Below are positions 1-64,000 of a DNA stretch of 64,000 nt, one piece after another. The notes beneath the pieces were generated by a model. That model was not told the DNA's origin. It searched no databases and saw nothing but the letters and a program-made list of their open reading frames with translations. The DNA is from Eukaryota sp. TZLM1-RC. Its lineage: Eukaryota > Protista > Metamonada: BaSk clade. Both the position numbers and the translations under genes were made by a program. Numbering within the stretch: the first letter of the stretch is position 1; each line of letters starts with the position of its first letter. The DNA lies in NCBI GenBank assembly GCA_040285825.1, contig JAUPSS010000003.1:1054001-1118000 (forward strand), written 5' to 3'.

Positions 1-721
1 GTACAAATCCAAGCAGATATGGTTGACTATTTATTTGTTTATTTTATACGATTCGAAAAATAGGTATGCATTGCGAGCTTAGTGATGTATTCAGAAATTG
101 CTAAAGATTGTATTTACTGAGCAGAATCCACTCAACAAAAGTGAAGTTTAAACAGATTATTTACGTGCTCGTCAATTCTCTGATTACCATATTTTTCGAG
201 ATTTAAATCAAAAAATCTCTGGTTGTAGCAAGAACAAGTGGCTCAAAATGCTTGATGAAGTCAACACAGATGAAGAAAAAAGAACTTATAATGATTAACA
301 ATTATTGGCAAATGGACTGTCAACCTATCAAACAATTTGCGAAAATGAACAGAGAACCAATGTTCATGTTCATTGGCATCTATTTCCTGAAATGGAAGAA
401 TCAGAACCAGTTTATGTTGAAGTTTATTGATTTAGTGGTATGTGAGTTGCGTAAGCTTCTTGAGACGAGCAATGATTTTGTATCTAGTTTTAAATTTAGT
501 CAGTCTCTAATTAAAAAAACAAAGAATATCTGTTACCAATATCAGTAAAGCTTACAATCTTTTTTGCTGCTTCTCATCAAAATGATCCAAATTTCTGACA
601 AATATTAAGTTTTAGCATGTAATTCAATCCATAGACTCAATATTCTTGGCATTTGTATCACTTACTTAATTGCTGATAAATTGTATCGTTCGGTAAAAAA
701 AATTACAATTTTCAATGTTGA

Positions 722-1843
722 CTAATTTTGCCTTACTTTTATTAATTTAGAATTGATTTTAACGTGTGATAGAAAACAACAATTAAAAGTAACGAATGAA
801 ATAATCTTACTTGGATAATTGGGACAAGTTATTTCTAAATAAGATAAAAATGGTGGTAATTTTAAAAATTCAAAATCATTCTTTATATTCAAACTTAAAG
901 AGTAAATTAAAGAATCACAAAGATTTTCAATGGAAAAATGGTTCACAAAAATACTTTTCTTGCTTATTTGTTGGAAAAAATGTACTAAAGAAAGCAAAAG
1001 TTCATTAGAACAATAATCAAAGATAAAGCAGTAATTACCATTAGTGGAAATCGCATTTTCTATGTTGAACAAAGGCTTTACCACGATTCCTTCTTGACTA
1101 ATGATGAATTTGATCTTCCTATAGTCAGTGGAACTAAACCTGACAAATTTGATAACATTTAAATTGGGCAAAGATAAATTAAACATAAGATGAAGATGCT
1201 GATCAGAAAGTTCACATAAAATATTCAAATATTTGACACTCGTCAACTGAATGGATGAAGAGCTCACCAATGATGTCAACAAAAAATTACCAATACACAA
1301 TGTTTCGAGACAATGTAGAGAAAGAGTATTTAAAACCCTAATCCCCATTAAAGGACTCGAAGTCATTACATCAGACTCAAACTCCTTTAAACAAACAATT
1401 TGATTTTCAAGCCACAAAACGAACTGCTCAACTTCACCATGAGAAAGAAGGTTAGGGACAAAGAGGACAGTGTTGTGAGGAGAAAGGGAATAATTGAATG
1501 GAGGGTCTGTAGAATAAAAAACGGTAGAGATCTTATGAGCGATTGATCTTGGGGTGAGTGGGTGCTTCATATTAAAGGAAAGGGATGGGAAAAAAGAGGA
1601 TAATGTCAAAAGAGAAGGTATATTGACATTATTAAAAGAAAGGGTGGTTAAGGAACAACAATATGGAAGAATGGCTGATAAGGAAATCAGGGTAGAATTG
1701 TTGAGAGAAGTTAGATTAAGATGATAGAGGTTGGTGAATCGACGTTTGACCAGACGTTTGACTCTATAAGAAATTTCACAACATTTGAGAAGGCTTAGAA
1801 GTGATGAGTAGTTAAAGACACAATCAAGAACAGCTGAAAACAT
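722..1843 (-). CDS. Divergent leucine-rich-repeat-like protein; similar sequence appears to continue, frameshifted, toward position 1
   Basis: 373-aa ORF with recurring LxxLxL motifs (LYHLNL, LTTLSF, LETLCI, LPNLNVI, LSYLEI); no specific family recognised. Confidence 0.5.
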   Translation of the reverse strand: MFSAVLDCVFNYSSLLSLLKCCEISYRVKRLVKRRFTNLYHLNLTSLNNSTLISLSAILPYCCSLTTLSFNNVNIPSLLTLSSFFPSLSFNMKHPLTPRSIAHKISTVFYSTDPPFNYSLSPHNTVLFVPNLLSHGEVEQFVLWLENQIVCLKEFESDVMTSSPLMGIRVLNTLSLHCLETLCIGNFLLTSLVSSSSIQLTSVKYLNILCELSDQHLHLMFNLSLPNLNVIKFVRFSSTDYRKIKFIISQEGIVVKPLFNIENAISTNGNYCFIFDYCSNELLLSLVHFFQQISKKSIFVNHFSIENLCDSLIYSLSLNIKNDFEFLKLPPFLSYLEITCPNYPSKIISFVTFNCCFLSHVKINSKLIKVRQN

Positions 1844-2166
1844 AAGAGAAGTACATTAAAACAAAATAGTTGTTTTGGCAGATTGGTTCAATTGATTGAG
1901 TCTAATTAAAATCATCAAATTACTGATATTTCATATGTTTAAAATTCTTGATTTTGAAGAAATGGACTGTGACAGAAGCTCACAAAATATCGGGTTTGCC
2001 TTGTTCAATTATGATGTTGAACAATTGAAACCTTTACAAATTGTTCATTATTTATGGACTTTATCAGAAAAAAATTTCAAGATTTGTATTTTGTTCTTTC
2101 AATAAAAGTGGTGATATTTGATAAAACTATTTTTTACTTACATAATAAAATCTATATACAATAAAC

Positions 2167-2799
2167 CTATCGAGTCAACATTAAAGAACGTCGTTGAGCA
2201 GCCAATTGAAGTTTAAGATCAATTAATCTTCTCTTTTCTGCGATAGCAAGAGCACGTTTACGACGAATCTTAGATAGGCGTTGTGAACTTACCTTAGCCT
2301 TTTCAATGACAATTTTTAAACTCCTTGACCGTTGTTCAGCAGCTTGGCTTAGTCTATTTTGAATTTGTACAAGAGTAACTTTCTGGGGTTTAGTTATTCT
2401 TCGAGAAAACAATCTGGCTTTCTGTTGGCGTTGAGAGAGAAGAAAAGAGCGACGTTGGACAGCTTCCTCAAGTTTATTAGAGATTTGTTTGACTGGTTTG
2501 GGTTTGGTCTCTACAAAAGCTTTTTGTTGTTTTTCAAGCAGATAATGTTGTCTATTTCGGGCAGCCCGTTCTTGTTTTTCTCGAGTAAATGCATCTGTTT
2601 CAATCAAGTGTTGACAATGTTGAGTAATTCTTCTAGAGCGAGCAGCTTCAACCTTTTGGGCTTGTAGAGCAGCTTTCCGAGCAACATTCGAGAGAAAAGC
2701 ATTTCGATTGCGCTCATATCGTTCAAGCTTATCAGTAATGACTTGGTGAGAAATGGAACGATCTAGAACTGTGTTTAGCATGATTTCAAAAGGAGACAT
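2167..2799 (-). CDS. Basic coiled-coil repeat protein of unknown function
   Basis: Repeated K/R-L-x-x-A-x-x-R-R units; likely ATG at 2799. Confidence 0.6.
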   Translation of the reverse strand: MSPFEIMLNTVLDRSISHQVITDKLERYERNRNAFLSNVARKAALQAQKVEAARSRRITQHCQHLIETDAFTREKQERAARNRQHYLLEKQQKAFVETKPKPVKQISNKLEEAVQRRSFLLSQRQQKARLFSRRITKPQKVTLVQIQNRLSQAAEQRSRSLKIVIEKAKVSSQRLSKIRRKRALAIAEKRRLIDLKLQLAAQRRSLMLTR

Positions 2800-3184
2800 T
2801 CTGTGAGAAAGAATCATGATAAGAGACACTCTATAATCGCTTAAAAGAGGTCGACATGTGACAAGAGAGAATGTAATGACATGACAAAACAAACATGATA
2901 CCAAAAGTATTGAGTGAGAACTTAACTAATCAGTACAAGAGGCCATCAGAGAACCAAGTGATGCAACTGCTGTAATAGTCCCATTTATTAGGTTGAAACT
3001 CAGTTACCTCATAAACAACAAGAGTCCTGAGCAGATTGTGTTGTGCTTGTATCTCCATTCCACTACGGGGTTTGTTCAATGGAATGTTGTGACTCATTGA
3101 AAGTAGAGCGTCAATGAAATCCACCTCAGGAGCGAACTGCGTAAGGTTACACCAAGAAGTGACCATACAAAACCCTGATTTTAA

Positions 3185-3347
3185 CACCAACAGAATAACA
3201 GTTGTTGACATAAAAAAATTACTGTGACCCACCCCAGTCCAAGTGGAGATGAGGGGGCTGTTCTACCACTGTCTCACCACAGTGCAATGGTGGAGGATAG
3301 AACAGAAGTACACATTCATGAGCGTGTACAAGCCACAAAGGTATGTT
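3185..3347 (-). ncRNA. U1: U1 snRNA with variant 5' end AACAUACCUUUG
   Basis: Minus strand shows helix H UGUGGC/GUCACA, stem I GUACAC/GUGUAC with loop GCUCAUGAAU (U1-70K-site-like), stem II CUGUUCUA/UAGAACAG with loop CCAUUGCACU (U1A site), stem III, Sm site AAUUUUUUUAUG and terminal stem IV; same upstream element as U2. Confidence 0.92.
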
Positions 3348-3368
3348 AAAGATTTTTTAATTTATCGA

Positions 3369-3394
3369 AATTTGAATCCCATCACTAGTGAAGT
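3369..3394 (-). promoter_or_regulatory. snRNA upstream (PSE/USE-like) element of U1
   Basis: ACTTCACTAGTGATGGGATTCAAATT, 24/26 identical to the element upstream of U2, about 47 nt before the start. Confidence 0.85.
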
Positions 3395-3674
3395 GTCTAT
3401 TTAATCACAATTTGCTTGAATATGGTTTGATACTTTCTTCTGGTGATATACACTTCAGTTTTGTTTTTCCCTGTTTGTCATAAACACTGTGCACCAAAAC
3501 AAGATATTAAATCTAATAAAGATGAAGTTAATTTAATTTATCAAAATTCACATAAGATATAACAATAAAAAAATGTACACATCACAAACAACAAACGAAT
3601 TTTCCAAAAAAAATATTAGTCAATATTCAAACAAGTTTGCCTGCCTATGGCAAACTGAAAGGACAACCATCAAC

Positions 3675-4652
3675 TCACTCATTACAGACTTGATCACCAG
3701 TGCTCCAAACACAAGTCTCTATTACCTTACCTTCATCTTGAAAAGACCTCCTCAAAACTCGGGAAAGACAGTCTTTGTCATTCTGACGAGATGTTTCAAA
3801 CTCATAAATCAAATAAGAAGGACAATGATTCATGAAGGCCAAAGTGGAACTACCAGAATCACAAACAAGAGTATCTGAGTAAGTAAATGGTTTTGAAATT
3901 AAAGGTTTATGGGTATGGCCATGAATAACATAGTCAGAAACCAGTTTTGATGAGGAAAACACACCACTTTCATCTTGGCCTGACACGAACTGCTCAAATG
4001 CTGCTTCTTCCAACAAGGCATGCGTTGGCAAAGTCCTACGTGTTGGGGAATGATGTAGACATGTCATTAAAGGAGTTGAATCATCTCTATTTGCCAGTTG
4101 CTTTCTAGCCAATAAACGCTGGTTGTAATCTACTTTTCCCCTTGCTGAAGTGGGTAATATTTGTCCAAATGAGGAGTTTAGCAACAAAACATCCAAAGGT
4201 CCTAATGACAGTACTCTTGGAAACTCTGGGGGCATAAAAGGTCTCATTATCTCATAATTTTTGTAGGAACTAAAACTATACACAAGGTCATCATGGTTAC
4301 CAGGACAACACCATATTTGATTGTTAGATTTCACTGGATAAGCATCATCCTCTATTCTCGGTAGAGGAGTATTATCAACATAAAAAGGACTTGAAAGAAG
4401 AGCATCTCGACACAATGTAAACTCCTCCCTAGTACCTAAACAAGTCAGGTCCCCAGTTATGAGTACATTGTCAGTACCTTCGTTGTGGGCATCCCTCAGC
4501 ATGTCAGGAAATAATGCAGTGTCAAAGACTCTATTGGAAGCAAATTTTCCATTAATTAAGGAAGGTAAGCGCTTGGTGAAGACATCTACAACACGAAAGT
4601 CCTTACTACTAAAGAAATGAAGGTCAGAGAACTGAGCAACACGGTAAGTCAT
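3675..4652 (-). CDS. Calcineurin-like metallophosphoesterase (CpdA/Icc-like)
   Basis: Motifs SDLH, ITGDL, PGNHD, LHH, HGHTH in order; likely start MTYRVAQFSDLH. Confidence 0.88.
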   Translation of the reverse strand: MTYRVAQFSDLHFFSSKDFRVVDVFTKRLPSLINGKFASNRVFDTALFPDMLRDAHNEGTDNVLITGDLTCLGTREEFTLCRDALLSSPFYVDNTPLPRIEDDAYPVKSNNQIWCCPGNHDDLVYSFSSYKNYEIMRPFMPPEFPRVLSLGPLDVLLLNSSFGQILPTSARGKVDYNQRLLARKQLANRDDSTPLMTCLHHSPTRRTLPTHALLEEAAFEQFVSGQDESGVFSSSKLVSDYVIHGHTHKPLISKPFTYSDTLVCDSGSSTLAFMNHCPSYLIYEFETSRQNDKDCLSRVLRRSFQDEGKVIETCVWSTGDQVCNE

Positions 4653-5183
4653 GAAGTTGAAATTAATGAGGTTAATTTTGTATAATTTAATATTTTGTTC
4701 CAATTGCACCAATTGTACTATCATTAGACATTGTTTTGCTTCTTCTCTTGTGGACAAAGAAGTAAGTTCACTGTTCATCAAATCTACATATTGAATTGTT
4801 ACAGGGAAGGTTGAAGTCTAACTGTTGTCTAGAATACAGATTTAAACAAGTTTTATTTTGTAATCTGGCTTCAATAGTTTTGATTCACAGGAAGATATTT
4901 ACAACCAATATTGTTCTTTCAAAACGTTTTCTTGCTAAAAGGAAAGGAGACAATAACAAATTGGGCACTAAATACAACCTACTTTCAATAATTTGCTTGA
5001 CATCTAATTATTTTACTAATCTGTCCGGTTTGACTGCCACCTTTAAAACAATTGTTCCGTTTTAACATTTGAGAAAATATTAAAGCGTCAAAATTCATTA
5101 ATTTCAATGAGTCTAGAAGTTAAAAATACTGTATCATTAATTTAGATACACTATTTCTGATTTTATTATATTCTGATAAATTG

Positions 5184-5209
5184 ACTTCACTAGTGATAGG
5201 GTTCAAATT
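5184..5209 (+). promoter_or_regulatory. snRNA upstream (PSE/USE-like) element of U2
   Basis: ACTTCACTAGTGATAGGGTTCAAATT about 48 nt before the U2 start; shared with U1. Confidence 0.85.
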
Positions 5210-5231
5210 GGGAAAGAAATCTTTTTCCTTT

Positions 5232-5381
5232 AGTCTTCGCCTATATGGCTTAGATCAAGTGTAGTATCTGTTCTTATCAGTTTGACAGCTGATACGTCCT
5301 CTTCGGAGGGCTTTCTGTCATCGTATTTGTCTCCACCTTCAATGCTCCCGGCCTTACACCTTTGCTGGGTTGCGTTGTTGG
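5232..5381 (+). ncRNA. U2: U2 snRNA
   Basis: TGGCTTAGATCAAGTGTAGTATCTGTTCTTATCAG; branch-recognition GUAGUA at 5261-5266; stem IIa TATCAG/CTGATA with loop TGACAG complementary to downstream CTGTCA (IIc); stem IIb CCTC-TTCG-GAGG; terminal hairpin. Confidence 0.96.
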
Positions 5382-5736
5382 TTCTATTTTAACAACTGTT
5401 TGGGTCATCTATGTAGATTTCAACTCACCTTTCCCAATGCAGATATGGTAGTTTATCGTGACCTTATTTCGCTGTTGGGTATTCGCTACAGTGTGGAGTG
5501 GACACGGTCCAGTTTTGTACCAGTGACCAGTTATATACCCATATGTCCTTTATACGACATAATTTTCAAACTTACGTCTTTAGACTACCACTTGTTGCAG
5601 TCCACTGACACAGTTATTTACATCACTAAAGTTCTATTTGGTTTATTTTAACAACTATTTGGTCCATGTTTATGGTATTTTAAACCACGTACTCCGGTCT
5701 GAATATATTAGCGTCTTAGGTCCTTCTTCAATGTGT

Positions 5737-7473
5737 TATATATATTTTTTATAAATTGAAATTGATTTTCAACGCTAACAAAACATTAAACAAAAAACTA
5801 GAACTCAATATCCTCAATACACGCATCGACATCATCAAATCTTTTAAGCGCACGATTTTCATACTCTATTCCTAATTGTAATAGTGCTTTGGTCCAAATT
5901 TCTGGAATTGCTTTAAGAATACTAAAACCAATTCTATTGTGCCAGAAATTGAAGTTCAACTCTTTTCCTGCTCTTTCTTTTATTAAACTTCTGAAACCTT
6001 CGAGAAATTTAATGCCAGATATTTCAATGTTACCAAAAAGAGAAACAGCAAATGGAATCAACTGATACTTGACATGCTCAACACGTCCTAACTGAGATAA
6101 GGGTTCATTGTACTTTTTGATTTTGCTCTTTTCAGCAAAGCAAAGTGGAGTTTCATCTCTTTTAGAAAAGTCAATTGCTGAGTCTTTACAAAAATCAACA
6201 GTGACAACATCAACAACTTTAATAACACCATCAGACGCAGGGGTAATTAAATCAGCACGGCGTTTCCCAAAAGTATTTTCATCTTCATTTTCAGATGACA
6301 ACCTTCGCACAAGTGGTTCAACAAAAGCTTCAATGTGATGACTTTTGCACATAGCATATAGTTGGTCTCTAACAGCATCGTGAACAACTGAGCGATATGT
6401 AATATTAAATTTGCAATTAAATAAATGATTCAGATTAATGAGCTGACCACAACGACAAATCAAATCATTTGGCACACTACATGGCCACAGAAAACACCTC
6501 ATCCTGAAAGCAGTTGTCCATTGATGATCATTTAATAATAGACCATATACATTTGGAATCTGGGAAATAAGACAACTTGAGCTACTATCCTTGAGGTCAA
6601 TTAAAAAGTTTGCAAAAACGGGATTCTTTTCTTTAGCCAAGCTAAGACGAACACTGAAACCCAAGTTTTCAAAAACTTTTAATATCTTTTTCTGCAATTT
6701 AGCATATGCAAATTTCAAGGAAATCAAACTCCTGGGTGGAATTTCTTGAATATCAGCAGAAAAGCATTTGGACCATATGTGAGGAGAGATGCATTCAATT
6801 TCACTCTGCAAGGACACTAAATAGTCACTAACACAACATTCTATTAAATGCTGGTTTTCAGGAAAACGTTTCAAAAATTCAAAGACAAAATTTTTTCCTC
6901 CACCGATGAATGCGGCTTTACACAAATATTTTGATTTGTGAAAATCCAGGCCTCCCAATTCTGTGCTACAAAAAATATGACTACGTAAAAAAGAAGAATC
7001 AATATCGAGCAAATTAGCCAAACATTTTGTTCTTAATTCATTAAAAATTCTGCAAAATTCTTCTTCAAAATTATCCAAAAGAGAGGAAAGTTGATTTCGA
7101 ATTTCATCAAAATTGCCTAAATAACAACCTAAAAAACGAAATCCTGATTCAAAATAATTGATAAAAGGAACACTTTGATCATCAATAATGAGATCAGCAG
7201 GCTCTCTACCAATCAATAAACATTTGGAAATATTTAGAGAAAGACCAATTTGATAATAGCGCTGTTGAACAATTTCAGCAATTGTTCTCAATGAATCAAT
7301 TGGACCAATTGTTGATATGTCATCCATCTAAGCAGTTATATGAACATCTGGAAATTCTTGTTTTAATTCACACATTAAAGGATGGATAGCAAGGCAGAAA
7401 AAGAAAGGACCTAATGGATCACCTTGTTTGACACCAGATGATGATATTAGATTGAATTCTTCATAAACAAGAG
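5737..7473 (-). mobile_element. 5'-truncated CRE-like non-LTR retrotransposon, family A (C-terminus EDIEF)
   Basis: GVKQGDPLGP, (stop)MDD, CxC..H..C knuckle, HDAVRD..EP..RADL..D endonuclease; A/TA tail; 10-bp TSD TTCAATGTGT at 5727-5736 and 7474-7483. Confidence 0.9.
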
Positions 7474-8002
7474 TTCAATGTGTGCTCAATGGTTTCTTTA
7501 AACGTAAGTTATTTTTGCGAGTGTTTTCCATACAGAACTCCACTCTCTTCGATATTACTATGTGGGACACAAACCTCAAAACTTTTGTTGCTATTTTAAC
7601 TTTCCCCACTTATCATTGTATATGAACTCCATTCTGGTTCCTCATCATTCAACTATTTTCAGCAACCAACAACGTTTTACTCATGTGTATATATCTTTAT
7701 AACAAAATATGTCGGATAGCTATTGGTGGAGCCAAGGGGTCTATGTAGAGGGAGTACCACTTCATCACAGCCTTGGATATTGATGTTTGTTTGTCTAACA
7801 TTGTATTGTTAACCCAAACATCAACATTTTTTGTGTATATTGATTGTTGTTAAAACTTGATGTTTGTTGGACAATGTTAATCATATTTTTTAAAACAATT
7901 CAAAATCGTGTTTATTGTCAAAACACAATAAATCAATGTTTTAAAACAAGATGAAAACAAAATCATTTACACTAAACAAAGAAAATGACCACCACTACTT
8001 GA

Positions 8003-9703
8003 TTACTTACTGAAAGAGTCAATCAGCTGTACTGGTGTAATCAAATCAGTTGTGCCGATAGTTCCCTTCATTCTTTTTGACTTACAAAACTCAAGCAAAG
8101 CATGGTACTCCAAAACCGAACACCCCCCAACTATAACCAGGATAACCTCATCAAAGGTTCTAGACCTAGGAGGAGCATTGGGAGGAAGCTTTGGATCAAA
8201 CTGAACCATAGAATGATCTGGTACTGGAGACAGAAAAGAATTGAATATCTGAACAATTGGGAGTTGCCTAAATCTGTCAAGACCTGGGATATTGGCCACA
8301 GCCATTGAAGACATCATTTTCAATCCTTTTTGGGCTAAATTGAGTAAGGAAGCCGAACTTGGTGTAGAAGGAGGACTGTCTGAAGACATAAAAGACTTTA
8401 AATCTTTGATAAATTCTACAAGTTTCGGATTGCAATCCAGATTGTTTTGTATTTCAGTTACCTCATCATGTGAAACATTTGCAACAAAATAGTAAATTAT
8501 AAATAACCTGATTCTGTCGCTCTTATTGCCAAAGACTTCTGTCGACTCATGACTTGACATCAAAAGGTTTTTGACCTTCTCACGTAACCCACGACTGATA
8601 TGAGCACCCTTTAAAGCAATCAACTCCTTTTCCACCTCAATAAATACATCAAGGTTCCTGTCCTGAAGTTCTTTCAAGATACAATGCCCCAAAGTCGTGT
8701 GGGCGTCAATTGAGTCCTTGACTCTAGTTAACTCACCCAACTTTCCAACAACTTTACTCAACTCTGCAAGCTTTCCCTCTTCTTCTTGTTCGTGTCTCTT
8801 TGATTGGAGTTGATAGTCATTAAGAGCATGTTCCACTGCATCAGTCACTTCAGGTAATTCTTTGTGAGAGTTTGAGTTGAACAGGGGATCAGAATCATCT
8901 AGAACAATCATTTTTGATTGGTTTTGTGAGCTTGTATACTCCACTTTGTTAACTTCATGCATCTTGACCACCCCATTGTCCACCAGTTCCATAATTAAAG
9001 CATGGTAGACCCAAGAATGAAGCAATGGAGTGAGGGGGTCTGCTGCTCTGTCGACCAGAACCATCAATGGTCGGGAAAGAGAAGTTCGCGAGGAAGAGTG
9101 TTCGCGAAGAAGAGAGTCAAGTTGAGTGGCAATGTCAAATGACACCGAACCTGAAATAGTTCGAATGATGGGTGTTTGATTGAGAGAGTGGCAAAGGTGA
9201 AGAAGAGAAGATGAAATGGTGTTGATTTCGGGAGAGTTTTTGTCTGTGATAGCATTGAGTTTTTGGAAAGCGTTTGGGAACAGAAGAGTAAAGAAACTGG
9301 GCTGGATGGCAAGGTAGTGTAGATAGCAGTCACGAACAGCTAGCACCTTTGAAGGGTATGGTATTGCTGAGGCAAGCTGTTCTAGAAAAGTTGATGTAGT
9401 AGGAGAAGTGAAAACGAAATAAACTGATTCATAAAGATTGTTTTTAAAGTCCTGGGAGATGCGTTGTATGTTTTCGGCAGTTGGAAGAAGGAGATAGACT
9501 GCAGGAACAGAGGGAATAGGTTGGCGTTTTTGAGTCAAGTCTAGAAATAAAGTAAAGCCCATTTCATAGAGACAAGATTGTTTGAAAAGGGTTGAAACAA
9601 GAGAATAGCCATGAGAATCAAGAATGAGAAGTTTAAACGGAGATGGTTCATCTGGGAAGGTGAGTACTTCCCTGAGAATTGAACGTTGTGTATCCTTGAC
9701 CAT
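8003..9703 (-). CDS. SLY1: Sec1/Munc18-family protein Sly1
   Basis: FKLLILD, RQPIPSVPAVY..PT.ENIQRI.QD...LYES, RPLMVLVDR..D..TPLLHSW.YHAL, IVGGCSVLEY. Confidence 0.92.
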   Translation of the reverse strand: MVKDTQRSILREVLTFPDEPSPFKLLILDSHGYSLVSTLFKQSCLYEMGFTLFLDLTQKRQPIPSVPAVYLLLPTAENIQRISQDFKNNLYESVYFVFTSPTTSTFLEQLASAIPYPSKVLAVRDCYLHYLAIQPSFFTLLFPNAFQKLNAITDKNSPEINTISSSLLHLCHSLNQTPIIRTISGSVSFDIATQLDSLLREHSSSRTSLSRPLMVLVDRAADPLTPLLHSWVYHALIMELVDNGVVKMHEVNKVEYTSSQNQSKMIVLDDSDPLFNSNSHKELPEVTDAVEHALNDYQLQSKRHEQEEEGKLAELSKVVGKLGELTRVKDSIDAHTTLGHCILKELQDRNLDVFIEVEKELIALKGAHISRGLREKVKNLLMSSHESTEVFGNKSDRIRLFIIYYFVANVSHDEVTEIQNNLDCNPKLVEFIKDLKSFMSSDSPPSTPSSASLLNLAQKGLKMMSSMAVANIPGLDRFRQLPIVQIFNSFLSPVPDHSMVQFDPKLPPNAPPRSRTFDEVILVIVGGCSVLEYHALLEFCKSKRMKGTIGTTDLITPVQLIDSFSK

Positions 9704-9784
9704 GCTAAGAGACAAACGCAAACAGCAATTGGGTGAATAGATACCAAATTACAATATTCAATTTTCTCAAATAGTACTACAACT

Positions 9785-9913
9785 TAGGGGTGTCCAGGTT
9801 CGGTTTTGGTTCCAAACCAAAACCACTTTTTTCGAAACCGGGCTGAACCAAAACCGACTGTACTGAAACCACGCTGGAACCAAAACCGCCGGTTCCGAAA
9901 CTGGAAAACCGCC
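9785..9913 (+). mobile_element. hAT-type DNA transposon terminus with AAACC(G)/CGGTT subterminal repeats
   Basis: TAGGGGTGTCCAGG start followed by about ten AAACC/GGTT motifs in both orientations, GC-rich in an AT-rich context; partner end not found in window. Confidence 0.65.
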
Positions 9914-10095
9914 AGCTAAAATTTTCATCAATTTTTATTTTTTTCAATTTATAAATGATTATATTAATGATAATATCAAAATATCTCCTTTCCATATGGA
10001 CAATGATCCACTTGATTTGTTTGCCAATATGGATGCATTCGATTTGTCTTCAATTCACAGTAGTTGTAGTACAACTGCTGTGAAATTCACTCCTG

Positions 10096-10287
10096 TTTTC
10101 AACTTTCTCAATGTCTACCCACAGGCTATAAGAGACATGTAGCGTCTTTCGATAAAGACAATCATGATCTTCATCAATGGGCTACCTCACTTAAATACAC
10201 ATACTGCTTTCACAGAACAAAGCCTCGCGACTTGATGGAAATAAGTAGATCTACCAAATGCTACTAAGGTATTTGTAGATCAGTCTC
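10096..10287 (-). ncRNA. Candidate Fanzor omega-RNA scaffold
   Basis: Dense hairpins GATCTAC/GTAGATC, GCTTT/AAAGC, GTAGC/GCTAC, TGAT/ATCA, GTCTTT/AAAGAC, ATGTCT/AGACAT, plus possible pseudoknot CCCAT/GTGGG, directly 3' of a Fanzor ORF remnant. Confidence 0.5.
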
Positions 10288-10479
10288 AAAAATTTTTCAA
10301 AAAAATAAAAAAAAAACAAATAAAAAACTCAAAATAAAATATCAGTTCTTCCAAAGTTTTTGTTTCTGTATGCTCAAATTCTTCATTCATCTCTTCAACA
10401 GAGTATCTGGGCAAATGTATCTTTACGGCCACAATTACACTTTCTTCTTTATTTGAATATTTTTTGCAGCGGAAATATC

Positions 10480-10762
10480 TCTGTCATATACTATTTGACA
10501 CTCATTACAAATACACTCGTCCTAAACCCCACCACTCTCTTCCTATGTAGCCATTCCTCTCCATCGTCAGCTCCTTCAAAATCCAACTTTTCTCTATTAC
10601 AATATTACGGCCTGTGTCCACCTTTTACATGTGCTTCCATCATTGCCATCATATTGAGCGAAGCATTTCGATATGCATTCCACAAACATTCGCATGATTT
10701 ACACATTGTAAGTACCAGATGAATAGACATCTCATGTCTCTTCCATGGCCTAGGATTTCTGC
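10480..10762 (-). pseudogene. Fanzor1 C-terminal fragment (Zn finger, RuvC-III region)
   Basis: 10617-10754 is about 85-90% identical by eye to 62770-62907; reads PRPWKRHE..MCKSCECLWNAYRNASLNM..GGHRP; catalytic NRD changed to NAY. Confidence 0.85.
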
Positions 10763-11399
10763 ATTATAACCAGATGATAAATACTAATAATTATTCTGCA
10801 TGTTGTTCCAGCAAAAGTACTAGTTTAAGGTTTAGTTTAAAGAGTCTTCCCATTGTTTCATAAACTCCAAACAATCTTCTTGATTTATGGAGTTTTCGTA
10901 TTCCATAACCAATATAAACTTGTTGACCACTTCCTCTAGAAATAGCGATTGTGGAACATTATACATCCACGGTAGAGGAAATGTTCTAGTGGGCGAGATG
11001 GTGTTGAGTGTCACAATAATCGGTATTGTAGCATTGTGGACAGTTTCAGCTTCAGCTACTAGTAAATAAGCAATGTTGAAATCTTCAAACAAATAACCTT
11101 GAGAATCCTCAATGTTAGTGAAATCATACCTACAACTAAAAATTGAGAATAAGAATTACAAATTTCAGCTCAGGTGGAAAAAATTTATTTATAGTATTAT
11201 AATCCAATTTGATAGTTTATCATGTTTGTTTTTTTGACATGAATAACTTGATTTTTAAAAATGAAATATTTATTCACTGATAATCAACTTCCTCAAAACC
11301 CCACATCAACTATGTAAAAGTTACCTACACTCTTTTCTTTATAATATATTCCAATTGATAAAAGCTAGCTAGAAACCAAGTTGTACATTCCCTTTCAAC

Positions 11400-13080
11400 T
11401 GGACAATACAATTCTATTTTGCCGGAAGGGATTAAACGAAGTAGCTTACAGTAATGTTGCTAATGAAGCTGCTACATTATAAGAATCAATAGGTCGTGAG
11501 TTGAATGTTCAAAACTGTTTCTGTATTTCCAGAAAAAAGGTTAAGTTTATAATTAATTCCCATTGGAAGTACCATTTTTTGATTATACTTCAACTAGTTT
11601 CTGTTTTTTGGTTGTTATTTGGGTTCTGCCGAAAAGGCACTTGATAGTTTTAATAACTATTTGGATTCAATTAAGAAAGTGCTTGAAGTCATTAAAACCC
11701 TTCAATTGAAACAACAAAAGTTTTTTCTTACGAAAATATGTTATGCTGGAAAAATTTCCCATTTACTTCGATCACTACCTCCATCCCTAACGTACAATTT
11801 TTGTAGACAATTTAACAAAATACATACAGATTTTTTGGCTTATTTTATGTCAGTTGATCCAGCAATTTTAAAAAATCCTATTGTTTTCTGATGCTCAACG
11901 TGGCGATGCTGGTTGCAATTCATCAAAGTATTTGACCAAAGCTGCATTCATCGGTGGTGGAAAAAATTTTGTTTTTGAATTTTCTAGAAGATATCCTTTT
12001 GCCGAAAATCTTCTTGAAACTACAAATAGTCTATTCCTCGATAACTTAAAAGAAGAAGTATCCAGTTTATCTCCTGAATTATGACAATCATGTTTCCCTA
12101 ATGCTATACAAGACATCCCAGAAAGAAGTTTGTTTTCATTGAAATTTGAGTTGAGAAAACTCCAACGACATCATTTGAAAAAATTTGAAAACAAAGATTG
12201 TGTTGTTTCACTTAGCACGGCTAAGCAAGAAAATCCTGCTTTTGTTAATTTGTTAATTGATTTGAAGGAGAGTTCATCTGCAGTTTTGTTGAATCAAATT
12301 CCCCAAATCTATTACTAATTTTTAAATGACGACCAATGAACTACTGCAATGAGAATGTGTTGTTATCTGTGGCCCTGCAATTTGCCCAATGATCTGTTTT
12401 GAAAATGTGAAAATGGTTTGACATTATCACGTTTATTCAATTGCAACAGATTTATTTTTTATCGTTTTACTTTGCGTGATGCAGTCAGAGATCAAATCCA
12501 TGCAATGTGCAATTCATATCATATTGAATCATTTGTAGAACCGTTGTTGAGGTCTTTGGATATAAATGAAAACGTAAGAGATTCAGAATATGGAAAACGA
12601 CGTGCTCATGTAATTGTGCTCTCAAATGATGATGTCTTGAATGTCGTCATGTCGTGACACTGGATGCTTGTAAGAAAAATGCCTTGAGAAATGCACAATC
12701 CGAAGTATCCCCCCTTGATGATTCAGAATTGTACAAAAGGAAAAAATATGCAAATCCTTTAAAAGAACTGAAACATGTTCGCCATGTGGATCACCAAATT
12801 TGCACATTTGCTGAATCTTTGTATGGACGTCTTGGAAAAACTGCCATGAATTTTACTGATGATTTTTCTTAGAATGAATTAGCGTTTTGATCGTCGTTTG
12901 TGGTTAAATCGTATTGTTTTTACTATTTTCAAATCAATTCCTAAAATGATTTCGAAAGCTCTGATGTTTCTCAGTGCACATTACGAAGACATTGCTGTTG
13001 TACGGCTTGATGGTGTGGAAGGTTGTTTGGAAGATATTGATTTTTATATCATAGTTTTAAAAATAAATCAAAAAATCGTA
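11400..13080 (+). mobile_element. Decayed CRE-like LINE, family A-related (C-terminus CLEDIDF)
   Basis: Fragments KICYAGKISHLLR, AAFIGGGKNFVFEF, DAVRDQ..EPL..KRRA, WLNRIVF with many stops. Confidence 0.85.
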
Positions 13081-13231
13081 ATGTAAGTAATCATTCAAAC
13101 TTAAAAGGTGCAGCGATTTTTGATAGTGATTTGAAAAAACCCTTATCTATCTACATTTTATAGCAATTCAAATAATGACCCACAAAAATCAGATTTATAC
13201 ACAATAAACCAATAATTAAAAAACTCAAAAA

Positions 13232-15726
13232 CTAAGATTCCATTGCTTCTTCACCTTTGTTTTCTTCCTTCTTCTCCTCTTCTTTTTTACCTGCTTCACC
13301 TTTGTTTTCTTCCTTCTTCTCCTCTTCTTTCTTTGGTTTAGGTTTATTCAAAACCTTCATAACAGCAGTTTCGAATTCGGTTAATCTCTTTAAAATGTCG
13401 TCAACAGTGATGGGGGGATCTTGCACCAAAGGTAACCCTTGGACAGATTCCTTATACTTCGCCAGTGACTTTGAAACAGATTTAATTTCCTTCTCTACAG
13501 ACTTCCAATCAGCTGCTTCCAAATGGTCGTATTCAGGGGCAGGACTATCCTTGGTGGCGACAAGTTCACTATACTTTTGAATAGAGTGCTGTAGGGTTTC
13601 AAGAGCGCTTGGTCTGGATTGGTGTTGGTTATAGCGATATCTGGCCTTGTCCACTGGACCTCGGACTTGGGAGAGCTTAGATTCATACACAGTTTTGGGA
13701 CAATCAAAACCATCATCATATAGCCAATCCTCCAATTCATTAAGCTGAGATAAAACTTTTTGTGCATCAGATTGTTCAATGAAATGTGATAAAGAGTCAT
13801 TCAGGGCTGAGCGAGCTTCATAAACAAATGATTCAAGCTTAACTTTGGCCTCAGTAGCTTCAATAAACTCAGCATCCTTTTGTTGAAGGAACTGTTCCTC
13901 CTGTTGAGCAGTTGAAATGACATCTTGGGTAACAGAAAAACCGGAAACTTCAACTACAGCAAGACGGTGTTGGACTTGGCGTTTTTGCTGAACAATTTTA
14001 GTTTTCTTTTCCTTTGGTTTTTCAGTCTTCTCTTTTTCCCCTTCCTTTTGCTCACTGTCTTGACTCTCCTCCATTGGTGCCCCATTAGGATCAGCAACCT
14101 CAGTGGCATTGGGATCTTTGGCAGGAACTTCGGGGGAGGGAGTAGTGGCTGATACTTCTTCCATTGATTCAGATTCTGCTGGTGTGTCATCTGGTACTTC
14201 CACATCAACGGTGGTAGTCTCAGTGACAAAGCACTTACCAGGTTCAACCAACAAATCACCAGACATTTTAACATGAATCTTCATCTTATAGTCTTCATTA
14301 GCAGATAAATGACTGGGAAACCCTTCAATTCTCCAAGTGGCGATTGGTTGATCAGGGTAAGCCAAGCCAATGTTAAATGGTGCTGGTTTGCGGGTAACAT
14401 TCAGTTTTCTGGTGAGTGGAGCTTGGCAGTGAGCAGGGAACATTTCAACAGCTTGTAATTCATCATTGGTATTTGGATAATTCAGAGTTACAGCCTTTGG
14501 AACTCCCAAATCAACAACTGTAACATCGCGGACCTTGAACAAAGGAGAAAGCATAGCAGCTTGATAAGCAGCACCAGTGGAGATATCATCTTCAGGATTG
14601 AGAGTTCTCAGCACTGAATCATGACCAAATGAATGAGAGAGAACATTGGCAACAGAAGGGATTCTTGAAGCACCCCCGATACCAACTACACCATCAATCT
14701 TGTGTTCAAATCCATTAGGAACTAGAGATGCACAAGTTTCGGCTACTTTTTCAAGCAAAGGGCGGGCCATTTCTTCAAATTGATCACGAGTTATGGAAGA
14801 ATCATAGTCGGTATCTTCCATAAGGGCTTCCATATGAACAGAGACCTCGGTGTTGGCAGACAAAACCTTCTTAATCTTATCACATTCAGTAGAAAGACGG
14901 AGAACGGCTTTAGGGTTTTCAAAAACATTTAGACCAGTCTTCTTGAAGAAATCATCTGCAAAATGCTTGACCAAAAGAGCATCAAAGTCGCGACCACCAA
15001 GAAATTCACCACTGGCAACAGAGATAATCTGACAATTTCCCTGACTGACTTTGGCAAGAGCGAGTTGGGTATCAGCATAACCAACGTCAGCAAAGACAAA
15101 GTGTTGGGCAGGCTGATTTTCTGAGGCAATGGGAAGACTGGCATGTTTTTTGAGTGTGTAAGCAAGAACAGCAGCAGTGGTTTCATTCAATACACGTAGA
15201 CAATTTAGCCCGGCAATCTTACAGGCAGCACGAACCAATTGGCGTTGTTCGTCATTGAAGTAGACTGGAACAGCAATACAAACATCAGAAACATTATGTC
15301 CAGCTGCTTGGGCCATTTTCTTGATTTGGACAAGGTGCATGGCCATTATTTGTTCAGGAAGGTAAGTCTTTGTTTCGTTACGGATTCGCACCTGGACAGC
15401 AGCTTTTCTGTCATCAGTTTCAACAATAGAATAAGGGCAGAAGGAACGTTCAACATCAAAGCCAGGATCTGTAGTTCTACGGCCTACCAGACGAGAAATT
15501 GAAGAGATGGTACGCTTAATGTTGGATCGGCGCTGAATAGCTGCAGGATTGCCCCAAACGCGCTCTCGATCAGTAAAAGCAAGCATGTTTCTGAGATAAA
15601 TGTACTGTGCAAAACAACATACGCTGAGTGTCGTAGAGCAGAGCCATCTAGAACAACATCAACACCACCACGTCCAACTGCTGCGACAACAATTTTATTT
15701 GAACCAAAATCGATTCCAAGAGTCAT
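13232..15726 (-). CDS. HSP110: Hsp110/SSE-family chaperone (two exons)
   Basis: GIDFG N-terminus (15726) joins the 784-aa ORF after removing intron 15591-15622; LNETTA, GGRDFD, RTLN, acidic insertion, LEDWLYDDG. Confidence 0.93.
15591..15622 (-). other. 32-nt spliceosomal intron GTATGT...TTATCTCAG
   Basis: Removal restores frame (RHSA-NMLAF). Confidence 0.92.
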
Positions 15727-15911
15727 GTAGAAGTATAATCCGTAAGATAGATGAAGGTATCGTTTTATGCGGGATCAATTGTATGTGTTTCATTAAAAAG
15801 AGCATAGTAATGACTCAGTGACACGTTGCAGATTTGCCTACGTAACCATTTCTTCAGATCCCCCATCCCACTAGATGTAACTGCCAAAACATTTGTTTAT
15901 AACATGTACAA

Positions 15912-17177
15912 TTATCTTCGCAACTTCTTCACATGTTGCAATATTGGTCTGTGATAAGCTCTTCTCTTCATCAAACGTTGGCTAGCTATTTTGGGAATAT
16001 CTTCTTTTGGATCAAGTTGATACCCACGATAATGATCTGTTCGTTGCTTAAGGTTTTTCACTTTCTGAACCTTTCTTATTGTCCTTTCAGTTGTATTTTC
16101 ATTGAATATTTTAAGTTTACTCTCCATAAAATTCTGTACAACCTCTTTCAGCTGGTGATATTCCTCTAAATATATGAGTTGTTCCTTCCACAGATGTTGT
16201 GAATCATCACCAACATTCAGTTTATCAAGTACAAATTCCACATCCTCACTTGTCCATCGAGTAGGATCTTCTGTGAACGAGTGTACTAAACACTGGAAGA
16301 GGTAAAAATGATGTTTGTGGATGTTTGGAATATTGAATATGGTTTGAAAATGGGGAGGAAAAAGGAGAATCACACTGTCTAAACTGTCGAAATTAAAAAG
16401 AAACTTCACAAGGGAGTGGCTTTCAGAAGTGGAGGTAATGATACCAAGTAAACCATTAGAATCTACTCCTTTCCAACAATCAACATTTGAGACCCGCCCA
16501 AGATAATGCTCTAGGACTTCAAGAGTTACATCAACTAAATTTGAAAATTCTGTAAACCTTTTGCAGATGTAGAACAAATTGGTCAATGATAGTTGTTTGA
16601 AGGGCAGTGACCACATTTGTGTTTTAAGGGATTCTAAATGATACTCTTCTATGTGGGAAAACATACACTCAAAGATCCAAAGTGCTTGGTTCTCTGTATT
16701 TATGTATGGTTCCACTAAAGGAAGGAAATCTTGATTAATGTAAGTGAATAAAGAGTTTGGATGTAAAGTGTTTATCTCGGAAATACTCTGCATAACGGAT
16801 AGGAATGTATCCTTATTGTTGGCAACACTGACATCCTCTATAAGGGATATCAATGAAGAGTAATTCTCTTTGATGAGTGAAGTACAGAGGGTAAGAAGTC
16901 GAGTAGAACCAAACAGAAGTGCGATATTCCAGTAGTAATATATATTAGTCTCCGTGAAGATTGGAGCAGGAAACTCATAATACCACTGAAGGAATACCTG
17001 TAGGGTTTCGCTCGTGATATCATATTCAGTAACGTCAAAGCCATTATATTCCGCTGGAACGTTGTGCAATAAAGTGCAATCCTGGAAGAACGTAGGTTTT
17101 ACATAAAATGTTTCATTCTCGAAGACGATCCTGAAATTGTCCGAGTGTAAAGCATCATTGAAGAGTTGTCGGATCAT
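15912..17177 (-). CDS. BTB/POZ-like domain protein
   Basis: N-terminal LFND..HSDNFRIVF..F.V...LQVFLQWYY..T..N pattern resembles BTB. Confidence 0.6.
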   Translation of the reverse strand: MIRQLFNDALHSDNFRIVFENETFYVKPTFFQDCTLLHNVPAEYNGFDVTEYDITSETLQVFLQWYYEFPAPIFTETNIYYYWNIALLFGSTRLLTLCTSLIKENYSSLISLIEDVSVANNKDTFLSVMQSISEINTLHPNSLFTYINQDFLPLVEPYINTENQALWIFECMFSHIEEYHLESLKTQMWSLPFKQLSLTNLFYICKRFTEFSNLVDVTLEVLEHYLGRVSNVDCWKGVDSNGLLGIITSTSESHSLVKFLFNFDSLDSVILLFPPHFQTIFNIPNIHKHHFYLFQCLVHSFTEDPTRWTSEDVEFVLDKLNVGDDSQHLWKEQLIYLEEYHQLKEVVQNFMESKLKIFNENTTERTIRKVQKVKNLKQRTDHYRGYQLDPKEDIPKIASQRLMKRRAYHRPILQHVKKLRR

Positions 17178-17249
17178 CAAAAACAGTGTAACAAAAATTG
17201 ATTAATTTATCTTTTTCATCCTTTACTTTACATATTCCATCGAGAAACT

Positions 17250-17940
17250 AACATTTTGTAAATATTTTATTACTTTTCGATCAAAACTCTATGATGCAGT
17301 TAGAGATCAGCTCTATTGTATGTCTAAGTCTCACAAAATTGTCTCCTGCATTGACCATTACTTTCTCGTTTGGTTAATGAGGACACTTTGGATTCTTTTG
17401 GTCGTAACAGAAATGATTTAATGCTTGAAGGACTAGATGGGACCACTATCATTACTGATGTGAGATCTACTGATGTGTGTAATAATCCTGTCATACCATT
17501 AGCTTAGTCAAAACACAAAAATCCGCTGTCTGTTGCCGAAAACTCTAAAATTGATAAATATAAAGCAAAAATTGGTTTCCTTAATTCTGAATCCACACTC
17601 ATTGTGTCCTTTGTCCATTTGCTTTTTCCTTACATGGTACGCTTAACCCACTTGCTTTATCGTTTTTGGATGATTTTGTTGAAATTGTAAAACAACGTAC
17701 AAGAAGAATTTTTGACAAAATATTTTGGCAGAACATAATTGTATTTTCAATTTTTAAAGGAGTCGTCCCGTTATTGTCTTCTGCTTTCTTATCTCTTGGT
17801 CGCATTTATGAAGGAAATACTTCCAGTCAATTTTTGTTGGCTGCTTTGGGATACGAAGATTTCGAATTTTGTTGTTTGTGTTCAGTTTTTAGAAAGTAAT
17901 AAATTAAAAATTTTTGAAAAAAAAATCGAAAAAACTAAAA
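17250..17940 (+). mobile_element. 3' fragment of CRE-like family B (C-terminus GYEDFEF) with A-rich tail
   Basis: Homologous to 29810-30470. Confidence 0.85.
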
Positions 17941-17990
17941 AAACGCTGAGCTAATGACTGCTGGCTGAGCTAATGGTATGAAAGAATAAT

Positions 17991-20030
17991 TCACACATCA
18001 GTTGATCTCACATCAGTAATGATGATGGTCCCTTCAAGACCTTCAAGCATTAAATCACCTCTGTTACGACGAAAAGAATTCAAAGTATCTTCATCAACCA
18101 AACGAGAAAGTATAGGTTTTAAATAGGAGACAATTCTGTGTGACTTAGTTATACAATAGAATTGATCCTTCACTGCATTATGCACTTTTGATCGGAAAGT
18201 AATAAAGTGGTAACAGTTGAACAGATGATTTGAACCACAGCTCCAAATCAAAATATGAGGCACGTTATTGGGCTATATGAAGCATCGAAGACGCATTGTA
18301 CAAAAAAATGTGGTATCATCTGAAAGAAGACCATAATTTTGAGGAATTTGAGGAATTAAACAAGAAGAAGAACTATTTTGAGCATTTAACAAAAAATTTG
18401 CGAATGTGGGATTATCATTTTTGGCCGAGCAAACACGAACATTAAATCCAAGTTTTCGAAAATTATTGTTTATTGTTGTTCCAATTTTTAACACAATACC
18501 TCACATTAACTAGTGTTTCAGCGGGGAAGCATTTATTTCAAATATCAGGAGGCAAGCGATCAAGAGCATTTTCAAGGTATCATAAATAATTATTACTTCG
18601 AGAATTCAATAAATTAACATCATTTGAAAGACGGTTGCAAAATTCAAAAACAACATTTTTCCCTCCACCAAGGAAAGCAGCTTGACAGAGAATAGACGAT
18701 TTAGTGAAATTAATACCACCAAAATTAGATGATGAAAATACATGACTTCGGATTAGTTCAGGATTGACATCAATCAAAGATGCAAAAATAGTAGTTGTTA
18801 AGTAGTTAACGAAACCGCAAAATTTATGTGAAATATTTGGAGAAATATTTTATCAAAATGTGAGTTATTTTACCTGAGTGACAAATTTGAAGATAAAAAA
18901 TTTGATATGTTTCTCAATCTTAAATGAAAAAATTATATCAAGTTCAAAGCCCAATTTAAGTAAAAGATTATATAATTCATTGGTAATTTTGGTAACATTT
19001 CCACGTCAACAACCAAGGAAACGAAATTAATCTGAGGAATAGTTTACAAAAGGAATTTCAACGTTATCAAAGGTTAAACTATCATTTACATTTCCTATGA
19101 GCAAACATTTGTCGGGGTTGAGCAAAAGACCAATCTTTTTGTAAAAAAATGAAGCTCCAGTGGCAATTTCATTCAAAATATTCAATGTGTAGCCCTAAGT
19201 GTAAAGTGATTAAAGAAAAGTCAATGAGGATAAGTTGATTTATTTTCTAATCAAATTATATAAGCCTTAAGGCGCCAACAAATGGACCAATATTTGAAAT
19301 ATCATCCCTGTATACTACTATTTTTCATTATAGGATAACGTTTACTGAAATGAATCAAAGACTTGTGAATTGCTAAACGGAACCGTAATGGCCCAAGAAA
19401 ATCCCTTTGCTTATCTTTGAAAAACGAGAATAGAGTATAAGATTCATAAATCAGTTCACTAGTTTTGTCATAAAATAAATAAAAATAACTTGATAATTCT
19501 CGAAATTTTTTTTGAATAATATCAAAAACTGCACTTCGTTGTACAAATTTGAAGGCATTTTGAAAATCCAAATTAAAGATATAATTTTGCTTATTAGAAC
19601 TGAAGAATAAATTAGAGGTCAAGGCAGCAACTGATGCACCACCAATTGTTTTAATGTTAAATTGAAGAGAAGCTGACAAATTTGCAGTCTTTGAAGCAAC
19701 ACGATTGAAAACAATTTATGCAAAAAGTCGAGTAATTGATTCTCCAATGGCAGTTGGTCGAATTGCATCAGCTTTTTTTACCTTTTCCAAATATTACCCA
19801 GGCACTGAAACGAGCAGCTAATAATTCAGTCGGAGAAGTGTTTTTGACGCAAACTAAATTTTGAAAGAATTCAGCAAGGTCATCGCAAATTTCTGGGACC
19901 TTTCTACAAGCGGACTTCAAAACATCAATTGAAATACCAGACGCACCTGCTGTTTTTCCTTTAGGAAGATGACTGATAACACCTTGTACTTCGTTTCAAT
20001 TAATAGGAGGTTTTTCTTTGCAAAAATTTT
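17991..20030 (-). mobile_element. Decayed CRE-like family B copy interrupted by a solo LTR
   Basis: Fragments NLDFQNAF, LGGGKN, HNAVKDQ..RGDLMLEG, homologous to 28200-30040. Confidence 0.88.
19188..19280 (-). mobile_element. Solo LTR (93 bp, TG..CA) related to the 95-bp LTRs at 32.9-37.1 kb
   Basis: Reverse complement begins TGTTGGCGCCTTAAGGCTTATAT..AGAAAATAAATCAACTT; 4-bp TSD AATG at 19184-19187 and 19281-19284. Confidence 0.88.
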
Positions 20031-20049
20031 CCATAAATTCGTTATAGCC

Positions 20050-20600
20050 CAATTATTATTCTTTAATTGCTGGTAGAATTACACCAATAGTTGTTATTGC
20101 TTTCCCATTTTCGTTAACGGAAGACTATCAGTAGAAGCAGAAACTTTATTGAATGACTTCCACAAAATGGTTCAAGAAAAAACCATAAAAAGATTTGATA
20201 TTTTTTATGGCGTTCTCGGATTCAATTTGCCATTATTAATAGAATACTTCGGTTTTTCAATCGAATTAGAGAAACTTTAGCTAGACAGCAAGTAAATCAA
20301 GATTTTGTAGAGGAAATCTTGGTTCAATGATTGTCGTCCCATTAGTTATGAATTAATTTTATTAAGTGTGTATGTTCAATAAATATTTATCTTTTAGTTG
20401 TGAAGAAAATTTTCGTATTTCAAAAGACAAAGGAATGGAACTGACAGGGCTTGTGTCAACAGCGATTCTAACAGTTTTTCCGTAAAGTTTAAAAGAAAAA
20501 AAGTTAAAGTTAAGAAAAAAAATTTCCAGTCAATTCATAATGGCTGACTTTGGGTATGAAGATGTAGAATTTTAAATTTATTGTTTGGTTTTTCGTTGGA
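20050..20600 (+). mobile_element. Two adjacent CRE-like 3' fragments (family C QDFVEEILV; family B-like GYEDVEF)
   Basis: 20090-20390 matches 40010-40310; the second fragment ends GACTTTGGGTATGAAGATGTAGAATTTTAA. Confidence 0.75.
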
Positions 20601-21290
20601 GCAAATAATTGTAATTAAAAATGAATATTGGATAAATAGCCCTGAAAAATGGTATAACCAATTAATTGAATTTTTTTAATAAACCGATAAGGGTTGTTCA
20701 GAAGCTCTCTGCTTTCATTTAGCAATTATTATTTTTTGGGAGTAAAAAACGGGACCAGAATTGGCCATGGTTCATGATCAAGAAACTGAACAGCAAAAAA
20801 AAATGGTCGGGTCATGAATCAAGGCAAGAAATTCAAATGGTTGATAATAACTCAGATGTCCTCATCTTTTAAAACAAGAGTTAGTGAAAAACAAAAACGA
20901 TGGGCGACCAAATATACGACAGGAACCAAATGATAGAGTCTAACGAAATGCCAATCGAAAATGCAAATACCAAATTGTCAGCATTTGGAGAAAATTCAGC
21001 AATTTTTATTGCTTTTTCGAACTTAGTGGTTGCAAAACTTCAGCAAATTTTTTGGCAATCGAACAGTCTCAAATTAATGTAATTGAACCCACTGATGCAA
21101 GCCTGAAAGATGTTGGAAAGGGTTCTGAAGGTGATGGTATACAAATGAGTCCGATCAACAACCTGATCTCAATTCATTATCACAAGTAGCGAAAGCGAAA
21201 GTAGAGAAACAGTGTATAGTTTTGAAGTAACTTAAACTATCAAAACATTTGCCTTAATTTGAATTTCCCTGCGTGTTTATCAGTACTTCG

Positions 21291-23345
21291 ATGCAGTACT
21301 CCGATGATTATTTGTCAGCTGTAATGGCCCTTTTTGGGGATGGTAAACCTACAATGGATACATCTGCACCATCCAATGACTTGGAGGAACAACCACAATC
21401 ACCATTAATGCTAGAACAATCTCCTATCCCTACACCAGTTCGCACTGGTGATCAACAACAATTGTCTCCTGAACCTCCACACAAGCGTCAACCCTCTCCA
21501 CAATGGGATCTCAAATCTTCCGCCAGATCTGGATTCGTGCACATTCCTTCCCCAGAACAGCAAAACCACACACTTTCAGCTCGTCCTGTAGTACAACCAC
21601 CTATCCTGAACCCATTACGTAACAGACCCCTCAAGCCTCAATATATCGAGCCCAGAGATACCTGTAAGGAGAGTGAAGAAGTAATAAGAGTTTCCCAAGA
21701 CATTGAATCTGATTTGGCTTGCATTAATCAAACTGGATCAATTTCTACTTTTAGTTGTGTGGATTCCATACTTGCTGTCGCATCTCAAGTTAAATCTAAG
21801 CCATCCATTACTGAACTTGATATACAAACGATAAGCATTTTCCAAGATTTGGTCTTAGTTATGGTAGAGGCAATAATAAAAGTTGAATTGGAAAATCAAA
21901 GTTCTGTTGCTCAACGGCTTCCTATTGTACAATTAACCTCAGTTTTGAATTTCCTTTTCGAATTAGTTATTCCAAACATGTATAGTGTCGGTTATGTCTT
22001 GTTTTTAGCTCAAAATATGTATAATTCATGTAAAAGGTCCTTTATCAAGTTAATGAGCAAACATGGTGCAATGTTATTGATTTTCAAATGTTTGCTTGAT
22101 AGACTAGATGGTGATTTCCTCACAACTCTAACCAAATCTACTCTTAAATTGCAGGATTTGGCTTATTTAATTGCTTTAGGAGTTTGTTCTGAAGGATTAA
22201 CTAACACCGAAAGTGACGCCTTTGACAATCTGTTCAGTGAAATTACCACTTATTCGGCAATACTGACAGGGAAACCAGGGTCAAGTCTGCTTGCTTCGTC
22301 CGCCCTTGAACTTCTTCTCCATGCTGAGGATCCATTAGGGGATGGGTCTGCTGGTGTAATTGGTGGTTATGTTGAGAGTTTTGTAACAAAAGTAATTGAA
22401 AAAACATCTGAGAAGGGGTTAATTGTTTCCCAGGTAATGTCTATTGTACTGCAATGGTGTAGCAAATTAGCTCAAAATATGTCTGTTAATTCCAAAAAAG
22501 CTATCAATCTACCTACAATTCCAGGACAATTATCTGTAGGTGCAATTTTGTTTAGACACTCCAAAATGTTTTATTCTTTTCTTAAATCAATTCTTGCACC
22601 TCATTCAGGGTTTAAGAAGCAAGATCTTGTGCCCTCAAAAGAGATTAGAATGGCTTTAATTCATTTTCTTCGACATTTGGTAAAAATTCTCCACGTTAAA
22701 AATTCAGAATGTGTATGTACCGGAATTGTGTATATAGGAAGAATTCTCTGTGAAATCCTCCTTACTGATGGCCAATCGTCAATGAGAGCTCTAGCTGTCA
22801 GCACACTGAATAATTTCATTTCAATATTCGGCAACGTTGACTTTACTAGTGAATTCTCAATAGATACAAAGGACCTGGAGAGTTTTCACCGAGTTATTGA
22901 AAGTTCACTTATTACCTCTACATCTACTGATCCTTCGAAAGTAGTAAGGTCAGAAGCAGTAAAGACCTTAGGACTATTAAATCAAAGCCAATCCATTGGT
23001 AGCTGTTTGGTCGAAAGACTTAATGATCCTGATCCAAATGTACTTCTACATTCCCTTGAAGTTTTGGTACATTATGTTCCTCAGGACCAGTCTTTACTTC
23101 GATGGATTAGGACTAAGTGTAACTCAGCTGTGAAGAATTTACTTGTTTTATTTGGTGGAACTAGAGGGAATTCCAATTCTTATAGTTTTCTTGAAAAAGT
23201 TTTGATGGAATATTTGTTGGATAAATCGTTCAATAATGTTGGTGATGCATTGCAATCACTTCAATTGGGTGATGATGTCCATCTATTGGACATCTTTTTC
23301 AAGCGAAATTCAGAAGATCTTTTAAAAGTTCTAAGTAAACCATGA
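21291..23345 (+). CDS. Protein with disordered N-terminus and C-terminal HEAT/ARM repeats
   Basis: DPSKVVRSEAVKTLG, RLNDPDPNVLLHSLEVL HEAT-like motifs in a long intact ORF. Confidence 0.7.
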   Translation: MQYSDDYLSAVMALFGDGKPTMDTSAPSNDLEEQPQSPLMLEQSPIPTPVRTGDQQQLSPEPPHKRQPSPQWDLKSSARSGFVHIPSPEQQNHTLSARPVVQPPILNPLRNRPLKPQYIEPRDTCKESEEVIRVSQDIESDLACINQTGSISTFSCVDSILAVASQVKSKPSITELDIQTISIFQDLVLVMVEAIIKVELENQSSVAQRLPIVQLTSVLNFLFELVIPNMYSVGYVLFLAQNMYNSCKRSFIKLMSKHGAMLLIFKCLLDRLDGDFLTTLTKSTLKLQDLAYLIALGVCSEGLTNTESDAFDNLFSEITTYSAILTGKPGSSLLASSALELLLHAEDPLGDGSAGVIGGYVESFVTKVIEKTSEKGLIVSQVMSIVLQWCSKLAQNMSVNSKKAINLPTIPGQLSVGAILFRHSKMFYSFLKSILAPHSGFKKQDLVPSKEIRMALIHFLRHLVKILHVKNSECVCTGIVYIGRILCEILLTDGQSSMRALAVSTLNNFISIFGNVDFTSEFSIDTKDLESFHRVIESSLITSTSTDPSKVVRSEAVKTLGLLNQSQSIGSCLVERLNDPDPNVLLHSLEVLVHYVPQDQSLLRWIRTKCNSAVKNLLVLFGGTRGNSNSYSFLEKVLMEYLLDKSFNNVGDALQSLQLGDDVHLLDIFFKRNSEDLLKVLSKP

Positions 23346-24089
23346 GTCAGTGATTTTTTTTCAATATCGATTGCTCTTTTGTCGTTTCCGTTTTCATATG
23401 GAATATTCACTTGTTGGTCTGTTTAATTTTGAATAGCACAGAAAATACAAAAGAATGGGAAAAAATGGAAAAAATAGAAGGCATCTACTATAGGCTGTAA
23501 CATAGTAAGGGTTATAGTTGTGTAGCTCTTCCAATCACTATTGCCTACTTCCGGTGTTGCCAGCCGTGTGATTACCTTTGTGGCTTGTTTCAAATAAATG
23601 CCTTTGGATCCAAGATTACTGATTTAATAAGGGTTCAATACAAGATATTTCAAGTGTAGTTGTTGAAATTCGAGAAACACAAAGTTTGTAATAAAAAAGG
23701 TAATCAAACTTAATCCAGGTATTAGGGAAATAAATCACATTTTATTCTATTTTTCTCTGTTTTAGAAAGACCTATTTGTTCTTCTGTCCTTCAAGTTCCT
23801 TCTCCGAAAAATGTTGGCCTTTGTGTGAGGTATGAATGTAAAAACAACTTTTGTTTGACTCCTAGACTCTATATCTCTTGTTTTCAAAACAACAGAAAAC
23901 TCAATTTGTGATTATTTCTTCATTTTTCAAACACAATTATCATCGTGAGTGTTTCATTCCAATCATGGAATTGAATATATTGTTTTTATTATATTAGATA
24001 ATTTTCCACTGGATCCTTGCTTCTACTAAAAAGTAAAAATTATTGAATTCTGATGAAAAGGAAGAACAGGCTACACAAATTACCTAAAA

Positions 24090-24470
24090 GCGACATGTAC
24101 TGTCCAAAGAAGAGAAAAGTCCTTCAAATCTTGTCAAAAGATGCCCGTTTGTCAAACAACGGCTCCAGTAAAACAAACAATAACACCTACCACTGATCTT
24201 TGAGGACAGATCATCCTTTTGTCAGATTAAATGTCTATACAATTGGGCCTCTCAACGCTGATAACGAACTAAAAGTACACTTCTTAGTTTGTGAACAATT
24301 ATTGATTGGATATACAATTTGAGTCCGTTTATAGGAACTCAAAGCCTTAAAAATGGCAGTTGCTTTGATTTGGAACGTTTACACATTCTTTGGCATGTTT
24401 ATGTTAAATCATAATGATAAAACTCCAAATTTGGTCGATGGGACTTTCAAAATAGTGTTTGACAGATTAA
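24090..24470 (+). pseudogene. Decayed Ty3/gypsy integrase remnant
   Basis: Frameshifted KRCP.CQTTAPV...DHPFVRLNVYTIGPL aligns with KRCPACQKTAHV...DRPFARLNADTIGPL in the pol at 53.9 kb. Confidence 0.7.
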
Positions 24471-24499
24471 TTATCTTTTTGTAAACATATTTATTTATC

Positions 24500-26320
24500 G
24501 AATAAGGAATATCAAATCGTCAAATACACAACTAAAGCTCCACATCCTGAAAATCTGCCTCCCTTTCTTCAAAACAATTAACTACTAAACATTCAGAAAA
24601 TTTTCCGAAAGAAAAGATTGAATCAGAAATTAATTTCACCATTTCCTTAAAAATTAAAAAAAAACAATCCTGTTCTGCCAGTAAACACGATTGAAAATTC
24701 TTCCAGTTCCTTCCTTTACAACTACAAAAAAATCCTTGAGGAAAGCCACAGCAGCCTTACCTAAAGATCCAAGCAAGGAAAAAACATAAAGGGACATAAA
24801 TTATTTTGGACATGAGAATTTTCATTTACAGAAGATATAGATTTCGCATATTCAGCAATTTTGTATTATTCGCCAGCAGAAGAGGATTATTGACATCTGA
24901 GTTAATCAAATGTTTGTTAGAAGAATTACAAAGGTCTATGGACATGGCATCTGAAATAGTGAAGCTTCTATTTAAGCCGGGAACAACCAAATCACCTTTT
25001 GTCAGACCCAGAGTTGCTCTGTTGTAGCGTGAACTATCAATAGTGTGGTCATCAAGAATTAATTTTGATAACAGCCGTTCTAAAAAAGAATCTACTCGAT
25101 ATGATTTGCACATTACATAATTTTGGTCCCTGATATTATTATGTACTTTACTTCTAAAGGTAATAAAATGTTGACAGTTCAAAAGATGAGTAAACAAAAG
25201 AGGTTTATCACATTTAAATGTTAAACGAATGGGCAAATTGTTTGGTCATAGAAAACAACGAAAACGCATGCTTAAAAGCTATGCACTGTTTTTTTAAAGA
25301 AGTCCATAAATAGAGGGAATTTGAGTAACTAATGCAGCAACAAAAATATTACGAATGTCCTTTAGATAAGTTTCCGAAAGCGGGATTTTTACTTTTGGCA
25401 GCCTAGTCTTACTTCTTAATCCAAGCTTTCATATAATTTAACCAAATGTTGTGGAAGCTTTTTCAGGCAAAAACCTCAATTTGGGAGTGAATGGTTGGGA
25501 ATTTCTTGATCATCCTGAGGAAAACCCTGGATCCAGATATCACTGGGCAAATTTTCTAATTCAAATCGAAGTTGACTTAGGTAGAAATTTGATTCACCAT
25601 GGATCAAATGAACATCATAAGGGAACCTTTGGAAAAATTCGAACAAAAATTGCCACCTCTCAAAAATGCTGCTTAACAACAAATAGGCAGAACAAAATAA
25701 ATGACTTCGAATCAAGGATTCTTTTACTTCCATTAAAGAATGAAAAAACTTGACCCGAAGTTTGTTGAAAGATATGCAAAAATCAAATGATACCGAGGGA
25801 TACCTTAAAATATGAGTGAATTTTCCCGAATAACAAATTTTTAAATTAAAAAATGTGATGTATTTTTCAATGTCGCATTCAGCAATAGAACTAAGATCCT
25901 GGCCAAATTTCTCCAATAAAGTGTTCAACTGGGAATTAATTTTCAATCAAATTACCAAGCCAACATTCAAGAAACTCGAACGCTTGTTGGTCATTATTAA
26001 TAAAAGGAATCTGAGCACCATCAAGCAATAAAGATTGTTTTGTTCTACCAATTGAGAGACATTTAGATGGATTCAAAGCTAATCCAATTTCTTTGTATTT
26101 CGCGACAATGCCTTCAGAAACCCTACAAATGCTTTCAGAAAAACCGATAATAGAAAAATCATCCATACAAGCAACAGTACGCAATTCGGGGAATTCTTTT
26201 TGAGTCATTTCAATAATATTATGAATAGCCGAACAAAAGAGCAAAGGGACAAGAGGGTCACCTTGTTCCACATTAGAAGAAGATTCTAGGGTAAAGGTGT
26301 CAAAAATCAATTCACTGGTA
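24500..26320 (-). mobile_element. Decayed CRE-like LINE (further subfamily)
   Basis: VEQGDPLVP, CMDD, KICYSGKFTH, HNNIRDQ, GDLVVPG fragments. Confidence 0.85.
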
Positions 26321-26339
26321 CAAAATCGGACCACCACAA

Positions 26340-27124
26340 ACAGACAATAAACCTCTTCGTTTCTTTGATTTTCTTAAAGCAATTTTGGAAATATTTCAAA
26401 AATACTTCTGCTTCTACTGATAGTCTTCCATTGATAGAAAATGGGAAAGCAATAAAACAAATGATCTGTTTCTATCAGCATTAGGTTCTTCTTATTCAAT
26501 GTCTTTGTCATATTTACTATGTTTTTTTTCGCCTTATATTCAAGAACTTTGACAGGATTAAATTTCCTTCTTTGAACCAAAGTGTAATTGGCAACATTAC
26601 AGGAAACAAAATGACAAAAACTTCAGAGTTCTCATTTCAATCACAGTAAATATCACCTCTGTCATCAAAACCGTAATTATTTAATGACAATTTTTCTCTC
26701 AGTAAAGGCTCACATACACGAGATTCTTGCATTTCTTGCCATATTAAAAACAGTGTCTCTGAAATGCAAGGAAGAACGATAAGTTATCAATTTCGGACAA
26801 TTTACAGCATGACGTAGAGTGAGCTATAATGAATTCGAACAAATACATGTTTCTTTCAATAGAGGTTGGTCATTAGGGATATTCAGATATACTCTCATTT
26901 TTGTTATAAACGCTTCATTATAGGCACCTAGCCCAAACTTTCGTGGTACAATGGTGACAAATAGTGACCAATCTCATGACCTGTTCTCACACACACCTTT
27001 TTTCAATCACAATAAAGATTTTGATCTGCAACAGCCGAACTGCACATATTTTAAAAGAAATCGACTTCATACTTTTTAATTATTCGTTTTTTTAATGTTC
27101 GAAGTTTGTATTTTATATTCAATC
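26340..27124 (-). mobile_element. Decayed CRE-like family C fragment
   Basis: Reverse-strand homology to 39340-40100. Confidence 0.8.
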
Positions 27125-27135
27125 AATTCTTAAAT

Positions 27136-30100
27136 TTTTTTCCCTCCCACCCTTCATACCCCTCTGTTTTTCGCTCGCTGTTGTACTTGTTTCTGTGGCT
27201 TGAAAGATACATCACGCATTAAGTTCACCTGAGTGGGATCATGACGCAGAGTTTTGTAGCCGTCCCGTGATGGTTCGAACTTCACCTCACTCATCCCCGC
27301 TTCCTACACCACTTTCTCTTTCTTCATTTTCGAGTAAAAAAATTCGAAATTAACATCACCAAAAAAGTCATTTTTCAGAAATCATTCCAAGTTTTCTCAG
27401 GTGCCTACAGATCCTTCTCGCTTAAGTCAAAACACCATTTCAAAATCCCTAAAAACCAAAGTTTCAATGAAAAATTCTTTTTTTACTTGTGCTGCACATC
27501 CTAGTAAACTATCAAGAACGTAGAGAATTTATAAATGTAGTTATTGCGGTGATTCGTCACATATTATTTTGACTTGTAAGAACAAATTAAAAGACAATGA
27601 CGAACTTAATACTGAAAAATTTGTTTTTGAATCTTCGTTAATAAATACTGAGCCTCAAAATTCAAACATATTTGCGGAAGATTTGAATTCTAATTCTTTG
27701 ATCTTATCTAACGTTGACCATGATGCTCCAGTTCGTCTATCTAACACTTGTATTTTTTGTTCAAAAGATCTAACTGAGTCAGTCAACGGTCGGCCAGTTT
27801 TATTTTGTAAATCATGTACTGCCGACGATACCTTGAGACCCCCTGTAAAAATTCCTGTTGACACCAGCCCCGCAAGTTTCATTCCTTTGTCTTTGGAACT
27901 GCAAAAATTTTCATCTCAATTGAAGAATAAAAAAAATTGGGCCATTACTGATTTGTGGAATATTTTGCAAACAAAGTCTCTTTTGAAGAAACCACGTAAA
28001 ACAAGACTTTCAACGTCACGTGCACAAAAAACCAAATTGGTAAGAAAATGTGTCTCAGAGGCCGTTATGGTTCAGCTAAAAAAGTTAATTTATCCTCTCA
28101 ATTGGCTGAGCTTTTTAATGACACAATGAGAAAATTGGAAAATCTTCATTTTGTGGAAAATTTCTGTTGTCCGAAGCCAAAAATTGGAAAGTTTTGGACT
28201 GATGCTTTGATCAATTCATCTGAAGTACAGACTGCGATCAACCATCTTCCCAAAGATAAAGCAGAAGATCCATCTGGTATTTCGTTTGATATTTTGAAAT
28301 CCGCTTGCAGGAAAGCTCCAGAAAGATGTGACGATCTTGCAGAATATTTTCAAAATCTGGTTTGTCTCAATACCATTCCTCCGACTGAATTACTAGCTGC
28401 TTGCTTGATTGCCTTAATAAAACTTGGAAATGGTAAGAAGCCAGATGGAATTCGTCCAATTGACATTGGCGAATCAATTACTCGCCTTTTTGCTTCAATT
28501 GTGTTTAATCGTGTTGCTTCCAAGGCTGCAAAATATTTAACACCTTTTCAATCTGCAATTGAAACAATTGATGGTGCATCAGTTGCTGCATTGACTGCTG
28601 TTTTATTTTTTAATTCTAATAATCAGAATTATATTTTCAATTTAGATTTTAAGAATGCTTTCAATTCTGTACATCGATGTGCAATTTATGATGTTATCCA
28701 AAGCGAATTTCCAGATTTATCCAGCTATTTTTATTTATTTTATGGTAAAGCCAGTGAAATAATTTATGAATCTTATACTTTATTTTGGTCTTCTGGAGTT
28801 AAGCAAGGTGATCCCCTTGGGCCATTACTCTTTTGTTTAGCAAATCACAAGTCTTTGATTCATTTCAGTAATCGCTATCCGATGTTGAAGATAGTAGGAT
28901 ACATGGATGATATCTCAATTATTGTTCCATTAAATGTTTTAAATGAAATTGCTTCTGAAGCCTCACTGTTTTACAGAGATATTGGTCTTTTGCTTAATAC
29001 CGACAAATGTCTACTCATAGGAAAGGTAAAGATAGATTAATCATTGATGGTGTTGAAATTCCTTTTCTTAACTATTCCTCAGATGCTTTTCGTTTCTTAG
29101 GATGCTGGCTTGCTACTCTGGTAAAATTACTCACATTTTAAGAACAACATCTCTTGATATTTCACGTGAGTTCTGCCGCCCATTTAACTATTTGAAAACA
29201 AAATTTTTTGCATTTTTGATTGATGTCAATCCTGATCTAATTCGAAGTCATGTATTTTCATCATCTAATTTTGGTGGAATTAATTTCACTAAATCGTCTA
29301 TTCTCTGTCAGGCTGCATATCTTGGTGGAGGGAAAAATTTTGTTTTTGAATTTTGCAACCGTTTTCTCAATGATGTTAATTTATTGAATTTCACAAGCAA
29401 TAATTTTCTTAGTGACCTTCGAAATGCTTTTGATTGTTTGCCCTCTGAAATCTGGAGTAAATGTTTTCCCGACAATGTGCAGGAAACACCATCTAGAACA
29501 CTAGTTAATTTGAGGTATTGTGTTAAAAAATTGCAACAAAGGTTAACAATAATTTTTGAAGGCTTGGATTTTAATGTTCGTCTTGGCTCGGCCAAAAAAG
29601 ATAATCCTGCTTTCGCAAATTTTTTGTTAGATGCCCAAAACAGTTCCTCTTCGTGTTTGATTACTCAGATTCCTCAAATTTATGGTCTTCTTTTAAATGA
29701 TACCAAATTTTCTTGCACAATGCGCCTTCTTTGTTTTATTTGGCCTGATAACGTGCCTCATAATTTGATTTGTAAATGTGGATCAAAAATTTCTCCAAAA
29801 TCATTTATTCAATTGTAAACATTTTATTACTTTCCGATCAAAAGTTCATGATGCAGTAAGAGATCAGCTCTATTGTATGTCAAAGTCACACAGAATTGTT
29901 TTCTATTTAGAACCATTACTTTCCCGTTTGGTTGATGAAGATACTTTGAATTCGTTTGGTCGAAATAGAGCTGATTTAATGCTTGAAGGTCTTGAAGGTA
30001 CTACCATTATTACAGATGTGAGATCCACTGATGTCTGTAATGATTCCTTTATTCCAATGGCTCAATCAAAATGAAAAGACCCCTTAACTGTTTCCGAAAA

Positions 30101-30472
30101 AGCCAAAATTGACAAATATAAAGCAAAATTGTTATCCTTGAATGCAGAATCGCATACTCATTATGTCCTCTGTCCTTTTGCAGTTCCCCTTTATGGAACG
30201 CTTGAACCTCTTGCTTTATCTTGTCTGGATGATTTTGCTGAAATTGTGAAACAACGTACTGGAAGAGTTTTTGGCAAAACAGAATTGTATTTTCAATTTT
30301 CAAGGGTGTTGTTCCCTTATTATATTCAGCTTTGTTATCTCTTGGACGCTTTTATGAAAGAAAAACTTGCAGTCAATTCTTCTTGGCTGATTTGGGTTAT
30401 GAAGACACAGAATTTTGACCTTGTCGTATAGTTTGTGTTTGTTGGAATAAATAAAAAGTGGTTTAAAAAAAT
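27136..30472 (+). mobile_element. Near full-length CRE-like LINE, family B (3.3 kb, ORF decayed)
   Basis: 11-bp TSD AATTCTTAAAT at 27125-27135 and 30473-30483; 5' UTR, N-terminal Zn motifs, RT (IRPI, LDFKNAFN, GVKQGDPLGP, YMDD), knuckle, RADL endonuclease, A-rich tail. Confidence 0.92.
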
Positions 30473-30519
30473 AATTCTTAAATGATGAAATTCAAAAAGA
30501 CATTTTTTCTGTGTTGAGG

Positions 30520-31492
30520 ATGTACAAGCTTGTTCTTCTTATCAGTGTTTTAGCATTAGTGGTTAACTGCCAATACTACCTACAAAGCCCAATCGTTCAT
30601 CGCGTTAATTCAGCAAATGCTCTCTGGTATGCTGCTGTTTCCGATCGTTTCGTAGGTTATACAACTGAAGACTTGGACAATTACTTCAATGCCCAAGTCG
30701 ACACCTCTGATGTGCCAGCTGAGACTGCAGCTCAGATGGGAATCTTTAACGCCCCAAAATCTTACGATGTTCGTGAAGCCACTGGATGTTCTAAGTACTC
30801 CCTTGACCAAGGCAGGTGTGGTAGTTGTTGGGCATTTGGAGCAATTAGTCAGTTTTTTTATTCCTTCGTCTTATCTCAGGATCCACTACTGATCGTTTCT
30901 GCCAAGCCCTAAATGACACTTCTTTCCCTCTTTTATCTCCCCAACACCTGGTTTCATGTGATTGGGAAGGAAATATGGGTTGTAATGGAGGTTTTCCCGC
31001 TCTCGCCATGAAATATATCGAGTTCTTAGGTATTACTACTGAGGAATGTTATCCTTATGTCTCAGGCAAGACCCAAAAGAGCGAAAAGTGTAAGACCAAG
31101 TGTCATGATGGATCTGAAATGAAACGCTACCATCTCCACAAGTTCTCCACACGTTCCTACAGAAAAGAGGAAGATATGATTGCTGCCCTGATCAAATACG
31201 GCTCTGCTGAAGTTGCATTTACTGTATATGAAGTTTGTTTTATTTTTATATCTCATTTCAGGATTTTATGAGCTACAAAGGTGGTATTTATCATCACGTA
31301 CAAGGTCGTCAATTAGGTGGACATGCAGTAACTCTCATTGGTTATGGAGAAGAAAATGGTGTCAAGTATTGGTTATGTGCCAACTCTTGGGGATCCACCT
31401 GGGGAGAGCAAGGAACTTTCAGAATCTTGAGAGGAAAGAATGAATGTGGCATTGAATCAAATGGAGCTGTAGGTGGAACACCCAAGCTTTAA
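30520..31492 (+). CDS. Cathepsin B-like papain-family (C1A) cysteine protease (three exons)
   Basis: Signal peptide, DQGRCGSCWAF, GCNGG, FTVYEDF, GGHAV, ANSWG; frame restored by introns 30848-30879 and 31233-31261. Confidence 0.93.
30848..30879 (+). other. 32-nt intron GTCAGT...TTATCTCAG
   Basis: Removal gives GAIRSTTDRFC. Confidence 0.85.
31233..31261 (+). other. 29-nt intron GTTTGT...TTTCAG
   Basis: Removal gives the conserved FTVYEDFMSYKGG. Confidence 0.92.
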
Positions 31493-31654
31493 ATTGTGCT
31501 GATTTCATGTCTCTTACAGTATTCATGTATAGAATAAACTTCTTTTAAACAATTGTTTTTCTTAGAAACAGTTTAACTTTGGTGAATAAAAGAACGATGA
31601 ATTCAAAAAGGATAAGACTTTATTAAATGAATAATGTACAAAATGCGAAATGAT

Positions 31655-31942
31655 CTATAGCTTGTCGCAAACAGGATTGCGTGAAACAGCAGTGTTTAAT
31701 GCATTATTGCGATATACTCCGCCATTAAATGTTTTCGTAAAGTCCCCTGTACGTCCATTCCATACTAGGGGCATTGCTTGAGTGTTTGGAGGCATGGAGC
31801 CGTACTGTGAATTTGAAGTGCGATACAACGGATGAACTGTCTTAGATTCTGGATATTGAAAACAAGTGGGGTTTTGAAAGCGTTCAGGTAGTGGAGGAGT
31901 ATCGCACAAACGACTATCAGTTGTCTCGGATGTTCCATTCAT
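31655..31942 (-). CDS. PIERCE1: PIERCE1/C9orf116-like ciliary microtubule inner protein
   Basis: LPERFQNP..F....HPLYRTSNSQYG..PP....P....G..G.FT.....YRNN.LNT. Confidence 0.85.
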   Translation of the reverse strand: MNGTSETTDSRLCDTPPLPERFQNPTCFQYPESKTVHPLYRTSNSQYGSMPPNTQAMPLVWNGRTGDFTKTFNGGVYRNNALNTAVSRNPVCDKL

Positions 31943-33784
31943 GATGATGCAAGTGATTCGGAATAAGTTGATTCGAGAGTTGGAGTTCAAGAAAACTGTT
32001 TGTTTTTTGATGTTACCACTGATGGAGTTACTTCAGCAGTGTTTGCTACAGATGTTCTATTTCATCAAAATGAATCCAATGTATGTCATTGGATTTTAGC
32101 AATGCCTTCAATTCATCGTTGCAGTATTCATGGCGCTTTGATACATTATTTGCAAGAATTAATGCCTTATTTTCAAACAACTTATTGCAAAAATTCTGAT
32201 TTGCATTTTGGTGATTCTATATTGAAATCATCAAGTGGTGTTAAGCAAGGAGATCCCTTAGGCCCTCTTTTGTTTTGCTTGGTCATTCATCCTATTTTAT
32301 TACAATTTCAAGAGATGTTTCCTTCGCTAAAAATGATTGCTTATATGGATGATGTTGTTCTTATAGGTGAAAAGTCTTGTCCCAATTACAAGGATGTAAA
32401 ATGTCCCAAATTCCTGATCACGCTTTTCTTAGTCGACATTATGGAGGTTTAGGTTGGACAAAGGCCTCAATTCTTACTTCTTGTGCTTTTATCGGTGGAT
32501 GTAGAAATGCAATTTTTGAGTTTTCTGAAAAATTTGCAGATTGGGAAGACTTATTAATGACAACGCAAAGTTCTACTATTTTTGCATTAAATGAAGAAAT
32601 TTCAAAAATTGATGTAGAAAAATGGAGTTGATGCTTTCCCCAATCATTCAATTGCAATATTCCAGAAAGGAATCATCGAAATTTAAAATACACTCTTCGA
32701 ACATTACAGACACTATTAACTGGAATGTATGAAAATGAGCTTTATAAAAATATATGCAGCTCGGCTATTTTAAATCAAGATCTTCACTCATTGTTATTGG
32801 AAAAAGTGTTTGTGAAAATCAGTCATCAGATTCTTCACTGTTTGTGACCATTGTGCCACGAAGATTTAGACCGAATGTGTGCTAATAATGAAGCGTTTGT
32901 AACACCAATGAGATTATATTTGAATTTTCCCATTAATGTTGGCGCCCTAAGGCTTATATGTTATGGTTAGAAAATAAATCAACTTTTCCTCGTTGGCCTT
33001 ATCTTAACCACTTTTCCAACCTACGGCATCAATAATTATTGGTCATTTAGGTTATAGGTATACCACTTTGATAACATTCAGCTTTTCTACAGAGGATATC
33101 TTTAGCAAAGATCATGTCAGTTCTTTTCAGCCAAAACACTGACACCGTAAAAACTAACATGCAGGAACATAACAGGGATGCAAAGAGCATACAAACAGTA
33201 GCAGTAGGAGAAGTAGTAGAGACTAGTAAAGTCGAGGACTACCCTCCTCAAGGAAAACCGATGGAAACAGGCATGGAACCACCTCCCGCCTCTTCCAAGT
33301 CCAACTTAATGCCACAAAAGGGTTCAGGAACGGGACCACCCCCCTCCTCACCAAAAAACTCAAATGTTGGTTCAAGTTCTGAAACTTCGACAGTCCTTCA
33401 AGGATATGAAGAATTTCAGTCCGTTTTAGACGAACTGGATGACGATGAGAAAGAACTTCGCCAACAAATCATGAAGGATGCAGAAGCTCACCTCGAACCT
33501 ACAAATTACTGTTTGTTTGAGCAGCTCCCTCCTTTATGGAAGCAAATTCCAAAGACAGGAAGATGACTCCAATGATGAATTATACAAACTCCTAACAAGG
33601 ACACGGGGCCTCACCTCGAATCAATGGACTTTTATCCATTCGAGCAGCTCCCTTCCTTATGGAGCCAAACACGAGAAAAGTCGACCAAATACGAGGTTAC
33701 GAGTAGAAACTCCACCTCCACTGTTATTGTATTACAATGCAAAGATACGGGCCTTGCTCTTCTGATATTTTTAGTCGTAAAGCC

Positions 33785-34455
33785 TTTTTTTTAACTAAAC
33801 TGGAATATTCATTGAGATAAAAATCTATCTAGAATTCAATATCCCCCAAACAAGCGTCACTATTACTGAACCTACTCACAGCATTACGTTCATATTCTAC
33901 ACCAATAGCTAAAAGAGCCTTTGAAATCACTGTTGGAATAGACTTGAAAATGCAAAAAACAATTCTATTTAACCAGAAAGTGGATTTCATTGTTTTACCA
34001 GACCTATTCAGTAACACTTTTTTGAAGTTTTCAAAACAATGCAACTTTGAAGGTCCAATATTGCCAAAAAGAGAAATTGCAAACAGCACAAACTGATATT
34101 TCACATGTTCCACTCTACCTAACTGTGCCAAAGGTTCTTCATATTTTTTTATCTTCTTTTTTTCGGCGTTAGATAACGGCGAATCAGCGGAATACACTAA
34201 ACGAGCAGCAGAATTTTTGCAAACATCAACTGAGACAACATCTACAACATTGAGAACACCATCGATCCCTGGAGCTACTAAATCTGCCCTTCTTTTACCA
34301 AAGGAATCATCAGTTTGATCTGAAGACAGCTTACGTACTAATGGCTCAATAAATGCCTCTATATTGAAACTTTTGCACATGGCATATATTTGATCACGAA
34401 CTGAGTCATGAAACAATTGAGCGATAAGTTATAAAAAACTTACAGTTCAAAAAAT
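33785..34455 (-). mobile_element. 5'-truncated CRE-like family A insert in TRIM unit 1
   Basis: Endonuclease ORF 33829-34416, poly(A) tail, 11-bp TSD GTCGTAAAGCC at 33774-33784 and 34456-34466. Confidence 0.9.
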
Positions 34456-35819
34456 GTCGTAAAGCCAAAGTACTTTAACAACAAAAGACGCCGCCTTCAG
34501 GTTTCTGAGGTTTGTTACTTTGCTTACTGTTGTTTTTGATCTAACATAGACCCTGCATAATCATCAGCGAATCCATTCTTCGATTCCATGATACCTTTAC
34601 TAAACGACACTACCACTTTTCTCGTTTACGAAAAAGGGAAGAAGCAGAGCGTCTTTATGTAGCGAATAAAACATACACAACAAAGTATTCAAACACACAG
34701 ACTTGGAACGAGGCCCTTTCCAGTTATTGCTGACTACCTTATACTAACATTGTTCTGGGAGAGTCATAGTCCATCAATTGTCGATCTTCAAAATGTGAAC
34801 CCAGTGTTTGTGTGAATCCCAATCACTACAAAGATAATTGTAGACAATAGAAAACAGTAGAATTCAGTATTTAGTTCTTAGTATTTATAGTTATTTAGAT
34901 ATTTGTTATAGTTTTGTCTCATATTCATATAAGCTGATTTATTTTGAAAAAGGGAAGAAGCAGTGTTGGCGCCCTAAGGCTTATATGTTATGATCAGAAA
35001 ATAAATCAACTTTTCCTCGTTGGCCTTATCTTAACCACTTTTCCAACCTGCGGCATCAATAATTATTGGTCATTTAGGTTATAGGTATACCACTTTGATA
35101 ACATTCAGCTTTTCTACAGAGGATATCTTTAGCAAAGATCATGTCAGTTCTTTTCAGCCAAAACACTGACATCGTAAAAACTAACATGCAGGAACATAAC
35201 AGGGATGCAATGAGCATACAAACAGTAGCAGTAGGAGAAGTAGTAGAGACTAGTAAAGTCGAGGACTACCCTCCACCCCTCCTCAAGGAAAACCGAAGGA
35301 AACAGGCATGGAACCACCTCCCGCCTCTTCCAAGTCCAACTAAATGCCACAAAAGGGTTCAGGAACGGGATCACCCCCCTCCTCACCAAAAAACTCAAAT
35401 GTTGGTTCAAGTTCTGAAGCTTCGACAGTCCTTCAAGGATATGAAGAATTTCAGTCCGTTTTAGACGAACTGGATGACGATGAGAAAGAACTTCGCCAAC
35501 AAATCATGAAGGATGCATAAGCTCACCTCGAACCTACAAATTACTGTTTGTTTGAGCAGCTCCCTCCTTTATGGAAGCAAATTCCAAAGACAGGAAGATG
35601 ACTCCAGTGATGAATTATACAAACTCCTAACAAGGACACGGGGCCTTACCTCGAATCAATGGACTTTTATCCATTCGAGCAGCTCCCTTCCTTATGGAGC
35701 CAAACACGAGAAAAGTCGACCAAATACGAGGTTACGAGTAGAAACTCCACCTCCACTGTTATTGTATTACAATGCAAAGATACGGTCCTTGCTCTTCTGA
35801 TATTTTTAGTCGTAAAGCC

Positions 35820-36492
35820 TTTTTTTTAACTAAACTGGAATATTCATTGAGATAAAAAAATCTATCTAGAATTCAATATCCTCCAAACAAGCGTCACTAT
35901 TACTGAACCTACTCACAGCATTACGTTTATATTCTACACCAATAGCTAAAAGAGCCTTTGAAATCACTGTTGGAAGAGACTTGAAAATGCAAAAAACAAT
36001 TCTATTTAACCAGAAAGTGGATTTCATTGTTTTACCAGACCTATTCAGTAACACTTTTTTGAAGTTTTCAAAACAATGCAACCCTGAAGGTCCAATATTG
36101 CCAAAAAGAGAAATTGCAAACAGCACAAACTAATATTTCACATGTTCCACTCTACCTAACTGTGCCAAAGGTTCTTCATATTTTTTTATCTTCTTTTTTT
36201 CGGCGTTAGATAACGGCGAATCAGCGGAATACACTAAACGAGCAGCAGAATTTTTGCAAACATCAACTGAGACAACATCTACAACATTGAGAACACCATC
36301 GATCCCTGGAGCTACTAAATCTGCCCTTCTTTTACCAAAAGAATCATCAGTTTGATCTGAAGACAGCTTACGTCTTAATGGCTCAATAAATGCCTCTATA
36401 TTGAAACTTTTGCACATGGCATATATTTGATCACGAACTGAGTCATGAAACAATTGAGCGATAAGTTATAAAATACTTACAGTTCAAAAAAT
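35820..36492 (-). mobile_element. Same CRE-like insert in TRIM unit 2
   Basis: TSD GTCGTAAAGCC at 35809-35819 and 36493-36503. Confidence 0.9.
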
Positions 36493-37598
36493 GTCGTAAA
36501 GCCAAAGTACTTTAACAACAAAAGACGCCGCCTTCAGGTCTCTGAGGTTTGTTACTTTGCTTACTGTTGTTTTTGATCTAACATAGACCCTGCATAATCA
36601 TCAACGAATCCATTCTTCGATTCCATGATACCTTTACTAAACGACACTACCACGTTTCTCGTTTACGAAAAAGGGAAGAAGCAGAGCATCTTTATGTAGC
36701 GAATAAAACATACACAACAAAGTATTCAAACACACAGATCTTGGAACGAGGCCCTTTCCAGTTATTGCTGACTACCTTATACTAACATTGTTCTGGGAGA
36801 GTCATAGTCCATCAATTGTCGATCTTCAAAATGTGAACCCAGTGTTTGTGTGAATCCCAATCACTACAAAGATAATTGTAGACAATAGAAAACAGTAGAA
36901 TTCAGTATTTAGTTCTTAGTATTTATAGTTATTTAGATATTTGTTATAGTTTTGTCTCATATTCATATAAGCTGATTTATTTTGAAAAAGGGAAGAAGCA
37001 GTGTTGGCGCCCTAAGGCTTATATGTTATGATCAGAAAATAAATTAACTTTTCCTCATTAGCTTTATCTTAACCACTTTTCCAACCTACGGCATCATTAA
37101 TCAATTATTATTAAAAGAAAAATGTATTTGTTCTTATTCACCACAGCTCAATTTACGTCATGCTCTTAATTGTTCGATATTGAAAACATATCGTTCTTCA
37201 TTACATGATGCTGCTAGAGACACTGTTTTTAATATGGTACAAACTGCAAGAATATCGTGTACCAAAGATCCTCTGCTGAAATGAACATTGTCATTGAATA
37301 ATTTCGGTTCTGTGACAGAGGTGATTTATACTGTCATTGGATTGAGAACTCTGAAGCTGTTGTTGATTTTGTCTCCTGTAATGGTGCAAATGACACTTTG
37401 GTTCAAAGAAGAAAACTTAATCCTGTATGTACTCTTGAATTTAAGAAAATCATAGAAAATATGACAAAGATATCGAAAAACTAATGTTGATAGAAATGGA
37501 CCATTTGTTTTTATTGCTTTCCCATTTTTCTATAAGCGGATGACTATCAGTAGAAGCAGGAACTTTTTTGAATGATTTCCAAAAACTGCTTCAAGAAA

Positions 37599-37862
37599 GA
37601 TTGAAGATTTCAGAAGTTTAATAAAAGAAAGAGCAAGAAAAGAATTGAACTTCAATTTCTGGCACAATAGAATTGTTTTTAGTATTCTTAAAGCAATTCC
37701 AGAAATGTTGACCAAAGCACTGTTACAATTAGGAACAGAGTATGAAAATCGCGCGCTGAAAAGATTTGATGATGTTGATGCGTGTATTGAGGATATTGAG
37801 TTCTAGTTTTTTGTTTAGTTATTTTGTTAGCGTTGAAAATAAATTTCAATTTATAAAAAAAA
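37599..37862 (+). mobile_element. 264-bp 5'-truncated family A insertion
   Basis: Near-identical to the reverse complement of 5745-6005; poly(A); 11-bp TSD GCTTCAAGAAA at 37588-37598 and 37863-37873. Confidence 0.9.
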
Positions 37863-38099
37863 GCTTCAAGAAAAAACAATGAATAGATTTGATGTCTTTT
37901 TATGGCGCTCTCGAATTCATTTTGTCATGATAGATTGCCACAGTTTTTTAATCGAATGAGAGAAGCTTCAGCAAGACAGCAAGCAGGTCAAGATTTCGTA
38001 GAGGAAATCTTGGTTCCATGAATTTCTTCCCTTTAGTTATGAGTATATTCTGTTAAGTGTGCAAGTTCAATAAATAGAACTATTATTTTTGATTTTGAA

Positions 38100-40310
38100 T
38101 ACCAGAAGAATTAAAAAGTTCTCGTTTGACTGCACTTGTCAAAAATTCAAAAATGGATGTTCGTCCTATTGCAGTCTCTGAGAGCTTACATAATATTTTT
38201 TCTGCGTGTTGCTTAAGCAGGTTCAATGAAAAAGCTAAAAAGATTTTATTACCCTTTCAATATGGTATAAATACTACAGATGGAGTCTCTTCAGCGATTT
38301 TTGCTACTGATGTCTTATTTCGTCAAAATGAATCCAATGTTTGCATGTCATTGGATTTTAGTAATGCTTTCAATTCGCTAAGTCGTCGCAGTATCCATGG
38401 TGCTCTATTGCAATATATGCCAGAATTAATACCATATTTTCAATCAACATATTGCACATATTCTAATTTACATTTTGGTAACAACATTTTGATTTCATCA
38501 AGTGGCGTAAAGCAAGGAGATCCGTTAGGACCTCTTTTTGTTTTGTTTGGCCATTCATCCTATTCTACTGCAAATTCAAGAGATGTTTCCTTCACTAAAA
38601 ATGATTGCATATATGGATGATGTTGTGCTGATTGGTGAATTAAATATTGTGAAAAAAAGCAACTGTATGTTTTAAAGAATTATTTACCAAAATTGGTCTC
38701 CGACTTAATTTACTTAAATGTGTTTTGTTATCGAATTCTCCAGTTTCCACAATAATTGATGATATTGAAATTCAAGCCAAATTATATTCAATTGATGCTA
38801 TTCGTCATTTGGGTTCGTTTTTAGGAAATAATGATGAAATTACCAAAAAATTGTTTGAAAAGTTGAACTCAATTTCTGACAAAATTGACCGAATGATGAA
38901 TTTAGATATAAAAAAACACATCAAATTTACCATTATAAGACTGTGTTTTAGTTCCAATTTTAATCATATATTTCGATCTACAAATCCTCTCGTCACTAGA
39001 CCTTTGGCTCAAAAAGTTTAATGAGTTACGTGCAAAAGTTCTGTCTCAATTACTGGGATGTAAAATGTTTCAAATTCCAGATCATGCTTACCTTAGTCCA
39101 CAATATGGTGGTTTAGGGTGGACGAAGGCTTCTATTCTTACCTCGTGTGCTTTTGTTGGTGGATGCAGAAATGCAATCTTTGAGTTCTCCGAAAGATTTG
39201 CAGATTGGGAAGATTTATTGATGACAACGCAAAGTTCCACTGTTTTTGCATTAAATGAAGAAATTTCAAGAATTGATGTAGAAAAATGGGGTCGATGTTT
39301 TCCCCAATCATTCAATGGCAATATTCCAGAAAAAATGTTTTAAATTTGAAGTACACTCTTCGAACATTACAGAAAAGATTGACTGGAATGTATGAAAAAG
39401 ATCTTTATAATAATATTTGCAGCTCGGCTGTTTTAAATCAAGATCTTCACTCATTGTTATTGGAAAAGGGTGTTTGTGAAAACAAGGTGTCAGATTCTTC
39501 ACTTTTTGTAACCATTGTACCACGAAGATTTGGATTGTGTGCTACTAATGAAGCATTTGTAACAAAAATGAGATTATATTTGAACATCCCCATTAACCAA
39601 TTATTATCAAAAGAAAAATGTATTTGTTCGAATTCACCTCAACTCACTTTGCGCCATGCTCTAAATTGCTCTAAATTGATAACTTATCGTTCTTCATTAC
39701 ATGATGCTGTTAGAGACACTGTTTTCAATATGGCACAAACTGCAAGGATATCGTGTATCAAAGAGCCCCTGCTGAAAGAAACACTTTCTCTGAATAATTT
39801 TGGTTCTGATGATAGAGGTGATGTATACTGTGATTGGATTGATAATTCTGAAGCTATTGTTGACTTTGTCTCATGTAATGTTGCAAACGATACTTTGGTT
39901 AACAGAAGAAAACTTAATCCTGTGGCTGCTCTGGATTTTAAAGCAAAAGAAAAACATAGAAAATATGATAAAGAAATTGAAGATGCAAATATCGATAGAA
40001 ATACACAGCTGGTTTTTATTGCTTTTCCATTTTCGATAAATGGAAGATTATCAGTTGAAGCAGAAACTTTTTTGGATGACTTCCAAAAAGTGGTGAAGGA
40101 AAAAACAATGAAAAGATTTGATATTTTTTTATGGCGTTCACGGATTCAATTTGCCATTATTAATAGATTACCGCGGTTTTTCAATCGAATTAGAGAAGCT
40201 TTAGCTAGACAGCAAGCAAATCAAGATTTTGTAGAGGAAATCTTGGTTTAATGATAGTCGTCCCATTAGTTATGATTTAATTTAATCAAGTGTGCAAATT
40301 CAATAAATTA
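38100..40310 (+). mobile_element. CRE-like LINE family C (C-terminus QDFVEEILV), 5'-truncated and frameshifted
   Basis: VRPIAV, LDFSNAFN, GVKQGDPLGP, YMDD, CIC..H..C, HDAVRD..KEP..RGD..D. Confidence 0.92.
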
Positions 40311-40332
40311 AAATATCAACTTTTGTCAACTG

Positions 40333-42540
40333 ATGTCTGATACGGAGCCCTACACAGGGCCTTCCTATGATCATTTCAAACTTACCACCATACCTTTACC
40401 TTACCTAGAGAATGTTGCAGTTGATTCTCGATATGAGGAAACAGATGTTCTTCCTGATGCGTCTCTCCTTGACCCTGATCTCATTGGATTCAATCCTGAA
40501 TCCACTTTAGTACAGAATCTCTCTCGAAAACGCAGACGAAACGTTATTTCAGAGGACAACCTTCTTCCTGAAGAAAAAATCCCTCGTTCAACTGACGATA
40601 ATGCTTCATCGAAGATGCCTATTCTTGATTCCAGTGGAAATCTTGTTACGACTCCTTCTCTACAACCAGATCTTTCAACCAACATGCAGGAGACCTCAGC
40701 ATCCATCAAAGAAATCCCTGAACCCATCAACGAGGAAGACCCGCAATATCTTTCAATTAAAAAACGCCAATCGAAGCAATTGATCACCAACTTTCTCAAC
40801 AATGCTCTGGCCTCTGAAGAGTTTCCTCTTACTTTAGTCACCCAGTTAGTTACTCTCAGTGACGACTCCCCTTCTGCCACGTGGATTCGTCAAAAGTCAA
40901 AGGAGATGACGTTCCGCATCACGTCGTCATGTTCCCTTACCCCAAGTGTTCGAATGCAGGCAATTGCAGCTGCTTCTACTGTCTTTTGTGATATGCTACC
41001 TGATTATAGAATAAGGTCTCTTACAGAAAAAGAAAAGTCTGTAGATAATATATCAAAAGACGTAATGAAAGAGCGAATGAGAAATGATGAATTATTGGCT
41101 ATCTATAAAAAGTTTATTTGTAATCTGGAAAAGCTGGTGATTAATGCTAAAAAGGCAAGTGATGGGGGCTTGATTGTTGCAGCCACGTCAGCATTAGGAA
41201 ATCTCCTGACTTCTAGGCCACAATTCAACTTCGTTGACCTTATCATCTCCATTCTGATCAAGGGATCTTCTATTTTCATCCGCAAACAATTTGGCGAACA
41301 ATTAGAAACTCAAATTAGGACAATTTCAGCCAATGCTCTTCAAACTGTCATTGAAGATGACTCATTAAGTCAATTAAGTCTTTCAATAGCCAGCAGAACA
41401 AACAAGTTAATTAAAAAGTCTATAAGTTCTGTTTCCACTGAACACTTGTCCATTTTTGAACATTTAAAGGTGAGCTCTGGTGAAGTGCCTTCTGCTGTGT
41501 GTAACCAACAGAGTGATGAACAAGCTCTGGTTAGTGCTAAGATGAGGAGGAAAAGAGAAAAGGAATTCAAGAAGTTACCAAAGCATCTAAGGCAAGCCAA
41601 GAAGGAACAGAAAGAGGTGGAAAAAGAAATAAATGACAAAGAAATGGTAAAAACTAGAAATAAGAAAAATACCATCAAAACCCAAATATTAAATTCTATA
41701 TTTGCAATTTATTTAAGAATTATCAAAACAAATGAACAACAGTCACTTGTACTTCGTCCTGTTGCTTTAAGAGGAATTGCTAATTTTGCCGAATTTCTTT
41801 CTGTTGACCTGTTGTTATCAATGTTAACTTCACTTAAAGAAATGATTTCAAACTCTGAAACCTCTCTTGAATCAGCTCTTCATGCAGCCACTGTAGTCAT
41901 TGTTTCATTAAAAGGACCAGCTGAGGCAATTAACTTTGAATTTACTGATTTCCATTCAGTTTTGTACAAGAGGCTTTTGGATCTAATGTTTCCTGAAAAT
42001 TATCAATTCACTGAACTTTATATTAGAGTACTCTCTGAGGTGTTGTCGCAGAAGAAAAAGGTATCAACTTCAAGAGCTGGTGCCTTCTTTAAACGTTTGG
42101 TCTCTCTCTCACTACACTTGCCAGCCCAACAAGCTCTTTACCTCGCAGTCCAGGCCAAGAAGCTCCTTCTTCAGTATCCCAGCTTGTCTTGTATAATGTC
42201 CACTGATCCTGAAGACCGAGCTGCTTCTGCTGTTTTTGATCCACTGGTGAGCAATCCTGATCAAGCAAACGGGTTAAATGCTTATTTAAATGAAATTGTT
42301 TTGTTTCCTTCACATTTTCACCCCACTGTTATGAATGTAGGGGAATTCTTGACAACATCTGCTGTTCCCAAGAATTTTTTGATTTCATCAGAAAAAGTGT
42401 TTGATCCAGAACCAAAGTATTCAAAGTTGAAGAGTGCAAAAAGAGATTCATTGGTTGAATTGCCTGATATATTCAATGGGGAAATCACACAAGAGTTGGT
42501 GGCTTCGTTGGAGACTCTAAATAAGTTTGTAGATTTATAG
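40333..42540 (+). CDS. NOC3: Nucleolar complex protein 3 (CBF/Mak21 family)
   Basis: VFCDMLPDYRIRSLTEKEK..SKDV, PQFNF, IFAIYLRIIK, RAGAFFKRL, HFHPTV. Confidence 0.9.
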   Translation: MSDTEPYTGPSYDHFKLTTIPLPYLENVAVDSRYEETDVLPDASLLDPDLIGFNPESTLVQNLSRKRRRNVISEDNLLPEEKIPRSTDDNASSKMPILDSSGNLVTTPSLQPDLSTNMQETSASIKEIPEPINEEDPQYLSIKKRQSKQLITNFLNNALASEEFPLTLVTQLVTLSDDSPSATWIRQKSKEMTFRITSSCSLTPSVRMQAIAAASTVFCDMLPDYRIRSLTEKEKSVDNISKDVMKERMRNDELLAIYKKFICNLEKLVINAKKASDGGLIVAATSALGNLLTSRPQFNFVDLIISILIKGSSIFIRKQFGEQLETQIRTISANALQTVIEDDSLSQLSLSIASRTNKLIKKSISSVSTEHLSIFEHLKVSSGEVPSAVCNQQSDEQALVSAKMRRKREKEFKKLPKHLRQAKKEQKEVEKEINDKEMVKTRNKKNTIKTQILNSIFAIYLRIIKTNEQQSLVLRPVALRGIANFAEFLSVDLLLSMLTSLKEMISNSETSLESALHAATVVIVSLKGPAEAINFEFTDFHSVLYKRLLDLMFPENYQFTELYIRVLSEVLSQKKKVSTSRAGAFFKRLVSLSLHLPAQQALYLAVQAKKLLLQYPSLSCIMSTDPEDRAASAVFDPLVSNPDQANGLNAYLNEIVLFPSHFHPTVMNVGEFLTTSAVPKNFLISSEKVFDPEPKYSKLKSAKRDSLVELPDIFNGEITQELVASLETLNKFVDL

Positions 42541-42633
42541 TTTTCCTTAGTTTTTGATAAATTAGTTTTTCAATTTGATTTGTTTTCAAGTCAAAGACAA
42601 TCAAAATCATCATAGATTCTCTTGTTCTTGGTC

Positions 42634-43323
42634 ATGCTACTCAACATGCTGTTGCATGTTTCAACATTGTTTTCTCTGATAGGTTTTACCTTGGCTGACT
42701 ATTCTGCTTATCCTCACTGTGAACTTTCTTCCTCAGGTCAACTTCCTCCCCCTGGATTTTGTGCTGGTCCCTTACATAGATCGAAACTTCTCCGTACAAA
42801 TCTCACGCTTACAAACGAAGGATGTCCGATCGATACGATTCCACATGTCAAGGACAGTAACCCATCCGCTGAATTTTCATGTCTTGAATGTGTGCCTGGA
42901 TCCGTTGGAAGTGACGATTCTCGTCATAACTGTGATATTGATGAATTTTGCACCGACAAAGGAAAATGTGCAAATGTCAAGGATCATCCTCTTTGGAATG
43001 CTGAATGTCCTTATGACACTGGCAACTCAAACGCAGAGTCCTTTTGTGGGGGTCTTCGCTGCATCAGACATCGATGTCTCAGCTGTCTTGAGGGAACCCG
43101 TACCAATGGTAGAGTCTGTATAAACTCAGTCTGGAGAAGAGAAGGTTGGGAAACTCTGTTCTACACACCAACTCTTTTGTTATTGTTAGTTTTGGTATTG
43201 GGACTCTATGCGATTTTACTTACTGTTATTGCTTTACGGAAGAGGTTTTCTGCTGTGGCTTCCCTGCTTGTGGGTGATTTAGATCATGAACCTCCAATAA
43301 TGGTAGGTTCAAAGTCCCTTTAA
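42634..43323 (+). CDS. Cysteine-rich single-pass membrane protein
   Basis: Signal-peptide-like N-terminus, Cys-rich ectodomain, hydrophobic C-terminal helix followed by RKR. Confidence 0.7.
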   Translation: MLLNMLLHVSTLFSLIGFTLADYSAYPHCELSSSGQLPPPGFCAGPLHRSKLLRTNLTLTNEGCPIDTIPHVKDSNPSAEFSCLECVPGSVGSDDSRHNCDIDEFCTDKGKCANVKDHPLWNAECPYDTGNSNAESFCGGLRCIRHRCLSCLEGTRTNGRVCINSVWRREGWETLFYTPTLLLLLVLVLGLYAILLTVIALRKRFSAVASLLVGDLDHEPPIMVGSKSL

Positions 43324-44416
43324 TTGTTCTTGTTTCAAATTATTTAAAACTCCTGTAATATATGTAAATCCGTTTGAATTCACTCAAAAACGCAAGACTA
43401 AATAAATCAATTCAAACAGTTGGAGTTTTTTGATAAATCTGTTAATCTCTAAAAATAGTGGAATTTCATGGTGTAGCTGGATCAAAATTGTCTAGTTTTT
43501 GTTTAATTGTTGAACTCAGTAAGTAGAACACTTTGTTTCATCCATATTGAAACCAATTACCAATGAACTCAGCCATTGTCGATCAACAGCTCAAATATTC
43601 AAATAAATTGAACAAGTGGAAACACAAGTATTGAAGAAAACTGCTGAATAATGACTTCACAAGTATGGAAAATTAGCTATAGTTGAATACATAGAAGATT
43701 CTTTAATAACAATAACTGGAACATTACTTCTTGTTTCCCTAAACACTTAAACTCTAGAAGGGTACTGTCTACTTGAAACTTTGATATGGAAAGCGCTTAA
43801 GTTTAATACACTTCTAAATGAATGCTTTTCATCCAGATGTTTGCAAACACTTTTTCATTAGAATGTGAAGCTCAGATAGGTTACTGTGTGAATATGTTAC
43901 TTGGTCATCAATACACAGTGGAAACCACAGATGTATAATCAGCCCATTAATTCAATTCCATCTTTTAATTCTTCCTCCATAAACCCCTGCTTTTCCAGAA
44001 GCTTGCTAATGACCATGGCTGTTGATGAACAATAGTATAACATGTATAACAAATCAATTGGTTCATTAAAATTGTGATTTTAGAAAGAATATGTCATACT
44101 AGGAAGATTGCAGATTTGTGTTATAAATCAACAACTGGGTGGCAACTGGATGGCAACTGGATGGCCCCAGAACATTAACAGAGTATTGACCCTCAAACAA
44201 TTTCTTTATCAAGTCTGTAAACGTTTAATTTTGATATATGCCAGGCGGTGTTTTCGTTAACCCTCTTCAAAAGCAGGCGGTAGATGCTGAGGAAATGGGT
44301 TCCATGCATGCATTACCTGCCTTTCAGCTCTCCATCGACAATTCTGTTTGTCAGCTTTCATCTTTTTTGATCCCAGCGCTCTGCGACTAAGGTTATGGTG
44401 AAGAAAATTGTCCTAT

Positions 44417-47400
44417 ATGGTGGTTTGTCCGTTGCATCGTCTCTTATCTCTAGGTATCTTTACGTTTATCTTAACTTCCATTCTTCTTACCATTCTTCTC
44501 TTTATTCCACAGTATCAGAGTGTTCATCATGTAGCAGACAGCATTGAATCCTTCAACTTTGCTCTCCTCATCGACGACATCCACTCAGACGATGATCGTC
44601 TAGCCAAACTAGACCTCACATTGTCCAATATCAAGGCAGATCACGACGTCAACATCTCACCTCTTCACTTCTCCTTCTCTGAGTCTCTCTCCCCAGTCGC
44701 TGTCAGTGGTGTTGTCTCCTCTATTACTGTTTCTAAGTTTCTCTTTAAACGGGAGATTCCCTCATTTAATGTTTACTTCAACTACACTTCAATCGGTGCT
44801 ATTTACACCGTAGTTAATGAAGTTGAAGACCTCGACCTCTCGGCACTTTCTATTTACGAAATTAGGAACTCCTCCGACAAGATCTTTATTATGGAATCTA
44901 TTGTTTACCCTATCGCAGACACTTTTGAAGTTGAGTGCCAGTATGTTGATTACACAACCACCCAGTCAGAAACGGAAACCCCCACATCACAAGTTTCTGA
45001 TCCTCATTACTATGTTTTTGAGCTAATTCACGGTGAAGAAATCGTCAACCACACCTTTGTCTCTCAGTTTGCTTTAAATAATTGGGGTAGGGTTGATTTA
45101 GCTGTTGAAGTTGTGAATAACTATGATTATGATAATGTATTAGTTGATGATTTACACTTTTTACTGTGGAGGTTTAGGTCTTTTGTCACGAGAACTGAAG
45201 GTATTCTTGCATATTTAGATCTCTCATTAAATATCTCCAGATTGGATGATTATGTCTTTGAAATTGTTTCTACGGTTGATGATGCTGTTTCTCTAGTCAC
45301 AGTTAGCGAACCAAGAGTGTCCTTTGTCATGACAAACTCATCATCATTGACGAATGCAGCCAATACAATCAAATCTTCTATTCCTTTATTTGTGGAGGTT
45401 AACGATGTGGATTCTGATACTGAACGGTTTGATTCATTATTGAACCATTTAAGCTCTCTCGTATCTAAGTTTGATGTAGCTTTAGACCTGGTGAACCTTG
45501 CTGATTATTATGCATTTGAAGTTACCATCTGCTCTGACCAATGTGAAGCAATTGAACTCTATCCTGATTATTACGAAAGAGCCAGCAACATTGTGTCCAG
45601 GGTAGTTGCTTTAATGACCTTTCCTACTTTGCAAATACCCTTGGAAATGAACCAAAGAGTTGCCGTGGAAAAGTATGTGAGTAGTTTTACGAAGGAAAAG
45701 GGTGTAATTGCTGAGGTTACTGAGGACGAAGGCTTTGAAGTTAAGCTTCATTTGAGAGACTATGAACAAGTTCTTAACCCTTCAGTTAATTTTAATGAAT
45801 TAGAATGCAATGAATTATTTGATACCTTTGAGTCACTAGTTACTCCGCACCTGGACACCGTCATTGAGATCCAAAGGTACACCAAACTTGGAAAGGAGCA
45901 AGGAATTATTGAGTTGATGCTTAATTACGTAAGACATTTAATTGTTGATTTCTCTGCTGAATATGATGAAGTGAACAACAGCTTCGATGTTACTGTCTCT
46001 TGCGGTGGTCTTTCCTCAACATTTACCTTTTATGATGTTGAATTCCAACTACCTCTGAGACACGGTGTTCAGGACGTTTATGCAAAGTTTGACACTTCTT
46101 TTGTAATCAAGTCTGATAATTTATATGGTTTTGGTCAGAACTTATGGGGAATGCTTGGTACAGGGGATAACGTCCGAAACTCGAACCCTGCAACCGTGAA
46201 TTTTGATAAGACCGTCACCAAGATTGTGAGTGGCCGTTACCATTCTCTTTTCCTTACTGACGAAGGTAAAGTTTTCACAGTTGGAGTGTTGTTTCATTCT
46301 CCTTATAATGGTGAAAGTTTCACGGAAGTTCCGGCTGAGGTTCCTGAATTATCTAATGTAATAGATCTAGCTGTGGGTTTAAACTTTTCCGTTGCAATTA
46401 CTAATGAAGGAGTTTATTCTTGGGGGTTTAATAAACATGGAGAATTGGGTATTGGAAACACTGAGAATTCTTTTGAAGTCAAGCTTAATATTCCTGGCGA
46501 TTTCACCTCCATTTCCACTACTCATTACCATGTGTTAGCTCTTGCTTCCAATGGCAACATCTACTCTTGGGGATTGAATGATGATGGTCAATTAGGGGAT
46601 GACTCGAGATATACGAGCTTTGAACCTGTTTTAGTTGAATCTGATGTAGTTTTTACATCAATTGCCGCTGGACATTACCATTCCCTTGCCATTTCTACTG
46701 ACAATGAAGTATATTCTTGGGGAAGGAACATTGAGTATCAGTTGGGAGACCTTGCTCCACCCAGTGTTCATGAAACAGCTGATGGACGTCGAGTACCAGC
46801 TAAGGTTCCTCTGACTGGTTCTTTTTCAATGGTTGCGGCAGGGTCGTGCCATTCCTTGGCCCTTGATGCTGATGGTGTTGTCTATTCTTGGGGATGCAAT
46901 CAATATGGTCAATTAGGCCATGGAGAAATTCAACATTTCCACCCTGTAGGATCACCTTCTCTAACATGCATTGATCACCTTTCGGCTGGTGCTTTTTCCA
47001 GCTCTTTTGTTACCATTATTGGAGAAGTGTTTACTGTTGGACTCAACGATGAGTTTCAGCTAGGCAGAGAGGACTGTGTTGTTTGTCTTGATCCAGTACA
47101 AAGTAGTCTGGAGTCCATTACTGAAACCTCTATGGGGTGGTATCATACTCTTTCTCTAACAACCAATGGTGACGTGGTTGGTGTGGGGAATCGCTATTAC
47201 GGAAAGTTGGGGTTACCTTTACTTGAAGATACCACTCCAGCTTTGGTTCCATTACGAAATATTGTTGAGGTGGCTGTTGGTGAACATCATGCACTCTATC
47301 TGAATGATAATGGCCAAGTCTATGCCAGTGGATACAACAAATATGGACAATTAGGAACAGGGGATTTTATTAATAGAAATAAGCCAGTCCTGATCCGATC

Positions 47401-48271
47401 CCTACCTCCGGTTAAGCAAATTGTTTGTGGTGCTCGTCATTCACTGGTCCTTACTACTGATGCTGAAGTAATGGCTTTTGGCGATAATAGCAGATACCAG
47501 TTGGGCGTTGGAGATGGTGTGGACGTATCTTCAATACCTTTGCTTATCACCTTTGGTGAAGAACGTGGGGATCGTGATGTTGTGGAGATTTTTTCTGGGT
47601 ACTTTCATTGTTTTGCTAGACTCTATGCCCATGTGGACTCCTCTAGACCTGCTGATTTGTTTGGTTGGGGTTGGAATTCTAAAGGACAGTTAGGATTGGA
47701 TGTACCTGAGTCAACAGATTGGACTGTTGATCAACCCACACCACATTTGGTTCGGCTATCTGGATCAAGAACTGCATTCACAAGAACTCTTTCAGCTGGT
47801 TTTGAGCAAACTGCTTTTTATGTTCGAGATCCCACTTATAGTCCAAATGCAGATAGATTCCTTACCGTAGGATCTAATGAATACACTCAGCTTTGTTTAT
47901 TTGAAGATGAAGATTATAGTTCTTTACCAGAAAATCATTGTGGAAATGCCAACAATCTTCACCGTTTTGCCAGTGGTGCGGATTTTTTCTTTCAGCACAT
48001 TGGGGTTACTATCAATGGGATGGGTAATAACAACAAGGGACAGTTAGCTATGGGCCATACTAACCCTGTTAGTCGAAGACAGTTAAATGAAGCTGTTGGA
48101 AACATTGATAACAACGATAATATGTATTTTACCCTTGGTAATGCACATGGATTTATCATGTGGCGTAATGGTAGTATATCTTCTTGGGGAGATAATTCAT
48201 GGGGACAAGCAGCTCCTAGACCCCATCATGATAATAGTGTTTGGGCTAGGGTTGGTTATCATTTGCGTTAA
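44417..48271 (+). CDS. Membrane-anchored RCC1-repeat protein
   Basis: N-terminal hydrophobic helix; more than ten HxL..GxVYSWGxNxxGQLG repeats. Confidence 0.9.
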   Translation: MVVCPLHRLLSLGIFTFILTSILLTILLFIPQYQSVHHVADSIESFNFALLIDDIHSDDDRLAKLDLTLSNIKADHDVNISPLHFSFSESLSPVAVSGVVSSITVSKFLFKREIPSFNVYFNYTSIGAIYTVVNEVEDLDLSALSIYEIRNSSDKIFIMESIVYPIADTFEVECQYVDYTTTQSETETPTSQVSDPHYYVFELIHGEEIVNHTFVSQFALNNWGRVDLAVEVVNNYDYDNVLVDDLHFLLWRFRSFVTRTEGILAYLDLSLNISRLDDYVFEIVSTVDDAVSLVTVSEPRVSFVMTNSSSLTNAANTIKSSIPLFVEVNDVDSDTERFDSLLNHLSSLVSKFDVALDLVNLADYYAFEVTICSDQCEAIELYPDYYERASNIVSRVVALMTFPTLQIPLEMNQRVAVEKYVSSFTKEKGVIAEVTEDEGFEVKLHLRDYEQVLNPSVNFNELECNELFDTFESLVTPHLDTVIEIQRYTKLGKEQGIIELMLNYVRHLIVDFSAEYDEVNNSFDVTVSCGGLSSTFTFYDVEFQLPLRHGVQDVYAKFDTSFVIKSDNLYGFGQNLWGMLGTGDNVRNSNPATVNFDKTVTKIVSGRYHSLFLTDEGKVFTVGVLFHSPYNGESFTEVPAEVPELSNVIDLAVGLNFSVAITNEGVYSWGFNKHGELGIGNTENSFEVKLNIPGDFTSISTTHYHVLALASNGNIYSWGLNDDGQLGDDSRYTSFEPVLVESDVVFTSIAAGHYHSLAISTDNEVYSWGRNIEYQLGDLAPPSVHETADGRRVPAKVPLTGSFSMVAAGSCHSLALDADGVVYSWGCNQYGQLGHGEIQHFHPVGSPSLTCIDHLSAGAFSSSFVTIIGEVFTVGLNDEFQLGREDCVVCLDPVQSSLESITETSMGWYHTLSLTTNGDVVGVGNRYYGKLGLPLLEDTTPALVPLRNIVEVAVGEHHALYLNDNGQVYASGYNKYGQLGTGDFINRNKPVLIRSLPPVKQIVCGARHSLVLTTDAEVMAFGDNSRYQLGVGDGVDVSSIPLLITFGEERGDRDVVEIFSGYFHCFARLYAHVDSSRPADLFGWGWNSKGQLGLDVPESTDWTVDQPTPHLVRLSGSRTAFTRTLSAGFEQTAFYVRDPTYSPNADRFLTVGSNEYTQLCLFEDEDYSSLPENHCGNANNLHRFASGADFFFQHIGVTINGMGNNNKGQLAMGHTNPVSRRQLNEAVGNIDNNDNMYFTLGNAHGFIMWRNGSISSWGDNSWGQAAPRPHHDNSVWARVGYHLR

Positions 48272-49106
48272 AAGGCCGTAGTTTTTGTATAGTAGATTTT
48301 GTATAAATAAATTCCATTAGTCTTTGTGTGAATTCAAGTAAAATATTTTCTTACAACTTGATTGAGAAACATGTTGAAAAAAAAATTGAGAAATAGACAT
48401 GATTTATTGACCAGGATTGGGGAAGAGAGATCCTCTAATCTCTTGAACAACACTGCTGACGTCTGGATCAGCCATATGGGGTCCCAGGGCTCCCATGAAC
48501 TGCATAATGCCACTTTGATCCTGTGGGAATCCATATTTTGCCAGTGGTGCGGATTTTTTCTTTCAGCACATTGGGGTTACTATCAATGGGATGGGTAATA
48601 ACAACAAGGGACAGTTAGCTATGGGCCATACTAACCCTGTTAGTCGAAGACAGTTAAATGAAGCTGTTGGAAACATTGATAACAACGATAATATGTATTT
48701 TACCCTTGGTAATGCACATGGATTTATCATGTGGCGTAATGGTAGTATATCTTCTTGGGGAGATAATTCATGGGGACAAGCAGCTCCTAGACCCCATCAT
48801 GATAATAGTGTTTGGGCTAGGGTTGGTTATCATTTGCGTTAAAAGGCCGTAGTTTTTGTATAGTAGATTTTGTATAAATAAATTCCATTAGTCTTTGTGT
48901 GAATTCAAGTAAAATATTTTCTTACAACTTGATTGAGAAACATGTTGAAAAAAAAATTGAGAAATAGACATGATTTATTGACCAGGATTGGGGAAGAGAG
49001 ATCCTCTAATCTCTTGAACAACACTGCTGACGTCTGGATCAGCCATATGGGGTCCCAGGGCTCCCATGAACTGCATAATGCCACTTTGATCCTGTGGGAA
49101 TCCATA
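47965..49106. repeat. 571-bp tandem duplication covering the 3' ends of the RCC1 and C10 genes
   Basis: 47965-48535 equals 48536-49106; TTT microhomology at the junction. Confidence 0.92.
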
Positions 49107-49301
49107 TTTATGCATGTTTTCTCCCTGGATCTCAACAATGATTGGAACAACACTGCTTAGAAACTTGACAAAATCGTCACCAGCGGCTGCCTTTGCTTGA
49201 ACAATTCGGTCCTTATGGATTCGGAAAGAATCACGAACAAGAGAAGCAGCTTCCTTAGCTTGTTCAGAGGTAAGTTGAGGAATTGGACAGGATGAACTCA
49301 T
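48975..49301 (-). CDS. Protein C10 (C12orf57/GRCC10) homologue
   Basis: AKAAAGDD..K....V.P...EIQ....KYGF..D..G.MQF......DPDV. Confidence 0.8.
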   Translation of the reverse strand: MSSSCPIPQLTSEQAKEAASLVRDSFRIHKDRIVQAKAAAGDDFVKFLSSVVPIIVEIQGENMHKYGFPQDQSGIMQFMGALGPHMADPDVSSVVQEIRGSLFPNPGQ

Positions 49302-49430
49302 AATTGAAAACGACCTGCCAACAACATTTGAAAAATGTGAAAAAATGCCAACAAAACACACGTCATCACAACTTCATCTTCATCCAGCTTGTCTTGAGAG
49401 TATATACTGTCTTGAATACCTATCTGGTTG

Positions 49431-50003
49431 ATGAGTGTACCCCCCTTTGGCATAGTTATCAGTGGAAGACCTATTGCTACAAACATACAGCAAATATCCC
49501 CTGATCGTTTTGTCTATGAGTTTGAAAATGCATTTGCAGCCAAAAATGTTGCCGTGTTTCTTACAGGTTCGGTAGAACTTCCACCTGGTTTGGCAGCTTC
49601 CATTTATGTTTCTTCAGCCCCCTTTCAAGATTGGAGATTGTTAGGGGCTCTTACTTGTGAACGTCCATCTGCCATTTTCCCTCTTGAATGGAATCAGGCA
49701 TCAGTTTCACAAGCAGATTTTGAAGTAAAAGCACAGATTGGTATCTTTATTGGAGCACAAGATCAAATAACATCTGAACTAGTCAACAAAACTATGTTTG
49801 AAGTGCAAGCCAGACCAATTGTGAACCTCACAACTGATCAAATTGGACAGAAAATGTTAAAGGATTTCAGTAATTATGTATCTTCTTTTGCAAAGGAGGG
49901 CCCCAATGGACAATTGTTTGTAGAAACCTCTGTTGTAGACAAGTGGGTTGCCAACTTTGAACGTCGATGTCGATTCAACCCCAAATTCTGGACTATGGAT
50001 TAA
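49431..50003 (+). CDS. HIKESHI: Hikeshi/OPI10-family Hsp70 nuclear import carrier
   Basis: FGIVISGRP, AVFLTG...P.G.A.SIY, W.LLG.L..ERPSAIF, AQIGI, KW..NFERR...NP.FW. Confidence 0.92.
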   Translation: MSVPPFGIVISGRPIATNIQQISPDRFVYEFENAFAAKNVAVFLTGSVELPPGLAASIYVSSAPFQDWRLLGALTCERPSAIFPLEWNQASVSQADFEVKAQIGIFIGAQDQITSELVNKTMFEVQARPIVNLTTDQIGQKMLKDFSNYVSSFAKEGPNGQLFVETSVVDKWVANFERRCRFNPKFWTMD

Positions 50004-50608
50004 AAATAAATTTAACAACTTGTTTTTTGTTATTATTTCTTAATTATTCAGCACAATCAATGTTTAGCCTGTTTTCCTTGACTTTATATAGTTGCTTTAA
50101 TTTTGCTCAAAACTAATTGTATTAAGGAACTACATTTGTTACAGTTCAATATTGATAGGATCGTTCAACACTTAACACATTTAAATAATTGTGAACTTGT
50201 TGTTTGTGAAACGGTTGGTAATTTGCTGAAATCCGTCACAATGTAGCCTTTTCCCTTCTGAATGTGAGCTATAATTGATATCCATTAGGCATGTTCCAAT
50301 TTAAAAGAAGCAGATTCCGAACAGATGTGTTAATAATGAAGATTTTATCACAAAAGTAATGTCCAACAACAAGAATTTGTCTTTGATGAACACTGAGTAT
50401 TATTTAGAAGAGCACGACATAAATAATGAAGCTAAGGAATGGGTCAAGGAGGTAGAATCATCACAAAAAACTAAAAAACAAGTAAAAAAACGATTACTAA
50501 CATCCAAATTAATTGTAATTCATAACAGTGTGGTAAAGCTAAAGAAAATGCCATACCTACTTTCAACTTTCAAGCAATTGAATTAGATTTAAACTCAAAG
50601 TCCAAATA

Positions 50609-51607
50609 TTAATCCCTATGTTCCAATTTAAAAACAATTCCATGTTTATCCAAAAAATTCATTAATAATGATTTAGAATAGCTCAGGCTAACTTCAGCTA
50701 AACAGGCCTGAAGGTGATCCACAGATATTGTTTCAAAAACCAACATTGAAACCCACAAATTAACCAGCTTCTCATTGGTTCTGATCTCATTAATTAAAAA
50801 CTCTTCTTCAGCAGTTGTCAGGTTGACTTTTTCAGTGTTCTGTGAAACTGGCACTGCCTTTTTTCTTTTACGCACCCTCCCCTCACCCAAAGGGACCACA
50901 GCTGAAGGGTTTCTGTTAGCTCTTGGCTGAGGAGGTGACAAAGCACGTTCTCTGCGTGACCGAGTGGGAGACCTGACCTCAACAGCAATCATGCCCCCAG
51001 AAGAGGAATTGCGAGGGGGCTCTCTACTACGATGAAGGTCGTGCAAGGCTGAAGCGTGGTCATCTTGTAATTTTTTCATTGCATCATTATAATCCCTTGT
51101 TAATTGTTCCTTCTTTTCTGAATAAATGCTCCCAAGTTGCGTCAGTGATGCTGAATGTGACGAGTTAAATCCTCCCCCACATTTTGGGCAAAATGTAGCA
51201 ACATTCTCCACAGTCGTTTGGTTTTGATCATCTGCCCTTGGTATTGGCATTGATGAAGTGGAGGGTTGTCTAGATTGATTATTTGGTAGCTGATTACTTG
51301 TTCTCGGGGGGATTAATCGCCTGTTGACTGCATTTGAACGAGATCTGGTTCTAATGGGAGACTTTATCTGTACTGAAACCATTGGAGATGAATGAGAGTG
51401 AAAAGTATTTTGGGGTTCTGGACTATCTAATGAGATAACTTGATCTGGTGAAGTTCTGTCGGGTTGAGGAGTGTCAACACTTGTACTATTGCGCCATGCC
51501 GACACGATTTGGGCTATAGAAAGTCCTCGTTGTTCTCCACAACGTTTAACATGTAGGTAACGATTTTCATTTGGACTTATCACTTGATTACATATCTTGC
51601 AGTTCAT
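50609..51607 (-). CDS. SLX4: SLX4-like nuclease scaffold
   Basis: N-terminal UBZ-like CKIC..LHVKRC; C-terminal LW.SML.FE.I..L...L....S...LMNFLDKHGIVF resembling the SLX1-binding domain. Confidence 0.7.
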   Translation of the reverse strand: MNCKICNQVISPNENRYLHVKRCGEQRGLSIAQIVSAWRNSTSVDTPQPDRTSPDQVISLDSPEPQNTFHSHSSPMVSVQIKSPIRTRSRSNAVNRRLIPPRTSNQLPNNQSRQPSTSSMPIPRADDQNQTTVENVATFCPKCGGGFNSSHSASLTQLGSIYSEKKEQLTRDYNDAMKKLQDDHASALHDLHRSREPPRNSSSGGMIAVEVRSPTRSRRERALSPPQPRANRNPSAVVPLGEGRVRKRKKAVPVSQNTEKVNLTTAEEEFLINEIRTNEKLVNLWVSMLVFETISVDHLQACLAEVSLSYSKSLLMNFLDKHGIVFKLEHRD

Positions 51608-51795
51608 TGATAAAGATATGTAGCAGGAGTGAAGTGAACAATATTACAGGCAATAAAAAAAGTTCTGTACGAGCAGAAGATGTTGAGTTAAAAAGCGAAG
51701 CCGTAGATGATAAGACGGCAACTTTAGATATGGAAAAACAGATGTTGAAAAAACAGAATTTTTTTTGTAAACTGAATTTGTAAATAGAAATTTAT

Positions 51796-52576
51796 GGGTC
51801 TTGCTAAACTTGTACCATCTTGTATTTTGCTAAACTTGTACTGAAAATATCTAACCTTGTACTATATCAACTTAGACTCTTTATAACAACTCAAACTACA
51901 AGAACACTTCAGATAATCTCTCATGCTTTGTTCTTGTTATGCTTCTGATTCTTTGGACAATCCTTTTTCTTATGATCGCTTACACCACATATACCGCAAG
52001 GGAGAGTACACTTAGTTACATAGCGCCCTGCTCTACCACAATTACCACATCTTCTTGCCTTCTTTCTTCCAACTGTCAAGTCCTTCTTTGCCATAAATCG
52101 ATTCCTTTTCAGCTTTGCATGATTTGATTCAACACGAGATGTGGTGTAGCTATTGAAATGAGTGAACTGGTCTGTGTATCAATGTAAAAATTCAGTTCCA
52201 ACTGGTGGTATGCTCTGTTCGATATAATCAACCGCTTTTTGGAATGCATTCATTGCTCCACAAGTCAAGTTCTTGTAAGTGAATAGGAAATCGTTCAATA
52301 AAAGTTTCATTGAGGATTAGGTTTCATTGATTAGCGCAGCAGGAACATCGGAAATACACAGAGACATTAGGTTTATGAGCATATAAGTGAAAAGCAAAGC
52401 CTTGTTCGTTACTCCGTCTTTTCCAAGATTCCAAGAGGTTCCTGAAGGAAAAACTTCTTTGTAGGGGACTAATATCATTCACTCTTGCACTATCGCCTTC
52501 AGGATGTTGTATCATGATAAAATTTTGGAAAGTACAAGTTTAGCAAAAATGTAGGTACAAGTTTAGCAAAATCATC
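51796..52576 (-). mobile_element. Internally deleted Mutator-like (MULE) DNA transposon
   Basis: Inverted repeats with doubled TTGCTAAACTTGTAC at both ends; minus-strand THFNSYTTSRVESNHAKLK motif near 52100-52170; flanking 9-mers GAAATTTAT/GAAAATTAT (8/9). Confidence 0.8.
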
Positions 52577-52720
52577 GAAAATTATCGGTCTCTGATGCTG
52601 TATGGTTAGACATTGTACAGAATAGAGATAAAAGATAAAGGTATTAATTCAATTCCACTGGCCCTTATAAAGGCCGTCACTAGTGAAGTCTATACTAGAC
52701 TAATTGTCCACAGTACAACA

Positions 52721-55700
52721 CTACCTTTTCCCTCTCTTAAATCTCGTACGAGAGCTATAAGAATTAACTGCGGGGGAATTAGTCTTAGATTTAGAATTGG
52801 AATTCATTTTCCGTTTCCTGGTAGTGTGAGGACTAAGGGTTCGCAAATATGATTGGTATGCCTCAGTGCTTTTGACGTCAGCAACTGGGACAGACGATGT
52901 CTCGCCGCCATACCAAACTGCAGTACAAAAAGGAATTTTATTATCATTCGAGTCTATAAAATCGAAGTGATCTATAATCTTAATAATTACAGATTCTTCC
53001 ATATCACCGGCAGCAATGTTCTTATGCCAATCTATATCTTCTTTAGGGAAGTCAGAGAGGTATAGTTTACAGTGATTAATACTTGCCGTAGACATCGAAC
53101 CAGTGACGAGATTCTTGAGTAATAAACTTTTATTGGATTTCACTTTTTCAAAGAGAAAAGGGCCAGCGAAGCAACCATGGAGTTTACCATTAGTCTTTAA
53201 TCACAAAACTAAGTCACCTTTATTAAAAGGGTTCCTATGTTTGTTAACTTCAGGCAGTTGTTGAGCTTGTCTGAGCTCTGCCTCTTCTCTCTTCTTTGAA
53301 ATCCTTTCAAGTTTTGCTTCAAGATCTTTAACAAAGGGAATATTAACATTAGCTGATTTTATTAGTTCAAACATATTACTCGGATCAGCTCTAGGGCTGT
53401 GGTCGCTACCAAACATTAAATTGTAGGGCGAATGACCAGTAACTCTACTAATAGTTGAATTGATTTGAAGTTGTACAATTGGGATATATTCACTCCAATT
53501 GCTATAATCGCCAGAGTCCACCAAAATCATTCTTAGACTTTGTAAAATGTCTCTGTGTCGTCTCTCTACTAAACCATTGCTTTGTGAAAAGCTAGTTAGT
53601 GAACGACTTACTTCAATGTTTAATAAATCGCTTAACCCTTTGAATATGGCATTAGCAAATTCAATACCATTGTCACTATGAATCAACAGTGGGATACCAA
53701 AAATTGATACTACACTCCATAGGAGGTGATTGGTTGCCTCCACTGCATTCAATTCCTTTGCAGGGCAAATGATCGTGTACCTAGTGAACGAATCTACAAA
53801 AACTATTAAATATTTGAATCCATTATCATCTTGTTGTAATGGTCCAATAGTGTCTGCGTTTAATCGTGCAAAAGGTCGATCAGCCCAAAGAGAGCCAGAT
53901 GATTCAATGACATTTTTAGGCACATGTGCCGTCTTTTGACATGCTGGACATCTCTTAATATGATTAATCATGTCTTTGCGCATGTCGGGCCAAAAGTAAT
54001 CACTATTGAGTAATTTCTTTACGCTAGTCGTCACGCTAGGATGGCCAACATTTGCATTTCCATGAATGATAGTTAAAGTCTGCTTCTTTAAACTATCTGG
54101 GATAACAATCTTCCCACGATTGTTGGTATACAATTGAATATCTGAATTATAATTGTAATCTTTATAATAATTAGGATTTGAATCAACATCTATAAGTTGT
54201 TCTTGCCTAATCTTTGAGATCCAAGTGTCAAATAAATCAAATTTGGTATCCTCAACTGCTTCTTTCAATGCAGATAAGCTATTGATCGTGGGTAGCTCAA
54301 TTGTGGACGGTTGAGTAATATCATCCCTTAACAAATTAACTCTAGTTAATAAATTTAAATAGGGTAATTGTTCTTCAACTCTGTGAGGTGCCAAGTTTCT
54401 CACTTGTTGGACTCGAGGAGTTTTGAGTTTGGTGTCAACCAATCTAGACAACATGTCTGCCCAATAATTCTCCTCGCCTGCAGTGTGGACTACATCAAAA
54501 TTGAAATCTGCCAATACTGGTAGCCACCTCTTCACAATTCTGTTCTTTTCAGGAGCTGATATGAGGTATGCTAAATTTCTATGATCAGTGAAAATAGTTA
54601 ATTTCCTCGAAATTAAATAATTTTCTAAACTACTGTCAGTGAGAATTAGTAAAATTGCATACAACTCTTTCTGAAGTACAGACCAATTCTTTGGTGAAGT
54701 TGATAACAATCTGCTAAAGAAGGCAATAGGTACAACCTTTCTCTTAATTAGCGGTGTCGTAGGATCTTTAGGTGGGTTAGCTTCTTGCCATATTACTCCA
54801 CCTACAGCCACATCGGACGCGTCAGCACTTATTAAAATATGCTTGTCTTCTGAGGGCAATTCAAGAGGGATATTTGCTTTGATAAGATTTATAATCTTAC
54901 CAAAAGCCTCGTCATGATCAAGAGTCCACTTGATTTTTGACGGTTTGTTTCTGGTTAATTTGTTGATTGGTTCTATCAAGTCAGACAAATTTGGCAACCA
55001 GTCACGTATATAATTGATCGAACCTATAAAATTCCTAACTTCATGTAATGTCCTGGGTTTGGGTAGGTTGATCAGTCCCTCGATCCTAGATTCATCAATA
55101 TAGCGGGTTTTGTTTACAAAAATACTACCTAGAATTTTTATTTCATGTTTGCAAGTGGTAAAGCTACACTTGGGTAGGCCAAGGTTAACTCTAAAACGTT
55201 TGGCGCGTTCTAGGACCGTACCTACTCTAGATAGAAATTCATCCAGGGTCGAAGCTACTATTATTGTGTCATCGATATAAATAAATACGCCCCCAGAATC
55301 AAATATTTCCATCATCATGTTTTGGAAGACTGCAGGAACGTTCTTCAAACCAAAACAAGCCCTTTTAAAACTGATCGACATCCCAGGAATTGATACGGTA
55401 GTTTTATCAATATCCTCCTCTGCAATTTTGAGCTGCCAAAATGCCTTAGGTGAATCTAGAGTTGCTATATAATTAGCATTACTTAGAAACTCTAAAATGT
55501 CGCTAATCCTGGGCAAATTTGCCTCTACAGGTTTAGTTAAATCATTTACTCCACCAATACCACTAAAATCGCTAGTTAATCGTGGTTTCCTGTGATCAGG
55601 GTAAATCACAAGACAGATGGGACTACTGAATTGAGACTTTGTGGGCACAGCAAATCCATTACGGATCAATTCGTTAAAAATTTCCTCGGCTACCCGTTGT

Positions 55701-56503
55701 TTTTCTGGGTTTAATCTTCGATTTTTCCTTTTGAGGACCTTACTTTCGTCATAAAATGGAATGGTCATCGGCTGACAATCAATTCCATCCGGGTGAGGTA
55801 GCCCACTAAATACATTTCTATATTTTTCGAGTAGCACGACTAGGCGTCCCTCGTCCCTGATGTCATCCAGGCATATTCTACAGCCCAACTCATCTAATTC
55901 ATGTCTAAATGTGGAATGCCCAAAATCATTACCTAAGTCTGATTTATTACTCAATTGTTCTATGAATCTAATTGGTTGACAAATTCTATTATCAAACTCA
56001 CATTCAGCATTTAAGATGGTGCGGTGTTCGCGATCCAAATTAATATTAAAACCGTGCTCCGTGCGTAGCCCCAAAATTTGTAATAAGTCTCTTCCGATCA
56101 AAAAATTATTGGTACCAGGAATGATCTGGAATTCGATCCTTAAAAACACTTGAGTGGCCAAGCTACCCACATTTAGAGCAAGAACACCACTTGCACATCC
56201 CAGGGTCGTGGAGCAAATACTATTTGCCGATAAGTATTCGACAGTCTTATTGTCATTAACTGTCATATTACATTTAGAGGCTAAATCCATTGATAATGCT
56301 GAAAATGCAGCTCCATTATCAATTTCGCCTTGTACTTCCACGTTATTTATGGTGCAGGTTAACCAAAGTTCCCCGTTAGAACTTTCTTGGTCCTCTGCTA
56401 CCCTGGATAGTCTAACACTGTGGATAGAACCCACAGGATTGGATGACTCTCTGAATCTTTTTAATGGATTTAGGTGATTATAATTCGAATCTACTTTGCT
56501 CAT
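52721..56503 (-). CDS. pol: Ty3/gypsy pol (protease DNGA, RT YIDD, RNase H DASD, integrase HHCC + DDE, GPF motif, chromo-like tail) with in-frame TGA at 53201-53203
   Basis: The 1100-aa ORF continues in frame into 52721-53143; the final stop lies inside the PPT. Confidence 0.92.
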
Positions 56504-58916
56504 TTTATAAATGGATTTGATTGAATTATTTGTAAGGTTATTGTTAAAAGATGTATAATCATCTGATTTATTACTACTACTTTTACGTTTTCTATCACGT
56601 TTTTCACCTCCTTGTCGCTTTTTTGAACCTGGTCTTCCAACTATTTTAAAACATTTCTCTTCAGGATGTTTATTGGTTTTGCATGAGCTACACCATTGCT
56701 CTGAAGGGATGGGTCGACTGCTTACTCCAGGGTTCTTAAAAGGACCTTTTGACTGGCTTCGTCTTTTTGCGCAGGGGCGTGAGTACCAAAAGCTGTTCTT
56801 ATCAAATTCATGTCTTTGATCGAGGATTCAAAACTGTTGACCTTATTAACAAATGCGTTACCTAAATTGTAAATCGCATCGCCCAGTTTCTCGTTACTCG
56901 AATCAAACTTGCCAATCCAAATGATATATGTGTCCATCAATTGATTGTTTGTTTTGTCGTTAATAGTTTTGAGAAATCTCTTTGCTGGGTAGACGACAGA
57001 CGGATTACCATCCGTTCCGGGCACAATTGTAGAGCGTCGAATTATATATATGATCTGCTCTATGAAGGCTGTCCATGAAGATTCAGCAGTCATTCTGCGA
57101 CTGATCTCAGGTGGTCTTACAGACCTTAAAGCCTTCTCAACATCGGTAGGGTATTTGCACTGAGTGCTGAGTAGCAAATATTCCCAGATTTCGGCGTCAG
57201 ATGGGTTGTTGCCTAACACGTTTGTTCGACCTCCATAAAAACTCTGCCATTCTGCGATGACCTTACCCTCGATTATAAATCTCAAATACAAAGGGTCCAC
57301 TTCGAAGAACATAGATCTAACGAAGTCATACTGATGAACAGGTTGACCGTATTTGGTGATCGGCGTAAATGCTCTGGTGGGTCCATCGCGATCCCTAACT
57401 GTTTTAGCCCAATTGCCAAAGTTAAGAACGAAGTCGAAGATCTTCTTGGCGTCAAACGCTTCATATAACTTAACTAGGCATCTGAGTTTGTCGTCTATTC
57501 TTTGCCTCAATTTCTCCTCGTCTGTTACAGGAGTTCTATAAAGACCGAGGGTGTCGACAAGAGAATCTCTAGGAGCATTCGTTCCTAGGGGTTGCGTGGG
57601 TATAGATGATTTTATAACAGATGCTTGTGTAGGAGTTGCTTCTCAAGAAGCTCTCCTAGATGCCAGAGGCCCTACAGAAGGTGTACTAAATAGGTTCATA
57701 TTCCTCTCTTCTGAAGGCAATGTTTCGCCCAACTTAATGATAAATCTTGTCTTAGGAGGTTCCTCCTGCACAGGTACGGTCTGGGCTGGTGGCCTTAAAT
57801 CCACCCAATCTGGTGCATCTTTAGATCCTCTAGGGACCCCTGCTAGTTTATGATCGTATGGGAGGCAACTGCTCTTTATTAAGACATTCTCAAAAACATT
57901 TTGGTCGGGCCAGCTATCAACCCATGCCTTAAGTTTTGCCATCCATGCATCAGGATATACTAATTTTAACTTGTTAGGGCCAACACGTAGCTCTTTCAAT
58001 TCAATTACCCTTGTGCCTATTTCTCTAATGTAGGACTCTTTGGTATGAAATTGAAGGGTGTCACCTCGAGATTCATCGAATCTGCCCCCAAGCATAATAA
58101 AAATGTCCGCAATGGAATCTTTTGGGTGTACGTTCTCCACTAGGAAATGCCTTACGACGCCTCTAAGGTTTCTACCTTGTTGATTATGAGGATACATTTT
58201 AGCTATCCAAAATAGTCTGTCGTAAGCTTCTTGATTTCCACTGAAATATATTTTGTGGTCATCAATTGCATCCCTATGCCATTTGGCAGTCCTGGGAGTA
58301 GCAGCTTGATACTTTGGACGAGGTGCGCTAAAATAGCAATCCTCGACTGCACTCATCCCACACGAGACTGCCGAATCGGTAAGATCATCCAATCTTTTTA
58401 AAAGATTTGGACTCTGATCATAACTCTCGTAGACGACATCGTCAAGTGTTTTGCCGTGGGCTTCCCCAAAGAGAAAGGGCCAACGTTTCGCTAAATAGTC
58501 ACGTCTGACCTTCTCACATTCGGCTGAATCAACGTCTCCTGAGAGGCGTTCTGTCTCATTCTCAGCCATTTTTAGTAATTCATCATCGCTCTAATCCATA
58601 ACATCATCAGGAGGATTGGCGATGAGATCCAATAGGAAGTCTCTAGTTACGGCCTCAACTGCCTTTGCTAGTTTCCTTCGGTAAAGACCTTGCGAAGTCC
58701 TTTCCGTAGATGGAAAACTAGGAGTTGGATTAGGAGGATTGGGTGTATGAGGTGGTTCATCATCGCTCTCATCCCCTCTCCTGCTGTTGTTCTGATTATG
58801 AGATCCTCTGGAATCACTTTGTGGTTCCTCACTTGAGCTGATGTCAGAAGTAGGTGAGGAGGGAGTTTTACGTGAGGAGCTAGTCGTAGACAGTTGCTCG
58901 CCTTCGCCTCCTTCAC
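56500..58916 (-). pseudogene. gag: Frameshifted gag-region ORF(s)
   Basis: ORFs 57643-58569 and 56722-57510, then CSSCKTNKHPEEKC knuckle near 56650-56695. Confidence 0.75.
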
Positions 58917-59057
58917 CTTCTGTACAAGCGTTAGATTTGTTACTTACAACAAACGCTTTGAATCTCCGTTGCTCGCTCGGAGTGAGAAAACTCTTCCTAC
59001 AAGGAAGGAGCTCAGAGGAGTTGTTGGGGTATGTCTACAATTCTGTCACATCAGCAA

Positions 59058-59300
59058 CGTGATTACCACTCTCCTTATTAGGGAGGTGACTTCCTTTCTG
59101 AGAGGTAGAGCTCTCCTCAGTGTGAAGTTCACTCTCCTTATTGGGAAGGTGACTTTCTTTCTGAGAGGCAAGGCTCTTCTCAGCGGAAAGCTCACTCTCC
59201 TTAGGAGGATTACTCTTCCCGAAGGAAGGATTACTCTTCTCGAAAGAAGGATTACTCTCCGTAGATGGAGGATTACTCTCCTGAGAAGGAGGATTACGGT
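59058..59300. repeat. 21-bp-unit tandem repeat with 63-bp higher-order period in the LTR-element leader
   Basis: Recurring GGATTACTCT/CACTCTCCTTA; translates as xESNPxx/KESEL/KESHL on the minus strand. Confidence 0.8.
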
Positions 59301-59459
59301 TAATGTCCTGGCCGGAGCCATTATTTATTGATGCTGTATGGTTAGACATTGTACAGAATAGAGATAAAAGATAAAGGTATTTATTAAATTCCACTGGTCC
59401 TTATAAAGGCCGTCACTAGTGAAGTCTATACTAGACTAATTGTCCACAGTACAACATCA

Positions 59460-59720
59460 CTTTCAAACTTCTATGCTGCAAGAGCCGTATGTTTATTCTC
59501 ATTAAACTAACTGCAGAGGAAAAGCGTGGCGATATGCTTGCGAGAGCACGGGTGACCCTTCATAGAGGCACCCCTGTGCATAGGGATTGCCAATGCCATT
59601 TTCAGTACCTGTTAAGTACCCTCGCTATTGATAGTTGCGTTGTGTACAACAGTATCTGCGGCGCAACTATAATAGGGTTTTGCCAGTTCTGAGTCCCACC
59701 GTTGTAAAGAGAACTGTCTA
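59460..59720 (+). ncRNA. Unidentified structured RNA candidate with a 30-nt intron-like segment
   Basis: Stems GGCGAT/ATTGCC, GCTT-GCGA-GAGC, GCAC-GGGTG/CACCC-GTGC, CTATT..ATAGTTGCG/CGCAACTAT-AATAG, CAGTTCT/AGAACTG; GTATGT..ACTAAC..TGCAG at 59487-59516. Confidence 0.45.
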
Positions 59721-60999
59721 TCTAGTGTACTTGTTTTCGCTTCAAGAAAGGAGTAGTAGATTTGATTCCTAGATCAATTAAAAGAATATTGTTTTAAGCT
59801 TTCTTTTTTCATATACAAAACGTTTGGATTACTTTTATTATGAATATGGCAATGCATGAGATAGGGAAAATATGCCTGCAGGATTAACGCGATTTCCAAT
59901 AGGTGTTAGTAACATTAACATAAAATTATCAAGCAGGTAGTAATTTATACAGAATGAAGATAGCTTTATCGATACATAACAAATTTTCATTTTTTCCACC
60001 ATAAACAATCTTTAAAAAAACCAAGAATTCGTTGCGGTTGTCGACAACTAGTTGAACTGAAGAGACCAGGACGTTCTGTGTGGTTTCTGCTACTATCTGA
60101 AATCAAATTGCGAAGATAGCAAAATATGAGGGAAAAGTGAAACCGCCCAAAACCACCAGAGGTCGAGAGTGGGGTGATAAGTGTAAAATTTGATAGATGA
60201 GCTGTTTATTCTTATTACATGTCAGACACACTCCCTGGACCAAAAATGACTCATGATTATATGGACCCGTTGCTGAACTATCCAGAAATTATCCAGGAAC
60301 AGGCTTGCACTGAGCCCTACAGGGAGCTCTTTTCCAGCATTCTTGAGATTCCAAGTTGTGCAGGAAGTTATCCGCAATATATAAAGGTGATGATTTCTGG
60401 TTCAATCAAATGTACTAATGGAACTTCTTCTCATGAAAAATTTTCCTACCATTTGTTGAGAATGAACTATTTGGTGAGATCGACTCTTCCTCCTCTTTGG
60501 TTGATAAGGTTCAATTTGGCCAAATAGTTCCCCATTAATATATTGTAAATTGTTGTTTTATCAATGATTCAACATTTTTGATGAATAAACATTTTGTAAA
60601 TCCTTCAAGAAAACACAACATAAATTGAATTTGCTGGTCATTTCTAAAGAAAGAACCTAAAACTTGTATGTGTTTCACACATCAGTGTTTGCGTTCTTGT
60701 AGAAAAGTCAACAAGCCGAAATGAACATTATTGTAAAGTTGACAATATAATTATCCCTTTATATCATCATTTCTCTGAAACTGAATTGCTAAGTTGAAAA
60801 GATAAGTGTAAAAAATTAGCAGAAACTTACAGTCCTCACATAGGATGTGGTTTCAATATTGTCAAACTTGACATTCCACATATTATTAAGCTGTCTGAGA
60901 ACGAAGACTTTTTTAAGGGTGAAATCCATGCTAGTGAGTGGATTCAAAACTATAATTCAAATTTATTTTAATTAATTTCGTGTGTTGTGTAACGAAAAA

Positions 61000-63000
61000 T
61001 TGAAATGCAATTATTTCGTGATGCTATTCATGTGGTCACGTCTCAAAATTGAGGAGGAAAGTTCCCTTAGCGCAAAGACAAAAGCAAAGAGTTCGTTGTG
61101 CGCCATTGTTGGAATTCTATCACCAACATTTGAAAGACAAACTTGTTCCAAAAGTTTAAGTAATATTTTGCATTACACAATTGACAATCTGATTGTGAAT
61201 TTAAAAAAAACATCCAAGAGCTTACTTTGATTACTTGAATCGGTTTGTTGATGTTTTCTATAATGTTAAGAGAAATAATAATGTCTTGAAAAAGCAAGAC
61301 AAGAAGAACTTTTCATCAAACTTTTACTGCAGTTAAATTTCTCCTTCAAAAAGGGATGTATGAAGATTGATGGTGAAAGATCTGCAATGAAAAAAAGTCT
61401 CGTCAATTAGTATGCTTTTCCTTAATGGTCATATCCCTTATTTACTTCCCAATTCTAAAAGGGAAAAGTATTCAAAATTTGAATTTTCGTCAAAATCAAA
61501 TTTGTATTTCAGAGCCATGTCGAATATTAATAAATATTCTGAAAATGAGGAAAGTAAACTCTTTCATACTCTACCTTTGAAAAATTCTTGTATACCGTCC
61601 TATATCAAAATTGACAAGACAAATTTGTTAGACTTGTTCTTTGTTCAATTCAAGGACGTTCTTGGTCAAAGGTCGTCCTACCAATGCAATAATCAAGCTG
61701 CTGATTTGGTTTTATGGAATACCTTCTTGAAAATGGACCAGATTAAAAACACTAAACTTTATTCAGAAAATCCAAAGTAAATCATGTCAAGCATCGAGAC
61801 TGATCGAGTAGCAGTATCGTTCATTCAATCTAGAATGGACTTGAAACAATACAAGGTAATTGCAAATGAATTCAAAGAAAAGAAGAATAAATTGATGACC
61901 CCAGCTTCAATCCTTCTCATTTTCAAGATATGACCCTTGCTGCTGCTGATCCAGGGAAATCTGATCCACTCTATTTTTCTGCCAATTTATCTACTGGAAT
62001 GACTCATTCAAAAAAACCTGAGAGAGATAAATATGTTCATTTCAGGTACACTCAAAATCAACGAAGATTTGAGTCGAAAAGTTCCAAATTCAGAAGAATA
62101 AGAGACAGCATAAGGAATGACACTCTTATCACAATAAGTAAATTACTGGTAGAGTGATTGATCTATCCAATTATGAACCATCTGAAGAGCAACAACAAAG
62201 GATGGATTTAAACAGCAGTATAATTAGTCAAATGACTGAAAGAACAATTAGTTTATTAAGAGGAAAAGTATCTCAAGAAATCAATATTCCCCACGAAATT
62301 GATTACTCATTAAATTTGAGAAACAATGATCACACTACTAAATCTGTAGCAGAATGTGAAGCCACTTTATCCCAATTCAATTCCACAAGCTGCAGGTTTG
62401 ATAGATTTATGGCATATATTAAACAAAAAAATTATGTGAATAGTATTGTTGGTGAAGTCTATCATCAAAAAATATCGAGGAAACTAAGATGGTGGGCTGA
62501 GATTAATCGCACAAGATCTGAGGCGAAGATGATCCAGAGATTCAAATCAGTAATTGGTGATCCCAGCCCAGTAGTTATCGGAATCGGAGACTGGGAACAA
62601 CGAAAACACATGAAATTCAAAGAACCTACCAAAGGAAAAGGTTTGAGAACTCTATTTAAAAAGGCTGGTTATAAGGTCTTTTTGATTGATGAGTTTCGAA
62701 CCAGTTGTTGTTGTTTCAATTGTGAAGAAAGCGGAGAAAACAGTTGATGCATTCCGGTGGTGGAGAATTCCTAGGCCATGGAAGAGGCATGAGATGTTTA
62801 TTCGTCACAGGCTTACCATGTGTAAATCATGCGAAAGTTTGTGGAATAGAGATCGAAATGCTTCATTGAATATGTTGGCAATGATGGAAGCACATGTAAA
62901 AGGTGGAGATAGACTGGTATACCTACAAAGAGCCAAGGTTGATGAAGGTTCAAAGCAAAAGAAAATCTTCCATCTCAAATCAGTATCTTTACATTGGTGA
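61000..63000 (+). pseudogene. Fanzor1 (eukaryotic TnpB-family RNA-guided nuclease), frameshifted
   Basis: SIETD, RuvC-I AADPGK, QRRFE, E..LS.FNS, IGIGDW, IDEFRTS..C..C, CKSC..WNRDRNASLN, R..YL.R across ORFs 61412, 61930, 62154 and 62686; 5' boundary approximate. Confidence 0.9.
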
Positions 63001-63043
63001 AGGAAGGACACTTATTTCATTGTTATAGACAATATCTTTTAAA

Positions 63044-64000
63044 ATGACTGCAACAATGGTCAATGATACCTTTGAAGCACAGTTACTCAGTTTCAGGCGA
63101 GATCTTGAGAAGATTAGATCAATCTATAGCCCAACTTCAACATCCACTACTCCAACAACGCCTTCTTATACAGAATCAAAGCCAGTTCCAAATAGAAAAC
63201 CTCCAAAACCTGTACAAAAATACCAACCTTCCGCTCAACACACGTCTACTTTCCAGCATTCTTCCATTCCATTTCCTACCGACAATTCGTATGCTCGTTC
63301 TCAAATGTCAAGTCTCAAGAGCGATCTACGCCTTGCCCAGGATGAAATTAATTCACTTAAATCAAAACTAAGTCAGGCCGAGCAAGCTAACGACCATCTC
63401 CAACAATGCCTTGTTACTGCACACGATCAACTTGCGAATTTAAATCAAGAATTGATCTCAAATAATAAGACTCATTTAATTGACCAACTTCAATCCAAAC
63501 TGTCGGCTGAAATGTTTGAGAACTCAAGGCTCAGTGATCGGATCTCCGTTCTTGAACAAAGGCTACTAAGTAGGGAAAAGGAAAAAATAAGAGAGTCTGT
63601 TTCAATTCCTTTTGTGAATTCCCATTCTGGGGTGACTCAACAGCAGCATGATTCTTTAAAACAGCAGTATTCAAGTCTTGAGTCATTGTATAATAAATCA
63701 AAAACAGATAATACAGAGTTGCTGGCTAAATTGTCCATGTTAAATTCAGAAATCTCCCGAGTGTGTGCAGATAATGCCAAATTGGCTTCTTTGCTAGAAG
63801 AAAGTCAGAGAGGAACATTTGAAAGTATTAGTTATCTGAAGGGAAAACTAGAAGAGAAGGAAGGTGAAGTGTGCAGCTTGAATGGTAAGATAAGTGACTT
63901 AATGGATGAAATCACTGAAAAATCAAAGTACATTAGTGAATTGAGTCAATTATTAACTGATAATCAGTCAGGAGTGTTGCAAGCTGTTGGTGGTCTAGTT
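63044..64000 (+). CDS. Coiled-coil protein, runs off the window end
   Basis: Frame MTATMVNDTFEAQLL.. with heptad-rich sequence; absent from the ORF track, consistent with no stop inside the window. Confidence 0.75.
   Translation, partial: MTATMVNDTFEAQLLSFRRDLEKIRSIYSPTSTSTTPTTPSYTESKPVPNRKPPKPVQKYQPSAQHTSTFQHSSIPFPTDNSYARSQMSSLKSDLRLAQDEINSLKSKLSQAEQANDHLQQCLVTAHDQLANLNQELISNNKTHLIDQLQSKLSAEMFENSRLSDRISVLEQRLLSREKEKIRESVSIPFVNSHSGVTQQQHDSLKQQYSSLESLYNKSKTDNTELLAKLSMLNSEISRVCADNAKLASLLEESQRGTFESISYLKGKLEEKEGEVCSLNGKISDLMDEITEKSKYISELSQLLTDNQSGVLQAVGGLV

Follow-up and report, generated by a model that had tools for sequence, protein, structure and literature searches.

A U1 snRNA gene of Skoliomonas litria with a changed base opposite intron position +4

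TZLM1-RC, the type isolate of the free-living anaerobic metamonad Skoliomonas litria (PMC11603281), carries a U1 snRNA gene whose donor-pairing 5′ end reads ACAUAC instead of ACUUAC. The gene lies on the minus strand of the window (the whole stretch of 64,000 nucleotides that was analysed), from a predicted 5′ end at position 3347 to an approximate 3′ end at 3181 to 3185. Three proteins encoded in the window are recorded on JAUPSS010000003.1, a contig of 3.72 Mb in GCA_040285825.1, and the Hsp110 of the window matches a TZLM1-RC protein with 100% identity. The U1 gene, one of at least two that are nearly identical, probably encodes the working major-spliceosome U1 snRNA of S. litria, with a U5-to-A change that would pair with the +4 U of most introns. 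Its expression and its use in splicing are predicted here from sequence features.

Identity and anatomy of the U1 gene

The Rfam U1 model (RF00003) matched the minus strand over its whole length (1-166 of 166) at 3348-3181, with 40.3 bits and E = 5e-8 (E = 1e-6 for the same gene when the whole window was scanned). This agrees with the earlier note on this DNA, which had placed a U1 snRNA gene at 3185-3347. The gathering score of the family, 69.5, is not reached, and a default scan of the window at this cut-off listed U2 alone and not U1. The note's warning that standard searches may miss the gene is thus correct for the gathering cut-off and incorrect for an E-value search, which finds U1. The 29-bit shortfall presumably stems from divergence of the gene as a whole and not from a single base. 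Scans that apply the gathering score list too few U1 genes in these genomes.

The donor-pairing 5′ end, AACAUACCU, occupies 3347-3339 on the minus strand according to the sequence and its alignment to the Rfam consensus. The A at 3344 takes the place of the canonical U5, which faces intron position +4 (PMC10581693), so that the recognition sequence is ACAUACC rather than ACUUACC, as the note had read it. The canonical ACUUAC was absent from both U1 copies that were read, and both have ACAUAC. At its other eight positions the pairing end is intact, and so are the junction and the U1A site.

A constrained fold placed the four-way junction at 3337-3223, with a closing helix of 6 bp (3337-3332 paired to 3228-3223), all on the minus strand like the elements that follow. 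This fold, with the closing helix enforced, has an energy of -48.7 kcal/mol against -50.7 kcal/mol for the unconstrained one, which beats 198 of 200 shuffles (z = -2.5) and also forms stem-loops I-III. Stem-loop I (3329-3308; Rfam alignment and fold) has a U1-70K-like loop of 10 nt, which agrees at 7 of 10 positions, with three changes, with the U1-70K consensus. Stem-loop II (3305-3258; Rfam alignment and fold) contains an exact U1A site, AUUGCAC (3288-3282). It is followed by stem-loop III (3256-3229; fold) and by an Sm-like site that contains seven consecutive U (3220-3209; Rfam alignment). Stem-loop IV (3208-3187) is weak and doubtful, with -2.9 kcal/mol here and -0.8 kcal/mol in the second copy, the sole change of which falls in this element. 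The "complete U1 cloverleaf" of the note thus calls for a reservation about stem-loop IV. The gene resembles the Rfam family in matching the whole model and in its junction, U1A site and Sm-like site, but differs from it in score, in the A at position 5, in the U7 Sm site and in the weak stem-loop IV. U11 snRNA of the minor spliceosome was also considered and rejected: the best match within the clan was U1, and the donors described below have +5 G in 8/8, unlike the U11-type GUAUCCUU.

A 3.5-kb block consisting of U2, a metallophosphoesterase gene, U1 and a gene for 216 aa is duplicated 7.4 kb away, just ahead of the window, with 96% identity (6222-9737 and 13619-17160 in locus L001, which contains this part of the window). 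In the second U1 copy the 5′ end is identical, and the 139 nt from there to the Sm site are unchanged; the U2 copies do not differ over 157 nt. Most differences between the blocks cluster at one edge, and the interior spacers, which differ by 2.0% (27 in 1327), were used as the baseline. Relative to this baseline, the chance of zero change is P = 0.06 for U1 alone and P = 0.002 for U1 and U2 together; gene conversion could alternatively produce the same picture. The assembly is Nanopore-based and the U1 score falls under the Rfam gathering score, both of which would suit an assembly error or a dead pseudogene. However, Illumina reads served for polishing, the same base occurs in both copies of the 96%-identical block, and the helices and the upstream element described below are intact. 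An error or a pseudogene is thus very improbable. No canonical U1 was found in the approximately 224 kb of S. litria genome that was searched, a share of under about 1-2%.

Donor sites and their fit to the U1 5′ end

Introns of S. litria were solved from NCBI gene ranges and product lengths, and the approximately 224 kb were scanned, with positions +3 to +6 unconstrained, for GT-AG introns 26-36 nt long whose removal would join reading frames. Annotated "introns" of transposon-like or unknown genes that lack the 3′ motif (22-25, 38 and >100 nt) were set aside because they are likely to be frame repairs. Eight introns supported by gene models and reading-frame joins remained. The Hsp110 intron (15622-15591, minus strand; 32 nt) begins with GTATGTT, as the note had stated. 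Annotation and homology both support it: the NCBI gene model exceeds the need of its 820-aa product by 32 nt, and in the relative GEM-RC the orthologue is interrupted at the corresponding position by an intron of 32 nt. Two introns were placed on the plus strand in a cathepsin gene, the first (30848-30879; 32 nt) by the solution that retains the CGSCWAF active site and the second at 31233-31261 (29 nt); their donors are GTCAGTT, the exception with +4 A, and GTTTGTT, respectively. The RCC1-repeat gene has two introns of 31 nt on the plus strand (44346-44376 and 44423-44453), each a unique solution with the donor GTTTGTC.

GTTTGT is the donor of four of the eight introns (both of the RCC1-repeat gene, cathepsin intron 2 and Rps23) and GTATGT of two (Hsp110 and a PrsW-like gene), while GTATGA (proteasome alpha) and GTCAGT (cathepsin intron 1) occur once each and GTAAGT in none of the eight. 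By column, position +3 has U4 A3 C1, +4 has U7 A1, +5 has G8 and +6 has U7 A1. The note had named a lack of +4 U enrichment at donors as the result that would count against it; +4 U proved to be above background (7/8; P about 0.002-0.006). Its donor consensus stood in part: +4 U is general, whereas GTATGT is not the consensus, with GTTTG in four donors and GTATG in three. Because GTTTG is at least as common as GTATG, the U1 end is a perfect match for under half of the introns. Likewise, the proposed complement to AG/GUAUGUU fits the intron side at Hsp110, and no exon-side consensus, AG or other, exists across the eight donors.

All eight introns, and those solved in loci L003 and L007-L009, are 29-34 nt long with a branch-like A at 7-8 nt from the 3′ end. 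This A lies within a loose YTNAY motif, despite the canonical GUAGUA of the U2 described below. Outside the eight, the annotated 23-nt intron of a zf-PARP gene (L017 1014-1042, plus strand) is probably 29 nt long and of the GC-AG type; its donor would be GCATGA, which also has +4 U.

In GEM-RC, all eight introns have +4 U (GTTTG, GTATG and GTGTG). In Skoliomonas sp. RCL (L008 and L009), four of six have it and the other two are GTAAGT, a donor that is absent from the 16 introns of S. litria and GEM-RC (P = 0.07, from small and partly selected samples). Where genes of GEM-RC and RCL allowed several length-consistent solutions, one was picked by the 3′ motif and +5 G, which makes these counts less independent than those of S. 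litria; two odd annotated introns of GEM-RC were left out. In this lineage the rule for donors is U at +4 and a loose choice at +3 rather than GTATGT. No U1 or other snRNA was found in four loci of GEM-RC and RCL (Hsp110, Sec1 and Rps23 loci), which showed no synteny with the U1 region. Hsp110 of GEM-RC (L003 9098-11587) is called as two consecutive genes of 281 and 528 aa, which suggests a frameshift or an assembly error.

In the standard register over +1 to +6, the observed U1 end forms 41 of 48 possible Watson-Crick pairs with the eight donors and the canonical end 35 of 48. Two or more positions stay unpaired in one of the eight donors with the observed end and in five with the canonical end. 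Mean duplex energies, with pseudouridine and proteins left out, are -5.1 and -3.4 kcal/mol, respectively. Pairing is restored at +4 alone. Position 6 of this U1 is still U, which forms a Watson-Crick pair with A at +3, a wobble pair with G and a mismatch with U. For the commonest donor the fit is short of optimal, and the GTCAG donor (1/8) pairs worse with the changed U1. An end of the Entamoeba type, ACAAAC, does about equally well on the same eight donors (42/48 pairs; -5.2 kcal/mol), but it would lose the GTATG class and, in GEM-RC, the GTGTG class. Therefore, A5 combined with U6 is the one end that suits the widest range of donors with A, U or G at +3. On the exon side, no steady pairing is available to compensate.

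Comparison with other lineages and a proposed origin of the change

ACUUAC is kept by Giardia, Trichomonas and 69 yeasts (bioRxiv 10.1101/2022.06.08.495308). The Giardia U1 starts with ACUUAC (PMC3510501), and in Spironucleus none was detected (PMC6679479). The note's statement that budding yeast keeps ACUUACC despite GUAUGU donors is borne out by 227 of the 230 yeast genomes with a U1 call (PMC10581693). Giardia, Trichomonas and Saccharomycotina resemble S. litria in being intron-poor and in having +4 U donors, and the first two are fellow metamonads. In contrast to S. litria, they retain ACUUAC and tolerate one U-U pair (PMC3510501; PMC10581693; bioRxiv 10.1101/2022.06.08.495308). In budding yeast, after the loss of METTL16, the unmethylated adenosine of U6 ACAGA reads +4 U while U1 is unchanged (PMC10581693). 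The shift of donors to +4 U with an unchanged U1 in intron-poor lineages has been stated as an open puzzle (bioRxiv 10.1101/2022.06.08.495308).

By analogy with budding yeast, the donors of S. litria may first have shifted to +4 U under the influence of U6, whose unmethylated ACAGA adenosine would pair with +4 U here as well. U1 would then have followed, the U5-to-A change restoring a Watson-Crick pair with +4 U. On a canonical U1, GUAUG leaves one mismatch, whereas GUUUG leaves two adjacent U-U mismatches, one more than the donors of yeast or Giardia, and U1 may have changed in S. litria because of these donors. This load of two unpaired positions is a plausible reason why U1 changed in S. 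litria and stayed as it was in yeasts.

The match to +4 U would instead be coincidental if U1 pairing were unimportant in S. litria and its introns of 29-34 nt were defined by U6 and a fixed branch point. Such drift would be in line with the divergent U1-70K loop and the weak stem-loop IV, with the very short introns and their branch spacing fixed at 7-8 nt from the 3′ end, and with the fact that U6, not U1, sets the +4 preference in yeasts (PMC10581693). However, the rest of the pairing end has stayed intact, as have the U1A site and the junction. The lone change falls at the single position, and to the single base of three, that complements the donors, and the pairing sequence is invariant in the yeast genomes cited above. 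We regard drift as improbable and favor a U1 that compensates for the donor shift.

Such compensation, a rare event, is already described in three amoebozoan lineages. Five Entamoeba species have the U1 end AACAAAC and Mastigamoeba has ACGUAC (bioRxiv 10.1101/2022.06.08.495308). As in S. litria, the U1 5′ ends of these intron-poor genomes complement donors with a pyrimidine at +4 and carry an extra A ahead of the motif that is able to pair with +7 U; Entamoeba also shares the GUUUGU donors. However, both opposing bases are changed in Entamoeba and its donors are nearly uniform, whereas in Skoliomonas only the base opposite +4 is changed and the donors are mixed, which corresponds to an intermediate state. 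The third case is Physarum polycephalum, which, according to the citation of it in bioRxiv 10.1101/2022.06.08.495308, has an ACAUAC U1 beside canonical copies. The letter change is the same and the donors cited for Physarum are GUAUGU, but +3 is split between U and A in S. litria, and canonical copies like those cited for Physarum were not found in the approximately 224 kb. Since the lineages are unrelated, the two ACAUAC ends presumably arose independently.

An alternative suggested by Physarum is a mixed family, in which canonical or ACAAAC-type U1 genes elsewhere in the S. litria genome would share the introns with ACAUAC. The coexistence of both forms as cited for Physarum, the imperfect match of ACAUAC to the commonest donor, GTTTG, and the small part of the genome that was searched favor such a mixed family. 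However, ACAUAC is found in both copies read, and these copies adjoin a canonical U2 that carries the same upstream element. A mixed family thus seems unlikely, though less so than drift.

With its changed base complementing the shifted donor position (+4 U in 7/8, a small sample), the S. litria U1 belongs to the donor-compensated type, to which it adds a new supergroup and an informative half-way fit. In the searchable literature, which leaves most subscription papers outside, there is no report of a donor-compensated U1 from metamonads, none for Skoliomonas, and no work on splicing in either Skoliomonas or Barthelona; splicing is not a subject of the genome paper. A tentative reading, to which we give slightly less than even weight, is that ACAUAC is the sole U1 of S. 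litria. It would then be the first clean +4-only compensation and the first in metamonads, half-way between the canonical and the Entamoeba forms, fixed because two mismatches, as at GUUUG donors, lie beyond a limit within which the donors of yeast, Giardia and Trichomonas remain. If this is true, RCL, in which GTAAGT donors persist, would date the switch within one genus. Yeasts never made the compensating U1 change, and S. litria is an independent case. We offer for testing the rule that U1 changes once a common donor would leave two mismatches. S. litria, a free-living soda-lake flagellate, is a culturable metamonad, and three Skoliomonas genomes have been sequenced.

Upstream element and neighbouring genes

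A canonical U2 snRNA gene with GUAGUA (5228-5384, plus strand; Rfam 92.6 bits) lies about 2 kb from U1 and is transcribed away from it, with the metallophosphoesterase gene between them. Sequence comparison revealed an element of 26 nt common to both genes, which starts 47 nt before the U1 5′ end (3394-3369, minus strand) and recurs upstream of U2 (5184-5208, plus strand) at about equal distance. The chance of its 13-mer match is about 1e-6 per upstream region compared. The element is likely an snRNA promoter element; the second U2 copy has it with two changes.

The final part of the shared element resembles a B box. U2 (5228-5390, plus strand) lacks both of the runs of four or more T in the Rfam consensus (in loop I and in the Sm site, which has three U), and the first T4 in its vicinity falls after its 3′ end. 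In U1 (3347-3209, minus strand), the first such run is the U7 Sm site. These features would fit transcription by RNA polymerase III, with U1 ending at the U run. However, about half of G+C-matched slices also lack T4.

The initial 13 nt of the element also occur in two repeats that flank an LTR retroelement (59425 and 52689, minus strand), followed there by a TATA-like sequence. A match of 12 nt inside an RCC1-repeat gene (L017 12921, plus strand) is palindromic and probably due to chance. An identical zinc-knuckle protein of 251 aa is encoded at at least six places on five contigs, several of them in tandem (L010 152-907; L012-L017), which points to a recently active element.
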